Positions 1-64,000 of a stretch of 64,000 nt of DNA are shown here, in pieces. Source of the stretch: Armatimonadota bacterium (GTDB lineage: Bacteria > Armatimonadota > DTGP01 > JAKQQT01); contig DASXVS010000032.1 of the NCBI GenBank assembly GCA_036504095.1, positions 18,690 through 82,689 of the forward strand, given 5' to 3'. Each line of letters starts with the position of its first letter. The stretch's first letter is position 1. Below the pieces are notes generated by a model. It searched no databases and was not told the DNA's origin. It saw only the letters and a program-made list of their open reading frames with translations. The position numbers and the translations under genes were made by a program.

Positions 1-567
1 TCCATCGACGAAACCGCAAACCCCGCCACAGCCGGCTCGGATCACAACCTGACAACCCGATGGGGTACGGACCTGGGCGCACAGGTTCGACCGGGAGTTG
101 GCAGCACCATGTCGTTTGTGTACGACCTCGGTACCCCGAAGACGTTCAACCAGGCGAACATAATCTGGGAATACGGCTTCGGAGGCTGGTACCTGATCGA
201 GACATCGGCTGACGCCACCAACTGGACCACCATCCTGACCAATCACTCCAACTACAGCGGCTACACGCTTGGTGCGGGCAAGTTCGTTGACGTTCAGACC
301 CTGCCGTTGACGACAGCGCAATATGTGCGCATCCACGTCGAGTGGAATGAAACGCAGTGGACGAGTATCTGGGAGCTCCAACTTGCGAACGTCACGGCTA
401 ATCCGCCGGTGCCGTTCACCCTCACCAAACAAGCCCTGAAGATCGCTGCCGGCCTTTTGAAGGCCGCCAGCACGGACATGACCCCGCTCAACGTGGTTAC
501 CACCGGCACGTCCGCCACCGTCATCGATATGGCGGATGTCGTCGCACTTGCCAAGCAGGCCAAGTAA
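1..567 (+). CDS. C-terminal fragment of a secreted F5/8 type C (discoidin) domain protein. It is 5'-partial and continues upstream of the window.
   Basis: Frame 1 is open from nt 1 with no stop and reads SIDETANPATAGSDHNLTTRWGTDLGAQV... into the listed ORF 109..567. The pattern W..DLG...WEYGF...YVRIHVEWNETQW is typical of galactose-binding-like discoidin domains. Confidence 0.6.
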   Translation, partial: SIDETANPATAGSDHNLTTRWGTDLGAQVRPGVGSTMSFVYDLGTPKTFNQANIIWEYGFGGWYLIETSADATNWTTILTNHSNYSGYTLGAGKFVDVQTLPLTTAQYVRIHVEWNETQWTSIWELQLANVTANPPVPFTLTKQALKIAAGLLKAASTDMTPLNVVTTGTSATVIDMADVVALAKQAK

Positions 568-680
568 ACGAGCCTCGGCCACCCGGAGGGGCCCATCAGG
601 GTCCCTCCGGGGAAGACGTGAAAACGCGCCGCCCGGTTGGGTGGCGCGTTTTCACGTCTGAAGCCTGCCGCGGGCGGCGC

Positions 681-1757
681 TCAGCGCGGCGGAATCCCGC
701 AGGAGGCTCGAACGATCAGCGTGGGCTCCAGAACATGGTCGATCACATCCGGAACGCCGCCGTCGAGAAGCGACTGCAATGCCTCAATGGCGTATTGGCC
801 CTGCTCCCTGCGGGGGTGGCGGACCGTAGTAAGCGCCGGCTCTATACTGGCGGCTTCGCCGATGTCATCGTAACCACAGATGGATAGATCGTGCGGGACG
901 GCCACGCCGGTGCGCTTGCAGTGCGTCAACAGGTGCATCGCCAGATAGTCCGAGCTGCAGACGATGGCGGTCGGTCGCGACGCGAGCGACATCAAGGCGT
1001 CCATGGCCCGGGCGTGTTCGGCGGCATCCACCGGGTCCGTTTCGCGGATGAGAACCGGGTCAATGGGCAGGCGGTTCTGAGCCAGCCCGCGTCTGTATCC
1101 CAGCATGCGCGGCTCGAACCAGGCGGAGGTTGTCGGTCCCACATAAGCGATCCGCGTATGACCCATTTGGGCGAGATAGTTCGCCGCCAGAAAACCGCCC
1201 TGCTCCATGTCAACGCGTACGCAGGGGTGCCCTGGCGCGGGTGAGTTCACGAGCACGAAGGGAGCGTGGTGTTGCTGCGCGTAGCGTACACCCATCTCGT
1301 AATCCATCGGATTCAGGCCCACGATCAGATAGCCGGTATTCGGGGGCGGGGGTGGCAGGTTGTCGAAACCGTTGGTGGACACCTTTTCCACATTGCATCC
1401 CGCCTCGGTCGCCGCGACAGTGATTCCGGCAAGGATGTCATAGGTCTCGTGGTACCACTCGATCGGGGTTTTCTGCAGGTCCGCGCCGCCGATGAAGAGC
1501 ACGCGCACGGACATGGTCGCGAGGCGCTTGATGGCAAACGTGCCCTGGCCGCGGCCGCGGCGCTTGATGATGAGGCCCTTGCGCTGAAGATCGGCCAGCG
1601 CGCGTCGCACGGTTGCGCTGCTGACGCCGTACATCACGCACAGGTCGGGCAGGGACGGCAGCCGATCCAGATACCGGATCTCTCCGGTATCGATCTTCCG
1701 CTCCAGATCATCGTAAACCATCTGATAAAGTGTTTCTGCGCCGCGCAGTTCAACCAT
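681..1757 (-). CDS. AraR-like transcriptional regulator: GntR-type winged-helix N-terminus fused to a LacI/PBP-type sugar-binding domain.
   Basis: The N-terminus LPSLPDLCVMYGVSSATVRRALADLQRKGLIIKRRGRGTFA is a GntR HTH. The C-terminal ~270 aa resemble a LacI-family periplasmic-binding-fold effector domain (VLFIGG... SICGYDD). The architecture matches B. subtilis AraR. Confidence 0.7.
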   Translation of the reverse strand: MVELRGAETLYQMVYDDLERKIDTGEIRYLDRLPSLPDLCVMYGVSSATVRRALADLQRKGLIIKRRGRGQGTFAIKRLATMSVRVLFIGGADLQKTPIEWYHETYDILAGITVAATEAGCNVEKVSTNGFDNLPPPPPNTGYLIVGLNPMDYEMGVRYAQQHHAPFVLVNSPAPGHPCVRVDMEQGGFLAANYLAQMGHTRIAYVGPTTSAWFEPRMLGYRRGLAQNRLPIDPVLIRETDPVDAAEHARAMDALMSLASRPTAIVCSSDYLAMHLLTHCKRTGVAVPHDLSICGYDDIGEAASIEPALTTVRHPRREQGQYAIEALQSLLDGGVPDVIDHVLEPTLIVRASCGIPPR

Positions 1758-1987
1758 TTTGACACATCCAGTTAATTCTGCATTCAGTTTAAGTGAAGTG
1801 CTAGGATGAAATCAACGAAATCGGTGGGAGCCCCTGCGACTCCTGGTCTTGGGCCGCCCGCCGGCGACCCCGGCAACCGGCTTCGATTCCTGCAAACGGC
1901 GCGCATGTACCGGGCGCCGCACGGAGGCTTGGCGCATCCAACCGCGTCACTACGCTCCCACAATGGCCGTGGAGGGCCATCGTTCTC

Positions 1988-4798
1988 ATGAATGACCAAA
2001 CGAAACGGCAGGCTATGCCGCGCAGAGAGTTCCTCGGCTCCGCCGCCAAAACGATGGGCGCGGCCGCCTTGTCCGGAATAGCGGCATCCTCAGGCGCCGC
2101 AGCGCCGGTGTCCGCAGCTCGGCGCGAAGCCGGATTACCCGCCGATAACGCCGACGGTACGGCAATCTTCTGCCGCCCCGACCATGAAAGCGGGATCCCG
2201 CTGGGTGGGATCGGCGCCGGAAGCATCGAAATCCGTCCCGATGGCTATTTTCACGACTGGCTGATCTTCAATAACGGCGGCTGGGCCGGCGGACAGCCCG
2301 ATCACGAACGCGGCGGAGGTCCGGGCATGCCGCCGTCAGCCTTCAGTTTTCTCCTTCGAACGCGCCAGGGCGGCGCGGAACCACAGGTCCGCCGACTAGG
2401 CGTTCGTCCGGACCAGAACGAGCTCTACTCCCGTTCATGGGTGCAAAGCGTAGAGGCGATCCGGTATGACGGCCGATTCCCTGCGGCAACGCTTACATAT
2501 GTGGACGGTACTTTGCCGGTAGAGGTGACAGGCGTTTTCTTCTCACCGTTCACGCCCCACGATGCCCGCGCCAGCGGCACCCCGGGGTTTCACGCGGTAT
2601 TCCGGGTGAAGAACCGGTCCCGTAAGCGCGTCGAAGTCTCGCTGCTGGGCACGCTTCGCAATCCCCTCGCGTGGGGCGCGGCGGACCGGAAACTGCACAA
2701 TGCCGTTCGCGAGGATGGCGGTACCACGTTCCTGACGATGCGCACCGATGCGGATTCCCCGCGTAAGGCGACACTGGGCTCCATCGGCCTCTCGGTAACG
2801 GGCGGTAAATCGAGCTGGATCGCCGGGGAGTTCGAAGACTATCTCAGCAACGGCGGCTGGCTATCCACCCGACAGGGCAGCACCGTGCCGTCATTCCTCA
2901 CGGATTTTCGCGAACAGGGCCGGCTGCCCCGCCTGTCGGGGGCGGAAACTCCGCAGAGCCTGCTGAAGATGAACAATCAGCAGATCGCCGGCCTTCAGCT
3001 CGACGAGAAGAAGGCGCTGGCCGAGCGCCTGTGCGCGTACGCTTCCTTCGCGGCCGCCCGGCGGCGCGTTGAGCGGGTCATGGGAGACGCCCTGGCCACC
3101 CCCGAATCCCTCACAACGTTTCTCCAGGAGTGTGCCGCCGCGCTGAACGCGTGGTCGGGTGAAGACCGCGCGCGCCAGGACTGGGGCGCCGGCGCTCTTT
3201 GCTCCACGCTGACTCTTGCGGCCGGCGAGGAGCGCGAGATCCGCTTCACTCTGGGATGGCATTTCCCGCACCACTTCAGCGAGACGGACGCGGAGATGGG
3301 CCATCAGTACGAGGCCTGGTTTGACGACGCCGAAGCCGTGAACCGCTTCCTCGTGCGCCAATACGACGCTCAACGCTCGCAATCGCTGGGATTTGCCAAC
3401 GCCATGTTCGATACCACACTCGGGACAGCCATGGCCATGGCGTGGTCCGCCCAACTCTCCACACTGGTCAAATGCACGTGGTGGACGCGCGACGGCCGGT
3501 TCGCCGTGTGGGAGGGGCTCGGCTGCTGCGGCTTCCACACCACCGACATCACCTACCAGGGCTCGTTCGGCATCCTCGCGCTCTTCCCGGAACTCCAGAA
3601 GGGCCAGATGAAGATGGGCGCGGAGTTCCAGCGCGCCGACGGACGCGTTCACCACTTCTTCACCCCGGACCTCTTCCACGTGGACAACGGGTTCGACAGG
3701 GTGGATATGAACCCGCAGTTTGTCATGCTCGTATGTCGCGACTTCTTGTGGACCGGCGACAAGCAGTACCTTGCCGCCATGTGGCCGCACGTTCAGCGGG
3801 CGATGGCCAGCACGGCGCTTCTGGACGGCGATGGCGATGGGCTGCCCGACCGCGATACGCGGCGCAACACCTACGACCAGTGGAATTTCTCCGGCACCCC
3901 GGCCTATATCGCCAGCCTGTGGCTCGGAGCCCTTCGCGCAGGCGTGCGGATCGCTACCGAAATCGGAGATGACGCAACCGCCCGCAAATGGGATGACGGC
4001 TTGCAACGGGGCATGGCCAGTTTCCACAAGACCCTGTGGAATGGCGAGTATTACAGCCTGCAGGTGGCATCCGATCATCGCGACGAGTGCTGCATGTCCG
4101 ATCAGTTGAGCGGCGAGTGGTTCACCCACCTGATGGGTGTTGGTCCCGGAATGCCCGACAAGAGGGTGGTCGCCGCGTTGACCGCCATCGTCCGGCGCAA
4201 TTTCACGCCGGAACAGGGCCTCGTGAACGCTTCGTTCCCGGACGCCAGGCCCGCGTACTTCGCCACGTATCAAAACGCCCAGGCGACGGCGAACTGGACA
4301 GGCATTGAGTACGCGGTGGCGTCCATGCTCATCGACTACGGCCTCGTCGCGGAAGGCAGGAGGATCGTGGAGAGCGTGCACCAACGCTACCTCCGGGCCG
4401 GCCGAATTTGGAATCACACGGAGTGCGGTGACCATTACTATCGCGCGATGAGTAGTTGGGCCGTCCTGCTGGCGGCCACCGGCTTCAAGGTCGATGCCTC
4501 CGTGGGGATGCTGACGATCGCGCCGCCGCGCCGCCAGGCCGAAATCCGGGCGCCCTGGGTTTCCTCGACCGCGTGGGGCGCGATGGTTCAGAAGCCGCGT
4601 CGGTTGGATGTTTCGCTCCATAGCGGTGAACTGGCGCTGGAACGCCTGCGCGTGTCACTGACCGGCAGCGGCATACGGGTTCGCGTAAACGGCAAGCCGG
4701 TAGCAGCGACGGTGGCGGTCCAGGACGGTCTGACGACGCTTCGCTTTGCCGCGCCGATTCGGTTGCGATCGGGCGATACGATCGTTGTGACTGCATAG
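1988..4798 (+). CDS. Secreted glycoside hydrolase family 116-like enzyme (GBA2-type beta-glucosidase fold). Carries a Tat-type signal.
   Basis: The N-terminus RREFLGSAAKTMGAAALSG is a twin-arginine signal. The motif GIPLGGIGAGSIEIRPDGYFHDWLIFNN matches the GH116 N-terminal domain, and the ~900-aa length fits GH116 with a C-terminal (alpha/alpha)6 region. Confidence 0.6.
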   Translation: MNDQTKRQAMPRREFLGSAAKTMGAAALSGIAASSGAAAPVSAARREAGLPADNADGTAIFCRPDHESGIPLGGIGAGSIEIRPDGYFHDWLIFNNGGWAGGQPDHERGGGPGMPPSAFSFLLRTRQGGAEPQVRRLGVRPDQNELYSRSWVQSVEAIRYDGRFPAATLTYVDGTLPVEVTGVFFSPFTPHDARASGTPGFHAVFRVKNRSRKRVEVSLLGTLRNPLAWGAADRKLHNAVREDGGTTFLTMRTDADSPRKATLGSIGLSVTGGKSSWIAGEFEDYLSNGGWLSTRQGSTVPSFLTDFREQGRLPRLSGAETPQSLLKMNNQQIAGLQLDEKKALAERLCAYASFAAARRRVERVMGDALATPESLTTFLQECAAALNAWSGEDRARQDWGAGALCSTLTLAAGEEREIRFTLGWHFPHHFSETDAEMGHQYEAWFDDAEAVNRFLVRQYDAQRSQSLGFANAMFDTTLGTAMAMAWSAQLSTLVKCTWWTRDGRFAVWEGLGCCGFHTTDITYQGSFGILALFPELQKGQMKMGAEFQRADGRVHHFFTPDLFHVDNGFDRVDMNPQFVMLVCRDFLWTGDKQYLAAMWPHVQRAMASTALLDGDGDGLPDRDTRRNTYDQWNFSGTPAYIASLWLGALRAGVRIATEIGDDATARKWDDGLQRGMASFHKTLWNGEYYSLQVASDHRDECCMSDQLSGEWFTHLMGVGPGMPDKRVVAALTAIVRRNFTPEQGLVNASFPDARPAYFATYQNAQATANWTGIEYAVASMLIDYGLVAEGRRIVESVHQRYLRAGRIWNHTECGDHYYRAMSSWAVLLAATGFKVDASVGMLTIAPPRRQAEIRAPWVSSTAWGAMVQKPRRLDVSLHSGELALERLRVSLTGSGIRVRVNGKPVAATVAVQDGLTTLRFAAPIRLRSGDTIVVTA

Positions 4799-4983
4799 AG
4801 CGGCCGGGCGGCGTCCCAATGGGACACCAGCGGAACGCCGCCCGGAATTCGCGCCGCCGCAGGCCGGGTACCAATGCCTTTGCCCGGACGGCCCATTGCG
4901 CGTTCATAATGCTTTGGGGGGCCGGCGAAAACCGGCCTGTCGTGGGTGATCTGCCAAGGCCGGAATGAGTCCGGCGCCTGAGC

Positions 4984-7425
4984 ATGCGGACCCCTCATCA
5001 AACTGGAGCCCTAATGAAAGCACCCTCAAGGCGCCGTCCCGGCCGGATCGCGGCCGGCCTTCCGTTGCTGGCCGCAGTGTTCTTCCTCGTGTCCGTTCGG
5101 GCGCAGGCGCAGGTGGCTTATGCATCGCGCTTCGCGACCGGCGCCGGGCCGGAATGGTCCAGCCCTAGAACGGAAAAAGCGCCGAACGGCTCCACCACAT
5201 ACCTGGGCCGGTTCAGCAACGAATCCGTGCGCCTCTCCCTGTCATCGCTTCCCGCGCATACCTACGCCGCCGTCACGTTCGACGCATACGCCATACAGAA
5301 CTGGGACGGCAACGGCGCATTGAACGGCCCGGATATGTTCACGGTCCAGGTAGCGGACGGCCTTACGCTCCTCCAGACGAGCTTCAGCAACACGGCAACG
5401 CATCAATCCTATCCCGAGGTCTGCCCCTACAGCGATTACGCACCGCGGACGGGCTACTCCTGGGCCAACAGCCTGGGCTTCGCCTCGCCGGGTGACACGG
5501 CCTATCGGATCACGCGGACCTTTCCGCACCGAGGCGACAGCCTGGCGCTGGATTTCGCCGTTCAGGGCTTGTCCGGGACCGCGAGTTGGGCGCTCGGAAA
5601 CGTACGGGTAACCCTCTACTCCACCGACCCGGGAAGCACGCTCAGCAACGGGGATTTCGAGCTTCCGGCAGTAAGCTCCTCCGGCACGTACAGCCCGCCC
5701 TCCACCCTGTCCGGATGGGCGGTGGCCTCCGGAACCGTCACCTTGCGGAAGGCGTGGCAGACCGTGAGCGGGGAGCAGTGCATCGACCTCTCCGGCGCCA
5801 TCCAGCAGGATATCCCGGTATCTCCCAACCAGCAGTACGACCTGCGGTTCAGCCTCTCCGGCAATCCGCTCACCACGCCGGCGGTGAAACAGGTGCAGGT
5901 GCTATGGGGGACGGCTGTTCTCGACACCCTCTCCTTTGATACCACGGGCCATACCATGCAGAGCCTTGGGTGGCAGCCACACCAATACCTCGTCGTTGCC
6001 CCGGCGTCCGGGAGCACCGTCAGGCTGACGTTCCAGCCCGTCACGGCGGGGACCAGCGGGCCAATGCTGGATGGAGTCTCGGTGAGTCCCGTCACGCCGG
6101 GTGACGTGAACGATGACGGCGTGACGGATATTCAGGATACCGTCGCCACTGCGAGGCTGCTCACGGGTCTCAACGGGTCCGACCCGCTTGCGCGCACGCG
6201 GGCGGACGTCTACCCGTACACAGGCACGGCCGGCCATCAGCACGGCGATGGCGCGCTCTCCTTCTCCGACGTGTTGACATCGCTCAGGCTGGCGAGCGGC
6301 GGAGTGGGCTATCTGGACGTCGCCCAGGCAGCCGTGAATGACCTTTACACGCATTTCTGGGTAGGAACCGCCGCAACGGGTCACGTATTGCCCACTTGGG
6401 GCGGGCAGTACAACACCAGTTTCCCGAACGGGAGCATGTGGGAACACGCCCAGATGCTCCGGACACTGATGGACCTTTACCGGGTCGCGCCGGATCCGGT
6501 GCTGCTGCAGAGGATCACCAGCGACTGGTCGTGGGTGTTGGGCAAATTCAGCGCGGCCACCCTCACCAGCGTTGGCGCCGGCACGAACATGAACTGGTCG
6601 GACGACGCCGGGTGGTCCATGCTCATGTACCTGGATGTCTACCGCGCCAACCACAACGCCGCCGCGCTTACCGACGCGCAGAATCTGTTCAACAACTGTT
6701 ACGCGCGGTGGGCGGACAGCACGTACGGGGGAGGCTTGTGGTACACCGACGAGCACCTCCAGAAATCGGTCTACCAGATCGCCCAGATCCTGGCCGGGCT
6801 GCGTCTGTACGACATCACAGGCACGACGTCCTACAAGGATAAAGCCGTGTTGCTCTACAACTGGGTCGCCTCCCACCTCGAGCGGGGAACCGGCCTCTAT
6901 TACGTTGATTACAACGTGAACGGACCCGCCAGGAACAACGCGCCGCCCAGACAGGCCAGCAGCGACACGATGCTGGCGGGAAACATGGCGATGGCGGTAG
7001 CGGCTGCCCGCCTGTACCGCGCCACGAATGACGTAACGTACCTGAACAAGGCCATCCTCACCGCCAATGCCATTCTGGCGGTCGAGAACGACGGCGGCGG
7101 CCTGCTGATGAACGACCGGGACGCCAACGTGGAAGGGTTTTACATGGCGGACTGGGTCGCGGAAGTGCTCACGCTGCCGGGTATCGGGCCGGAACACGCC
7201 GACGCCCTACGCCGTACCGCCTCATCGATCTACACGGCGGCCCGCACGCCGGACGGCTATTACAGCGGCAACTGGAGCGGCCCCGCGCAGGGCCCGCTCG
7301 CCGTATGGGGCTCGGGAACCAGCTTCATACCGCAGCAGATCGTCATCAGCTCCAACTCGGTGCACGTCATCGTCGGAGCGGCCGGCATCGGCGTCCTCCG
7401 TCCCGAGCCGGCAAGAGCGTTCTAG
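4984..7425 (+). CDS. Secreted multidomain protein: signal peptide, DUF642 carbohydrate-binding-like domain, internal dockerin-like calcium-binding repeats, and a C-terminal GH76-like (alpha/alpha)6 glycoside hydrolase domain.
   Basis: Hydrophobic N-terminus. DUF642-like SNGDFELP...SGWAVASGTVTL...EQCIDLSG. Dockerin-like GDVNDDGVTDIQD...HGDGALSFSDVLTSLRLASG. The C-terminus (HFWVGTA...NWSDDAGWSMLMYLD...) resembles alpha-1,6-mannanase GH76. Confidence 0.55.
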   Translation: MRTPHQTGALMKAPSRRRPGRIAAGLPLLAAVFFLVSVRAQAQVAYASRFATGAGPEWSSPRTEKAPNGSTTYLGRFSNESVRLSLSSLPAHTYAAVTFDAYAIQNWDGNGALNGPDMFTVQVADGLTLLQTSFSNTATHQSYPEVCPYSDYAPRTGYSWANSLGFASPGDTAYRITRTFPHRGDSLALDFAVQGLSGTASWALGNVRVTLYSTDPGSTLSNGDFELPAVSSSGTYSPPSTLSGWAVASGTVTLRKAWQTVSGEQCIDLSGAIQQDIPVSPNQQYDLRFSLSGNPLTTPAVKQVQVLWGTAVLDTLSFDTTGHTMQSLGWQPHQYLVVAPASGSTVRLTFQPVTAGTSGPMLDGVSVSPVTPGDVNDDGVTDIQDTVATARLLTGLNGSDPLARTRADVYPYTGTAGHQHGDGALSFSDVLTSLRLASGGVGYLDVAQAAVNDLYTHFWVGTAATGHVLPTWGGQYNTSFPNGSMWEHAQMLRTLMDLYRVAPDPVLLQRITSDWSWVLGKFSAATLTSVGAGTNMNWSDDAGWSMLMYLDVYRANHNAAALTDAQNLFNNCYARWADSTYGGGLWYTDEHLQKSVYQIAQILAGLRLYDITGTTSYKDKAVLLYNWVASHLERGTGLYYVDYNVNGPARNNAPPRQASSDTMLAGNMAMAVAAARLYRATNDVTYLNKAILTANAILAVENDGGGLLMNDRDANVEGFYMADWVAEVLTLPGIGPEHADALRRTASSIYTAARTPDGYYSGNWSGPAQGPLAVWGSGTSFIPQQIVISSNSVHVIVGAAGIGVLRPEPARAF

Positions 7426-7583
7426 GCATCGGCGCGCTTCGGTTCCCGGCCATCAGTAGGGCCATAATCCGGCCTATTCACCCGTTGCGTCCGCAGGCTG
7501 TTGTCTGATAACATCGAAACACATACGATCCGCAAGCTGATTACCGGCTTCGGAATCCGCGCCATGCGCAAAGGAGCACATGC

Positions 7584-8699
7584 ATGTTATCACTCTCCAG
7601 GGTTCAACGAATCCTCCTCGCAGCGTCCGCGGGTCTTTCCGCGACAGTGGTCTTTGCCGCGCCTCCCGCGGGGTGGGAGGCCCATCCGCCGCATCACGTG
7701 AAATCGAACGCCACTTCCGGTCCCACGGGGTTCACTCCTCTCCAGATCTGGACCGCGTACGGGATCAAAGGAGACGGAAAGGGCCAGACGATTGCCATCG
7801 TAGACGCCTACGACGACCCCAGCGCTCTCAGTGACGTCAATGTATTCAGCACGACGTTCAGCAGCCCCCTTCCACAGTTCAACGTCGGCGGGCCTACTTT
7901 CACAAAGGCCACCCCGCAAGGCAAACCGCGAACCGATTCCGGATGGGCGCTCGAAATCTCGCTCGACGTTCAGTGGGCGCATGCGATAGCGCCCCAGGCC
8001 AATATCCTTCTGGTGGAGGCCAAGTCGGCCAGTTTCGCGAACCTGCTCTCCGCGTGTGACTATGCCGTCGCACACGGCGCCGGAGTCGTATCCTGCAGTT
8101 GGGGCGGTGGCGAGTTCAGCAGCGAAACGCAGTACGACTCTCATTTCAACAGGACCGGCGTCAGCTTTACGGTTTCATCCGGTGACAGCGGAGCAGGGGC
8201 GCAGTACCCCGCGGCCTCCCCGTACGTTGTTGCGGTGGGCGGAACCACGCTGATCACACAGTCGGGCGGTACATACGTCAGCGAATCGGGTTGGAGCGGC
8301 AGCGGCGGCGGGACCAGCGCATATGAAGCGGTCCCGTCGTTCCAGTCATCGCTCCGGTACGGGCGCCGGAGCATCCCGGACGTGGCCTTGGTGGCGGACC
8401 CGAACACGGGTGTCTCGGTTTACGACACCACGGGTTACAACGGGCAGAAGGGCTGGTTCACCGTAGGAGGCACGAGCGCCGGCGCGCCGATGTGGGCCGG
8501 CATCATCGCCATCGCCAATTCCCAGCGCGCCAGCACGCTCAACGGCGTCAACACGGCCTTGTACAGTCTGAGTGGCACCGACTTCCACGATATCACATCC
8601 GGCAGCAACGGCCTGCCCACCGGCGCCGGCTACGACCAGGTGACCGGCATCGGCAGCCCGAAGGCGGATCTCCTTATCCCGCACCTCGCGGCCTACTGA
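7584..8699 (+). CDS. S53 (sedolisin/kumamolisin-like) serine-carboxyl peptidase, catalytic domain only.
   Basis: Signal peptide, then a mature-type start (TPLQIWTAYGI...GQTIAIVDAYDDP). E/D motif ALEISLDVQW. The GGTSAGAPMWAG serine motif is typical of the S8/S53 clan. No ~190-aa propeptide precedes it. Confidence 0.75.
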   Translation: MLSLSRVQRILLAASAGLSATVVFAAPPAGWEAHPPHHVKSNATSGPTGFTPLQIWTAYGIKGDGKGQTIAIVDAYDDPSALSDVNVFSTTFSSPLPQFNVGGPTFTKATPQGKPRTDSGWALEISLDVQWAHAIAPQANILLVEAKSASFANLLSACDYAVAHGAGVVSCSWGGGEFSSETQYDSHFNRTGVSFTVSSGDSGAGAQYPAASPYVVAVGGTTLITQSGGTYVSESGWSGSGGGTSAYEAVPSFQSSLRYGRRSIPDVALVADPNTGVSVYDTTGYNGQKGWFTVGGTSAGAPMWAGIIAIANSQRASTLNGVNTALYSLSGTDFHDITSGSNGLPTGAGYDQVTGIGSPKADLLIPHLAAY

Positions 8700-8772
8700 A
8701 TCCGTGAGGATGGACAGGGCCGCCGGAACCTCTTCCGGCGGCCCTGACTCCATTGTGCCGAAACCGCGCACT

Positions 8773-9957
8773 CTATCGGCTGATGGTTGACAGCTCCCGC
8801 TCAAGCCGGCGAACAAGAATGCCCCAGTCGTAGCGCTCCTCCACCAACGCGCGCGCGGAGCGTGCCAGAGAGGCGGCCAGCGCGTCGTCGCGCAGTATCT
8901 GCAAGATGCTCTCCGCGAAGTCGGATGAGGTATCGGCGATGAGAAGGTGCTCCCTGTCGCGGGTTTCGAGCCCCTCGGCGCCCAGCGACGTGGATACGAC
9001 GGGGCGCCCCGCCGCCATCGCTTCCAGAATCTTCAGGCGTGTGCCGCCGCCCGATAGCAGCGGGACGATGCAGACGCGCGCCGCGTCGAAGTACGGCTGC
9101 ACTTTCGGCACCAGACCCGTAACGGTGACGGGGCCGCCGTGATGGGCGGTAACCGCCTCCGAAGGCGCCTGCCCCACGATGGCCAGCGTGGCATCCGGGT
9201 TGCCGGCGCGTACCAGAGGCCAGACGTCGTTCAGAAAGTACAGGATGCCTTCCTCGTTTGGCTGATAGTTCATCGTGCCCGTGAAGAGGATGCGAGGCAA
9301 CTGGGGGATCGGAACGGGATCGTAAGCGCCGGTATCCACACCGTTGTCTATGTTGACGACGTTGGGATGGGCGAACAGGCGGATGACTTCCTCGCGCTCT
9401 TTGGAGGAGACGGGAAAGACGGCGGCGCAACGTTCGAACACGCTCCGTTCATAGGCCAGCATCTTTTCCCATTGGATCCGGTCGGCTTCCTCGCCCGATC
9501 GCTCCCACGCGCGTTGCTGCACCAGCGTTTCCAGGTTCCAGAGGTCCACGGCCGCCGCCACGTTGAGGCCGGCCGGCAGGAATTGGCCCATCATCGAGGT
9601 GATCACATAGACCGCATCGTACCGCGCCGTAGAAAGGGCTTCGTCCATCCGCGCCTGCATCTCCTCCGATTCGAAGTAGGCCGGCAGAAGCGGCAGATCG
9701 GATGCGCGCTCCACGTCCTCAGGGTCAGCCCCTTCATACAGCGCGGCGTACACCGGTGGCATGGTCCATAGCACAGGCGTAATTCCGGCCCACTGCCGCA
9801 CATCCTTCAGAAGTTTCCGCTCTGAAGGATCGTGAAGAAAGCAGAGGATGTCGAGCGTGTGCCGTTCGGCCAGGCCGCGGAGCAGATGGTAGGCGCGGAG
9901 TTTGCCGCCCCCCACGGGCGGATAGGGAAGCTCCGGGGCCAGGACGAGGATCCTCAT
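8773..9957 (-). CDS. Glycosyltransferase family 4 (GT-B fold).
   Basis: MRILVLAPELPYPPVGGGKLRAYHLL... and C-terminal EAMAAGRPVVSTSLGAEGLE are GT4 hallmarks. The listed 608-aa ORF carries an Arg-rich N-terminal extension that I reject. The start at MRIL overlaps the upstream stop as ATGA. Confidence 0.85.
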   Translation of the reverse strand: MRILVLAPELPYPPVGGGKLRAYHLLRGLAERHTLDILCFLHDPSERKLLKDVRQWAGITPVLWTMPPVYAALYEGADPEDVERASDLPLLPAYFESEEMQARMDEALSTARYDAVYVITSMMGQFLPAGLNVAAAVDLWNLETLVQQRAWERSGEEADRIQWEKMLAYERSVFERCAAVFPVSSKEREEVIRLFAHPNVVNIDNGVDTGAYDPVPIPQLPRILFTGTMNYQPNEEGILYFLNDVWPLVRAGNPDATLAIVGQAPSEAVTAHHGGPVTVTGLVPKVQPYFDAARVCIVPLLSGGGTRLKILEAMAAGRPVVSTSLGAEGLETRDREHLLIADTSSDFAESILQILRDDALAASLARSARALVEERYDWGILVRRLERELSTISR

Positions 9958-11096
9958 TCGATTCCGGCCTTGTCGAGAAGCCGGCGAAGCACGAGGTCGT
10001 GCCGCAAATGTTCTGTCGCGACGGCTTTGGCGGCGGACGCGTGGTGGCGAAGGTCGCTCGCGCAACGGGCCAGCGCATCGACGGCGGAGGCAGCGTCGGA
10101 GAACTGGAAGAGTCCGTCGCCGGTCGGAAGGTGATCGGCAAAACCCGTATCCTGCAAGACGACGGGCCGCCCGCTGGCGAGGTATGCCGCGCTGCGGTCG
10201 CTGAACCAGCCGCTCCGCGTTTTGACGTACGCTTCCTTGGCGACGGAGAACTCCCCGCGCGAGCCGGCGATGTACTCCCCATAGGAATCGAGCGATCGGC
10301 TTGCGGCAACGGCGTCCGTGACGGCCCATCCGTTGTCGCGCAGCGTCTTCTGCACATTCTCCGGCGCGTTGATGGCAACCTCCAGAGATTGCCATGTGCG
10401 CCGCGGCAGGTCGATGACCCGCCGGAACTCGACGTCCTTTTGCCCGTATTCCACGCCGTCCAGGGTGACGTTGGCGTAGCTGGTCCAGTTCATCAGCGTC
10501 GTCCAGCGTTCTCCGGGCGGGGCCTGATTCTCCCAGAGGTCGAGGACGATGGGCTGGCGAGTTGGGACCCAGTCCATCCCGCATGTGGGGAGGAGGCACC
10601 CGGGCTTTCCGATGCTCTCGCCATAAGTGGCATGTACGGTATAGCGGTCCATGACGGCCCTCAGATCGGAGTCGCCGCCCGCGAGGCCGATCTGCGGGAA
10701 CGCGGGGTCTTCGTCAATGTAAACGCGGACCGGGCATTTCTCGAACTCGGGGAGCCACGTGACGTCGGACAGGCTGATGAGCGGCGCTTCGGGGGCAAGG
10801 CGGGCTATCGTGTCGCGGGGCGCGCCGGAAACGCTGCCGTGAACGTCCACGAAGGTCCAGCGTCCATCCAGCCCGTGGCGCCTGAAGAGGCCGGCGATGA
10901 TGTCCGCACCGGTGGCGGGATCGTCACCCGAAACACCTTGCCGGGGATCGAAGCAGGCGTTCTCCCAACCGGCGTTCTCGACGAAGAACACGTCGTAACC
11001 CATGCGCGCCAGTCCCAGGACGTACTGAAGATGCGCGGCGATCTGCCCGCCCAAAGGGTAGCGGATCATATACCCGGCCACGAAAATCGGTTTCAC
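9954..11096 (-). CDS. Putative GT-B-like glycosyltransferase, paralog A of the adjacent gene.
   Basis: Aligns along its full length with the ORF 11093..12232 product (VKPIFVAGYMIRYPLGGQIAAHLQYVLGLARMGYDVFFVEN versus MRILVTGIIGQYPVAGVTLCYLQYVLGLRDLGHDVFYVED). The probable GTG start overlaps the upstream stop (GTGA). The C-terminal SDRSAAYLASGRPVVLQDTGF resembles the GT4 E..G..PV motif. Confidence 0.5.
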   Translation of the reverse strand: MKPIFVAGYMIRYPLGGQIAAHLQYVLGLARMGYDVFFVENAGWENACFDPRQGVSGDDPATGADIIAGLFRRHGLDGRWTFVDVHGSVSGAPRDTIARLAPEAPLISLSDVTWLPEFEKCPVRVYIDEDPAFPQIGLAGGDSDLRAVMDRYTVHATYGESIGKPGCLLPTCGMDWVPTRQPIVLDLWENQAPPGERWTTLMNWTSYANVTLDGVEYGQKDVEFRRVIDLPRRTWQSLEVAINAPENVQKTLRDNGWAVTDAVAASRSLDSYGEYIAGSRGEFSVAKEAYVKTRSGWFSDRSAAYLASGRPVVLQDTGFADHLPTGDGLFQFSDAASAVDALARCASDLRHHASAAKAVATEHLRHDLVLRRLLDKAGIE

Positions 11097-12232
11097 GCCA
11101 TGCACCGTTCCAGCATCGGCGGCAGGACGACCGAAGCGCTCAGGTATTCTTCCGCGATCTCCCGCGCGCGGCGACAGTGGAATGCGTAATCGCCGTTGAT
11201 CGCCTCGATGCCCGCCAGGCATTCCTCCATCGTTCGGAAGGCGACGAAACCTTCCGTCGCCGGGATATTCTCGCTAAAACCCGTGTCCTGGCTGAGGACC
11301 GGCTTCCCGGCGGCGAGATAGTTGGCATCCCGTTCGCTGACCCACCCGCTCCACGTCTTGGCGTAGGCGTTCTTCGCGACGCTCCATTCCCCGCGCGATT
11401 GCGCGATGTACTCCTGGAACGTGGGGATGTCGCGCGTCACGTCACGGGGGTCTGTCACGATCCAGCCGTGTTCGCGCAGCAGGGCCTGCACATCCTCAAA
11501 AGCGGCAATGGCCAGTTCCAGCGGCTGCGACGTGCGGCGCGGCAGGTCCAGGAAACGGCGCAGTTCTATGTCCTTCTGGCCGTAGGTCTCACCATTGTAC
11601 TCGGTCGGCTCGTAGGCGCTCCAGTTCGTCACCGTCGTCAGAGTCGTGGCATCGGGGCGGTGATCCGGCGTCCAGAGCGGAAGGTACACGGGCTGACGGC
11701 ATGGCTGCCACGCAAAATGATCGCCGGGCACCGAGCAGTTCGGCCGCCCGATGTTCTCGGCGTATGTGAGATAGACGTTGTGGGCGCCGATGAAGTCGAT
11801 GGTGTCCGCGTCGCCTTTCGCCACGGCGATCTGCTGAAAGCCGGGGTCGGTATCCACGAAGGCGCGTCGAGGTATCTGCATGTGCTCTTCGCGCAGTACG
11901 GTGGCGCCCGAGAGGTTCAGCCAGAGGTCCGCGGTGCGGTACAGCTCATCCACGGCCGGTTTCGGCAAACCGAAGAATCCGTGCTCGTAGTCCATGTAGG
12001 CCCAACGGTCACCCAATCCCACGGACTCCATGGCCTTTGCGAGATAGGGCAGGCTGTACGAGTAGTCGATGTCTACATTCTGGGTCACGGGGTTGTACGG
12101 AGGCGTGCCGTTGTCCTCCACATAGAACACGTCGTGGCCAAGATCTCGAAGGCCCAGCACGTACTGCAGATAGCACAATGTGACGCCTGCGACGGGGTAT
12201 TGTCCGATGATGCCGGTAACGAGGATACGCAT
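11093..12232 (-). CDS. Putative GT-B-like glycosyltransferase, paralog B.
   Basis: The N-terminal Rossmann-like MRILVTGIIGQYP...GHDVFYVED and C-terminal ...YLAAGKPVLSQDTGF resemble the two GT-B domains. The stop overlaps the start of paralog A. Confidence 0.5.
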   Translation of the reverse strand: MRILVTGIIGQYPVAGVTLCYLQYVLGLRDLGHDVFYVEDNGTPPYNPVTQNVDIDYSYSLPYLAKAMESVGLGDRWAYMDYEHGFFGLPKPAVDELYRTADLWLNLSGATVLREEHMQIPRRAFVDTDPGFQQIAVAKGDADTIDFIGAHNVYLTYAENIGRPNCSVPGDHFAWQPCRQPVYLPLWTPDHRPDATTLTTVTNWSAYEPTEYNGETYGQKDIELRRFLDLPRRTSQPLELAIAAFEDVQALLREHGWIVTDPRDVTRDIPTFQEYIAQSRGEWSVAKNAYAKTWSGWVSERDANYLAAGKPVLSQDTGFSENIPATEGFVAFRTMEECLAGIEAINGDYAFHCRRAREIAEEYLSASVVLPPMLERCMA

Positions 12233-12311
12233 GGTAGGTTAAGGGTGCTGTCAGGCTGGCGCGAAAAGGTGCGAGGCGGGCCGTGCGCCGGGTTGGCCCG
12301 CCTTTGCGCTG

Positions 12312-13034
12312 CTACTCCGGGAGGTTCGCCCCGGGGTCGGTATTGTTCGAGATGACGCCCAGCGGGTCGTGCTTGTTTCCGCAGTATGCCACAGGCCAGT
12401 AGCCGTGGGAGTCCACATTGGGGAAACGGTATGCGAAGGGCCCGCTATCCGTTTTGGACCAGGCGACGTGTCCATCGGTGTAGGCGAAGTTCTTTCCCTC
12501 GCCATGCGGGTACGTTTTCAGATTGTCGTCCTCCGCCCACATTTGTGAGAAAAACTCGGCGGTGGAGTCGTTCCAGTCGAAAACGAGTTGTGCGCCCTTC
12601 TCGAACAAGAGGACAGTGTCCGCCGGGCGCTTGAGTTCGGTAACGGCGAGGCCGGACACATTGCGCGGAAAGGCATACCCCCGGATCGTTCCGCCTATCG
12701 GAATCTGCAGCCGTGCCGAGTTCGCGGGGCAGTCGAACGCTTTCACGCTCTTCACCTGGGCGAAAATGGCAGCGTCCCAGGTGGTTTCGGAATCCTGAAA
12801 CCACCACCTGGGAAGGTGCGAGTCGTTGTCATCGGCATACGCGGTCATCGCATCGGTTAGCTGGTGCAGATTGGAGACACACGTCGTGGCGTACGCCCTT
12901 CGCTTCACAAGCGCAAAGACCGGGAACAGGATGGCGGCCAGAACGGCGATAATGGCGATGACCACCAGCAGTTCCAGCAGCGTGAAGCCCGGCCCGGCCA
13001 GTCGGCTCTTGCGGCAGTAGTAGTCCAACCTCAT
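12312..13034 (-). CDS. Prepilin-type N-terminal cleavage/methylation domain protein with a DUF1559-like C-terminal region.
   Basis: [28 protein letters not shown] is the class-III signal (G|FTLLE). [11 protein letters not shown]... and the [11 protein letters not shown] tail are typical of the DUF1559 family abundant in Planctomycetota. Confidence 0.8.
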
Positions 13035-13184
13035 CTTGCTTCCTCGTTAGTTATCGCGGGTCGGTCACTCGCCCGCGGAATGTCCGGCTCAACCATGTCT
13101 ACCATGGATGAATCCGCATCCATCAGGTGTATCAATATCACTTATGCGAGACTCTGCAGCCGGCGCATCTGTTCCACATGAGCC

Positions 13185-15437
13185 TCATGGCAGCGAGTCC
13201 AAACCGTGCACCGCGCGCAGAACGCGCAAGGCGTCAAGGATGCTGATGCTGCCATCTCCATACCCGGAAGGAGACGACGAAGGCTTGGGCGCCATATCTC
13301 CGGCCGCGATCATCAGTCCGTTCGCCGGTGTAAGACCCGCGGCGGCTGCCAGGAGCGCCGCGACATCGTGAATGGTGACGGCGCCGTCACCGTCCACGTC
13401 GCCCGGCAGGTAAACCGTTACGCTGCGGGACGCCTGAGCCGTGTTTCCGGCCTTATCCACGGCGGTCAGCCGAAGGGTATACACGCCCGGCGACAGCAGG
13501 GACGTGTTCCACGCGCCAAGCGAACCGCTGGAGACCGGCGAGGACAGCGTGGAAATCGTCGTGTAACTTGAAGGACTCGCTCCGGCCCCCGATTCCAGCG
13601 TGGCGTGATCGAAATGCGCGTCAGAGACCGTCCCGGTCACTGCGACGTTCCCCATCACGAAGGCGCCGACCGCGGGCGCAGCAATATTGACTGTGGGAGG
13701 CGTGTTATCGATCACCAGCGCGCTCGATGCGCCGGTGCTGGTGAGGCCAACGCCGTTGGTTGCCCTCACGGCAACGTAGTAGCTGCCCTCGGCAAGCCCG
13801 GCCGTGGACAGCGAGGTGGACGTTGCCGTCCCCATCGCCGTGAACGCTTTCACGTCTGTCGCGCCGGACGTTGTGCCAACCCCGTATTCATACCCGCTTA
13901 TCCCGGACTCCGGGTCGGTGGATGACCACGAGATGGTGACGGACGACGCATTGTTCGCGTAGCCCGCGGAGAGCGTTACGATCGGCGTTGTCGGCGGAGT
14001 TGTGTCAGGACCGCCGGAGGCGTCGGCTATCCGCTGCGCATAGACCTGTCCGGCGCTGATATCGTGCCAATCTTCCCAAGCTACGATCGCTCCGCCGGCC
14101 CCGTCGGTCACCACACAAGGAGACTGTTCGTAGTACACCGATGCGGCTACCGGAGAGCCGTTGTCAGGCCACAACATTCCGCCTGTGCCGGTGAAATGCT
14201 GCACGTAGACGTCGGGGCTGTTCGTCCGGCTGTCCTGCCAGCCGGTAATGACCCCGGCGGCCCCATCGGACGCCGCCGACGGCGCTGTCTGGTCACCAAT
14301 CGCATTGCAAATGGGCTTTCCGGTCCAGGACACGGCGCCCGCTGAGGACACCTTCGCGCCCAACACATCTACACCGTTGCCGGCGGCCAGGTATTCCAGT
14401 TCGGCGCTGCCGTCGCCGTTCGGGATCAGTATCGGTTCGTACTCGTCGAACGTTTCTGTCGCCACGCCGAGGCCGTTCGCCCCCCATTGAGGGGCCAGCG
14501 AAGCGTTCATTCGCTGGGCATAAACGTCGGCGTTCGTTGTCCCGTTGCGGTAGTCGTACCACGCGAAAAGGTATCCGCCCTGTCCATCCGGCTTCAGGTC
14601 GTTAAGCACCTGGTCGCCGGCCGCGTTGCACACAATCACGTGGGAACCGGCAGACCCCGTGGCCGACACCTCGGCCGCTTTCACGTCGGCCACGTTGGTG
14701 GTCCCGTTATCGGTCCAGCCGACGATGGCGCCGCCGCCAGCCTGGCTGACGATCAGAGGGCCGAAGTGTACTCCGGCCGCTTTCATCACGGCCACGCCCT
14801 CCGGCGTCCAGCTCATCGAGCCGTCGGCAAGGACGCGCTGAGCGTAGATGTCCTCTTCGGTGATCGGCCCCAGGGAAGACCGGAAATCCTCCCAGGCGAC
14901 GATGGCGCCGTGCGCCCCGTCGGTGCAGATGACCGGGTGTTGCTGGATGTTGAGCGCAGAACAGACCGGCACGCCGTTCGCTATCCACTGAGGGCTGCCG
15001 TCCGACAGAATGCGCTGGGCGTAGATATTGGTGTCTGTGGCCCCCGCCCGGGAATCCGCCCACGCGACGATGATCCCGCCCGCGCCGTCACTCGCCGCGG
15101 TCGGACTGTCCTGTTCGCCATCGGCTGCGCACACTGCCACGCCGGACGCGCCCCACAACGGATTGCCGTTTTTGTCCAGATGCTGCGCCCTGATGTCGCC
15201 GCCCGTCCAACCTATGCTCGGAGTATAGTGCGCATACTCCGTCCACACCAGGAACACACCGCTCGCCCCGTCCGGTAGTGCCTTGATGCCGCCCTGGTAG
15301 AGCCCGGGAGATGGCGCGGCAATGACGCCGCCGGCCGTCCACAGGGATTGGAAGTCAGCGAGTGCGCCGGATGCCAACCCGGCCAGCAGAGAGGCGGCGG
15401 CCAATCCCTGCAACAAACTCGAAATCGTCGCCTTCAT
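13185..15437 (-). CDS. Secreted repeat protein: signal peptide, ~8 tandem ~48-aa repeats (propeller-like), FN3/Ig-like modules, C-terminal dockerin-like domain.
   Basis: The repeat unit G[VA].VC.A...Q..P....DG.GGAIVAW.D.R......DIYAQR[IV] recurs about 8 times. The FN3-like segment is TTPPTTPIVTLS...ISWSSTDPESGISGYEY. The C-terminus GDVDGDGAVTIHDVAALL...GYGDGSISILDALRVLRAVHGL is dockerin-like. Confidence 0.6.
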   Translation of the reverse strand: MKATISSLLQGLAAASLLAGLASGALADFQSLWTAGGVIAAPSPGLYQGGIKALPDGASGVFLVWTEYAHYTPSIGWTGGDIRAQHLDKNGNPLWGASGVAVCAADGEQDSPTAASDGAGGIIVAWADSRAGATDTNIYAQRILSDGSPQWIANGVPVCSALNIQQHPVICTDGAHGAIVAWEDFRSSLGPITEEDIYAQRVLADGSMSWTPEGVAVMKAAGVHFGPLIVSQAGGGAIVGWTDNGTTNVADVKAAEVSATGSAGSHVIVCNAAGDQVLNDLKPDGQGGYLFAWYDYRNGTTNADVYAQRMNASLAPQWGANGLGVATETFDEYEPILIPNGDGSAELEYLAAGNGVDVLGAKVSSAGAVSWTGKPICNAIGDQTAPSAASDGAAGVITGWQDSRTNSPDVYVQHFTGTGGMLWPDNGSPVAASVYYEQSPCVVTDGAGGAIVAWEDWHDISAGQVYAQRIADASGGPDTTPPTTPIVTLSAGYANNASSVTISWSSTDPESGISGYEYGVGTTSGATDVKAFTAMGTATSTSLSTAGLAEGSYYVAVRATNGVGLTSTGASSALVIDNTPPTVNIAAPAVGAFVMGNVAVTGTVSDAHFDHATLESGAGASPSSYTTISTLSSPVSSGSLGAWNTSLLSPGVYTLRLTAVDKAGNTAQASRSVTVYLPGDVDGDGAVTIHDVAALLAAAAGLTPANGLMIAAGDMAPKPSSSPSGYGDGSISILDALRVLRAVHGLDSLP

Positions 15438-15471
15438 GTGTCTTGCATCCCACTTTTGTGCTTGCGATTGG

Positions 15472-16644
15472 TCAGCTCAGCACGGCGATGCGCACGGCCG
15501 ACACCACGTCCTCCACGTCTCCCTCCGTCAGTTTCGCTGAAAGCGGCAGCGACAGCGTGCGGTCCGAGATCATCCGAGACACGGGGAAATCCTCCGGCCG
15601 GAAGCCGAACCGCTCCTGGTAGTACGGATGTAGGTGTAACCCTATATAATGAATGCCCGTTCCGATGTTCATCTCGTGAAGCCGCTCCTGGAACTCATCG
15701 CGCGTGAAATCCACTTCATCGAGCTTCAATAGAACCTGGAAGAGGTGGCGGGCGTGGGTAGTGTCCGGGTCTTCCGGGGCCGGCAGGTCCAGAGGCAGGT
15801 CCGCGAAAGCCTCCTTGTAACGGGCCCAGATCTCCCGGCGACGCACCGCCCAGTCATCCACTTTCCGCAGCTGGTGAATGCCGATGGCGGCCTGGAGGTC
15901 CATCATGTTGTACTTGAAGCCGGGCGCCACGACCTGGTAGTGCTTGTAGCCCGAGTCGCTGTAACGCTGCCATGCGCCCCGGCTCAAGCCGTGCAGGCCC
16001 CAAATCTCGAGGTCCCTTGCCCAATCCTCGCGATCGGTGGTGACCATGCCGCCTTCGCCGGTCGTCACGTTCTTGGTGGCGTAGAAACTGAAGCAGCCCA
16101 TGTCGCCGATCGTCCCGCATTTGCGACCGTGATACACGCTTTCGATAGCGTGCGCGCAGTCCTCGATCACCCTGAGTCCGTGTTTGCGGGCGATGGCCAT
16201 GATCGCATCCATGTTGCAGGGGCGGCCGGCAAAGTGGACCGGCACGATGGCTTTGGTCCTCTCCGTCACAGCGGCGTCGACGGCAGCCGGATTGATGTTT
16301 GAGGACGGCCATTCCACGTCCACGAATACAGGCGTGGCGCCGGTATGGACGACGGCGTTGGCGGTGGCGGCGAACGTCATATCAGGCACGATGACCTCGT
16401 CCCCCGGCCCCACCCCCGCCACCAGCATGGAGAGGTGCAGGCCCGCTGTGCAGCTGTTGAGCGCGTGGGAGTGCTGTGTTCCGACGTATTCGCGAAACAT
16501 CCGCTCGAAGAGGGCGACCTTGGGACCGGTGCCGAGCCAGCACGAACGCAGGCTGTCCACTACCTCGTTGATCTCATCCTCTTCTATACGCGGGCTGCCG
16601 AAAATGAGGTAGTCTGCGCGCAACGGCCTTTGTGTTTCCATCAT
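15472..16644 (-). CDS. DegT/DnrJ/EryC1/StrS-family PLP-dependent sugar aminotransferase.
   Basis: Full-length match to the family pattern (IFGSPRIEEDEI...ALNSCTAGLHL...FSFYATKNVTTGEGGM...). A PLP-Lys context is present. Confidence 0.9.
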   Translation of the reverse strand: MMETQRPLRADYLIFGSPRIEEDEINEVVDSLRSCWLGTGPKVALFERMFREYVGTQHSHALNSCTAGLHLSMLVAGVGPGDEVIVPDMTFAATANAVVHTGATPVFVDVEWPSSNINPAAVDAAVTERTKAIVPVHFAGRPCNMDAIMAIARKHGLRVIEDCAHAIESVYHGRKCGTIGDMGCFSFYATKNVTTGEGGMVTTDREDWARDLEIWGLHGLSRGAWQRYSDSGYKHYQVVAPGFKYNMMDLQAAIGIHQLRKVDDWAVRRREIWARYKEAFADLPLDLPAPEDPDTTHARHLFQVLLKLDEVDFTRDEFQERLHEMNIGTGIHYIGLHLHPYYQERFGFRPEDFPVSRMISDRTLSLPLSAKLTEGDVEDVVSAVRIAVLS

Positions 16645-16692
16645 GATCCCGTGGTCTCCTCTGCACGTACTGTGACGCGAACCGATCCGCTC

Positions 16693-19239
16693 TCAGCCGG
16701 CGTTTCCCGCGGCGGCGCTCTCCGCCGGAACGGGATCCCCGCCGTAGCGAAGGGGCACCCAACCCATTTCGTGGGCGGCCTGGTCCTCCGCGTAGGCGAT
16801 GAGGCGCCGGTAAAGCCGCGCCTGGCCCCACGCCATCAACACGAAGATACCCAGTATGCCGAGATTCACTCCAAGCGCGGCGGCCGGGTCGTCGATGTCG
16901 AAGGTGGTGACGGCAAGGATGGGGCCCAGCAGCAGCCAGAACCATGGAGTGAGCGCCAGGGTAACCCGGGTGCGCAGCACCGTCTGTTCGTGAACTGCGG
17001 TGTCTACATAGGCGGTGACAAACGCGAGGCGGCTGACCTTGAGGTCCCATCGTTCCCACCCGTCACCCGATGACGCGTCCAGATACATCTGCTGAAGATG
17101 GTAGGCGACCTTGTAGAGAAACGCGGGACGGTCGATCCAGGAAGCCCAATACCCATCCGACGGCGTGGCGGCTTTCTTGCGCCGTGCCTGCGTACGGAAC
17201 CGGGTGCCCTTCAGCCGGCCGATGCTTCGGTAGACCGGCTGCAGCAGATGGAGCCGGAAAACGAGCCACCACTGATATGCCTTTTCCCGGTTGCCCCCGC
17301 GCTCGCGGCGGGCGCCGTCGGAGGCGGCCTGGGCTCCCACAAAAATCGTTCCTGCGAGGCCGCACACCGCCACCGAGGCAAACAACAACGCGACGTACGG
17401 AACCACCATGAAGACGCTCGCCGCCAACGCCGCGGCTGCAAGCACAACGGCATACCATTCGGGGGTCAACGCCAGCCCGGCCCAGTTGGTCCAGTGCGGA
17501 TAATAGACTGACTGGAACATCGCCGCGCCGAATTCGCCGTAATGAACGCGCCGGCCCACTTTGAGGCGATGGAGCGGACCGTCGTAAAGGCTTCCCAGCC
17601 ATTTGATGCCGCCAAGCGCGTTAAAGCGATCGGGGTGATTCTCGTGGAGCAATGCCTCGGCGAAGCCATAACCCCTTTGCTGGCCCAGGTATCGCTTCAC
17701 GTTGGGCCGGCGATGGTGCCACACCATGGCGCCATGGTTAAAACCGATACGATAACCGGCGCTTAATACGCGCCAGCACATGTCGACGTCGTCGCCGGCC
17801 GTACGGTAAATGGTGTTGAAGCCGCCCAGAGACCGCAGCACGTCCGTCTTGAACGCCATGTTGCATCCGGGTACGTGCTCCGCTTCCTCATCGTCCATGA
17901 GGACATGGGTTGCGATGCCGGGGCAGCGGTCCACCGCACGCGCCACGGCATTGTCGTTCTCAGGCAGCAGGTTGGGGCCTCCCACCGCGCTCCAATCCCC
18001 CTCGGTGAAACTGGCGGCGAGATAGAAGAGCCAGTGCGGAGGCAGCACGCAGTCGGCATCGGTGTAGGCCACAATCTCGCCCGTCGCGGCGTCCATTCCC
18101 GCATTGCGCGCGAAGCTCAGGCCGCCGCGGCCAGGCTGCAGTAGCCGGATAGGCTCCGCGTAGGTTCCCGCGATCGATGCCGTCTGGTCTGTGGAGCCGT
18201 CGTCGATCACGAGCACCTCATAGTCCGGGTATTCCACGCGAGCGAATGAATCCAGGCACTCCGCGATCGTATCCGACGCATTGTAAGCGGCGATGACAAC
18301 GGAGATGCGGGGGAGGCGCGGCAGCATCGCATACAGCGGCCCGGTGTACAACTGCTGTACCGTCGCGTACGCCGCCTTCGGCCGCCGGGCCTCGTCCACG
18401 ATCCCGAATCTCCAGTCTTCGACCCTTCGATCGCCCACCACCCACTCGTCGGTCCAGCCGAACAGCGTTATGCCGCAAAGGCCCTTCTGGAACACGGCCT
18501 TCACCAGCCATTCGAGGGTCTCCGCCTGTTTCTCCTCGCTGGAGTGCATCGAGTCCAGGCCCGATTCGCCCAGGAGAATGGGTTTGTCACCGGCGAGCGA
18601 CTGCAGTCGCGCCAGGTAACTGCGAAACTCCGGCTCGCGTTCCAGGTAGACGTTGAAGGTGATGACGTCGAGAAAGGAGAGATCCAGGTATTCAGCGGGC
18701 GGATAATTGGCGAAGGTGACGAGCGAGCCGGGATCCTCACGATGCACGAGGTCGGTCAATTCGCGAAGGAAGCCTTCTATAACCGTCTGCCCGTACCAGC
18801 GGATGATGTCCGGCGGCACTTCGTTGCCAATGCAGTACATCAGCACGGCGGGGTGATTACGGCACGCGCGGACCGCTGCGGTCACCTCGGCCTTTGCGGC
18901 GCTCCTGTCCGTCGCGCTGTCGTACATGAGTCGGCGCGCTTCCCAGAACGTGCCGACGATAACGTGCAGCCCGTGCTCGCGCGCGGCGTCCAGCAAATAG
19001 CGGGGGGGGACAGTGTAGGTGCGGATCGTGTTGACGCCGGCTTCGCGCATCAACCGGAAGTCCAGGTGAACCGTGGCCTCATCCGGGAAACGGTACCCGT
19101 CCTCCGATTCCGCGAAAGTGCCGTAGGTGACGCCCTTCACGAGGAACAGCCGGCCGTTGACCCGCAGGAACTTGCCCCACACTTCCGGTCGTGTGTCCTG
19201 GTTCGCGCGCCTGGTTGTTTCGTGAGATGGCAGCATCAC
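16693..19239 (-). CDS. Fused clan GH-A TIM-barrel glycoside hydrolase domain + family 2 glycosyltransferase + multi-pass membrane domain (polysaccharide synthase-like).
   Basis: The N-terminus (GVNTIRTY... CIGNEV ... LGESGLDS) has GH-A acid/base and nucleophile motifs. The middle (ISVVIAAYNASDTI...VLVIDDGSTD...YTDADCV...QQRGYG) is a GT2 module with D,D,D and Q..R motifs. The C-terminus has several TM helices. Confidence 0.7.
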   Translation of the reverse strand: MMLPSHETTRRANQDTRPEVWGKFLRVNGRLFLVKGVTYGTFAESEDGYRFPDEATVHLDFRLMREAGVNTIRTYTVPPRYLLDAAREHGLHVIVGTFWEARRLMYDSATDRSAAKAEVTAAVRACRNHPAVLMYCIGNEVPPDIIRWYGQTVIEGFLRELTDLVHREDPGSLVTFANYPPAEYLDLSFLDVITFNVYLEREPEFRSYLARLQSLAGDKPILLGESGLDSMHSSEEKQAETLEWLVKAVFQKGLCGITLFGWTDEWVVGDRRVEDWRFGIVDEARRPKAAYATVQQLYTGPLYAMLPRLPRISVVIAAYNASDTIAECLDSFARVEYPDYEVLVIDDGSTDQTASIAGTYAEPIRLLQPGRGGLSFARNAGMDAATGEIVAYTDADCVLPPHWLFYLAASFTEGDWSAVGGPNLLPENDNAVARAVDRCPGIATHVLMDDEEAEHVPGCNMAFKTDVLRSLGGFNTIYRTAGDDVDMCWRVLSAGYRIGFNHGAMVWHHRRPNVKRYLGQQRGYGFAEALLHENHPDRFNALGGIKWLGSLYDGPLHRLKVGRRVHYGEFGAAMFQSVYYPHWTNWAGLALTPEWYAVVLAAAALAASVFMVVPYVALLFASVAVCGLAGTIFVGAQAASDGARRERGGNREKAYQWWLVFRLHLLQPVYRSIGRLKGTRFRTQARRKKAATPSDGYWASWIDRPAFLYKVAYHLQQMYLDASSGDGWERWDLKVSRLAFVTAYVDTAVHEQTVLRTRVTLALTPWFWLLLGPILAVTTFDIDDPAAALGVNLGILGIFVLMAWGQARLYRRLIAYAEDQAAHEMGWVPLRYGGDPVPAESAAAGNAG

Positions 19240-19395
19240 TTGACGAAGCGTAATCAGATGAGTGCGGCGGGCGGCGCAGCGGATAGGCTGAATTGGAACA
19301 CTATCAATTCTACCATCGGGACTCTGTCCGTGCCACTCGGTAGGTTGAACGATACATCCTGTACACGTTGGGATCGCGGCTCGGGGCGCCGGCGG

Positions 19396-21183
19396 TCATG
19401 CCGGAGGCTCGTCCGCCGAAGCGATGCTATGCCATTGGGCGAAAAGGCCGGACGCCGCGAGAAGGTCGTGCGGAGTGCCTTCCTCCACGATGCGGCCATC
19501 CTGCACCACGATGATGCGGTCGGCCTCCAACACGGTGCTCAGGCGGTGCGCCACGATGACGGTTGTCCGGCCGCGCATGAGTTCGCGCCACGCCGCCACG
19601 ACCTCCCGCTCCGTGGTTACATCCAGCGCGGACGTTGGCTCGTCCAGTAGCAGCAACGGCGCGGCCTTCAGGAATGAGCGGGCGATGGCGATACGCTGAC
19701 GCTGCCCGCCGCTGAGCCCCGCTCCACCTTCCCCAAGCACCGTCTGGTAGCCCTCCGGCGTGTCTGCGATGAACTGGTCCGCGCTCGCCATCTTCGCCGC
19801 CGCGATGACCTCAGGCAACGTGGCGCTCATCCGCCCGTACCGGATGTTCTCCTCTATCGTACCCGGTACGAGCAGGGTGTCCTGCGTTACCACGGCAATC
19901 GTCTCGCGCAGGGATGTCAGCGTGAGGTCGCGCAGATCCCGGCCGCCAAGGGAGACGCTTCCCTGCTCCGGGTCATAGAAGCGGAGCAGGAGGCTCAGGA
20001 TGGTGCTCTTACCCGCGCCGGTCGGTCCGACGATGGCCACGGTCTCTCCCGGCGCCACCTGAAACGAGAGTCCATGGAGGACTTCGTCGCCGTCCGGGTA
20101 GGTGAAGTGCACATCGTCGAAAACGACCGTTCCGAGCGGCGGTCGCAACGTGGAGGCGTTCGGTTTCTCCACCACTTCGGGGACGCGTTCCAGGACTGCC
20201 CGCACCCGGCGGATGCCGGCCAGGGCGCTCTGCAGCCCACCCACCGTGGAACTGATGGTGTGCAGCGGTTCATAGACCGAGGCCAGGTAAGCGATGACGA
20301 CGAGCAACTGACCGACCGTCATCCGCCCGTTCAGAACGCCGTAGCCGCCCACCGTAATGATCACCGCCGTCCCCGCCGTCAGTACGAGGTCCAGGGTAAC
20401 TGTGAACAGCATCTCGCGCCGCGTGAGGGCGAGGCGTTCCTGCAGAGCCGTCTCTCCGCGCCCCTCGAACCGCTGCTGTTGTTCTCTCTCCCGTGCGAAG
20501 GCGACCACCAGCTTGATGGCGCTGAACGCCTCATGGATGGCGGAGTAAACATCAGATTCCTTTTCCCGCACGCGTTCGGAGTGGGCGGCCAGGTAGTGTG
20601 TGTTGTACCGTATGCAGAACAGGAGGAAAGGGATCACGCCCAGCGCGGCCAGGCTGGTGGAAGGGCTGATGCGAAACAGGACGGTGAACATGACCACAAG
20701 GGTGATGGACGCCGTGACAATCGGCATAATGCCTTCCGTAAGCAGGCTCGCGGGCGCATACGCATCCTCGCCCAGGGAGTACAGCGTGTCTCCAACGCTG
20801 TGCCGCTCGTGAAAGGCGAGCGAGAGCCGCTGAAACTGTTCGAACAGGCGCCGGCGCACGTCAAGGACAAGGCGCTGGTTCAGTTCCACCTGCCTGTAAA
20901 CGGTGATTGTGTTCAATCCGCTCGTCACAAGGCGGATGAGCAGCGTCGCGAGCGCCACGGCAACGACCTGCGCGAACCGGCTTTGGCCAAGGGACCGAAC
21001 GGACGCGGCGAGCCATGCCGGCCACGGGTGCCCGCCGAATACATTGTCCACGAGGAACTTCATCGGCCAGGGCACGAGCAAGCCCAATAACGACGACAGC
21101 ACGAAGAGCGCCGTCAGTGTCAACAGCCTTACCCGGAATGGCCGCAGAAGCCCCATCATCCAGGTTGAGAGGGGTAACTGCAT
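19396..21183 (-). CDS. ABC exporter, fused permease/ATP-binding (MsbA/ABCB-type).
   Basis: Six TM helices in the N-terminal region. Walker A GPTGAGKST, signature LSGGQRQRIAIAR, Walker B LLLLDEPTSALD. Confidence 0.9.
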   Translation of the reverse strand: MQLPLSTWMMGLLRPFRVRLLTLTALFVLSSLLGLLVPWPMKFLVDNVFGGHPWPAWLAASVRSLGQSRFAQVVAVALATLLIRLVTSGLNTITVYRQVELNQRLVLDVRRRLFEQFQRLSLAFHERHSVGDTLYSLGEDAYAPASLLTEGIMPIVTASITLVVMFTVLFRISPSTSLAALGVIPFLLFCIRYNTHYLAAHSERVREKESDVYSAIHEAFSAIKLVVAFAREREQQQRFEGRGETALQERLALTRREMLFTVTLDLVLTAGTAVIITVGGYGVLNGRMTVGQLLVVIAYLASVYEPLHTISSTVGGLQSALAGIRRVRAVLERVPEVVEKPNASTLRPPLGTVVFDDVHFTYPDGDEVLHGLSFQVAPGETVAIVGPTGAGKSTILSLLLRFYDPEQGSVSLGGRDLRDLTLTSLRETIAVVTQDTLLVPGTIEENIRYGRMSATLPEVIAAAKMASADQFIADTPEGYQTVLGEGGAGLSGGQRQRIAIARSFLKAAPLLLLDEPTSALDVTTEREVVAAWRELMRGRTTVIVAHRLSTVLEADRIIVVQDGRIVEEGTPHDLLAASGLFAQWHSIASADEPPA

Positions 21184-21419
21184 CTGAAATTACGCGACGC
21201 CTCGCCTCTACGGCGGATTGGCGTCTGAACCGACTTCATCATTTCATCTTAGACACCGTGCGGGCCGGCCGCGTTCACTCGCTGAGATGTGCCCCTCGCC
21301 CTTATGAACCTAGATCCATGTGACAATGGCGTCCGGAAACCACGGGTCAGGCCGCGTTCGTTTGTCGGCGGCGCCGTGACCGAAATCCGCATCAAGGGGC
21401 CGGTCACGGCGAGACGCTG

Positions 21420-24400
21420 CTAGAAGCTTGCTTCCATCCTGCCCTGAGCCTCCGGCCCGGCCGATTTCTCCAGCCGGCTCAGACGTTCTTCGAGACTCCC
21501 GTTCTGTGACTTCAGCGCCTCGATTTGCTTCTGCTGGTCCTTGATTGCCTCCACAAGGAGGGCATTCACGCGGCTGTAGTCCATTCCGGACACGCTGCCG
21601 TCACCGTTGGAGGCGACGACTTCCGGCAGGACCTTGCCCACCTCCTCGGCGATGAAGCCGATGTCGTGCGCGCCACCCTGCGCCGGCTTCCAGTCATAGT
21701 AAACACCCCGAAGCTTCTCCACCTTGGAAAGGGCATTGTCGATGGTGCGGACGTTGGTCTTCCATTTGGCTGATGAGTACGTGATCCAGCCGTTCGCCTG
21801 GCCCTTGCCGCTCTCATCGGAGATGTTCGGTAACTGAACACGGTAGTTCGGCCACGCGACGCCGAAGCCGGTGAAGCCGTTCCCGGGACGGACCACAACA
21901 CTGGGATCGCTTGCGGTCGTGGATGTGGTCTGGTACGTTCGGAACCAGCAGTCCCAGCCAGCATTGTTACTCGACCGGCCTCCCGGGTAGGTGCTGGTGA
22001 CGTTGGCCCTCCATCGGCCGCTGATATCCGGGTTGACGGAGATGGTATACACGTGTCCGGCCGCCATGGGGACCAGAGTGGCGAGCGGGTAGTATCTCCA
22101 CTCCACGTCGCCCGCGCCGCCGATTGTCTGATCGCTCAGAATGGTCCCAACTGTGCCTTCGCCATCGTAGATGCGCAGGCTGGCGGTCCAATTCGACGAT
22201 CCGTCGTTCGCGCCGAAGAAGATGGCAACTCCCGCGAGGTTGCCCGTGCTCCCGGTCGGCACCGCTGCGGTGAAGGACTGCCAAATGGCGCCGGTACCAT
22301 AGATGTAGCTCGGCAGGAGTGCGTTGTTCTCCTGGTCGAGGGTTACTGGAGTGTGGTAGATGGCGAGCGGGTTAACGACGCCGTCACCTTCGATCTGAAG
22401 GCGAGCCGTCGGATTCGTCAGCCCGATCCCGACGTTTCCATTGCCCTTGAAGCGGACGTTCTCCGTCAGCGCGCTGCTTTGTCCGTAGCCGAACGCGATG
22501 TCCGTGCCGGCGGTCTGGGAGTATATCTGCAGCAGGCTGCCCTGGATACCCAAGCCGTAGTGGTCGCCCGTGTTGCCGTACAGGCTGATCTTGTCGCCCA
22601 GGGTGTTCGGGAAGTTCAGCGGAAATCCTGGCGAACTGGTACCGAGGCCGATGCTGCCGCTCGGGAGAACGGTGAGGCGGCCCGCGTTTGCCGTCTGATC
22701 GACGAAGTTCCAGGAACCGTTGCTGGCGGTGTAGATGCCGTAGTTGCGGCCTGTCGCTGCCGTGTTGGTGAACTGCATGCCGGATCCCCATCCCGCTCCG
22801 GACGATGTGAGCTTCAACGCCAGGTTGTTGGTGGCGGCCTTGTCGATCTCCAGTCCGGCATCGGGAGTCGTAGTGCCGATGCCGATGTTCGTCAAGAGGG
22901 CTGTGGCCGCTCCGGCGGTTACCTTGGCGAGCGATGCTGCGTCTGAAGCGAGTTGTGCGCTGCCCACCGCATTGGCGGCAAGGTCCGCAGCCGCGACCGT
23001 CCCGTCCGCTATCTTGCCTGTGGTCACCGCTGAATCAGCGATCCGGTCGGTGACAACCTTGCCGGCCCCGATGGTGGGGTTAGGATATGTTCCTGTCAGG
23101 TCGCCACCCGCGGTGGCTCCAATGCCAACGGCGGCCGTCGTCTGCGTTTTTCCGTCCGGGAACTTCACGCCACCGATTGTGGCCTCGACCACCCCAGCCA
23201 CTGTTAGTTTGGACGACGGCGTCATCGTGCCGATGCCCACGTTGCCGGTATCGTCACGCACCAGCAGGGAGTGGCTCGGTGCCACACCGGCCGCCACGGT
23301 TACATAGGTTATGAAGTAGAAGTCAAAGTCGGAGGCAACGCCGTCATGATACGGTGTGCCGCGCGGATACGAGTTATCAGAAGACTTATTCGGTAGGACA
23401 AGCAGGCTGTCGATGGTAGTGACGTTGGAGATGTTCCACGTACAAACCTGGCCCAGTGTAACTGCGGGCGGGGTAGTGATCGGAAAGCTGAGATGGCCAA
23501 GGCTGTTTCCGGAGATGCGTTGTGAGGTGAGGAGGGTCCCACCCAGGCCCTCGCCATCATAGATCGAGAGCGTTGCCGACCAGGCTGACCAATCAGTGGT
23601 TCCCAGATAGAGTTCCAACCTTGTGAGTGTCCCTGACATCCCTACCGCGAAGGACTGGCCAAGTGACGCGAAGTTGGATGGAATCAGGTAGTTGCCGCTG
23701 ACCGTCTTCTGGGCCTGATCCTCATATTCCCCGGCCGCCACGTTCGGGTGCGTCACGACGTCCAGCGGGTCCTTCGGATTTGGAGAGGCGATGCCGACGG
23801 CTGACGGCCTCACCGTCATCGTATCCACGCTGTTGGCAGCGAGCCTCAGGATGCCGTCTCCTCCCCAGTTGAGGCCGGTGTCGGTATCGCCGACGGCCAG
23901 CGAAATGGCCGGGGCGGAAACACCAATGCCGACTTTACCGGTCACGGCGGCCATTGCGCCACCGGAAACCTTGAGCAGGGAGGTTTCATCGGTAGCAAGG
24001 TCCGGATTCGGATACGTGCCGGTGAGGTCGCCGCCCGCTGCGCCACTTGGCGGCAGGGTGGTAGGGATAGTCGGCGCGCCGGTCACCTTGCTCCAGGCCA
24101 TCCCAACGATCTTGGCGTCCGTCACCGCTCCGTCGGCGATCTTCGCCGTTGTTACGGCTCCGTCCGCGATGGTAAGGGCGTATGGGACGCTCGCCAGAGG
24201 CAGCCTGGGCGTCATCTCCGGATCGGCACCCATCGAGATACCTACCCAAAGCGGCTGGTTCAGTGGCACCGGAAGCGGGGTGATGGCGCCAAGCGTGGTT
24301 GAGACTATGCCATTGGAGGGAGCCAGTGTCTGTGTCTCGCTCCAGAGCGCGGTGCCGCCGGTCGTAACAGCGTACAGCGAGAAGGTGAAGGGTGCGGGCG

Positions 24401-24534
24401 TCGCCATCGGCTTGTCGGCAGAGGTCTTCACCTGTGCCTGGAAAGGAATCAGGCGCGGCACGTCGGCGCGCGCAAGGGACACGATACCGGGCAGGAGCGC
24501 AAATCCCGCCGCAAGCATGGGACGAAGTTTCATA
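21420..24534 (-). CDS. Secreted tail-fibre-like protein with a C-terminal peptidase S74 / chaperone-of-endosialidase intramolecular chaperone domain.
   Basis: I chose the start at MKLRPMLAAGFALLPGIVSLARA (signal) and rejected the 93-aa upstream extension. Repeated motifs N[VI]GIGT.TP.A.L.V. The C-terminus DNALSKVEKLRGVYYDWK...IGFIAEEVGKVLPEVV...MDYSRVNALLVEAIKDQQKQIEALK matches the S74 autoproteolytic chaperone domain of phage tail spikes. Confidence 0.75.
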
Positions 24535-25081
24535 GAGAACCTCCAGATCGCAATCAGGCGCGAGGAGGTCGTCCCTTTCGATGCCCAGAGTCGCTGGAGG
24601 ACGGCATTCGCGAGGACTGAGACAGATTCTAGCCTGCCCGGCTGCTGGAGGCAAGGTTGGCGGGTCAGTCCCTCGTCAGAGGTCAAAGCGGATGTGAGTC
24701 GATGGGAATTACGCCCTTGGGAAAACTCTCTGAAGGCAACACAAAAATCGTGGCAACAAAGCGCTATAATCGGTGTTCCGACATAAGAGTAACCATTCTG
24801 GCTTATCATTTACGCGTCTCCGAACCCCAGTTTGTGGCCGGTGCACTCCTCTTTCGTCCTGAACCGCTGCCCTCATTCAGCCGGCCGTCGGTCCACTGCG
24901 CGTGCGCCGCCGCGTTCAACGCCAGGCGTACCCGGCGATTGCGGTACCCGTGCGATTGCGGGATCAGTTTCGTCGCGTGACAGTGGGGCAACCAGAGGAC
25001 TTCAGTTCGCGCGCTGGAAGCGCTCAGCGGGGCATTCCCCTTTGAGCAGCCTGGTTCGCGACTGGTATCTATTCCAAGAAA

Positions 25082-28057
25082 GTGAGCTTCCGCATGAAGC
25101 ACTCATACTTTGTGGCGGGTAAGGCCATGGCGGGCCTCATCGTCTCGATGGCCATCGCAACGCCAGGATTTTGCGACGGGTTCCTCAACTTCACCTCCAA
25201 TCATTCCGTAAACGCCTACCCGAACGTTACGAACTCAACGCGGACCAACGGAACGGCATCCTCCAACGTGTGGGCGATCGCCTACATTGAGCCTCCGAAC
25301 GATTTCAACAACGGCTACCAACTCTGGCTCAACTACATCACCAGCGGCGCAAGCGGCGCCTTTACGAGCTTCGACTCCAGGCAGGTGCTGGAAGGCTCCG
25401 ATGCCAGCAATGTAGGCAACCCGGACAAGGCGCCGGCGATCCCCATCGCTCAGGGTGGCAGGATCGTCACGGACACCAACAGCGCGGCCACCCCGCCGAT
25501 CACGTCGCAGCGGCAGACGCTCACGAAGAGCATATACGTCCTTTGGATGGAGAAGAACGGCACCGCATCGCAACTGGTGTGTGCGCTCGTGAACGACGGG
25601 GTGCAGGAGCACCAGGCCGGACCTAACCAGACCAATATCTCTGTCGTCCATACGCTCGTCACGGGCCTCGTGCAGGGAGCGACAACCTTTGGAGCGGCGG
25701 CCCTCCCGGACGGCACGGGTTTCGTCACCATCACCGTCAAGCCGGCCAAGTCGATCTTTACGGTGACGTACTTCAAGTGGAACTCCAGCGTGGACACGTA
25801 TTCGCTGACACAGGCTTACCAGCAGGACTTCAGCCTCCCCGCCGGTCTGACGGCAGCGTACAACGGGAACATCGTCTGCGCGGTTACGCGAAACTACGAC
25901 CGCATGGCGCGCTGGTATCCCTACCGGCTCACGCTGGCTCTGGATCCGTGCGTCACAGGGAATTACGTCCAGACGAGAGATTATCGCCTGAACGACAAAA
26001 TGGTGGCGACATTCTATCCGCGGTATTTCCTCACCGTTGTGCCGAAGGACAACCAATGGCACTCGTTGGGCAATGCGGTGAACAACGGCAACAACGCGAC
26101 GAACCTCATCCCATGCGTAGACGGACGGCTCTTGGCCGCGGTCGGCGAGGCCTCGGGAATGACCCTCTACGCGCGCACCGGGTTCGACACCGGCACACAG
26201 CAGGCGACCTGGCAGGGCGCGGGGCAGGGTGAACTCCTGTTCCCCTACACGGACAGCCTCCCGGCGTTCATATATCGGCCGATGTTTCCCGGCGTCCCGC
26301 CGGCGGAAAACACCGACGTGAAGTTTCCGGTTGTGCGGGACATGATCGTCAAGAACGACGTCGGCAAGTCCGGGGTGGACCCGACGTATCTGGTGGCATA
26401 CGAGAAGAGCACCTCGGAACAAGCGCACCGCCTGCCGCTGTCTCCAACGGCAGGCTCGGTTGCGACCGTGCTTGGCATCGTGGATGGCCCGCCGCCCATA
26501 CCCAACGAGAACTTCCTCGTTGCATCGCCCAGCGATCCCCGGCCGTGGGATTTCGCAAAATCCGACGTTGCCTTCAACTGGACGCGCACCGCGTCCGTCG
26601 CGACCGATTCCGAGTATACGTCCTCGCTGAGCGTGGGTGTGGAGGCCACGGCGGGCGCCGAAGTTGGGGGTTTCTCCGCCGATGTAGAGCTCAGCGGTGA
26701 AGTGGCGTGGACGCACGGCGACTCGTTCTCCCGGAAGACGGGCGACACCGTCGAGCAGTTCGCCAAGTTCGCCAATTCGACAACCACGGACGCCAACGGG
26801 CGTGTCATCGTTACCCCCCTTGGGTCGCTCTATTGCGCCTACCAGACCTTCCGGGGGTACTCATACGAGTTCCTGGATGCCGGAAGCAACCAGATTCCCG
26901 GCGCGCAGGTGTACACGCAGGTATGGCCCGACGGTCCGCCCACCATTCAGGTGCTGGACTACTGGATGAACCCCAACGGGCGCCAGCCCGGACACCTGGA
27001 GAGCTACATCGTGGACGCGGCGTCCCGCAATGCGCTCGTCGCGCAAAACACGGTGAACTTCTCCGGGGCGACCACGACCAGCGATCCGTCCGGCGGCGGT
27101 GGAAACCACCTGTATTTCGGGTACACCGACTCGAACACTGTTGGAGACACGTGGGACCATTTCGTATCGGACGAATCGAAGACATCGGAAGGCATCAAAA
27201 TCGGTGAGGCGATCAAGGTGTCGGCGTCTTACGACTGGGACGTGGTCAAGGTAGGCGGGAGCGTCAGCGTAGCCCACGATTCGGAGACCACCCGATCCCG
27301 GACGACGTCGCAGGATACGAGCACCGGAATCGTTTCGGAGTGCGATGTAACCACAGACCGCGGCGTTCCCAACACCTACTACCACGAGTCATTCGAGACC
27401 TTTCTCCTGAAGGATGACAATCACTACCTTCAGGAACTCCTGAGCGACGATCCGAACGGCATCGGGCTGGTGACGCCAACATGGCCGCCGATCGGCTCCA
27501 CGATGCGCCAGGACAACGAAGCGATCAAGGCGTCCCTGATCCGCACATCCGCGCCGTGGAAGGTGACCTACATCCTCTCGGACACGCCGCTGAAGACGCA
27601 CAGCCTCCTCATTGGCACGGCAGCGCCCGCAGCCAGCGGCCTCGATGCGCCGCTGGTGGCGAAACTTCAGAAGTACGGTGTCACGACCACCGGCCTGGCC
27701 GATCTGCTCATCCAGAAGAAGGAGCAGATGATCGGCAGCGCCCCGCGGCTTATCACCAACCGGCCGTGGTACGAAGTGACCCGCGACGTGGAAGCGAAGG
27801 CCCAACGCCTGAACAGAAACATCCGTCGGTATTTCCCGGACTCCAGAGCCCTGAGTGCGGCTCTGAAGAGCCTGACCGTTGCCGATATCGCAGCGCTCCG
27901 ACGGTACCAGGCAGCATCCGACGCGCGGGACCGGCAGGCATTCCTCAGCGCACACCCTGTCCGCTACCCGGCGTACACTCCGCCGAGCATTATGGCGAAG
28001 CCTGCTATCCGCAACACCGGAGCCAGGTTTACGGAAATACCGCCCGCCGGGCAGTGA
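25082..28057 (+). CDS. Large secreted protein of unknown function (991 aa).
   Basis: Signal-like N-terminus MKHSYFVAGKAMAGLIVSMAIATP. No recognisable catalytic motif. Two Ser/Thr-rich stretches alternate hydrophobic and polar residues (SVGVEATAGAEVGGFSADVELSGEVAWT; IKIGEAIKVSASYDWDVVKVGGSVSVAH). Confidence 0.5.
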   Translation: MSFRMKHSYFVAGKAMAGLIVSMAIATPGFCDGFLNFTSNHSVNAYPNVTNSTRTNGTASSNVWAIAYIEPPNDFNNGYQLWLNYITSGASGAFTSFDSRQVLEGSDASNVGNPDKAPAIPIAQGGRIVTDTNSAATPPITSQRQTLTKSIYVLWMEKNGTASQLVCALVNDGVQEHQAGPNQTNISVVHTLVTGLVQGATTFGAAALPDGTGFVTITVKPAKSIFTVTYFKWNSSVDTYSLTQAYQQDFSLPAGLTAAYNGNIVCAVTRNYDRMARWYPYRLTLALDPCVTGNYVQTRDYRLNDKMVATFYPRYFLTVVPKDNQWHSLGNAVNNGNNATNLIPCVDGRLLAAVGEASGMTLYARTGFDTGTQQATWQGAGQGELLFPYTDSLPAFIYRPMFPGVPPAENTDVKFPVVRDMIVKNDVGKSGVDPTYLVAYEKSTSEQAHRLPLSPTAGSVATVLGIVDGPPPIPNENFLVASPSDPRPWDFAKSDVAFNWTRTASVATDSEYTSSLSVGVEATAGAEVGGFSADVELSGEVAWTHGDSFSRKTGDTVEQFAKFANSTTTDANGRVIVTPLGSLYCAYQTFRGYSYEFLDAGSNQIPGAQVYTQVWPDGPPTIQVLDYWMNPNGRQPGHLESYIVDAASRNALVAQNTVNFSGATTTSDPSGGGGNHLYFGYTDSNTVGDTWDHFVSDESKTSEGIKIGEAIKVSASYDWDVVKVGGSVSVAHDSETTRSRTTSQDTSTGIVSECDVTTDRGVPNTYYHESFETFLLKDDNHYLQELLSDDPNGIGLVTPTWPPIGSTMRQDNEAIKASLIRTSAPWKVTYILSDTPLKTHSLLIGTAAPAASGLDAPLVAKLQKYGVTTTGLADLLIQKKEQMIGSAPRLITNRPWYEVTRDVEAKAQRLNRNIRRYFPDSRALSAALKSLTVADIAALRRYQAASDARDRQAFLSAHPVRYPAYTPPSIMAKPAIRNTGARFTEIPPAGQ

Positions 28058-28092
28058 TCTGACACCCGCCGGTTGAAACGGAGACAAATCAG

Positions 28093-31000
28093 GTGAAACG
28101 AACTCATAAGAAACTAGGATATCTGGCAGCGTTGGCGGCGGCGTTGACGCTCGGTGGGGTCAGCCGTGCCGCTATTCGCGACATCCCCGGCAGCTACGCC
28201 AGCATCACGGATGCGGTGAATGCCGCCACGCCGGGCGACACGATCCGGTTTTCATCGCCGGGCACATTCCCCTCGATGACCGGAGGCATCACCAAGAACC
28301 TGGCCTTCGCCGGGCCCACGAACGGCCACGTGACTATCACGCCGCCGCTTGCCGGTGGCCGCGTATTCTCGATCGGCGCCGGCGTGACGGTGTCGTTTGA
28401 CCACGTGACCATCGACGGGGGCGTGCTCACGTCAGGCACCGACCGCGGCGCAGGCATATTGAACGCCGGAAACACGACCCTCACAAACTGCACCGTCAGC
28501 CACAACAGCGCGGCGGCATCGGGGGGCGCCATCTACAACAGCGGCGGCGCCGCGCTTTCGATGACGAACTGCACCATCGCCGGCAATACCGTCACCGGTG
28601 GCGCCACCATCGGTGGCGCGGCTATCAGCAACGGCGGGACCGTTGTGCTCGAAAACTGCACGGTCGCGTACAATACCAGCAACGGCGTAGCGGGAGGCCT
28701 GGACAATCGGAACAGCAATTCGTTCACGATCCAGAACACGCTGGTGGCCGGCAACACGGGAGGGAGCAACCCGGACGCCGCGGGGCCTTTCGCATCGCAG
28801 GACTACAACCTGGTGGGCAACGGCACAGGCGTAACGTTCACCGGCGCGACATCGCACAATCAGGTCGGGACAAGCGCGGCCCCCATCGATCCCCGGCTGG
28901 GCCCGCTTCAAGACAACGGTGGCGCCACCTTCACCGTCGCGCTCCTGCCCGGCAGTCCGGCCATCGACGCCATTCCCGGCGCGGCGCCCGCCAATTTCCC
29001 GGCAATTGACCAGAGGGATTCCGCTCGCCCCGTGGATGGTGGCGACGGCGACAACATACCCGAGGGTGATATCGGCGCCTATGAGGCGGATGCGCCCGTT
29101 GCATTCTTCGTTGCCACGACCGGCAGCGACTCCAACACGGGCGTGACGGCGAACCAGCCGCTGCGCAACATCGTGACGGCGATCAACCGGTCCGCTCTAT
29201 CGGGCGTTATCACCATCGCGCCGGGCACGTACACCGAAAACCTTGTGCTCCAAAAATCCGTGGCGCTGCAGGGAACGCCCGGCGCTGCATCCACCACCAT
29301 CATCCAGAGCATCAACGACGCAACGCGAAGGACCACCCTGGTGGTCTTCCCTGTAACGACGGTCTACCTGTCCGACCTCACGATCACCAACGGCCTCGCT
29401 CCAAGTACGGGCATCGGGTCGGGCGGCGGGGTGTTCAACGAGGGAACTCTGACTCTGCATCGGTGCACCGTCACCGGGAATACCGCCGCATACTCCGGCG
29501 GCGGCATCGTCAACTACCTCAATGGCACGATGTACCTCTCGGACTCGACGGTGAGCGGCAATTTCGCCGACCAGGCGGCCGGAATCGAAAACGACGGTCT
29601 CATGGTAATGAGCGGCTGCACCGTGTCCGGAAACAATGCCAACACCGGAGCGGGCGGCGGCATCGGCAACACCGATATCCTCACGATGACCAACTGCACG
29701 CTGAGCGGCAACTCAGCGGGCCAGGGCGGCGGTATCTACGCTGCCACAGGGTCAATCTACCTGCGCAACGTCACCATCAGCGGCAACACCGCCACGGACG
29801 GGGGCGGCATCGCCAATGTATCATCAACCTCCTTCCCGGACTCCGGACTGCTGAGTGATAACAGCGTCATTGCCGCCAACACGGCAACCACAGGGCCGGA
29901 TATCTCGGGAGAGTTCGTGAGCAACCTCGGCTACAATTTCATCGGCAGCCCCAAGGACGCGGTCATCACGTCCAAGCTGGTCGACCAGATCGGGACGGCG
30001 GCGATACCCCTCAAGCCCTATCTCGGGACCCTGGCGGACAATGGAGGGCCGACGCTCACAATCAACCCCCTGGTCGGCAGTCCGTTGATCGATACCGGCC
30101 CGTCGGGAGTTGCCGGCCCGGCGACGTTCCCGGATACGGATCAGAGAGGCGTGCCTCGGCCCATCGGTGCGAAGAGCGACATCGGGGCCGTTGAATATCA
30201 GCCGAGATTCATCGTCACCCGCACGGCCGATGACGCGTCCCCCGGATCGCTCCGCTGGGCGATCGCTCAGGCGAATGCGACTAACAACGCCGTGATCTCG
30301 TTCGCCATCGCGCCGATCGGCAGCGCCGGCGGGGTGAAGACGATTGTGCTCAGCGCAACATATGGCGGGCTGCCGGTGATCACCAGCAAGATATTCATCG
30401 ACGGATGGAGCCAGGGCGGCGTAACGTATTCGGGCACGCCGCTGATCGAGATCAACGGGCAGAACATTCCGTCATCGTTCGGCCTCAACGTTCAGGGTGC
30501 CGGCTGCGTGATCCGGGGCCTGGCGATCAACCGGATGCTGAACGTTTCCGGCAATGCCTTCGGAATCGGCCTGTTTAACTCAGGCACGAACGCCTGGATC
30601 TATGGCTGCGCTCTGGGTACCGATCCGAGCGGGACCATCGCGCTCGGCAACGGCCAGGGCGGAATCTGGGCCGGCGCGGGCGGCGCGTTGATAGGCTCCA
30701 ATATGGATGGCGTCAACGACGCCGCCGAAGCCAACATCATCTCGGGCAACGCGGTCGAGGGAATCCTGGTCACTTCGTCCGGCAACGTGATCGCCGGAAA
30801 TTCCATTGGCACGGACATCACCGGCGCATCCCAACTTGGAAATGGGGTGGGGCTGGCGTATGGCGGCGTGCGGGTGGAGAGCGGCACGGGCAATCGGATC
30901 ACGCAGAACTCAATCGCCTTCAACTACGGCCTCGGAATCGACCTCGGTGGCGACGGTGTCACCTTGAACGACCTCGGCGACGATGACGGAGGCGCCAACA

Positions 31001-31491
31001 CCCTGCAGAACTTCCCCGTGATCACCGGCGCAAGCACCGTACTCGGCGCCACCACCATCACGGGAACTCTCAACAGCACTCCGGGCAGCACATTCACCGT
31101 TGAGCTGTTCCGCAGCGCTTCGAAAGATCCGTCCGGATACGGAGAAGGCCAGCACTATATCGCGACCACCAGTGTGACAACCGACACGTCCGGAAACGGT
31201 TCCTTCTCGGTGTCCGTGCCGGCGCTGGCGACCGGGCAGTGGGTCACAGGGACCGCGACGAACTCCGGCGCCAACACGTCGGAATTCAGCCTGGCCTTTG
31301 CCGTCCCCGGAACGTCGTTCACGCTTGTGGATGCGGTACGGGCTCTGCAACTGGCGGGTGGTCTGACCGCCTACGGCCCTTCAGACAGCCGCCTCAATAC
31401 GGAGACCGGCGGCGCTTCGGCAGGCAAAGTGGATCTGCTTGATGCCAGCCGCATCGTCCGCAAACTGACAGGGCTCGAGCCCAACCCGTAA
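28093..31491 (+). CDS. Secreted right-handed parallel beta-helix repeat protein of the choice-of-anchor-Q type, with a C-terminal dockerin-like tag.
   Basis: Signal peptide. Many NxTxxGNxAxxGGAI-type beta-helix rungs. The DQRG motifs (IDQRDSARPVDGG...DIGAYE and PDTDQRGVPRPIG...DIGAVEY) are the hallmark of choice-of-anchor Q domains. The C-terminus FTLVDAVRALQLAGGL...GKVDLLDASRIVRKLTGLEPNP is dockerin-like. Confidence 0.7.
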   Translation: MKRTHKKLGYLAALAAALTLGGVSRAAIRDIPGSYASITDAVNAATPGDTIRFSSPGTFPSMTGGITKNLAFAGPTNGHVTITPPLAGGRVFSIGAGVTVSFDHVTIDGGVLTSGTDRGAGILNAGNTTLTNCTVSHNSAAASGGAIYNSGGAALSMTNCTIAGNTVTGGATIGGAAISNGGTVVLENCTVAYNTSNGVAGGLDNRNSNSFTIQNTLVAGNTGGSNPDAAGPFASQDYNLVGNGTGVTFTGATSHNQVGTSAAPIDPRLGPLQDNGGATFTVALLPGSPAIDAIPGAAPANFPAIDQRDSARPVDGGDGDNIPEGDIGAYEADAPVAFFVATTGSDSNTGVTANQPLRNIVTAINRSALSGVITIAPGTYTENLVLQKSVALQGTPGAASTTIIQSINDATRRTTLVVFPVTTVYLSDLTITNGLAPSTGIGSGGGVFNEGTLTLHRCTVTGNTAAYSGGGIVNYLNGTMYLSDSTVSGNFADQAAGIENDGLMVMSGCTVSGNNANTGAGGGIGNTDILTMTNCTLSGNSAGQGGGIYAATGSIYLRNVTISGNTATDGGGIANVSSTSFPDSGLLSDNSVIAANTATTGPDISGEFVSNLGYNFIGSPKDAVITSKLVDQIGTAAIPLKPYLGTLADNGGPTLTINPLVGSPLIDTGPSGVAGPATFPDTDQRGVPRPIGAKSDIGAVEYQPRFIVTRTADDASPGSLRWAIAQANATNNAVISFAIAPIGSAGGVKTIVLSATYGGLPVITSKIFIDGWSQGGVTYSGTPLIEINGQNIPSSFGLNVQGAGCVIRGLAINRMLNVSGNAFGIGLFNSGTNAWIYGCALGTDPSGTIALGNGQGGIWAGAGGALIGSNMDGVNDAAEANIISGNAVEGILVTSSGNVIAGNSIGTDITGASQLGNGVGLAYGGVRVESGTGNRITQNSIAFNYGLGIDLGGDGVTLNDLGDDDGGANTLQNFPVITGASTVLGATTITGTLNSTPGSTFTVELFRSASKDPSGYGEGQHYIATTSVTTDTSGNGSFSVSVPALATGQWVTGTATNSGANTSEFSLAFAVPGTSFTLVDAVRALQLAGGLTAYGPSDSRLNTETGGASAGKVDLLDASRIVRKLTGLEPNP

Positions 31492-31506
31492 GGTTAGTGA
31501 GGCTTC

Positions 31507-31540
31507 AAGGGGGCGGCGACGATAGCGTCACCGCCCCCTT
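31507..31540. terminator. GC-rich hairpin between convergent genes (candidate bidirectional terminator).
   Basis: AAGGGGGCGGcgacgatagcgtcaCCGCCCCCTT is a perfect 10-bp stem. It lies between the stop of 28093..31491 (+) and the stop of 31580..32044 (-). Confidence 0.5.
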
Positions 31541-31579
31541 GCTCACGCTCGCGGAGGATCCCCGAGGGCTGTTCAGGCG

Positions 31580-32044
31580 CTAGCCTTCGTCTCCCTGCTT
31601 CGCCGGATCGCCCACCTGCACAACCGTCAGCAGGAACACACTGTCTTCGAGGGCCTCCACACTGTGGGTGATGCCGCCCTCAAGTGACAGCAGATTCCCC
31701 TTCTTCATTTCGATCGACCGCCCGTCGTCCGTCGAGAACACGATCCTCCCGGACACGACCTGAACCGTGATCGGCCCGGAGACCCGATGGTCGTGCAGCT
31801 CGTTGCCGGTATGGAACGCAAAGACAGCCACCCTCAGAGGTCCCTCGTGGATGAGCGTAATCTGACCGTGATCTCCGTCGCGGTATTCCGGCTCCCCATA
31901 GAGCGACCTGACTTCCTCTTCAATCTGGAACTGGTGCAGCGGCCCTTCCATCCGCTGCTTGGCGTTTTCCCGCGTATCCGTTCGCTGTGACATCCAATCT
32001 TCCTTTCCATTCATAAACAGGCCGGCGTGCCAGATGATCGTCAT
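31580..32044 (-). CDS. Cupin-domain protein.
   Basis: GPITVQVVSGRIVFSTDDGRSIEMKKGNLLSLEGGITHSVEALEDSVFL has the cupin two-motif pattern (G.....G ... H..E). The actual start may be an internal Met. Confidence 0.5.
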   Translation of the reverse strand: MTIIWHAGLFMNGKEDWMSQRTDTRENAKQRMEGPLHQFQIEEEVRSLYGEPEYRDGDHGQITLIHEGPLRVAVFAFHTGNELHDHRVSGPITVQVVSGRIVFSTDDGRSIEMKKGNLLSLEGGITHSVEALEDSVFLLTVVQVGDPAKQGDEG

Positions 32045-32101
32045 GCCGGGCGGTGCAGACGGGCGGACGCCGATCGGGTGGCGCCCGCTCCGGCGAAAAA
32101 C

Positions 32102-33307
32102 CTAGTGAATAGCCCCGCGCAGGTTACCGGGTGCAACCGTTTCTCCGGCCCGGATCAGGTTCCTTGCGGCATCCACCTTTTCCCAAACGTTGCACATCAT
32201 CGCGCCGCGTACCTTGCCATCCCTCAGGTAGTAGATGACTCCCGTGACGTTCTCGTCCTGCCAGTCGGCGAACGTCTCAAGGCGGGAATCCACCTCCCCG
32301 ACTGCCTCGTAGCCGAACTCGAACAGGTCGGAGAAGAAGAACGGCATGTAATCGTACGGCTCATCGGCCCCGGCCATGTTCCGTCCCGCCTGTTTCCCCT
32401 GGTTGAGCGCGTTATCCCAGTGTTCCACGCGCGTCCGTATCCCGAGCGCCGTATACGGGAAGCTCGCGTTATCGCCCGCCGCGTAGACGCCCGGGTCCGT
32501 TGTCCGCAGCCTGTCATCCACCACGATCCCATTCTCGACCTTCAGGCCGGCCGCCTGTGCCAGTTCCACGCCCGGGGCGATGCCGATGCCGACGACCACG
32601 ATGTCGGAGGGCAGGTTCTCGCCGTTCCGGGTGTGGGTCACGAACCCCTCGCCGGACTTCTCGATTGACGCGGGCGCATCACCCGCCAGCACTCGTACGC
32701 CGCTGGCGCGGAAGTGGCCCTGAATCGCTCGCCCCAGACCTTCCGGGAAGACCCGCTGCACGAGATTCGCTTCGGGGAAGACCATGGTCACATCCACGGC
32801 ATTCTCATTCAGCGCCGCCGCCATCTCCGAACCGATGAACCCTCCACCGATGACGACCGCCGATTTACCGGCCCCGGCCTGTGCGCGCATGCTCCCGTAG
32901 TCACCCAGCGTGCGGTAATGGGAGAGGCCGGGAAGGTCGCCTCCGGGGATGGAGAGCTTCCTCGGCGCGCCCCCGGTTGCGAGCAGCAGCTTACCGTAAG
33001 AGAACGTGCGGCCATCGGCGAGGTGGACCGCGCTTCCGGCGGGGTCGATGCCCGAGACGGCAGTCCCCAGCGCCATATCCACGCCTTGTCCCTGGTAGAA
33101 CGCCTCGTCGTGGACGAAGATGTCCGATACCTGCTCCTTGCCCAGCCAGAGCCCCTTGGAGAGCGGCGGGCGGTTGTAGGGAAGCGCTGCCTCCGCCGCG
33201 AGGAGCAGGATGGAACCGTCTTTGTCAACCTCGCGGATGCCATCGACCGCCGATGCCCCCGCCAGTCCGCCGCCCACAAGAATGTACCGGTAATTCATCG
33301 CAGTCAT
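32102..33307 (-). CDS. FAD-dependent pyridine nucleotide-disulfide oxidoreductase of the rubredoxin-/ferredoxin-reductase (NorW/AIF-like) type.
   Basis: FAD-binding YILVGGGLAGASAV. NAD-binding AVVIGGGFIGSEMAAAL. The motif AAGDNA near the C-terminus fits this family. It is divergent from the qNOR gene. Confidence 0.8.
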   Translation of the reverse strand: MTAMNYRYILVGGGLAGASAVDGIREVDKDGSILLLAAEAALPYNRPPLSKGLWLGKEQVSDIFVHDEAFYQGQGVDMALGTAVSGIDPAGSAVHLADGRTFSYGKLLLATGGAPRKLSIPGGDLPGLSHYRTLGDYGSMRAQAGAGKSAVVIGGGFIGSEMAAALNENAVDVTMVFPEANLVQRVFPEGLGRAIQGHFRASGVRVLAGDAPASIEKSGEGFVTHTRNGENLPSDIVVVGIGIAPGVELAQAAGLKVENGIVVDDRLRTTDPGVYAAGDNASFPYTALGIRTRVEHWDNALNQGKQAGRNMAGADEPYDYMPFFFSDLFEFGYEAVGEVDSRLETFADWQDENVTGVIYYLRDGKVRGAMMCNVWEKVDAARNLIRAGETVAPGNLRGAIH

Positions 33308-33709
33308 GATCCATGCCTCCTTTCCTTATATCCCCTGAATTCGCGGAATCTATCCGAACCGCCAGGACCTGATGTCTTACCGCAACCCGCTGGGGACGGC
33401 GCCGTTTCACGAAGTGGACAAGAGGTACCGATCACGCGCCCTTCGATCTACGGACGTGGTCGGATGACAAACGTGCGTGGCATGATGGGGTGGGGAGCGC
33501 GCATATGGGGCGGGCGCGGGTGTACCGATGGCAATTCCAGCGCATCCCAGCGGCCCGTGATGGCGGTAGATGGCTGCCATCGCCGGGTTGCAGGAAGCTC
33601 ACCGCGCGATATACAAGCCGGCTCACGCCTGCCTCGTTTCTCAAATCCTAATAACGGCCGCTCCAACCAGGGCGACGCGCCACACGCACGCACGTTGCCC
33701 GCTTAGCGC

Positions 33710-33727
33710 GTGACCAGGCACGGTCAC
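33710..33727. promoter_or_regulatory. Dyad GTGACC-N6-GGTCAC 29 bp upstream of the qNOR start codon (candidate operator).
   Basis: Perfect 6-bp inverted repeat, directly upstream of AGGAGG (33745..33750) and ATG 33756, in the divergent intergenic region. Confidence 0.3.
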
Positions 33728-33755
33728 ACGCACTCGTTTCGCGCAGGAGGTCGCA

Positions 33756-36077
33756 ATGAACGAGCACGTGCGGAGACTCACTGTTCCCACCCCATGGATT
33801 CAGGTCGCTCTACTGACCTTCCTTTTCGGCTTTGCGGTGCTGGGTTTCCTTGCCCGCGCGATCATCACGAACCATCCCCCCGTTCCGCGTCGGATCGTCG
33901 TCGATGGCGGAAGAGTCCTCTTCACGGGCGATGATGTCATGGCCGGGCAGCACATCTTCCAGAAATTGGGACTGATGGAGTTCGGCTCGATCTTCGGCCA
34001 TGGGGCGTATCTGGGGCCGGATTTCACGGCCCAGTATCTGCACCAAGCCGGGCAGGACATGACGTCCTTTTACCTGGCCGCCGGCTTGGACGCCCCATCA
34101 GCCCAGAAACAGGTTCTCACCGACCTAAAGACCAACCGGTATGACCCCGCGACAGGCACGCTCTCGTACACGGCCGCACAGGCTCGCGCATTTGAAACTC
34201 TGGCGGTGTTCTACCGGGACTGGTTCGGGCCATCTTCCGGTCAGGTCGGGCTCCAGCGTCCGCATCTTGCCGACCCGGCCGACGTCCGGCGGCTGACGGC
34301 CTACTTCTCCTGGGCAGCGTGGGCGGCCTCGGCTGCCCGGCCGGGCCGGACGTATTCCTATACCAACAACTGGCCTCCGGAACCGATGGCCGGAAACGCA
34401 CCGACTCCCGAGGCGTTCCTTTGGAGCGCTCTGAGCCTCATCTCGCTGCTTGGCGGAATCGGCTTGATCATGTTCGTCGTGGGGCGTTACGACATTCTGG
34501 GCTGGCATCATGCCGAGGACGAGGATGCAAGCCAGAGGGTTACCTTCCGCCCGCCGGAGGAGGTACGGCTTACCCCATCCCAGCGCGCCACCGCCTGGTA
34601 TTTCCTGGTCGTGGCGGGTCTCTTCCTGGTGCAGGGCCTTCTCGGCGGCGCGAACGCGCACTACCACGTTGAGCCGGCCGGCTTTTACGGGTTGGGAATC
34701 TCCTCGTACTTCCCCTACAATCTCACACGGATGTGGCACCTTCAACTCGCACTCTTCTTCGTCTCGGCCAGTTTCCTCGCCATGGGTATCTTCATCACCC
34801 CGATGATCGCCCGGCGGGAGCCGAAGCATCAGGACAAGCTTGCCATTGCGCTGTTCGCGGCTGTCGTTCTCGTCGTAGTCGGGAGCCTGCTGGGTGAGGC
34901 CGCCAGCCTCAAGGGCTACATCCCGCGCAGTGGCCCCTGGTTCTGGGTCGGCGCGCAGGGCTGGGAATACCTGGACCTGGGCCGGTTCTGGCAGATACTG
35001 CTCGTCATCGGCATGGTCTTCTGGGTCTTCATCCTGGTGCGGGGGCTGCGCAGCCGCCTCGTCCACGAGCATCCGGGCAACCTGCCTTACCTGTTCCTCT
35101 ACAGCGCGCTCTCGATACCGCTTTTCTACGCGGCCGGCATGATGTTCGGCAAGACGGCCAATTTCGCCGTGATGGACTTCTGGCGCTTCTGGGTCGTACA
35201 CCTCTGGGTTGAGGATTTCCTGGAGCTATTCACCACGATCATGGTCGCGTACATCTTCGTCCTGATCGGTGTCGTTCGCCTGCCCACGGCGACCCGCGTG
35301 GTGTACCTGGATATCATCCTCTATTCCGTCGGCGGTGTCATCGGAACAATGCACCATCTCTATTTCTCCGGCGCGCCCGCCATCCATATGTCGCTCGGCG
35401 CTTTCTTCTCGGCCATGGAGGTCATTCCGCTTGTGCTCCTGACGTACGAAGCGTGGCGCTTCATGCGGTTGGGGAGCGCCGAGTCGGCAAACTCGGCGAT
35501 GAACGTAACGAGCCGCGCGTTTCCGCACAAATGGGCGGTGATGTTCCTCATCGCGGTCGGATTCTGGAATTTCCTCGGAGCAGGTGTCTTCGGGTTCCTC
35601 GTGAACCTGCCGATCGTGAGTTACTACGAGATCGGGACGCAGTTCACCGCGAACCATGCCCACGGCGCGATGATGGGCGTCTACGGTATGCTCGCCATCG
35701 GCTTTTTCATGTTCGTGGCCCGCTATTTCATCCCGCCGGACAAGAACTCTGAGCGGGCGATGAAGATCTCGTTCTGGAGCCTGAACATAGGGCTGGCCAT
35801 GATGCTCTTCGTGAACCTCGTGCCGATCGGTATCCTCCAGTTGAACGACAGCTTCACCAACGGCTACTGGCACGCGCGCGAGCCGGCGTTTTTCAGCCAA
35901 CCGATGGTGCGCTTCTTCGAGTGGCTGCGGATGCCGGGAGACATGCTCTTCATCGTGGGTGGAATATTGCCCATCGTCTATCTCGCGCTGCGGATGTTCG
36001 CGGCCCGGGGGCGCTACGCCATACTCCCACCGGAAACCGAAACGGAGGAGTTCACGGAATCCTACAGGACAGCCTGA
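33756..36077 (+). CDS. norZ: Quinol-dependent nitric oxide reductase (qNOR, NorZ-type), heme-copper oxidase superfamily.
   Basis: 773 aa with ~12-14 TM helices. The N-terminal NorC-like extension has no CxxCH. Conserved His ligands are in helices (HHLYFSG, WVVHLW, HAHGAMMGVYG). The length is typical of qNOR rather than the cNOR NorB. Confidence 0.85.
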   Translation: MNEHVRRLTVPTPWIQVALLTFLFGFAVLGFLARAIITNHPPVPRRIVVDGGRVLFTGDDVMAGQHIFQKLGLMEFGSIFGHGAYLGPDFTAQYLHQAGQDMTSFYLAAGLDAPSAQKQVLTDLKTNRYDPATGTLSYTAAQARAFETLAVFYRDWFGPSSGQVGLQRPHLADPADVRRLTAYFSWAAWAASAARPGRTYSYTNNWPPEPMAGNAPTPEAFLWSALSLISLLGGIGLIMFVVGRYDILGWHHAEDEDASQRVTFRPPEEVRLTPSQRATAWYFLVVAGLFLVQGLLGGANAHYHVEPAGFYGLGISSYFPYNLTRMWHLQLALFFVSASFLAMGIFITPMIARREPKHQDKLAIALFAAVVLVVVGSLLGEAASLKGYIPRSGPWFWVGAQGWEYLDLGRFWQILLVIGMVFWVFILVRGLRSRLVHEHPGNLPYLFLYSALSIPLFYAAGMMFGKTANFAVMDFWRFWVVHLWVEDFLELFTTIMVAYIFVLIGVVRLPTATRVVYLDIILYSVGGVIGTMHHLYFSGAPAIHMSLGAFFSAMEVIPLVLLTYEAWRFMRLGSAESANSAMNVTSRAFPHKWAVMFLIAVGFWNFLGAGVFGFLVNLPIVSYYEIGTQFTANHAHGAMMGVYGMLAIGFFMFVARYFIPPDKNSERAMKISFWSLNIGLAMMLFVNLVPIGILQLNDSFTNGYWHAREPAFFSQPMVRFFEWLRMPGDMLFIVGGILPIVYLALRMFAARGRYAILPPETETEEFTESYRTA

Positions 36078-36095
36078 TCGAAATTCCCCGTGGAA

Positions 36096-36130
36096 CGCCC
36101 GCCGTGTGTAATCCCACGGCGGGCGTTTCG
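36096..36130 (+). terminator. Rho-independent-type terminator hairpin after qNOR.
   Basis: ACGCCCGCCGTGtgtaatccCACGGCGGGCGTttcg is a 12-bp GC stem followed by a short T run, 19 bp after the stop. Confidence 0.55.
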
Positions 36131-36220
36131 CGCGGCGGGCGATGAGACCTGAGAGCGGCCGCGGGCGTCCGCGGCCCGGAACGGGGCTGTTACTCCTCGG
36201 GTTATCCCACTGCCGGCGGG

Positions 36221-37072
36221 ATGCACTCCAGGCAGGGGTCCGGCCCGTCGGCGCGCACTCATGCGGCGTGGCCCCAGGGGGCTCACCGTCGCCCGGAGAG
36301 ACGTGAATTGACGCGAACCGCACCCATCGCTATAGGGATTGCCGGTGGACGCCCCGGCGCGGGCCGCAGGACGATTGCCATCAACCTTGCGGCTGCCGTG
36401 GCCGCCACCGGCCGGCGTGTGGGCCTCACGGGCACCGATCCCCGTGGGCCAATCATCCCGGAAATGCTTGGCGCCGCTGAACCTCGATGGCGGGACGGAA
36501 GGCTGGTCCCCGTCGAGAGATACGGCATCCAGGTGACGGCTCTCGCGTACCTGGTCAGCGAAGAGGAACGATCGGATGGCCGGCGGCCGTCCGGCGCCGA
36601 CCTGGCTGACCGGTTCGCGCACCTGGTCGCATGGGACAATCTGGACATACTGTTCGTCGAGCTGCCTTCCCTGAAAGAAGCCGCGGCGTTGCTGATCCAA
36701 CGGCTTGAGCTGGAAGGTACTGTGATAGTCGCCACGCCTCAGGGCGCGCAGGAAGGCGTAACCGAGGCCGCCGTCGCTGACTTCGGGCAACTCGGCGTGC
36801 CCATCCTTGGCCTTATCGAGAACCTGAGCTACTACCAATGCCGCCATTGCGGGCAGCGGAACGCTGCGGAAGCGTCCGGCGCGGTCCCGGCTCTGGCCCG
36901 GCGCCTTGGCGTTCGCTATCTCGGAGAGGTGCCGATCTCAATTGCCCTCCGGGACTGTACGGACGAGAACCGCCCGGCGGTCGCATGTGTACCGAAACCG
37001 CCGGAAGCGGCACTGTTCGAACATATGGCGGTCACGCTGTTGGCCGCCCTGGACGAGCGGGCGGGGAAGTGA
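36221..37072 (+). CDS. Mrp/NBP35/ApbC-family protein with a deviant Walker A.
   Basis: The Mrp core is conserved (TGTDPRGPIIPEMLG; VIVATPQ; C-terminal CxxC in YYQCRHCGQ). The Walker A reads GGRPGAGRRT instead of GKGGVGKST, so both lysines are arginines. A likely alternative start is TTG 36308, with RBS GGAGAG. Confidence 0.6.
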   Translation: MHSRQGSGPSARTHAAWPQGAHRRPERRELTRTAPIAIGIAGGRPGAGRRTIAINLAAAVAATGRRVGLTGTDPRGPIIPEMLGAAEPRWRDGRLVPVERYGIQVTALAYLVSEEERSDGRRPSGADLADRFAHLVAWDNLDILFVELPSLKEAAALLIQRLELEGTVIVATPQGAQEGVTEAAVADFGQLGVPILGLIENLSYYQCRHCGQRNAAEASGAVPALARRLGVRYLGEVPISIALRDCTDENRPAVACVPKPPEAALFEHMAVTLLAALDERAGK

Positions 37073-37083
37073 AACGAGAAGCC

Positions 37084-38400
37084 ATGGCAGTCAACACAAT
37101 GAGCATCAAAAAGACCACTCCGGGGGGGAAAAGTCCACAGAAGGTGGTGATCCTCGGGAGCGGGTTCGGCGGGCTGTACACGGCCCTTCACCTCAAGAGC
37201 CGCCTCAAGCCCGGGGAGGCGGAGATCCACCTCGTCAGCCGCGAGGACCATTTCCTCTTCACCCCGCTGCTGCACGAAGTGGCGGCGGGTTTGCTGGAGC
37301 CATACGAGGTCGCGAGACCTGTCTCCACCCTCGTGGGGAAAGATATTGAATTCCACAACGCCACGGTCGAAAGTCTGGACCTGGACGCGCGCGTGGTGGC
37401 GCTGGATGGCGGCCCGCTGCCATATGACACCCTCGTCCTCGCGCTGGGCAGCGAAGCAAACTACTACGGTCTGCCCAACGTCCAGGCGGAGAGCATGCCG
37501 TTGAAGACGCTCGACGACGCGTTGAAGATGCACGACCACTTCCTGAGCCTTTTCGAGCGCGCCCGCCGCGAAACGGACCCGGACGCGCGGCGCCGCCTCC
37601 TGACGATCGTGCTTGCCGGCGCCGGATGCACCGGCGTCGAGCTTGTCAGCGAGCTCCACCATCTGATCATGCACGGCGTGCGGCAGAAATACCCCGAGCT
37701 CGACCCGGTGCGGGACATCGAGCTGGTGGTTGTGGAGGCGAGCGATCACGTTCTATGCCCCCATGACGAGGCCCTCGCCGCCAGTGTGATGGACGCCTTC
37801 CGTCGCCGCCATATCCGGGTGATGCTGCACACGGCGGTAACGGGTCGGGAGCCGGGCGCCATCCTCGTCAAAGACCTGCCCAGCGGCCGGACAGGCCGGA
37901 TCTCGGCCGAAATGCTGATCTGGACCGCCGGCATCCAGCCGAACGATCTGGTTCGGGGGCTTCCACTCTCGAAAGACCCGCGCGGCAGCCTCCTTGTGGA
38001 CGAGAGCCTCCAGGTGAAAGGGCATCCCGACATCTACGCGCTGGGCGACTGCGCGGCAGCGCCCTGGGAGGGAGAACAGTTCGTGCCCTGGACGGCCCAG
38101 GCTGCGCTGCAGGAAGCGCGAACCGTCGCGGCGAACATCGTGGGAGGGATTCGCGGCGGCCCCCTGGTCGCGTTCCGTTACAAGCATCTGGGCGAGGTAG
38201 CCACGCTCGGCGGCGCTGAAGGGGTGTCGGAGTTCCTGGGACTGAAGCTGAGGGGGCTCCCCGGCTGGCTTGCCGCGCGCATGGCGCATCTGGCCCGGCT
38301 GCCCGACTGGTCGGACCGCGTCCGGGTGGTTGTCGAATGGGGCGCCGATTTCCTGGGCCCGCGGGAAGTGGAAGAAGAATCCCGCACGTTGGCCCACTGA
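37084..38400 (+). CDS. ndh: Type II NADH dehydrogenase (NDH-2) / FAD-dependent pyridine nucleotide-disulfide oxidoreductase.
   Basis: KVVILGSGFGGLYTA dinucleotide fold. Second fold in LAGAGCTGVELVSEL. The ALGDCAA motif is typical of NDH-2. I chose the start at ATG 37084 (MAVNTMSIKK) and rejected the overlapping 5' extension. Confidence 0.8.
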   Translation: MAVNTMSIKKTTPGGKSPQKVVILGSGFGGLYTALHLKSRLKPGEAEIHLVSREDHFLFTPLLHEVAAGLLEPYEVARPVSTLVGKDIEFHNATVESLDLDARVVALDGGPLPYDTLVLALGSEANYYGLPNVQAESMPLKTLDDALKMHDHFLSLFERARRETDPDARRRLLTIVLAGAGCTGVELVSELHHLIMHGVRQKYPELDPVRDIELVVVEASDHVLCPHDEALAASVMDAFRRRHIRVMLHTAVTGREPGAILVKDLPSGRTGRISAEMLIWTAGIQPNDLVRGLPLSKDPRGSLLVDESLQVKGHPDIYALGDCAAAPWEGEQFVPWTAQAALQEARTVAANIVGGIRGGPLVAFRYKHLGEVATLGGAEGVSEFLGLKLRGLPGWLAARMAHLARLPDWSDRVRVVVEWGADFLGPREVEEESRTLAH

Positions 38401-38434
38401 CCCTTCAAGGGGGGCTCCGGTTGCGGGCGTGCTG

Positions 38435-38709
38435 TTATGGCCACGCGCTGGCGTCCAGCATGACCTCGTCCACGTAGCACCAACCCCAGTCCTCCCCGGG
38501 TTCGAAAGACTTGATGATGGGGTGTCCCGTGGAGTGGAAGTGCTTGGTCGCGTGCTTGTTCTTGGAGTTGTCGCAGCACCCGACGTGGCCGCAGGTCTCG
38601 CATAACCGCAGGTGGACCCATTGGTCGCCCATCTCCAGGCACTCCTTGCAGCCGTCGCCGCTCGGGGTGACCGCCTGAATCTGATTCACATGTGCGCACT
38701 GTTTCGCCA
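38435..38709 (-). CDS. UBP-type zinc-finger (zf-UBP) domain protein.
   Basis: The Cys/His pattern CAHV...C.EC...W.HLRLCETCGHVGCC...H...H is that of the bacterial zf-UBP family. Start chosen at MAKQCAHV. Confidence 0.7.
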
Positions 38710-38744
38710 TTGCACTGCCCCTTTCATCACGGACCGGACGCAAT

Positions 38745-39731
38745 TCAGTCCCCCGTCCCCCCCGCCATCAGTTCACGGGCGTTCGGATCCTCCAGCGCCG
38801 CGCGATCCCAGCCCGCGAGATCCGCCGCCGCTTCGTAGGCGCTCTGGGCGAACGCCAGGAGCGTCGCGTCCGGGTTCGCCGCGGTGCGAACGATTTCGTA
38901 GGGTAAAACGAACTCTCCGAGCGCCGGGCTGAAGAAGGCCCCCTCCGGTTCCACTTCCGCATCCGCATACCCCGACGGCGTGGGGTAAACGTAGCTGTAG
39001 AACGCGGGGTCCTCATATCCATACCCGCCCGGCCAGAATCCAACACTGCACACCTCGTGGGAGTAAGCGGGAACGGTTATCCGGTCGGACATCACCGGCA
39101 CATTGGGATGCCGCGGCGCGGGGCGCCCGGAGAAACGGCTCACGGTCAGGTCGAAGCTGCCCCAGAAGAAATGGACGGGGCTCGACTTGCCCGTAAAGCG
39201 GGCGCGAAATTCGCTGAGGACGCGAAATGCCTGCTGCAGGATGCGCGAATGCCGGTTTGCCGCGTCCGGATCGTAAGACGAGTGCACGCGATCGCGTTTG
39301 AAGGGGATAGGGTCCGGGATCTCAACCGGTACGGGCCACATATGCGGCCGGATGTCCAGCGCCTCGAGAGCGCCTATAACCTGATCGTAGAAATCGGCGC
39401 ACGCACAGGGCTGGAGGCCGAGGGTGCGCGCCTCCCCGGTGCTGGACTCGATCCGCAGGACGTGGTCGATGAAATCAAAATCAATCTGGCAGAGACGCGT
39501 GCCGGACGGCATCGGCGAAGTGGTGAGGCCCCGGCATGTCACGTAAAGCGGCACCTGCCACCAGTGATTCATCTTCGGCGCCAGCGCGAGCCGGACTTTT
39601 CCTACGACCTGCGTCCACATGTGGAGTGTGGCGTAAGTGTCCTTCCAGTCGGAAAGCGGCAGCGGCGGCCAGGTTTCGTCCCGGGAAGCGTCCGTGTTCC
39701 CCGTCGCGGCCTGTGAATCTGTCATCTCCAT
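38745..39731 (-). CDS. Conserved hypothetical protein (DUF5996-like).
   Basis: WPPLPLSDWKDTYATLHMWTQVVGKVRLALAPKMNHWWQVPLYVTCRGLTT resembles a conserved bacterial family of unknown function. Start chosen at MEMTDSQ, downstream of AGGAGGA. Confidence 0.45.
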   Translation of the reverse strand: MEMTDSQAATGNTDASRDETWPPLPLSDWKDTYATLHMWTQVVGKVRLALAPKMNHWWQVPLYVTCRGLTTSPMPSGTRLCQIDFDFIDHVLRIESSTGEARTLGLQPCACADFYDQVIGALEALDIRPHMWPVPVEIPDPIPFKRDRVHSSYDPDAANRHSRILQQAFRVLSEFRARFTGKSSPVHFFWGSFDLTVSRFSGRPAPRHPNVPVMSDRITVPAYSHEVCSVGFWPGGYGYEDPAFYSYVYPTPSGYADAEVEPEGAFFSPALGEFVLPYEIVRTAANPDATLLAFAQSAYEAAADLAGWDRAALEDPNARELMAGGTGD

Positions 39732-39770
39732 CCCTCTTTCCTCCTGCAGCCCCACCCGGGAAAGCTGCGC

Positions 39771-41720
39771 TCATCGCCCCGGCAGACTGTCGATGGCCGC
39801 GCTGGTCGGCCGGCCATAGGCTTCCGGGGTCAGATACCGTCCGCGGTCGCCCGCGGGTTTATCCACCTCTGGAACGGTCCGGTGCCCCTGCGCCCAGGCG
39901 TCTTTCCGGATTCCGGTGACTTGCCAGGAGACCTCCATCCCGGGTATTCCCCCCGCGATACGGAAAGTATTCCCCTGAACTCTGCTGGCGATGAAGAGGT
40001 TGGGCGCCGGGGCGCCGATGGCGGTCAATTGGTACCGGAAGTCCATATTGAGCGCCTCGAAATACCCCGGAAGGTGAACATCGGCCTGGCCTCCAGCATC
40101 CAGGACAGCGATACCGTCGTACAGGTTCTTCATGTCCGGACTCTCGACAGACGTGTGGTAAAGGTACTTGTTGGCGGGATCCAGCGGGTGGTCGATCCTG
40201 AAGTTCTTCGTGAGGGCGTTAAGGGTACCGTTGATCTGAACTTCCCCTTCAAACCGCCCGGCGAGTCCGCCGTTGACCCCTTGTCCGGCGACTCCCACCC
40301 CGGTTTTCGAACCGCTGGGTGCGACGAGATAGCCGCCGAGGAAGCCGAAACTGCCGCCCTGACCCGATACTCCGGCCACCGCGGGCCCATTGGTGCTGAA
40401 CCCGTACACACCATCCCCATTGACGCTCACACCAGAGACGCCCACGGCGCTGTTGCCGGGGATGCCGCTCGTATCCGCCGACGCGTCGTTGTAACCGAAG
40501 ACGCCGTAGTTGTGGCCATTTGTGCCGGGACCGTCGTGCCCGTAGCCGTAGACGCCGTACTGACCGGCGCCGGAGACCCCGACGCCGTAGGGCGTGAGTG
40601 AGTTCGGCGGTCCGGGGCTGATGACCGTACCAAGCCAGCCCCAGCTCTGCGTCAACGCGTTGTAACCCGTTACACCTGTGCCGGACATCTCATTGCGACC
40701 GAAAACTCCACTGTCCGCCGAGCTGGACGTCTGGCCGAAGACCCCGTTGTGAACGCCGTGTCCCCACACCCCCGCGTACCCCTGCGTGCTTTCGCCAATC
40801 ACTCCATACGCGCCCTGCTCCGACAAACCGTAGACGCCCGTACCGGCGCCCGAGTCGCCCCAGACGCCGACGTGCGCGCCGCTGCCCCAGACGCCGTCAC
40901 CCGCTGAATTGTCGTTCTGGCCATAGATAGCCGGTAATCCGCCGGCGTGCCCCACGCCGTTTACCGCCTCGTAGCTTGCGCTTTCGCCATACACCCCGGC
41001 GCTGCTCGTGCTGATCCCGTAGACGCCGTAACTCTTGGAACTGCTGCCGTAGAGGCCGATGCCGTTGGTGCTGCTGCCCTGGGTTCCGACACCGTCCGTA
41101 CTCGTGCCGAACACGCCTTTGTTGCTCGTGCTGCCTCCCCGGATGCCGTTGCCGGTGGTCGAATACCCGGCAACCGCATCGTAGTTGATGCTCAATCCGA
41201 GGATCCCGCTGTTGTTGTCCGACGAGCCTTCAATGGCCGCCCCGGTCCCGGAGTTGCGCACGTACATCGCGTTGTCCGGAGACGCAACGCTGGCCGTGCC
41301 CGAAAGCGGCAGGCTCAGGGTGGCCGAGGGTGTGTTCAGTGCGTACGGGACGCTCGCCAGAGAGTATCGCGGCGCCATTGCAGACGCTTCCCCGGCAATC
41401 TGAACCTCCACGAAATACGGCTTGTCGAACGCCAGCGATCCGAACGGGGTGGGAACCCCAAGCTGCGTCGTAAAGAGGCCGTGGCTGCCGGTCAACGTCA
41501 CCGGCTTGGCTGCCTCGGTCCACAGCGGGCTGCCGCCACTGGCTACGTCATACAGCCGGAATGTGATGTTGTACGTACCGGCAGGCTTTGGCTGGCCCGC
41601 CGCGTTGACAAGAATCCCCTCAAACGAGATGGCCTGCGGGATTGCCGCGCTAATGGGCGCCGCCAGCCAGGCGGCAAACGACACTGCGCCTAACGCCGCA
41701 GATAATCCGTGCTTCAACAC
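39771..41720 (-). CDS. Secreted tail-fibre-like protein, paralog of 21420..24534 in its N-terminal domain. It has a Gly/Tyr-rich short-repeat stalk and a distinct C-terminal domain.
   Basis: Putative GTG start before the signal LKHGLSAALGAVSFAAWLAAPISA. The N-terminal ~120 aa align with the other tail-fibre-like protein (I.F.G.L...G.P..G.Y...F.LY....GG..LW.E ... PR..LASVPYAL). The stalk has ~30 degenerate G[VI][YWF]G-type repeats. The C-terminus FRIDHPLDPANKYLYHTSVESPDMKNLYDG... has unknown function. Confidence 0.6.
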   Translation of the reverse strand: MLKHGLSAALGAVSFAAWLAAPISAAIPQAISFEGILVNAAGQPKPAGTYNITFRLYDVASGGSPLWTEAAKPVTLTGSHGLFTTQLGVPTPFGSLAFDKPYFVEVQIAGEASAMAPRYSLASVPYALNTPSATLSLPLSGTASVASPDNAMYVRNSGTGAAIEGSSDNNSGILGLSINYDAVAGYSTTGNGIRGGSTSNKGVFGTSTDGVGTQGSSTNGIGLYGSSSKSYGVYGISTSSAGVYGESASYEAVNGVGHAGGLPAIYGQNDNSAGDGVWGSGAHVGVWGDSGAGTGVYGLSEQGAYGVIGESTQGYAGVWGHGVHNGVFGQTSSSADSGVFGRNEMSGTGVTGYNALTQSWGWLGTVISPGPPNSLTPYGVGVSGAGQYGVYGYGHDGPGTNGHNYGVFGYNDASADTSGIPGNSAVGVSGVSVNGDGVYGFSTNGPAVAGVSGQGGSFGFLGGYLVAPSGSKTGVGVAGQGVNGGLAGRFEGEVQINGTLNALTKNFRIDHPLDPANKYLYHTSVESPDMKNLYDGIAVLDAGGQADVHLPGYFEALNMDFRYQLTAIGAPAPNLFIASRVQGNTFRIAGGIPGMEVSWQVTGIRKDAWAQGHRTVPEVDKPAGDRGRYLTPEAYGRPTSAAIDSLPGR

Positions 41721-41938
41721 AGCCTCCCATTGATAGCAGTTGGGCCGCGAAAGGTTGGCGGACGGCGGCACCATCCGATTCCTGCGGACTGACAGACGCC
41801 GGCCATGGACCTGCAAGCCGTCGCCTCTTCGCGGAAGAGATGATGAATTACAATTGGAACAATCCGGGATGCGCATGCGTTTCCTTTGGCGTCCACCATC
41901 TTGATTGCGACGCCTGATGGCGTGAGGAGGAGACACTG

Positions 41939-43222
41939 ATGCCGACCATGCCGGTCATCGAAAGGCCCGTGGCAACCGCCGGAACAATGGCAGCGCGCTA
42001 CCGCGAGGTCCGGGACTTCACCGAGCGACTGTGCGAACCGCTGGAAACCGAAGACTACGTCATCCAGTCCATGCCGGACGCCAGCCCCACGAAGTGGCAC
42101 CTCGCGCACACCAGCTGGTTCTTCGAAACCTTCGTCCTCTCGCCGTTCCTTGCCGGCTATCGCTCCCCGGATCCGCTGTACGAATACCTGTTCAATTCCT
42201 ACTACAACGCCGTCGGCGAGCGCCACCCGCGGCCGAAGCGTGGGCTGCTCTCCCGCCCGACGGTGGCGGAGGTCTATGGTTACCGCGCGCATGTGGACGA
42301 AGCGATGCGCGACCTCCTGGCGATCTCGGAGGGCGAATTGGTGGAGCGCTTGGCGCCGGTCCTCACCCTCGGCCTGCACCACGAACAACAGCACCAGGAG
42401 TTGATTCTCACCGACCTGAAAAACGCGCTGGCGGGTAACCCGATTCGGCCCGCGTACCGGGACCGATCGAGGGAATCCCATGCTGAGGCGCCGCCCCTGA
42501 AGTGGGTTCACTTCCCGGCCGGCATCGCGTGGATCGGGCACGATGGCGGCGGATTTGCCTTCGACAATGAGGGCCCGCGCCATCGGGAATACCTGGAGGG
42601 CTTCGCCCTGGCCACGCGCCTCGTCACCAACGCGGAGTACATCGCCTTTGTGGAGGCCGGCGGCTACCGGCAGCCGCAGTGGTGGCTCTCATCCGGTTGG
42701 AACGCGGTGCAGGACGCGGGCTGGAGTGCGCCGTTGTACTGGGAGGAGCGCGACGGCCGCTGGTGGCATTTCACGCTTTCCGGGATGCGCCCGGTGGACG
42801 AAGATGAACCGGTCTGTCACGTCAGTTATTACGAGGCGGACGCCTATGCGCGCTGGGCAGGCGCCCGGCTCCCATCGGAAGCGGAGTGGGAGCAAGCGGC
42901 GGCCGGCCTGCCGGTGACCGGGAGCTTCGCGGAGTGCGGCCGCTTCCATCCGGCGCCCGCCGGCAGGGATGCCGGCCTGAGCCAGATGTACGGGGACGCA
43001 TGGGAGTGGACCCGGAGCTCCTACGCCCCGTATCCAGGCTACGCGCCGGACGAGGGGGCTCTCGGCGAGTACAACGGCAAGTTCATGTGTAACCAGTACG
43101 TTCTGCGGGGCGGTTCGTGCGCCACGCCGGAGAGCCACATCCGCGCAACCTATCGCAACTTCTTCCCGCCGGACGCCCGATGGCAGTTCACCGGCATCCG
43201 CCTCGCGAAGGACGCCTCATGA
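41939..43222 (+). CDS. egtB: Ergothioneine biosynthesis sulfoxide synthase EgtB (DinB-like N-terminus + FGE-sulfatase-like C-terminus).
   Basis: DinB_2-like HLAHTSWFFETFVL. FGE-like C-terminus ending ...CNQYVLRGGSCATPESHIRATYRNFFPPDARWQFTGIRLAKD. Confidence 0.85.
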   Translation: MPTMPVIERPVATAGTMAARYREVRDFTERLCEPLETEDYVIQSMPDASPTKWHLAHTSWFFETFVLSPFLAGYRSPDPLYEYLFNSYYNAVGERHPRPKRGLLSRPTVAEVYGYRAHVDEAMRDLLAISEGELVERLAPVLTLGLHHEQQHQELILTDLKNALAGNPIRPAYRDRSRESHAEAPPLKWVHFPAGIAWIGHDGGGFAFDNEGPRHREYLEGFALATRLVTNAEYIAFVEAGGYRQPQWWLSSGWNAVQDAGWSAPLYWEERDGRWWHFTLSGMRPVDEDEPVCHVSYYEADAYARWAGARLPSEAEWEQAAAGLPVTGSFAECGRFHPAPAGRDAGLSQMYGDAWEWTRSSYAPYPGYAPDEGALGEYNGKFMCNQYVLRGGSCATPESHIRATYRNFFPPDARWQFTGIRLAKDAS

Positions 43223-44238
43223 CCGCGATAATGCACCACGCCCCCCTGCTGGATTTCCACCCGGACACGGAATCCTTCCTCGATGATGTGCTCCACGGGC
43301 TGTCGCTGGCGCCCAAGACCCTTCCGTGCAAGTACTTCTACGACGAGGAAGGGTCCCGGCTCTTCGATGAGATCTGCGGCCTGGAAGAGTACTATCCCAC
43401 GCGGACCGAGACGGCGCTGATGGAGGCGCACGCCGGCGAAATGGCCACTCTCCTGGGGCGGGACGTGGTTCTGGTGGAGTATGGCAGCGGGAGCAGCACC
43501 AAGAGCCGCATCCTGCTCGATAACCTGCCGGACCTTGAAGCCTACGTTCCGATCGACATCTCGCGCGAACACCTCTGCCGGTCGGCCGACTGTCTCGCCT
43601 GCGAATACGCCGGTCTGCCGGTTCATCCGGTCTGTGCGGATTACACGGCGCCGTTCCGCCTGCCCACGTTCGGCCGGGGGAATGCCCGGTGGTCCGTCTA
43701 CTTCCCGGGTTCCACAATCGGGAATTTCCACAGACCCGAGGCGGTCCGGTTCTTGCGGCAGATAGCCCGGGTGGTCGGGCCCGGCGGCGCCCTCCTCATC
43801 GGGGTGGACCTGAGGAAAGACACACAGGTCCTGGAGGCCGCCTATAACGACCGCCGGGGCGTCACCGCGGCCTTCAATATGAACCTCCTCCGCCGGATCA
43901 ACAGGGAACTTGGAGCGGATTTCAACCTGGACCGGTTCCGGCACCACGCCTTCTACAACGAGGATCGCGGCCGGATCGAGATGCACCTTCAAAGCCTGGC
44001 AAACCAGACGGTGCGCATCGACCGGGACGACGTGTCTTTCAGTGAGGGCGAGACCATTTTCACGGAGTGCTCCTACAAGTACAGCCTGGAAGGCTTCGCC
44101 GGCCTGGCAGCCGAAGCCGGATTCACCGTCCGCAGGGTCTGGACCGACGCGGCCCGCCTGTTCAGCGTTCAATACCTTGTCGCCACGAAGGTGGACCAGC
44201 CACCGGAACGGCCATATCAACACGGAGGTGTTACTTGA
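43219..44238 (+). CDS. egtD: L-histidine N-alpha-methyltransferase EgtD.
   Basis: Start MTAIMHH overlaps the egtB stop (ATGA). YFYDEEGSRLFDEICGLEEYYPTRTE and VEYGSGSSTKSRILL are EgtD SAM-methyltransferase motifs. I rejected the 34-aa upstream extension of the listed ORF. Confidence 0.85.
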   Translation: MTAIMHHAPLLDFHPDTESFLDDVLHGLSLAPKTLPCKYFYDEEGSRLFDEICGLEEYYPTRTETALMEAHAGEMATLLGRDVVLVEYGSGSSTKSRILLDNLPDLEAYVPIDISREHLCRSADCLACEYAGLPVHPVCADYTAPFRLPTFGRGNARWSVYFPGSTIGNFHRPEAVRFLRQIARVVGPGGALLIGVDLRKDTQVLEAAYNDRRGVTAAFNMNLLRRINRELGADFNLDRFRHHAFYNEDRGRIEMHLQSLANQTVRIDRDDVSFSEGETIFTECSYKYSLEGFAGLAAEAGFTVRRVWTDAARLFSVQYLVATKVDQPPERPYQHGGVT

Positions 44239-44840
44239 AAATCATCGTAATCGGTGCCACCGGCACCATCGGCAAAGCAGTGGTTCAGGCGCTCTCACCG
44301 CGCCATCAAATCGTTCCCGTGGCTCGCTCCAGTGGAGAGCATCGCGCGGACATCACATCGAACGAATCCCTTCAAACCCTGTTCAAACAGGTCGCGCCGT
44401 TTGACGCCGTCGTCATCGCGGCGGGCGAGGGGAGGTTCAAGCCGCTCGAGGAGCTTTCCGACGAGGATTTCCAGTTCTGCCTCTCCAACAAGCTGATGGG
44501 GCAGGTGAACGCGGTCCGTATCGCCATGGGGCTCATCAACGACGGAGGCAGCATCACTCTGACGAGCGGGGTTCTCGCCGGCGAGCCGACGCCCGGCAGC
44601 GCGGCCATTAGCATGGTGGGTGCGGCTCTGGAAGGCTTCGCCCGGGCGGCCGCCCTTGAGGCGCCGCGCGGCATCCGCGTGAACATCGTCAGCCCTCCCT
44701 GGGTGAGCGAGACCCTGGCCGCAATGGGAATGGACCCGTCGGGCGGGATGCCGGCCGCGGAGGTTGCGGGAGCCTACGTGGCAAGCGTTGAAGGAGTTGA
44801 GACCGGAAGCGTCCTCGATGCGCGGGTCTTCACCTTCTGA
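44235..44840 (+). CDS. Short-chain dehydrogenase/reductase-like NAD(P)-binding protein, coupled to egtD.
   Basis: TTG start (LKIIVIGATGTIGKAV) overlaps the egtD stop (TTGA), with GGAGGTG eight nt upstream. The Rossmann G.TG.IG motif is present. Confidence 0.6.
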   Translation: MKIIVIGATGTIGKAVVQALSPRHQIVPVARSSGEHRADITSNESLQTLFKQVAPFDAVVIAAGEGRFKPLEELSDEDFQFCLSNKLMGQVNAVRIAMGLINDGGSITLTSGVLAGEPTPGSAAISMVGAALEGFARAAALEAPRGIRVNIVSPPWVSETLAAMGMDPSGGMPAAEVAGAYVASVEGVETGSVLDARVFTF

Positions 44841-44923
44841 GGCACGGCCCCGGATCGATGCCTGATCGACGTCCGCCCTGCTATTTTTGGCGGGGCGGAC
44901 GGTTGAAGCGAGGCGCTGCGGCG

Positions 44924-45303
44924 TCAGAACATCGTGTTGCCGTTTGCGGATGTGGCGGGGACCCGTTGCAGCACATCCCAGTGCTCGACGATCTTGCCAT
45001 CTTCCAGTCGGAAAATGTCGATGCCCGCCCAGTCGGCGTCGCCCGGCCACTCCTGGCGGCAATGCACGGCCACGAAGTTCGCCTCCGCGATCACCCTCTC
45101 GAAGTGGACCCGCTTTCCGGGGTACTCCGCAGCCATCCGCGTGAAGTACTCGATGAACGCCTCTTTGCCGTCGGGGACGGTGGGGTTGTGTTGAATGTAC
45201 TCCGCTCCCACATACCGTTCCACCGCCTCGCGCGGTTCGCATCGGTTGAACATCAAATCATAGAAGCCCGTAACGGCCTCTTTGTTGCGGTCAAGCTCGG
45301 ACA
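44924..45303 (-). CDS. SnoaL-like (NTF2-fold) ester cyclase family protein.
   Basis: [20 protein letters not shown]...YIQHNP...[12 protein letters not shown] matches the SnoaL-like polyketide cyclase pattern. The long N-terminal extension of the listed ORF is rejected. Confidence 0.65.
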
Positions 45304-45320
45304 TCGGTGCTCCTTGCCTT

Positions 45321-46817
45321 TCAGCTTCGAAGGCGCAGGCCGCGCGGGATGACGACGCGGTCGAGGAGGTCGAACCCGCCCTGGACAAGCAGGGCGAGGA
45401 CAGCCACCGGTATGGCGCCCTGGAGGATGAGGTTGTTGTCCCGCAGGGCAATGCCCTGGAGGATGGGGTTGCCAAGGCCGCCGGCGCCGATCAGCGCGGC
45501 CAGTGTCGCCGTGCCGACGTTGATGACGGCGCTGGTCTTGATGCCGGCCATGATGGAGGGCGTGGCCATCGGAAGGAGAACCCGCACCAGCCGCGCCATC
45601 GGAGACAGGCCCAGCGCCTCCGCCGCTTCGGAAAGGTTGGCGGGGATGGTCGAGAGGCCTGTGTAGGTATTGCGAACGATGGGCAGCAGGCTGTACAGGA
45701 AGAGCGCCACGAGCGAAGGCACGATGCCGATGCGGTGAAAGAGCGCGATGAGGAAGGCGAGAAGCGCGAGCGAGGGGATCGTCTGGAGCAGGCCGGCGCC
45801 GGAAAGCGTGAGCCCGGCGAGGAAGCGGGAGCGGGCCGCCAGTATCCCGAGCGGTACGCCCACGAGGATCGCAGCCAGTAGCGACACGGCCACGAGTTCC
45901 ATATGCGTGAGAGTGTTCCGGGCGATGTCCCGCGCCACGCTGGAAACGGGCGCCGCGCCGGTGTCCTGGCCCAGCGTATCGCGCAAGAGCGCCGCGGCGG
46001 CGTCCTCCGAGGTGCGCTTCCCCAGGACGACCGCGGCGTTCGCCCGTATCATGGCCGCTTCATCCACGTGGCCGGCGAGCCGTCCCATGGCGGCGAAAAC
46101 GGCGGGCGCGCGGCGCGGCAGTTCCAGCCGGTAGAGGAGGACGGCATCGTACCGGGGGAAGAAGCCCCGATCGTCTTCCAGCACCCTGAGGTTCAGTTTC
46201 GCGATCTGGGCGTCCGTGGTGTAGATGTCCATCACATCCGCCTCGCCGTTGGCGAGCGCGCCATAGGCCAGGTCGTGCTGAATGCCCCGCACGTCGCGCA
46301 TGTGCAGCCCGTAGACGCCGGCGAGGCCGGGAAAGCCGTCCTTGCGGCCGATGAACTCGTGCGAAAGCGCGAGGCGAAGGTCCGGGTGCGCGGCGAGGTC
46401 CGAAAGCTTGTAGAGGCCGTATTTCTTCTGTGTACCCGGCAGCACGGCGAGCGCGTACCCGTCGTTGAACCCGAGGGAATCGCTTACGCCGATGCCGCGC
46501 GGCTTCAGAAAAGCGCGCATTTCGGCGACGGATGGCCTTCCGCGGGACTTCATGAGCACCTCGGCGATCGTGCCGGTGTACTCTGGATAGATATCGATGC
46601 CGCCGGACTTGAGCGCCTGGTACACGATCTCCGTGCCGCCCAGGTTCTTTCGGTGTTCCACCTCCGCCGACCCGGTTTGCCGCGCGAGCTGGGCCAGCGC
46701 ATCGCCCAGTATCCACGATTCCGCGAACGCCTTCGAGCCGATGGTCACCGCCGGCCGCGCGTGGGCGCCGGCGGCGCCGAGCAGAAGCCACAGCAGAAGC
46801 GCCGCGGTGCGCCTCAT
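45321..46817 (-). CDS. OpuC/OpuB-type ABC transporter, fused substrate-binding domain + permease (glycine betaine/choline/ergothioneine-type family).
   Basis: Start at [20 protein letters not shown] (signal) overlaps the ATPase stop (ATGA). An OpuAC-like SBP domain is followed by an OpuCB-like permease with EAA-loop-like [10 protein letters not shown]. The upstream part of the listed 770-aa ORF is a shadow of the ATPase gene. Confidence 0.8.
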
Positions 46818-47569
46818 CCGGCAGCCTCCGCGGTATCGCTCCAGAGCGGGCGCTGGGCACGGATGAACTCCGTGACGAACGGGTCCGCCGGCTGCTCCAG
46901 CAAATCCCTGACGGCCCCGCGCTGAACGATGCGACCGTCCCGCATCATCGCGATCTCGTCCCCCAGGTAGCCCGCCTCGCCCATATCGTGCGTCACGAAG
47001 AGGACCGTCTTGTTCAAGCGCTGAAAGATCGCCTTCAGGTCCTCCTGGAGGCCGGAGCGGACGATGGGGTCCAGCGCGCCCAGAGGCTCGTCCATCAGAA
47101 GCGCCTTCGGGTCCAGCATCAAGGCGCGCATCAGGCCCACGCGCTGGCGCTGTCCGCCGGAGAGTTGCACGGGGTAGCGGTCCAGAAGGTACGGCTCGAT
47201 GCGCGCCAGGTCGCACAACTCCGATAGGCGCTGGCCGATGCGTTGCTCGTCCCAGCCTAGGTGCCTGGCGACGAGGGCGATGTTGCCGGCGGCCGTGAGG
47301 TGGGGGAACAGTCCGCCGTCCTGTATCACATAGCCGATACGCCGTCGCAGCGCCATGCGTGTCTTCTCCGTCATCGCCGCACCGTCGACCGCGACGGCGC
47401 CGGAATCGGGCGTGAGGAGGCCCACCACGAGGCGCAGCAATGTGGATTTTCCGCACCCGCTCGGACCGATGAGCACAAGCGTGCGCTGCGGCGGAACCTC
47501 CAGAGTGGTGTTGGCGAGGGCAACCTTGCCGTCGAAGGACTTGCTTACGTTGTTGAGCGATATTTGCAT
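46814..47569 (-). CDS. ABC transporter ATP-binding protein of the OpuCA/EgtV-type.
   Basis: MQISLNNVSKSF start. Walker A GPSGCGKST, signature LSGGQRQRVGLMRAL, Walker B LLMDEPLGALD. Confidence 0.9.
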   Translation of the reverse strand: MQISLNNVSKSFDGKVALANTTLEVPPQRTLVLIGPSGCGKSTLLRLVVGLLTPDSGAVAVDGAAMTEKTRMALRRRIGYVIQDGGLFPHLTAAGNIALVARHLGWDEQRIGQRLSELCDLARIEPYLLDRYPVQLSGGQRQRVGLMRALMLDPKALLMDEPLGALDPIVRSGLQEDLKAIFQRLNKTVLFVTHDMGEAGYLGDEIAMMRDGRIVQRGAVRDLLEQPADPFVTEFIRAQRPLWSDTAEAAG

Positions 47570-47731
47570 GGCATGAGGCAAAACCCTTTCGGGTCTTGCC
47601 TGAGTATGCCACGCGCGCTTCGCCGGCTTCCACTTACCCCGCATGAAACGGGGGCGGTTGCTATTGGCTGGGTAAGCCCAGGCTCAACGCCCACTTCACC
47701 GCCGGCACGACTGAGAGCCGCCCGCGCGGCT

Positions 47732-48928
47732 CTAGAAGCGATACTGCCCCTGGAGCGTGAGAAGATCGTCGGTGCGGGAGCGACCCTGCTGCAACGCCCG
47801 GTCATAAAGGGTGAGCTTCGGTGACTCCCAGGCCACTGTCAAGCGGATATGGTCGTCCACATCCTGAATCGCGGCGATTCCCCAGCTCCGAATCTCCCCG
47901 TCCCCATCGAGCCGGAATCTGTTATCCGTGTCCGGATCGAATGAGGCGTACCGCGCGGCCAGCGAAAGGCTGTTGGACAGAGGGTGTTCGTAAGAGGCGA
48001 ACCAGGCCCGCGCCGGAGCCGTGCCGTATGGGTCCCCCTCCCCAAGGTTGAGCGCCATATCGCGCGCACCGATGTACTCGGCCCGGGCTTCGCCGCCTGC
48101 GACATCTTCCGCATGGGCCGCCACTGCCCATCGCTTGCGGTCGATGTGCATCCCGGACACGGTTTGCTGGCCCTGGTAAAGCGATATCGACGCCTCAGCC
48201 CGGGGGTTGAGCGAGTGGTGGATTCGGGCTATGAGGTCTTTGTAGTTGTCGGTATCCTGAAGCCGTCCGGCCTGACGGACCGACCTCCCGTTCGTGATCG
48301 CCAGGTCGAAATCCGTCGTCCTGGACAGTCCTCGGGAGACATTGAAGCCCTGATCACGTGTGTGGGGGAACAGCGTGGACCATCCCGCGGGGAGTTCCGG
48401 GAATTCCCGGTCAGCCGAAGACCGCTCGATCTCCGCGCCGAAGGGATATAGAAACTGGCCGCTGCGCAGGGTCCAACCAGCAACGTGGTTCCGGCGCGGC
48501 GTGATGTGCCAGTCGAAGTAGGCATCTCGCACCTTCGTATTATTCTGGCCACCATCAAGAGACAGGACGAAGCGCCCGTTCTCCGTCCGATGGCTGATAC
48601 GCAGGCGCGCCCTTCGCACGAGGAAATTGCTGGAGGGCTGAACGTTCTTTTGAAACGTCGCGCGGGCCTGGATGTACCCGGTGATGGTTGTGCGGTTCTG
48701 GCCGGCGGCGGCCGCGCCCCCCACTGCTCCGACGGGAGCTTCTGCGCTCGCGTGGGCAGACGCAACCTCCTTCAGGGCATCGGCGCGAATCGCGTCCGCG
48801 TCGGTCTGCGTGATGATACCGCGCCTCACCAGGCCGCGGAGGATGGCTTCGCCCATCTCATCCGCCCGCGCGGCCGTTCCGGCCCCTGCCAATATTCCAA
48901 TAACGAGGATCGCCAGCAATCTCTTCAT
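47732..48928 (-). CDS. Outer-membrane beta-barrel porin-like protein.
   Basis: Signal MKRLLAILVIGILAGAGTAARA. Alternating amphipathic beta strands. The C-terminal ...LTLQGQYRF ends in Phe, as in OM beta-barrels. Confidence 0.6.
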   Translation of the reverse strand: MKRLLAILVIGILAGAGTAARADEMGEAILRGLVRRGIITQTDADAIRADALKEVASAHASAEAPVGAVGGAAAAGQNRTTITGYIQARATFQKNVQPSSNFLVRRARLRISHRTENGRFVLSLDGGQNNTKVRDAYFDWHITPRRNHVAGWTLRSGQFLYPFGAEIERSSADREFPELPAGWSTLFPHTRDQGFNVSRGLSRTTDFDLAITNGRSVRQAGRLQDTDNYKDLIARIHHSLNPRAEASISLYQGQQTVSGMHIDRKRWAVAAHAEDVAGGEARAEYIGARDMALNLGEGDPYGTAPARAWFASYEHPLSNSLSLAARYASFDPDTDNRFRLDGDGEIRSWGIAAIQDVDDHIRLTVAWESPKLTLYDRALQQGRSRTDDLLTLQGQYRF

Positions 48929-49108
48929 TGTTCGTCTCCAGTGTTCAATCGCGTTTCTGCCGCATATGGTCAGTCTACAGCCCGTCAACCGGGAAACACA
49001 CCGTCGAAATGCCTCATGGAACATACATCGTCCCATTGGTGTCGAAAATATAGAGAATACTGAATATTGATGAGGGAGGTCATCGAAGGAGCAGACGTCG
49101 CATCCCGG

Positions 49109-49260
49109 TTTGGGCTGTCCACACTGGGCCGTTTCGTTGACACCGCTTTCGTGGCGGTAGGCTACTCAGCTTGGGCTGTAGATCGTCCGTCAGTTAGACG
49201 TATGGGCTTCCCCCAGACCATTTCAGCTCTCCAATGAACGGCCAAACATTCCTGGGCTGT
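49109..49260. repeat. Three direct copies of the 9-mer (T/C)TGGGCTGT in the intergenic region upstream of gene 49295.
   Basis: TTGGGCTGT at 49109, TTGGGCTGT at 49171 and CTGGGCTGT at 49252, spaced 62 and 81 bp apart. Confidence 0.4.
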
Positions 49261-49294
49261 CTGCACGCAATAGTTCGATTTTAGGAGGACCCGT

Positions 49295-50389
49295 ATGATT
49301 CATCTCGATAGTGAGACACAAAGGAAGATCAAAGTACCCTACGCCCTTCGCCGCGTACCTGCCGAATGCCTCTCAACCGTGCTCCCGCTTCCCCTCAAGA
49401 TCAATGCGGGGGACATCGCGTTGGCGGAGGTGGAGACGATCGGCAAGAACAACCGTCTGGAACTCACGTCGGGGCGCAACGCAATGCTCCACGTGGGGGA
49501 TCGGATTGCGGTTGTATTCGGCAACAGATACGCCACCCAACAATTCGAGGGTTACGCCGGCAAAACATCAAAGGGCTGTGACCTGATGTCCATCGGCGGC
49601 CTCTGCGGCCAGGTAAAGAGCAAGCACGCGGGCGTATCCGGCCCAACCAAGCTCCGACTACTTGGACTGCTTGGCGACTCGGTCGGCTATCCCTCCTCGC
49701 TTCGGCACTTCCCGGTTGAGCCGACTTACGACGGCCCAAGACCCCGCGTCGTCGTCGTATGCGGATCGGCGATGGATTCCGGGAAGACGCATGCCGCCAT
49801 GAGCCTGGTCATCGGCCTCAAAAAGACGCACGAAGTGGCAGGTGTGAAACTCACAGGAACCGCCGCCGGCAAAGATACCTGGCACCAACTGGACGCCGGA
49901 GCATGCGTCGCTTTGAATCACGTAGATGGCGGCTTCGAGTCCACCTACATGTGTTCACTGGACGAGCTGCTGGATCTGAACCACCGCTTGGTCGCCGAGG
50001 CGGCCGCCCACGGGGCGGAGTGGGTGGTCATGGAGATCGCCGACGGCCTCTTCGAGCGTGAAACAGCCGCGCTGCTTCAGTCGCACTGCTTTACATCAAC
50101 CGTGGACGCGTGGATATTCTCCGCCGGCGACCCCCTGGCCGTACACGGTGGCGTTGGGATTATGCACGGGTGGGGGCTGAAACCAGTCGCGGTTTCCGGG
50201 CTGGTTTCAATGAGCCCTCTCGGTATCCAGGAAGCGGAGGCAGCGACGGGTCTGCGGTGTCTCACCGCCCAGGAACTCCAGGCCGGGGTACTGAATGACA
50301 CCCTCCTGTCCCTGCCTCGCGCCATGGTACCCCATGGTGGTCGCGTTGAGTGCGACGACTCCCCTCGGCACGAGCTTCTGGCCGTATGA
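49295..50389 (+). CDS. Hypothetical P-loop NTPase-like protein (possibly DUF1611/BioD-like).
   Basis: Walker-A-like VVVVCGSAMDSGKTHAAMSLVIGL in the C-terminal half. The N-terminal ~140 aa are beta-rich. No confident family assignment. Confidence 0.5.
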   Translation: MIHLDSETQRKIKVPYALRRVPAECLSTVLPLPLKINAGDIALAEVETIGKNNRLELTSGRNAMLHVGDRIAVVFGNRYATQQFEGYAGKTSKGCDLMSIGGLCGQVKSKHAGVSGPTKLRLLGLLGDSVGYPSSLRHFPVEPTYDGPRPRVVVVCGSAMDSGKTHAAMSLVIGLKKTHEVAGVKLTGTAAGKDTWHQLDAGACVALNHVDGGFESTYMCSLDELLDLNHRLVAEAAAHGAEWVVMEIADGLFERETAALLQSHCFTSTVDAWIFSAGDPLAVHGGVGIMHGWGLKPVAVSGLVSMSPLGIQEAEAATGLRCLTAQELQAGVLNDTLLSLPRAMVPHGGRVECDDSPRHELLAV

Positions 50390-52809
50390 GCCGCGGCCGC
50401 GTGTACGAATGGGCTCCCGACGCCACCCGACCGCTCGGCGGTCGAGTGGCGTCGGCCATCGTGCGTCTTCCCCGGCTGGAACCCTCTCAGGAAGGGCGCC
50501 CACGCCTGTGGGGTCGATACGTGCGAGTAAGGAACGCGAGCTGGCTGAACGTAAGCGGGCCCGATGGGGAATCCTATCGACCGGAACCTGTCGGCTGCGC
50601 GCAACCGGACGCCGACGGGGATTTCCTGTACGAGCCGGTGCGGGGAGGCGGACGGGTAGACAAGATGCCGGTCCCGGGGCCACTCCGCCGGGCCCGCTAC
50701 ATCGAAGCGTCCCGCTTCGGTGAGGTGAACACCTATTATCACCTGGACCTCATCGCTGGGTACATGGACGGCTTGCTTCACGAATTGGGCATGCCATCCC
50801 TGCCGCCCATCGTTGCGGTGGTCAACGCCCATCATGCGGCGACAGAGACGGATCTGGTTCGCGACGGAGTGCTGAAGAGCAAAGGTTGGCTGCCTTTTCA
50901 GGGCGGACACTACCGGCTGCCCAGCCGAACGTTCGACATCCAGGAATACGAACCCGTATCCCCTGATGGTGAGATACATCTCGGTCCCGGCTGGCAGTTG
51001 TGGACACACGGGGCTTTGCCGGATTGCGCCGGCACCGCGTACCGTGCCAACGCCTCGCACAACGCCGGGATACTGTACCACGAATACGGCCACCATCTGA
51101 CAAGGCATACCGCCGATTTCCGGGCGAATTCGTTGCGTGCGCCGGATAACCAGAACAACCGAAAGTCGGCGATGGACGAGGGAACGTGCGACTACTGGGC
51201 CGCCGTGATGCTTCAAACGCCCCACATCTGGGCGTGGCACCGCCGGCACGACGAACAGGAGGTTCACGCCCGAAGCCTTGTTTCCTCCGCGACAATGGCC
51301 GATTTTGACGCGTCACCGACCGCCGACGCGCATGCGAACGGCACGATCTGGGGAACGGCGCTTTGGGATTTCCGAACGGCCGTCGCCCTCGCCGAGGCCG
51401 GGGACGGCCGTCGCGCCGACCGTCTTGTCCTGCAAGCGCTCCACCTTATGGGGCGCTGGTACGGGGAGAAGGAAAGGGCAACCGTGAAAGGCGTATGCAG
51501 GGCCAGACAGGAGTTCGCGACAGGGCTTGCCGCTCTGCTTCAGGCCGACAACGATCTGTATGGTGGTGCGTATCGCGACAGCCTCCTCTCCGCGTTCGCC
51601 CGGCGCGGGATCACTCCCGATCCGGGCTGGAACGCTCCCGCGAGAGACGTACTGCTTCGCGCCCGCCTGCATGCGTCCGAGGAGGGCGGGCAGCCTGAAT
51701 CCGCAGTTTCGCCGATAGACAAACTCCGGAAGCACGTGCCTGCAGACGAAATCCCCTGCGACGGGGATCTGCTTTCGGCGGAGGGCCTGGCGGACCGTTT
51801 GGCACGCTGGGAGGATCCACCGTTGTCCCTTCTCGCCGGCGGTGACGTGATGCTGGGCGGACGAGCCAAATCGGTACTCCAGACCGGCGGGTTCGACCAC
51901 CCGTTCGCCGCCGTGCTCCCGCTCCTGCGCCGCTCCCCCGTCGTTCTGGCCAATCTGGAGGGGCCGCTGGCGCGAAAGGCGCAGAAGCAGTCGCGCAACT
52001 ACTCCTATAAGGCGAACCCACGCTCGGGATCCGCCCTCGCACGGGCCGGCATAAACGTCGTTACTGTTGCGAACAATCACCTGACGGATTGCGGCCGGGA
52101 AGGCATCCTGGAGACCCTGGATGCGCTCGAATCGGCAGGGGTGGCGCCCCTCGGCGGCGGAAGGGATGCCGAAGCCGCGCACCTGCCCGTAGTCATGGAT
52201 TCGGGCGACATCACCATCGGGCTGCTCGGCTATTATTGGAACCGACGATGCGCCGCCATAGGTGATCTCCCCGGCGGCGCCATGGACACGCCGGAATCGC
52301 TGGAGGATGATATACGGCGCCTCCGAGGGCGTGTTGACCGCGTGGTCGTGGCGTTCCACTGGGGCGTACCCTACGAGCGGGAGCCATTGGCGGAAGACCG
52401 CGCCAAGGCGCAATTCGTCATCGACTGCGGCGCCGACGCCGTCATCGGCTGCCATCCACACGTCCTCCAGCCATTCGAGGTCTACCGGGACCGGCCCATT
52501 TTCTACAGCGTCGGAAACTTTGCGTTCGGATCCGGCAACAGCAAGGGTGAAGGTCTGCTGGTGGGGCTGCGGTTCGATCCGACTTCTACCACCGTATCGG
52601 TGTATCCGCTCTACGTGAAGAATCGCGATCCCCGAGTAGACTACCAGCCCAAGGTGCTGACAGGCGCGGGCGCCGAGAGCGTGCTGCGACGGCTTAAGGG
52701 GATTTCAGGAACCGCGGGGCAAATGCTCAACATCGAGGGTGGCCGCGGCGTTCTTCGTCTCCCGTTCGATACCGCCATAACGAAAGAGGCATCCGTGAAT
52801 GCTGCGTAG
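50386..52809 (+). CDS. Fusion protein: N-terminal zincin-like HExxH domain + C-terminal CapA/PGA_cap-family metallophosphoesterase-like domain.
   Basis: Start ATG 50386 overlaps the upstream stop (ATGA). HEYGHHLTRH is an HExxH motif. The C-terminal half (LLAGGDVMLGGR...ANLEGPL...NVVTVANNHLTDCG...GCHPHVLQP...) matches the CapA family. Confidence 0.6.
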   Translation: MSRGRVYEWAPDATRPLGGRVASAIVRLPRLEPSQEGRPRLWGRYVRVRNASWLNVSGPDGESYRPEPVGCAQPDADGDFLYEPVRGGGRVDKMPVPGPLRRARYIEASRFGEVNTYYHLDLIAGYMDGLLHELGMPSLPPIVAVVNAHHAATETDLVRDGVLKSKGWLPFQGGHYRLPSRTFDIQEYEPVSPDGEIHLGPGWQLWTHGALPDCAGTAYRANASHNAGILYHEYGHHLTRHTADFRANSLRAPDNQNNRKSAMDEGTCDYWAAVMLQTPHIWAWHRRHDEQEVHARSLVSSATMADFDASPTADAHANGTIWGTALWDFRTAVALAEAGDGRRADRLVLQALHLMGRWYGEKERATVKGVCRARQEFATGLAALLQADNDLYGGAYRDSLLSAFARRGITPDPGWNAPARDVLLRARLHASEEGGQPESAVSPIDKLRKHVPADEIPCDGDLLSAEGLADRLARWEDPPLSLLAGGDVMLGGRAKSVLQTGGFDHPFAAVLPLLRRSPVVLANLEGPLARKAQKQSRNYSYKANPRSGSALARAGINVVTVANNHLTDCGREGILETLDALESAGVAPLGGGRDAEAAHLPVVMDSGDITIGLLGYYWNRRCAAIGDLPGGAMDTPESLEDDIRRLRGRVDRVVVAFHWGVPYEREPLAEDRAKAQFVIDCGADAVIGCHPHVLQPFEVYRDRPIFYSVGNFAFGSGNSKGEGLLVGLRFDPTSTTVSVYPLYVKNRDPRVDYQPKVLTGAGAESVLRRLKGISGTAGQMLNIEGGRGVLRLPFDTAITKEASVNAA

Positions 52810-54649
52810 ATGGACAAGAGGCGACCCGGCGACTCCGTGGTGGTGGGACCTCCTCCCGCTGCTGCGGCCTTTTCGGCGCCCCTTATTCTGGGCGGGACTC
52901 GCGATGGTGGGCGACGCGATGGTCACGGCGCTGCGCCCGTGGCCGCTTAAGGTAGTCACCGACCGTGTTCTCTCCCACAGAGCCACCCGTGTGCCGTTCA
53001 TCGGCCACTGGCTCCAGCATGCTCCTCTTGACAGGATGCACATCCTGTATGGCGCGTGCGCTACAACCCTCCTGATCGCTCTGACTACCGGGGTCTTGAC
53101 ATACCTCTATACCCGCTCGATGGGCGATATCGGCCAACGATTCGGCTACATTTTGAGGCGGGATCTCTTCGCCCATATGCAGCGCCTCTCGCTCCGGTTC
53201 CACGATCGGCAGCGAACGGGGGACCTGATCACGCGCATCACATCCGATGTGCGGTCCATCCAGGACCTGGTGGAGAACGGCGCGATCACGCTCATGAGCA
53301 ATGCCTGCCTGCTGGCCGGGATGCTCGTGTTGATGTTCTGGCTGAACTGGCGCTTCGCCCTGGCGGCGCTTTCCGTGGCGCCACTGCTGTTCTGGACGGT
53401 GTTCCGCTACACCCGCAGGATCAAGATCGCCGCGCGCCAGGGTCGCATCAGCGACGGCCTGCTCGCCTCGGTTGCCCAGGAAACCCTGGCGTCGATCCGT
53501 GTGGTGCAGGGATTGGCCCAGGAAGAGCAGCAGGACGAAAGATTCCGCATCCAGAGCGAAAACAGCCTGGAAGCCTACAGAGTAGGCGTTTACTACCAGG
53601 CGAAAGTTGCTCCCTATGTGGATATGCTCGCCGCCATTGGGCTCGCCGTCGTTATGTGGTACGGGGCCACGCGGGTGCTGAGCGGTGAGCTGACCACCGG
53701 GGACGTGATTGTGTTCTTCGCCTATGTTACGAACCTCTACAGCCCCATGAAAGCGCTTTCGCGTCTGTCTTATTCCTTCAACAAGGCCAGTGTTGGCGGC
53801 GAAAGGGTTGCGGACGTGCTGCGCACCCAGCGCGAAGTGACCGATCACAAGGGCGCTCATCCCGCGCCTCGCCTGCGGGGCTCCATCGAATTTCAGGACG
53901 TCTGCTTCGAGTACATTCCGGGCCGCCCAGTGCTCAACCATATCAACCTCTGCATACAGCCGGGAGAGCGGGTGGCCATTGTTGGATCAACCGGGGGCGG
54001 AAAGAGCACGTTGGTCAGCCTGCTTCCACGCCTCTACGATCCGACCTCCGGATCCGTGCTGATCGACGGCGAAGATATCCGGAAGTACCAGCTTAACACA
54101 TTGAGGGAACAGATCAGCATGGTCCTTCAGGACTCGCTGCTGTTCCGCGGCACCGTTCGGGAGAACATTGCCTTTGCGCGGCCCGATGCGACCGATGCGG
54201 AGATCAAAGCGGCGGCGGTTATTGCGAGCGCGGACGAGTTCATCAGCCGTCTGCCTGAAGGGTATGAAACGATGGTGGCCGAACGTGGCAGCACGCTCTC
54301 CGGAGGGCAAAAGCAGCGCATCGCCATCGCCCGGGCGATCGTGCGAGACGCGCCGGTTCTCATTCTGGATGAACCCACAAGCGGCCTGGACGCGAGTTCC
54401 GAGCGCATCGTCATCGAGGCGCTTGAAAGGGCCGCGATGGGACGCACAACCCTCATCATCGCGCACCGACTTACAACGGTGCGCTTCGCGGATCGGATCA
54501 TAGTGCTGGACCGCGGCCGCATAGCCGAGGCGGGGACGCCGGAGGACTTGCTGGCAATGAACGGACACTATGCGAAATTACATCGGCTTCAGTTTGGGGC
54601 CAAATCTGCCGGCGTGGCTGTGCCGGCCCCCCCGGCCCCGTTACCCTGA
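52799..54649 (+). CDS. ABC exporter, fused permease/ATPase.
   Basis: TM region, then Walker A GSTGGGKST, LSGGQKQRIAIARA, ILILDEPTSGLD. The start may lie slightly downstream, since it overlaps the previous gene by 11 nt. Confidence 0.85.
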   Translation: MLRRWTRGDPATPWWWDLLPLLRPFRRPLFWAGLAMVGDAMVTALRPWPLKVVTDRVLSHRATRVPFIGHWLQHAPLDRMHILYGACATTLLIALTTGVLTYLYTRSMGDIGQRFGYILRRDLFAHMQRLSLRFHDRQRTGDLITRITSDVRSIQDLVENGAITLMSNACLLAGMLVLMFWLNWRFALAALSVAPLLFWTVFRYTRRIKIAARQGRISDGLLASVAQETLASIRVVQGLAQEEQQDERFRIQSENSLEAYRVGVYYQAKVAPYVDMLAAIGLAVVMWYGATRVLSGELTTGDVIVFFAYVTNLYSPMKALSRLSYSFNKASVGGERVADVLRTQREVTDHKGAHPAPRLRGSIEFQDVCFEYIPGRPVLNHINLCIQPGERVAIVGSTGGGKSTLVSLLPRLYDPTSGSVLIDGEDIRKYQLNTLREQISMVLQDSLLFRGTVRENIAFARPDATDAEIKAAAVIASADEFISRLPEGYETMVAERGSTLSGGQKQRIAIARAIVRDAPVLILDEPTSGLDASSERIVIEALERAAMGRTTLIIAHRLTTVRFADRIIVLDRGRIAEAGTPEDLLAMNGHYAKLHRLQFGAKSAGVAVPAPPAPLP

Positions 54650-54717
54650 CCGACTATCGCCACCTGGATCAGGCTGGCTCTCCCGGGCGTCCGGGCTCTC
54701 TGAACGAAGGGACTCCA

Positions 54718-56121
54718 ATGAGCACATACATGAAGCACCTGACCATCGCGATGGCGGTGGTGGCAGGCTGCATACTGCAGACTCGGATCGCGCGCGCAGA
54801 AACCGTTGTCGCCACCGTTACCGTGGGCGCGGCGCCGCACTCCGTGACGGTGGATTCGGTCACGAACCGCGCCTACGTGACCAACTACGGCACAACCGCG
54901 CTGCCCGGGACTACGGTGTCCGTAATCGATGGCGCAACGACAACAGACACCGTCATGAAGACAATCTCCGTAGGGATTCACCCCCGCTCCGTCTCGGTGA
55001 ATGCCGCGACGCATATGGTGTACGTGACAAACTACTTCGGCGACAGCGTATCAGTGATCAACGGAGACCCGAGCAGCCCCACCTACAACACTGTCCTCAC
55101 AACCATCGCCGTCGGGCCGCATCCGCGCACGATTAAGGTCAACCCCGCGACAAACCGCGTGTACGTGGCGAACTACGGTACCACGAGCGTGCCGGGGACA
55201 ACCGTCTCCGTGATCGACGGCAGTCCGGGCAGCGCGACATTCCACACGGTGGTCAAGACCATTATCGTGGAATCCAACCCACGGCATATCACCCTCAATC
55301 CGACGACGAATACCCTCTATGTCGCAAACGAAGGAAGCGCGAGCGTAACCGTCATCAATGGCGCCAACGACACCTTTGTCAAGACCATCCCCGTCGGTCT
55401 GAATCCGTATGACATCGCGGCCGACACGACGACTAACCAGGTCTACGTCGCCGATGCCGGAACAGACACGAATATCAGCAACAGCATCTCCGTGATCGAC
55501 GGCAACCCAGGCAGTTCCACGCTCAACACCGTGGTAAAGACCATACCGGTGGGCATCCAGCCCCGGTCCATCGCCGTGAACTCCAGGACCAACACGTTGT
55601 ACGCGGCGAATTACGGGACGGCCAATACTCCGGGGAACACTGTCTCCGTAATCAATGCAGACCCATTGAGCCCCGGGTACAACACGGTGGTGAAGACGCT
55701 GGGCGTCGGACTGAACCCTCATGCCGTCCAGGTGAACGGTTCCACTAATCGCATCTATGTCGCCAATTACGGAAGCGACACCGTTTCTGTCATCGATGGC
55801 GCTACCAATACCATCTTGCCGGTAAACCTTCCGACAGGGACCAATCCGTACGCGGTGGCTCTCAATACCACCACCGGCCGTATCTTCGTCGCAAACTACA
55901 CAAGTGACAATGTGACGATCATCCAGGGGCCGCAACCATTGCAGCCGTTCACGATCGCCGACGCTGTACTGGCGCTGAAAGCCGCGGGCGGCCTTTCACC
56001 CACCACTCCGTCAGAAGTATTGCGCTTGAACGTGGTGGACGGTTCGCCCGCCGGCGTAGTCGATTTCTTGGACGCCGTCCGCATCGCGCGCAAGGTGGCG
56101 GGGCTGGAGGCAAACCCCTGA
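54718..56121 (+). CDS. Secreted YVTN-family beta-propeller repeat protein with a C-terminal dockerin-like tag.
   Basis: About 8 repeats of ...RVYVANYG...VSVIDG...N.V..TI.VG..P. The C-terminus FTIADAVLALKAAGGLSPTTPSEVLRLNVVDGSPAGVVDFLDAVRIARKVAGLEANP is homologous to the tail of 28093..31491. Confidence 0.8.
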   Translation: MSTYMKHLTIAMAVVAGCILQTRIARAETVVATVTVGAAPHSVTVDSVTNRAYVTNYGTTALPGTTVSVIDGATTTDTVMKTISVGIHPRSVSVNAATHMVYVTNYFGDSVSVINGDPSSPTYNTVLTTIAVGPHPRTIKVNPATNRVYVANYGTTSVPGTTVSVIDGSPGSATFHTVVKTIIVESNPRHITLNPTTNTLYVANEGSASVTVINGANDTFVKTIPVGLNPYDIAADTTTNQVYVADAGTDTNISNSISVIDGNPGSSTLNTVVKTIPVGIQPRSIAVNSRTNTLYAANYGTANTPGNTVSVINADPLSPGYNTVVKTLGVGLNPHAVQVNGSTNRIYVANYGSDTVSVIDGATNTILPVNLPTGTNPYAVALNTTTGRIFVANYTSDNVTIIQGPQPLQPFTIADAVLALKAAGGLSPTTPSEVLRLNVVDGSPAGVVDFLDAVRIARKVAGLEANP

Positions 56122-56143
56122 AGGGAAATGGGAAGTTCTAATT

Positions 56144-56172
56144 GATGAACGCCGGACATCCTGCGTTCATCG
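56144..56172 (+). terminator. Hairpin after the YVTN gene.
   Basis: TGATGAACGCcggacatcctGCGTTCATCgtctt is a 10-bp stem followed by a T-containing tail. Confidence 0.45.
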
Positions 56173-56336
56173 TCTTAGCGGCATAGCGTCGCGGGCCCGA
56201 GGACGGTCCGTGGCGCGCAATACGGCACGTGACCACGCCGGGCGGCGGTACACCGAGTGCTGCGGGGACCTTGAACAAGGGTGTCAACCCCAATGGTGTT
56301 GCCCGAAATAGCGCGGTGGGCGAAGGCGTGATCCGC

Positions 56337-57041
56337 TCAGATGATTCCGGCGAAGGCTTTCACGAGGTTCACGCCCAGGTCCGCCGTGTCCAGCCAGCGG
56401 TTCATATGCGTTTCGGCCTTCTGGTTCTGCGTCCTTCGGAGGCGCCACTCGGTATATGTGGGCTCGCTCCCCGCCTCGGTGTATGCGTCTTCCCGTTCGA
56501 TAACGATGTGCGGGTAACGGGTACCGAATAGCTGGGTTTCGACCAGACCCGTGCGCGTCTCGCGCTGGTAGATGGGCCCACCGGGCGAGGTGTCGCGCAC
56601 AAACTCGAGTGTTGCGCAGAGGATTTGCTCAACCATATGCCGCCGCAGGCCGGACCGGTCAACGCTCTTTCCGGCCGGCAGCATAGCCAACTTGTCGTCC
56701 TTGTGGTACCGGCGCATCAGGACGATCTCCCGGGTGCTAGCCTCCAGCAGATTCCCCAGCGTGTCCTGGACCATCTGGCTGTACTGGCGTTCTGCCGGCG
56801 TATATGGCGTTTCGCGACGGGTTGCGAATAGATCGTTTTGGCGAACGGGCGCCGCTGCACCGGTCAGGATGCCGGTGTTGCCGCCGTTGATGCCGCTATC
56901 GTCCGACCTGTTGGCGGCATGCACTGAAAACGATGGGATAGCGGAAAGGCGGCCGCGGTCAGCGGCGATTGTGCGACCGTTCCGCCGGGCCGAAGTTACC
57001 TTATGGTCGGTGCCTGCCCTATTTGGGTATAGTTCTGTCAT
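56337..57041 (-). CDS. Hypothetical protein.
   Basis: ORF with no recognisable motif. The start is uncertain (TTG at 57086 or ATG at 57041). Coding status rests only on length and on not being a shadow of an opposite-strand gene. Confidence 0.35.
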   Translation of the reverse strand: MTELYPNRAGTDHKVTSARRNGRTIAADRGRLSAIPSFSVHAANRSDDSGINGGNTGILTGAAAPVRQNDLFATRRETPYTPAERQYSQMVQDTLGNLLEASTREIVLMRRYHKDDKLAMLPAGKSVDRSGLRRHMVEQILCATLEFVRDTSPGGPIYQRETRTGLVETQLFGTRYPHIVIEREDAYTEAGSEPTYTEWRLRRTQNQKAETHMNRWLDTADLGVNLVKAFAGII

Positions 57042-57167
57042 ATTGCTTTGCGGCGGGCAAGAACGCGCCTTTCGCCGCTCCCACAATTAAGATACCACCA
57101 TCGACGGGCTGGGGGAACAGGCATAAGCAATGCTTAATCGGTTCTTAGGCAGCCCAGGCCGGTCGCA

Positions 57168-57686
57168 GTGACGCAAGGAATAATGATGACCGATACCTAC
57201 GTAATGGAGCTTGCCCATGCCATGCCGGGGAGGATCCGGCTGCGCTGGCGCGGCGACGACGCGCCCCCTCATCCCTTCCTGGCCCGGTTGGAGGCGCTTC
57301 CACACGTCAGTGAGGTACAGTGTCGTTTCGCCACGCGCTCCGTGTTGCTGCTCGGGGATTCGTCCCTCACGGCGGACACTGTGAGGGCGGCCACCGCCAA
57401 ACTTGGCGTGACGATTGTAGACCCGCCGCCGCCAAAGCCCGTATTTGAGCCGAAGCCCAGGCGCTCGGATGACGCCAAAGACGCTCTGTGGCAGGATGTT
57501 GAAGCCGCGCTACTTATTGTGGTGATGCTGTCGTGGGTTCGAGACCTTCTCGTAAATCGCGTGTTTCGATTGAGCACGGTGCTGCTCATCGTGATCACCG
57601 CGATGGACCTGTACCGCCACTGGCTTCGCCGTCAGGCGGACGCGAAAAGCGATGACGCATCGACGCTTGAGACCGTGGGGGTATAA
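57168..57686 (+). CDS. Small membrane-anchored protein with an HMA-like ferredoxin-fold domain (PGRIRLRW motif, no CxxC).
   Basis: MELAHAMPGRIRLRW...VQCRFATRSVLLLGD is followed by a C-terminal TM helix. It is a paralog of three other domains within 5 kb. Confidence 0.55.
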   Translation: MTQGIMMTDTYVMELAHAMPGRIRLRWRGDDAPPHPFLARLEALPHVSEVQCRFATRSVLLLGDSSLTADTVRAATAKLGVTIVDPPPPKPVFEPKPRRSDDAKDALWQDVEAALLIVVMLSWVRDLLVNRVFRLSTVLLIVITAMDLYRHWLRRQADAKSDDASTLETVGV

Positions 57687-57689
57687 CGC

Positions 57690-58178
57690 GTGGCAACCCA
57701 TGGGGGCAAGCCGGCGCCGGTCACCGAGGATTGGAAGCGCGTTTTCGCCAAAGTCCTGATCCGAATGCCGAACTACGTCCGCCTCGGCTGGAAATTGGCG
57801 CGCTCAAGCGAGATCCCGAGACGGCACAAAGCGGGGCTCCTCGGTGGCGTGCTCTACCAGTTGGCGCCCGTCGACCTGGTTCCGAACATTATACCGGTTC
57901 TGGGGCAACTGGATGACGTTGGTGTCCTGCTGTATGGCATCCGGTCGGCGCTTCGGCACTGCCCTCCAGACCTGGCAGCACAGCTGATGTCTGAATACGG
58001 CGTATCCGAGGCGCAGCTGAACAGGGACATCTCCGCGATGAATACCGTGGCGCGGGGGTTCGGACGCCTCATCGCCCGCGGCGCCTGGCGCGGTGGAAAG
58101 GCGACCGCGCGAGTGCTGGGCCGCGGCGTCGCCGCGGGCGCGACCCTGGCGTGGGCCGCCTACCGGAGACACAGGTGA
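57690..58178 (+). CDS. DUF1232 (YkvA-like) membrane protein.
   Basis: LYQLAPVDLVPNIIPVLGQLDDVGVLLYGI is the DUF1232 signature. GTG start. Confidence 0.7.
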   Translation: MATHGGKPAPVTEDWKRVFAKVLIRMPNYVRLGWKLARSSEIPRRHKAGLLGGVLYQLAPVDLVPNIIPVLGQLDDVGVLLYGIRSALRHCPPDLAAQLMSEYGVSEAQLNRDISAMNTVARGFGRLIARGAWRGGKATARVLGRGVAAGATLAWAAYRRHR

Positions 58179-61100
58179 TAAACGGACACGCCAACCTGCT
58201 GGAGAAAGCACATCAATCGCCGGGGCGCTTGCGCTTGCGCTGGGCCGGCGCCGGCGCGCCTCCGGAAAGCTTCCTCGACGGGGTCCGCTCGGCGGAGGGC
58301 GTCCAACTGGTAGAGTATCGCGAGACAAGCCGAAGCCTTGTCGTACATTGCGCCGTGGGCTTCGACGATGCCGTCCTCCGGGATATCGCCGTCGAGCACG
58401 GCTTGCTGGTAGGCGAACCAACGCCGCCGCAGCCCGTTCACGTGAGGATTCCGAATCCCGACAACGGTGGCGCTCGCCGCCCCGGCCATTCGAACCCTTC
58501 GTCCACGCTTCACGCCTCTGAAGCCGTGCATGTGGAACTCATCCACGCCGCCGTCCCCGGCCGCGCCCGCTTCCGCATCCAATGGCTACGCCGCCGGCCC
58601 AAGGCGGCCGCACGGCTTGGCGAAGGGCTCGTATCCGTGCACGGCGTTCGCGAGGTTCAAGTTAACACGGCCCTGTGCACCGTGCTGATTGAGTTTGATC
58701 CGGTTGAACAGACCATCCGCACGCTGGTGCGGGCCATGGGAGAGCTCCTCGACGAGCCCGTGGACCTGGTGATTGCGCCGGGCCAAACCCTTGCGCCGGG
58801 ATGGGACCGATCGTCGCCGCGCCGCGCTGGAAGGGCGAGGCGCCGCCCGCCGCGGGAGACATACCAGTGGGCCGCCGCCGCCTCTGTTCCGGATGTGCTG
58901 CTCGAGATGGACGTGCGCGGGCAGACCGGGCTTGCTCCCGAGGAAGCCGCACGGCGCCTGGCGGCCCAGGCGAATAACGCCCTGGATATCGGCAGGCGGC
59001 GGCCATCCGGCGAGATACTCAAGGAGCAGTTCATATCGGTCCCGACGGTGCTGCTGGGCGGCGCGGCGGGCCTCGCTGCCGCCACCGGTTTCGCGGCGGA
59101 TGCGCTGGCGATCGGGGCCGTGCTCTTGATCAACGGCATCATCGGCTACGTTACGGAGCGTTACGCCGAAGGCGCGATCGAGGCTCTCCGCAAACTCGGA
59201 TTCCCGCAGGCGCATGTCGTCCGCAACGGCGAGCGTAAGGTGGTGCCTGCCACTGGGTTGGCGCCGGGGGACATCATTCGTCTGCGGGCCGGCTTCATCG
59301 TTCCCGCGGACGCGCGGCTGATTGAGGGCCATGTGCTCGTCAACGAGGCAATGCTCACCGGCGAAGGCGAGCCAGTGGCTAAGCACAGCCATACGACTGC
59401 GCCGCCGAAGCACGTCCACGAGTTTCAGAACGTTGTGTTCCAGGGAACGTCCGTGATTGACGGCCGCGGGCGGGCGGTGGTCCTGGCTACCGGAAAAGAC
59501 ACGGAGCTGGGGCGGATTCAGGGGATGGTGCAGGAGGCTGTAACGCCACGGACGCACCTGCAGGACGAACTCGATCGTTTGGGCAAAGTGCTCTCCATCG
59601 GCGCCATGGGGGTTTCTTTCGGCCTCCTGGCAATCGCCCTGCTGCGCCGGCTGCCACCCTTCCAGACGATCCAGACCGTTATCTCGCTTGCGGTCTCGGC
59701 GGTTCCGGAAGGTCTTCCGGCAACCGCAACAACGGCGCTGGCCGTCGGCATGAGCCGCATGCTCCGGCGGAAGGCGATCATCAGAAGGCTGCCCGCCGTC
59801 GAGTCTCTTGGCAGCGTCACGGTCCTGTGCGTCGACAAGACCGGCACGATCACGCTGAATCGTATGACCGCGTCGTGCTACTGGTGGGAAGACTGCGTCT
59901 TCCGCTACCGCAATGGGGACGCTGCCGGTGAGTTTTCGCTGGACGGCCATCGCGTAGACCCGCAATCGCAAACGCCATTGGATGCGATGCTGCGGGTCGG
60001 CGTCCTCTGCAATGAGGCCAAACTGTGGAACGCTCCGGACGGGGTCAAGGTCAGCGGCAGCTCTACCGAGGGCGCGCTTCTGCTGGCCGCGCATGCGGCG
60101 GGGTACTGGTATAAGGACCTGCGCTCATCGTATCCGCTCGCACTTGCGCCGCGCCGCGAGCCCGGGCAAACGCGTATGACGAGCGTGCACAAGGACCCGC
60201 AAGGCCGGTTGCTGGTTGCTGTAAAGGGAGCGCCCGAGTCGGTACTCGCCCTTTGCACCCACAAAATGGATAGTTCCGGGGCGCCGGTTCCCCTTTCGCC
60301 GGACGACAGGGACCGATACCGAGCCGCGAACCGCAGCATGGCGGAAAATGGCCTCCGTGTCCTGGCCTTCGCTCAAGGCGGCCTGCCCGCCGACGCGTCT
60401 CCGGATGCAGAACCGCGTGACCTTGTCTGGCTCGGTCTCGTGGGCCTGGAGGATCCGATCCGCCCCGGGGTCATCGAAGCCATCCAGCGCAGCCGCGCGG
60501 CAGGCATCCGAACCATCATCCTGACCGGCGACCAGCGCGGGACTGCACTGTCGGTGGCGCGCAGCCTGGGCCTCACCGAGGGCAGGCAAGCCGTGATGGA
60601 AGCGCACGAACTGGAGACCATGTCCGCGGAGGAGATCACCGCCGCCGTTGGGCGCGTCGCGGCATTCGCGCGCGTGTCTCCCGCGGACAAGCTGCGGATA
60701 GTCCGAGCGCTTCAGGCCAGCGGGCACATAGTTGCGATGACGGGAGACGGCATCAACGACGGCCCGGCGTTGAAAGCCGCGGACATTGGGATCGCCATGG
60801 GCGAAGGCAGCAGCGACGTCGCAAAGGAACTGGCCGACGTCGTGCTAACCCAGAACGATTTCGGTTCGATCCTGGCAGCGATTGAACAAGGCCGGGCCAT
60901 CTTCGTCAACATCCGCCGCGCCTTGAGCTACCTTGTCGCGTCCAACGTTTCGGAGCTTATTGTCGCAGCGGTGGCCCTGCTGGTCGGCATCCCGTTCCCG
61001 TTCGTCCCGATCCAGATTCTCTGGATGAACCTGATTTCGGATGTCTTCCCGGCGCTGGCCCTCGTCCTGGAACCGACGGACAAGGATGTGATGCGCCAGC

Positions 61101-61573
61101 CCCCGCGTGCCCCGGGTACGCCGCTCATCGGGCGGCACGAGGGGAAACGATTGATGCAGGACGCGGGCGTCCTGGCTGCCTGCACACTCTCGGCTTTCCT
61201 CGCCGCCGCGAGTATCCACGGTTATGGCATCGCCGCCACAACGACGGCTTTCGCCGCTGTGACCATCGGAGAGGCTTTATATGCAGCGGTCTGGAGCGCG
61301 TCGTCGGAGAAAGACAACATCCGCCGGCACGGCGCCCTCTGGGGCACCATCGGCGCGACCGTGGCCCTTCAAATCGGCGTCAACCACTTCGGCCCATCGC
61401 AGCGCCTGTTGCATGTGGCGCCGCTCGGACTGGTGGATTACGCGATCGCAGCCGTTGCCGCTGTTTTGCCGACCGTCTGGGGGCTCGGCCGGTCGCGCGG
61501 GATTACGCTGCCCGTACTGCGCCATCAGGACGCCTGGGCGGCGCATAAGCCAAGCCTGGGCTGGGAGGCGTAA
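58175..61573 (+). CDS. P2-type (Ca2+-ATPase-like) cation-transporting P-type ATPase with an unusual ~300-aa N-terminal extension carrying two HMA-like PGR[LA]R domains.
   Basis: [41 protein letters not shown]4 [10 protein letters not shown] and TM6 [19 protein letters not shown] are SERCA/PMCA-like. The N-terminus has SPGRLRLRW and [11 protein letters not shown] domains. The probable GTG start overlaps the DUF1232 stop (GTGA). Confidence 0.85.
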
Positions 61574-61578
61574 GGGCG

Positions 61579-62148
61579 CTACTCGCCCTCGGTCAACACG
61601 GCCAGTTCTTCCAGGAGCGCGTCGTCTTCCGGCGCATTGGGCTCGGTTTCATCGCGGAACATGAAGATCGTCTGCACGGAATGGTAGAAGGCCGTGTACC
61701 AAGGCAGGGCTGCCACGTCGGGGTTGATCGCCAACTGCCGCATTCCAACGAACATGAAAAGCCAGGGCAGGGTGGAGCGGAGGTCAACCTTTCCGGAAGA
61801 GGCGCCGGCCAGCCGATGGTCCGCGTGCGTCCAGAACCGCCGAACAGCGTGGATCATCTCGGCGCCGACAGGCATCTCCGGCGGACGGGCCGCGTGCGGT
61901 CGGCGCCGAACGTGAGCGTGCCGCCGCAGCGATTCCACAAAATGGTGGGGCGATGTCTCTTCGAGGCTGTACTGAAAGACGACCGACCCGGTCATCGCTC
62001 GTATGGAGACACCTTCAATCCCGGGAAGCACATCGGCCATCGAAGCGATACTCTCCGCCAACGATGGGTTACCCTTCAGCCCCACACATTGGAGCCGGAT
62101 CCGCCCGGGAACTTCGTGTTCGACTATCAGCGAAATGAGGTCGGGCAT
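61579..62148 (-). CDS. HMA-like domain protein (fourth PGRIRL-motif paralog) with a hydrophobic C-terminal region.
   Basis: LIVEHEVPGRIRLQCVGL...VSIRAMTGSVVFQY shares the motif with 57168 and the ATPase N-terminus. Confidence 0.5.
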   Translation of the reverse strand: MPDLISLIVEHEVPGRIRLQCVGLKGNPSLAESIASMADVLPGIEGVSIRAMTGSVVFQYSLEETSPHHFVESLRRHAHVRRRPHAARPPEMPVGAEMIHAVRRFWTHADHRLAGASSGKVDLRSTLPWLFMFVGMRQLAINPDVAALPWYTAFYHSVQTIFMFRDETEPNAPEDDALLEELAVLTEGE

Positions 62149-62272
62149 GGTAGTTGTCCGTAGATAATACGTTGGGGCATAGAGTTGCCCCGATCAGTCG
62201 CCGCGGGTTGCCGGCGCGCGAATACGGGTCGTGAACGCGAACCGCGCCCACGACCCGATGCCGGAAGAACTC

Positions 62273-62644
62273 TCACGCCGGTTCGGTGTGCAGTTCCTCC
62301 GGAGTTTCCTCTTTCGCCTTGATGAACCGGCCTTTGACGCGCGGCCGGCGGGCTGCAGGCTTCGGGGCGGGCTCGGGTTCCAGCGTCATCATTTCGGCGC
62401 CGTTGTCGCCCTGCTCATGCTCGGCCTTAGCCTCCGCCACCAGGTCCTGCCACTGCTCACCCGTCTCGGCAAACCATTCGCGAGCCTTCTCCGTGGCCGT
62501 GAAGTATCCCTTCACCGCCTTCTTGGCTGCCGGGCGCAGATGCTTGGCGACAGCCGGAACCGCCGGCGCCAGGATCACGCCGCCGATGAGCAGCCCCAAC
62601 CACCCTTTTCCTTCGAGGCGCTCTCCAACTTCTTCCAATGCCAT
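62273..62644 (-). CDS. Small membrane protein of unknown function.
   Basis: Start MALEEVG preceded by GGAGGAAAACA. One TM helix (GWLGLLIGGVILAPAVPAVA) and a charged C-terminal tail. Confidence 0.45.
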   Translation of the reverse strand: MALEEVGERLEGKGWLGLLIGGVILAPAVPAVAKHLRPAAKKAVKGYFTATEKAREWFAETGEQWQDLVAEAKAEHEQGDNGAEMMTLEPEPAPKPAARRPRVKGRFIKAKEETPEELHTEPA

Positions 62645-62910
62645 TGTTTTCCTCCAGTTCAGATCATCGCGCCCGCGGGTACGCCCGCAAGCTTCGGACA
62701 TCGTAATAGCCATCATAGCCGCGCGCGTAAAAAGATGACCTTAAGGTTCGCCGGGTTCGCTTCGGCAGGTCGCAGTAGCGCCATGTCTTCGTGATCGCGC
62801 CCTCGTCGCGCAGTGGGCGCACCGTACAGTTGCAGGCCGGCAAATCGGACCGCCGGTAACGCCGGGTGAGCTTCGCAGGGGCCAGGATGACGAATCTTTG
62901 TCCTCGTCAG

Positions 62911-62962
62911 CTATAAAGTATATAGTATCAGGAATAGGGTATGGTTCGCTATCCGATACTTT
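62911..62962. promoter_or_regulatory. AT-rich island with direct and inverted AGTAT repeats upstream of the E2-like operon.
   Basis: ctatAAAGTATatAGTATCagg ... ccGATACTTTc. AAAGTAT and ATACTTT are reverse complements, and there are two direct AGTAT copies. GC content here is far below the ~65% window average. The island lies ~165-210 bp upstream of ATG 63124. Confidence 0.4.
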
Positions 62963-63123
62963 CAATTTCCCCTGGGACATACGGACCCTTGACGCAGGAA
63001 GCGTGAGACCGGGACCGCCGTGTGTTTCTGACGCGATGGCGTCGCCTCCTGAGTGAGGTCCGGACATCACGATGAATGGCCGTCCGTTCGTAGACGGTCC
63101 GCTTAGCACGGGGCGACGAGTAT

Positions 63124-63645
63124 ATGAGCATCGACGCAAGGATGCGGCGCCTTCAGGCGGATTTCCAGCGGCTGCTGGAGCTATCGCGCCGCAGTCCGTC
63201 CATAGCAGTACGGCCGCTCAACACTGTGCCGGACCGTTACGAGGTGACGTTCCGCTGTCGCGGTCTCGTATGGCCGCCCGGTGATCCGGCGCCCTCAATT
63301 ACGACCGTGCACCGCATGGAGATATACCTCCACCTGGACTACCCGCGCCTGCCCCCGCGCCTCCTGTGGCTCACCCCCATCTTTCACCCGAATATCCTCC
63401 CACCGGACCACAACGGCGGCGTCTGCATCGGCCAATGGACTCCGTCGGAAACGTTGGACCAGCTATTGCTTCGTATCAGCGAGATGGTTCAGTACCGTAA
63501 TTACAGCGCCGCGGACGCACTGGATACCCGCGCGGCCCAGTGGGCGGAGCAGAACCGCGCCATGCTGCCTGTGGACCTCACGCCACTAATCCCGCCGGAG
63601 ACGAACGACCTGGACCTGGGCAACATTCCGGGAGGTCCGACATGA
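63124..63645 (+). CDS. Ubiquitin-conjugating enzyme (UBC) E2-like protein with the catalytic Cys in an HPN motif.
   Basis: Alignable to canonical E2s over the whole fold. Helix 1 RRLQADFQRLLE. The beta-sheet ends in HLDYPRLPPRLLWLTPIFHPNILPPDHNGGVCIGQW (E2 consensus FP.DYPF.PP.V.F.T.I.HPNI...G.ICLDIL). Then TPSETLDQLLLRISEMV, as in SPA.TI..VLLSI..LL. Confidence 0.8.
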   Translation: MSIDARMRRLQADFQRLLELSRRSPSIAVRPLNTVPDRYEVTFRCRGLVWPPGDPAPSITTVHRMEIYLHLDYPRLPPRLLWLTPIFHPNILPPDHNGGVCIGQWTPSETLDQLLLRISEMVQYRNYSAADALDTRAAQWAEQNRAMLPVDLTPLIPPETNDLDLGNIPGGPT

Positions 63646-64000
63646 ATCGAGGGCGCTCTCTCCTGCTGATCGTTACGGCGCTTTACTCTCTGCCTGCCTG
63701 CGCCGAAAGGCGCGATGTCGTGTCGAACGCACCGCGATTCGTCCGCGGCCAGATATACATCCAGACGGATGCCGCGCTCAAGACCGCAGACTGTGGGGGA
63801 CCGCTGCTGAATGAGCGGGCGGATGTTATTGGCATTCGCACATTTGTCAATACGAATGGGGAAAGGATGGGGTTCGCCGTTCCCATCAATGCGGCATATC
63901 CCATGCTGCGGCACGCCGGAATCGATCTCTCCGGCGCTTCGGCAAGTCGCGCCGCCGGTCCGGCGCCGGCGCTAGAACACGGAACACGCTCGCAATGGGT
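63642..64000 (+). CDS. 3'-partial gene: hydrophobic N-terminus followed by the C-terminal beta-barrel half of a trypsin/HtrA-like fold, with Cys replacing the nucleophilic Ser.
   Basis: ATG 63642 overlaps the E2 stop (ATGA). MNRGRSLLLIVTALYSLPACA is signal- or lipobox-like. YIQTDAALKTADCGGPLLNERADVIGIRTF...GFAVPI aligns with HtrA IQTDAAINPGNSGGPL...IGIN...GFAIP, with the Ser position now Cys. No His/Asp half is present. The frame has no upstream extension. Confidence 0.5.
   Translation, partial: MNRGRSLLLIVTALYSLPACAERRDVVSNAPRFVRGQIYIQTDAALKTADCGGPLLNERADVIGIRTFVNTNGERMGFAVPINAAYPMLRHAGIDLSGASASRAAGPAPALEHGTRSQW

Follow-up and report, generated by a model that had tools for sequence, protein, structure and literature searches.

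The distal end of the window, the stretch of 64,000 nucleotides that was analysed, very probably represents the start of a membrane-associated ubiquitin-like protein (Ubl) conjugation operon of an Armatimonadota bacterium. The operon comprises nine genes in ~7.7 kb, of which the window holds the first in full and the second in part, together with the promoter (Table 1), while the seven further genes follow on the source contig, beyond the window edge, where the original prediction had placed the rest of the operon. The operon is of the "complete" prokaryotic Ubl/E1/E2/RING/JAB type, which has already been predicted and is widespread, and its first gene, ORF 63124-63645, encodes a genuine UBC-fold E2 (E2a).

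Table 1. Features at the distal end of the analysed window
Feature	Position	Strand	Basis
Sigma-70-like promoter, TTGTCC-17 nt-TATAGT	62898..62926	+	In AT-richer patch; consensus-level prediction
Putative 5' leader, ~190 nt	62933..63123	+	Promoter position only; consensus-level prediction
E2a, 173-aa UBC-fold Ubl-conjugating enzyme	63124..63645	+	Pfam, PDB profile, AF2, Foldseek, conservation
Degenerate HtrA-like membrane protein, 169 aa, 5' part in window	63642..64000	+	HtrA local match, ortholog alignment

E2a is a UBC-fold enzyme

The 173-aa product of ORF 63124-63645 (+), in which FHPNILPPDHNGGVCIGQW is present, matched Pfam UQ_con with 43.3 bits, above the gathering cut-off of 27, and a profile search of PDB retrieved the eukaryotic E2s Ubc13 and UbcH5 (E = 3e-12). 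An AF2 model built from alignment A4 (pLDDT 93.7, pTM 0.86) has the element order H-E-E-E-E-H-H, corresponding to the alpha/beta UBC fold with an N-terminal helix, a 4-stranded antiparallel sheet and C-terminal helices. The best 50 Foldseek matches of this model were all E2s (probability 1.0), the top ones being eukaryotic with TM 0.6-0.7. The HPN motif occupies residues 88-90 (nt 63385-63393) and the catalytic Cys101 is encoded at nt 63424-63426; H88, P89, N90 and C101 are unchanged in alignments A3 and A4 (27 and 36 sequences, respectively), and all 93 distinct sequences of E2a and E2b share HPN and the catalytic Cys. The C-terminal tail, including NDLDLGN, is disordered.

Profile search and structure prediction thus both bear out the UBC fold and the HPN...Cys active site that had been proposed from the DNA, and E2a is indeed first in its operon, with a promoter upstream and Ubl, E1, JAB and RING partners downstream on the source contig. 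The suggestion that the module is undescribed for this lineage has to be abandoned, as NCBI annotation already names these Armatimonadota proteins "ubiquitin-conjugating enzyme E2" and the operon type is treated in PMC7159879. E2a is real but not new, because operons of its type had been predicted before and are common.

Gene content and distribution of the operon

The gene order is E2a, the degenerate HtrA-like membrane protein, a YukD-type Ubl, a ThiF-type E1, a JAB-TM-LysM protein, a JAB-TM protein, a double (MshEN-like + RING)-TM E3, a second E2 (E2b) and a multi-TM FHA protein, so that the downstream search for an E1, a Ubl and a JAB suggested by the original prediction yielded all three, with a second JAB and the RING, E2b and FHA proteins in addition. 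The Ubl matches YukD (47 bits) and ends in EITAG-R in the source locus, and a C-terminal TAG followed by 0-5 residues is shared by 70 of 71 distinct Ubls. The E1 matches ThiF (188 bits), its Cys212 and GxGxxG loop being invariant in 69 E1s. The two JAB proteins (41 and 46 bits) have intact HxHPx6Sx2D motifs, both reading HTHPG...S..D. Prok-RING_1 (62 bits) is represented by two modules in L001 14815-15981, and the C4HC3 treble-clef pattern CxxC...CxxC...HHxxC...C...C was seen in 12 seed fingers. E2b matches UQ_con with 28.8 bits and has HPN..C, and the last product, a multi-TM protein, gave FHA/Yop-YscD_cpl matches. TM segments are predicted for the protease, the two JABs, the RINGs and the FHA protein, and none for the E1, both E2s and the Ubl.

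The gene set and its order recur in at least six other independent Armatimonadota-type lineages, and related E2 loci or architectures number at least 569 in species-representative genomes, mostly of Chloroflexota, Armatimonadota and Solirubrobacterales. Identity between lineages decreases from the Ubl (78-96%) to the E1 (64-80%), the E2 (53-70%) and the JAB, FHA and protease proteins (33-55%), a gradient that fits a modifier interacting with many partners.

Short amphipathic peptides, DDLDIxL[KR], are found at the very end of most operon components, C-terminally in E2a, E2b and the protease and N-terminally in the E1, both JABs and the FHA protein. They follow the pattern of an acidic/basic residue, hydrophobic, x, hydrophobic, x, hydrophobic (e.g. 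DDLDIELK-COOH). In an AF2 model of a natural Ubl-E2 fusion (P0045), made to see whether the C-terminal peptide would dock onto the Ubl or the E2, the tail stays disordered (pLDDT <50).

Relationship to bacterial immunity

Every bacterial Ubl conjugation system that has been characterised to date serves immunity (PMC11601596), and related Ubl/E1/E2/RING/JAB sets lie within vWA-MoxR/FtsH conflict systems (PMC7159879). The operon might accordingly be viewed as a module for anti-phage defence or biological conflict, comparable to Bil, Bub or type II CBASS, with its Ubl conjugated to phage or immune proteins on infection, and the E1 and JABs do partially match the PADLOC CBASS "E1-E2", BilD and JAB models, as do full-length protease orthologs the RT-Protease models over the protease domain. 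However, these matches span generic ThiF, JAB and trypsin domains only, those to "E1-E2" being limited to E1 residues 42-198, and E2a, E2b, Ubl, RING and FHA proteins gave no PADLOC match. No CD-NTase, DUF6527, vWA, MoxR, caspase or EAD1 neighbour was seen, and the neighbours are ordinary chromosomal genes, a P-type ATPase at the source locus, ileS-lspA-lgt in L004, L006 and L008 and che genes in L002. Unlike fast-evolving immune genes, the operon shows stable synteny and a Ubl highly similar across lineages, and the family occurs in none of 2.9 million viral contigs, bar two giant-virus E2s. Defence-system models, phage contigs and defence-island context lent no support to a role in immunity, which we regard as improbable, and the Bil/Bub/CBASS-type identity entertained in the original prediction failed when PADLOC was run on all operon proteins, giving domain-level partial matches only.

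Membership in the individual systems was rejected on specific grounds. For Bil (BilABCD), the BilD match is partial (35 bits, ThiF core), no BilA or BilB was found, and an HPN E2 and RING E3s are present. For type II CBASS, the E1 and E2 are encoded separately, and the 20-kb locus lacks a CD-NTase. For Bub (6E/DUF6527), E2 Cys101 and E1 Cys212 are invariant, and no operon product matches DUF6527/PF20137.

Promoter and leader

GC content is 46% at 62900-62999, compared with ~60-67% in the flanks, and a single promoter-like match was obtained in 62600-63200, where 0.1 was expected. At the aligned position upstream of E2, L004, L006 and L008 have TTGACA-17-TATAAT and L002 has an extended -10, and in the alignment of the upstream regions of five lineages the promoter hexamers alone line up. 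From the promoter match and this alignment, the AT-rich region is most plausibly the operon promoter and not a repeat operator; of the AT-rich repeat operator that had been described here, the AT-rich patch stands, and the operator does not, as no repeat was found and AGTAT is not conserved.

That AGTAT direct and inverted repeats form a repressor operator of the operon seems very doubtful to us. Three copies do lie within 44 nt (62917 and 62924 on the + strand, 62956 on the - strand), with a fourth at 63119, and those at 62917 and 62924 overlap the -10 hexamer of TTGTCC-17-TATAGT, where operators often lie. However, they are 5-mers in an AT-rich stretch, picked post hoc, and AGTAT occurs 40 times across the window against 29.6 expected. 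A repeat search of 62800-63130 returned chance-level 9-14-nt pairs only and nothing at the AGTAT site, not even a repeat of >=8 nt. The word is absent from the upstream regions of all relatives, despite the TTGACA-17-TATAAT there, and no regulator gene is adjacent.

A riboswitch or structured leader is likewise unsupported, since the promoter/leader region has no Rfam match at E<=1 and the folding energy of the leader is no better than that of shuffles (z = 0.25). No sequence conservation of the leader was seen among relatives.

The protein coupled to E2a is a protease remnant

The stop codon of E2a overlaps the start codon of the following gene in ATGA (63642-63645), as had been noted, and this tight junction with the protease gene is kept in relatives as ATGA, as TTGA or with the genes directly adjacent. 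The gene of the 169-aa protein ends 151 nt past the window edge, at L001 11028. Its product has the signal/lipobox-like N-terminus (LPAC) described for it, Cys51 at the serine position (TADCGGPL, nt 63792-63794), and, both past the window, a predicted TM helix and a cytoplasmic tail ending in DDLDITLR. Only residues 39-89 match HtrA (E = 2.5e-13, local), aligning to the catalytic-Ser segment and last strands of HtrA/DegP (S1C), and the match to Pfam Trypsin (19.6 bits) is under the cut-off. Unlike HtrA/DegP, the protein has no N-terminal barrel with His and Asp, carries Cys in place of Ser, and instead of a PDZ domain has the C-terminal TM helix and tail.

The C-terminal-only S1/HtrA segment with Cys at the serine position had therefore been recognised correctly, whereas its reading as a distinct, Cys-variant type of half-trypsin proved untenable. 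The orthologs are 291-314-aa (~300-aa) proteases with intact His, Asp and GNSGG, and every ortholog examined has G[NS]SGGP and the full protease domain; the "Cys half-trypsin" is therefore a degenerate, lineage-specific remnant. In alignments with the orthologs, the window copy has lost ~125 residues, including the segments with the catalytic His (TNAHV) and Asp (DLA), and GNSGG has become ADCGG. The His-Asp-Ser triad on two beta-barrels of HtrA/DegP is accordingly absent from the 169-aa protein, while the orthologs keep all three residues. The identical 169-aa protein was found in an independent assembly (L088), and the protein is a singleton among 5.8 billion protein clusters. Judged from these alignments, it is a decayed copy of a normal protease.

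It could still be argued that the Cys-bearing half-trypsin works as a cysteine peptidase of a new kind or as a dedicated partner enzyme of the E2, as the gene is in frame and ATGA-coupled, and the signal peptide, TM helix, conserved tail and GGP oxyanion-hole residues are kept. We give this very little credence: the His and Asp segments are deleted, the Cys is not conserved, all orthologs having Ser in G[NS]SGGP, the protease of the nearest relative (L087) is full-length, and no other short or Cys-bearing homolog was found in the 5.8 billion protein clusters. The 169-aa protein may be no more than an irrelevant, decaying remnant; any role left to it could only be that of a scaffold in the membrane or of an adaptor bearing the tail. 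Its truncation shows that at least one lineage can dispense with the protease activity.

The least credible alternative, that E2a is a eukaryote-like effector acquired by horizontal transfer and manipulating a host ubiquitin system, draws on its best sequence and structure matches being eukaryotic E2s (UbcH5, Ubc13, Rad6), but is effectively refuted because of the operon context, with its own Ubl, E1, E3 and DUBs, besides an identity to eukaryotic E2s of only 21-26% in the Foldseek matches, the lack of a secretion signal and the occurrence of the family in free-living Chloroflexota, Armatimonadota and Actinomycetota, with at least 569 loci.

Proposed mechanism

The operon products show their domains and catalytic residues directly, and by homology with the reconstituted archaeal cascade and eukaryotic systems we infer the following chemistry. 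A JAMM peptidase would trim the single extra Arg off the Ubl, exposing ...Thr-Ala-Gly, and the E1 would adenylate the Ubl Gly and then form a thioester on its invariant Cys212. The Ubl would next be handed to E2a at Cys101, or to E2b at the corresponding Cys, HPN putatively supporting aminolysis. Membrane-anchored C4HC3 RING proteins would deliver the charged E2 to substrates on the inner membrane face, and the modification would be reversed by the two JAMM peptidases. The extracytoplasmic LysM and HtrA-like modules, together with FHA, might conceivably couple conjugation to cell-envelope or phospho-signalling status, as domain architecture alone faintly hints.

It is possible, though we think it rather unlikely, that the terminal beta-strand peptides constitute an undescribed docking code, resembling SIMs or other motifs of beta-strand addition and joining the soluble E1, E2 and Ubl to the membrane-anchored JAB-LysM, FHA and HtrA-like modules, the whole forming an envelope-monitoring membrane machine in which the dead protease is kept as a scaffold.

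Significance

Complete E1/E2/RING-E3/Ubl/DUB operons are the closest bacterial counterparts of eukaryotic ubiquitylation and, unlike CBASS-II, Bil and Bub, are biochemically unstudied in the literature searched, where no biochemical or expression work on such bacterial operons was found. While the source locus adds no new kind of system, it documents a compact, well-conserved and largely membrane-anchored Armatimonadota architecture, with two E2s predicted to be active and a Ubl as constrained as ubiquitin. It may serve as a reconstitution target for the role that Ubl tagging plays in a bacterium where phage defence is not the obvious purpose.

Comparison with known systems

All hallmarks of the Ubl-E1-E2-RING-JAB type are found in the operon: a Ubl with C-terminal Gly, a ThiF E1 with Cys, a C4HC3 RING and the JAMM motif. 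Such "complete" prokaryotic operons were reportedly predicted by Burroughs, Iyer & Aravind in 2011 (Mol Biosyst 7:2261), whose work is also said to be the source of Pfam Prok-RING_1. They have been described or restated in Kaur et al. 2020 (PMC7159879). As here, Burroughs-type operons combine a YukD-like Ubl with C-terminal Gly, a ThiF E1, an HPN/Cys E2, a Prok-RING_1 C4HC3 E3 and JAMM/JAB peptidases in one operon. In comparison, the Armatimonadota operon adds an HtrA-like membrane protease whose gene is translationally coupled to that of E2a, a JAB-TM-LysM protein, a second, putatively active E2, a multi-TM FHA protein and several TM-anchored RING paralogues; these additions were not found described in the literature searched, and some may be noted in Burroughs et al. 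2011. The YukD-like nature of the Ubl speaks against conjugation by the operon, in that the founding YukD is reportedly not conjugated (PMC1779556).

Among the immune systems, Bil likewise has separate Ubl, E2, JAB and E1 genes and probably shares with the operon a thioester via the E2 cysteine, but its E2 motif is CEHH (PMC11354881), compared with HPN in E2a, and it has no RING E3. In the adenylation domain of its E1 and in its JAB domain, the operon shows distant homology to Cap2/Cap3 of CBASS and to Bub. In Cap2, the E2 and E1 are fused and act on a CD-NTase, whereas here the E1 and E2 are separate and no CD-NTase is present. Bub relies on Ser/Tyr oxyesters together with a DUF6527 protease (PMC11601596), whereas the operon is Cys-based and without DUF6527.

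The operon of Caldiarchaeum subterraneum and Asgard archaea, like the one described here, encodes a modifier, an E1, an E2, a small RING E3 and an Rpn11/JAMM peptidase. The Caldiarchaeum subterraneum cascade has been shown biochemically, the modifier being JAMM-trimmed before activation (Hennell James et al. 2017, PMC5654768). The archaeal modifier is a true ubiquitin that ends in Gly-Gly and has a 9-residue propeptide, in contrast to a YukD-type Ubl ending in Ala-Gly and 0-1 residues here. The archaeal components are soluble, whereas six of the nine products of the Armatimonadota operon are predicted membrane proteins.

An E2 gene heading a ubiquitin-like conjugation operon

The first gene of the operon, E2a, encodes a genuine E2, in agreement with the original prediction of a UBC-fold protein. 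Its product scores 43.3 bits against Pfam UQ_con (cut-off 27), a PDB profile search with 27 E2a homologs matched chains of Ubc13, UbcH5 and Rad6 (E about 1e-12), and AlphaFold2 gave a model (pTM 0.86, mean pLDDT 93.7) whose element order is α-β4-α-α, as in the UBC fold. The 50 best Foldseek matches of this model were all eukaryotic E2s (50/50; probability 1.0, TM 0.6-0.7), at 21-26% identity. His88, Pro89, Asn90 and Cys101 show no variation in homolog alignments, and HPN and the Cys are kept in 93/93 distinct E2 sequences of the fetched loci; thus, with the fold matched and the motif invariant, neither of the two outcomes named beforehand as contrary to an E2, a non-UBC fold or loss of HPN/Cys in orthologs, was found.

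A protein identical to E2a was found on a 314-kb JGI metagenome contig (source locus, L001), and the NCBI annotation of an Armatimonadota MAG includes the identical 169-aa neighbour of E2a. Downstream of E2a, where the original prediction had proposed to look for an E1, a Ubl (ubiquitin-like modifier) and a JAB peptidase, the source locus carries a ThiF E1, a YukD Ubl and two JABs, and the reading of the E2a locus as a Ubl operon is right. The JAMM motif HxHPx6Sx2D is intact in both JABs; TM segments were predicted in 6/9 operon products, with E1, E2a, E2b (the second E2) and Ubl predicted as soluble. The double RING ORF lies about 4.8 kb past the window; JGI called a gene at L001 15358-15981 (207 aa) that covers its second half only, and the ortholog in the nearest relative, L087, is called as 396 aa. 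For the FHA protein the probable start is the ATG at L001 16642 (MSDDRVEVKLDDE…), which matches the conserved N-terminal peptide of its orthologs (MSNDKIEISFDGEDE…), a peptide that the JGI-called start at 17008 would drop.

Features of the window and of the source locus L001 (positions refer to the window unless marked L001)
Feature	Position	Strand	Length	Details
Protein with Peptidase_S74 domain	21423-24809	-	1129 aa	domain at C-terminus
Upstream cluster, including a DUF1232 protein	57690-62716			adjoining and divergent from the E2 operon
P-type ATPase	58151-61573			upstream cluster; N-terminal HMA_2
Stand-alone HMA_2 protein	61579-62148	-		upstream cluster
DUF5132 protein	62273-62716	-		upstream cluster
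σ70-like promoter match	62898-62926			TTGTCC-17-TATAGT; sole match in 62600-63200, 0.1 expected
Gene 1, E2a	63124-63645	+	173 aa	UQ_con; includes FHPNILPPDHNGGVCIGQW
Gene 2, HtrA-like remnant	from 63642 (L001 10519)	+	169 aa	exits window; 119 residues visible
Gene 3, Ubl	L001 11058-11330		90 aa	YukD-type, 47 bits; C-terminus …EITAGR
Gene 4, E1			417 aa	ThiF-type, 188 bits; Zn ribbon at C-terminus
Gene 5, JAB-TM-LysM			317 aa	
Gene 6, JAB-TM			397 aa	
Gene 7, double RING protein	L001 14815-15981		388-aa ORF	2 MshEN-like + Prok-RING_1 modules, C-terminal TM helix
Gene 8, E2b			190 aa	UQ_con 28.8 bits; WHPN…C
Gene 9, multi-TM FHA protein	L001 16621-17775		about 377 aa	

A degraded protease next to E2a

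The TGA stop of E2a overlaps the next ATG in an ATGA at 63642-63645, and the second ORF has a signal- or lipobox-like N-terminus (…LYSLPAC), both as originally described. The same ORF had been taken for a Cys-bearing half-trypsin, and the partial match holds: when trypsin-type models were compared with the visible 119 residues the last quarter alone aligned, Pfam Trypsin gave 19.6 bits, under its cut-off, NCBIfam HtrA matched residues 39-89 (E = 2.5e-13), and Cys51 occupies the catalytic-Ser position (TADCGGPL). A functional Cys variant, however, is contradicted by the orthologs. In every other lineage with the Armatimonadota architecture (type A, below) the gene after E2a encodes 291-314 aa, arranged as signal peptide, full S1/HtrA-like protease domain, TM helix and cytoplasmic tail ending DDLDIELK, with the motifs TNAHV…DLA…G[NS]SGGP. 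The window's copy aligns with these orthologs at both ends, about 125 residues being gone, the His and Asp segments included, and it reads ADCGGP where all other type-A lineages have G[NS]SGGP; the nearest relative (E2 66-70% identical) has a full-length protease with the Ser kept. Since the orthologs are full-length with Ser and no other short or Cys-bearing form was found in 5.8 billion protein clusters, the Cys was rejected as a conserved catalytic variant. Judged from these alignments, the second gene is a lineage-specific, catalytically dead remnant that retains signal peptide, TM helix and tail. The deletion is no assembler artefact, because an independent Logan assembly (L088), which probably shares its sample with the source contig, is 100% identical to the source locus over 13 kb.

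Distribution and conservation

At least 569 loci with this E2 family were recovered when one genome per species was scanned, and HMMs built from the operon proteins and run on 86 fetched loci resolved four architectures: type A in Armatimonadota (E2a-HtrA-like-Ubl-E1-JAB-JAB-RING-E2b-FHA), type B in Promineifilaceae, Ardenticatenaceae and Zixibacteria (E1-Ubl-E2-JAB-JAB-RING-RING), type C in Anaerolineae (E1-RING-(Ubl–E2 fusion)-Ubl-JAB-FHA) and type D in Solirubrobacterales (E2b-FHA-Ubl-E1-E2a-JAB-RING). The type-A gene set and order recur in six more independent Armatimonadota-type lineages (L002, L004, L006, L009, L065, L087). Identity to the window's proteins descends from Ubl (78-96%) through E1 (64-80%), E2 (53-70%) and JAB (39-55%) to FHA and protease (33-49%). 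Cys212 and the GxGxxG loop of E1 are invariant in 69/69 distinct E1s, and Thr-Ala-Gly (TAG) plus 0-5 residues forms the C-terminus of 70/71 distinct Ubls, 61 of them with an exact Gly end. The Ubl of the window organism has one Arg beyond TAG, and a processing step is therefore implied.

In Anaerolineae (proteins P0040-P0088; L053, L058, L061, L067, L069 and others) the E2 lies behind a Ubl domain, and the fusion gene is followed by another Ubl gene, this one free-standing. The junction of these fusions reads ITAG followed by A, with ITAG as at free Ubl ends, and AlphaFold2 modelled it as disordered; the fusion looks like a JAB-cleavable precursor. On an archaeal contig of Candidatus Methanoperedens sp. 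(L012, DATCUE010000129.1) the genes run E1-Ubl-E2-RING; the E2 shares 46% identity with that of the window, and the TAG Ubl end and terminal peptides are likewise present, which suggests either misbinning or exchange of these genes between archaea and bacteria.

Terminal peptides and proposed mechanism

Most components (L001 10519-17775, the six further type-A lineages, and types B-D) carry a short amphipathic peptide at an extreme terminus, its core being polar/charged, [LIV], x, [LIV], x, [LIVF], as in DDLDITLR, DDLEIELK and MxDDLDIxLIG. Protease and E2b bear it at the C-terminus, as does E2a in a degenerate version; on E1, the FHA protein and the two JABs it is N-terminal, and type-A RING proteins lack it. 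Among non-redundant sequences, the motif was counted at 33/80 E2a (p 4e-31), 8/11 protease (p 2e-12) and 7/13 E2b (p 1e-9) C-termini against 1.5% of background ORFs, and at 18/112 JAB2 N-termini against 4.2% (p 5e-6). Variants occur in all four architectures, that of type C being basic (…RIKLK). When a naturally occurring Ubl–E2 fusion was modelled with AlphaFold2, the tail stayed disordered and did not dock in cis. That these are docking peptides of a membrane machine is a tentative suggestion, which we consider rather unlikely.

The domain set of the operon, its catalytic residues, predicted membrane topology and conservation are established, and the conjugation steps are modelled by homology on the reconstituted archaeal cascade (PMC5654768) and on eukaryotic systems. 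A JAB peptidase would remove the terminal Arg of the Ubl, E1 would adenylate Ubl Gly89 and then form a thioester on its Cys212, the Ubl would move to Cys101 of E2a or the Cys of E2b, TM-anchored RING E3s may steer conjugation at the membrane, and the JABs would putatively undo it. Coupling to envelope or phospho-signalling, proposed from the extracytoplasmic LysM/HtrA-like modules and the FHA domain, is speculative.

Genomic surroundings and promoter

It is improbable that the operon is a defence system, an idea that we retain at all because related Ubl systems belong to conflict systems in other bacteria (PMC7159879). Against it, PADLOC returned no match for E2a, E2b, Ubl, RING or FHA, its partial matches being confined to ThiF, JAB and trypsin domains, no CD-NTase, DUF6527, vWA-MoxR or caspase lies near the operon, and the family was absent from phage contigs in a viral contig scan. 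The chromosomal neighbours are likewise ordinary, namely a P-type ATPase with HMA_2 in the window, which elsewhere holds glycosidases, NorB and ABC transporters, and ileS-lspA-lgt or che genes in relatives. In three Armatimonadota lineages (L004, L005, L006, L008; 5200-9800) the operon directly follows the lipoprotein maturation genes ileS, lspA and lgt, and the protease of these lineages has a clean lipobox (LSAC, ISC), which may be coincidence. The Peptidase_S74 protein of the window adjoins large beta-helix proteins amid glycosidase/glycosyltransferase genes; its domain is known from endosialidases and tail spikes, where it acts as an intramolecular chaperone.

The AT-rich patch noticed ahead of the operon is seen as a fall in GC to 46% at 62900-62999, from about 60-67% nearby, and is best read as the operon promoter; the corresponding place in relatives holds TTGACA-17-TATAAT or else an extended −10. 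The original prediction of an AGTAT repeat operator, which would overlap this promoter, finds no support: two AGTAT words do overlap the −10 hexamer, but such words are absent from the relatives' aligned upstream region and a repeat search found none of at least 8 nt at the site. A fourth AGTAT copy (63119-63123) falls within the ribosome-binding region and abuts the E2a start codon (GACGAGTATATG). Rfam gave no match for the leader, about 190 nt long, and its predicted fold is no more stable than those of shuffled sequences (z = 0.25).

Comparison with known systems

A 2011 study by Burroughs, Iyer and Aravind reportedly predicted prokaryotic Ubl-E1-E2-RING-JAB systems, and Pfam Prok-RING_1 derives from that work. 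The prediction is restated in PMC7159879, and all sequence-testable defining features of these systems were found in the operon. By contrast, the operon fails the membership tests of Bil, of type II CBASS and of Bub, and of the conjugation or defence module originally proposed it is the conjugation operon, with E1, Ubl, E2s, RING and JABs, that stands. CBASS-II, Bil and Bub are the sole characterised families among those predicted bioinformatically (PMC11601596, PMC11601603), and a literature search found no experimental papers on the RING-containing bacterial family. The operon belongs to the known, widespread and biochemically unstudied Ubl-E1-E2-RING-JAB kind.
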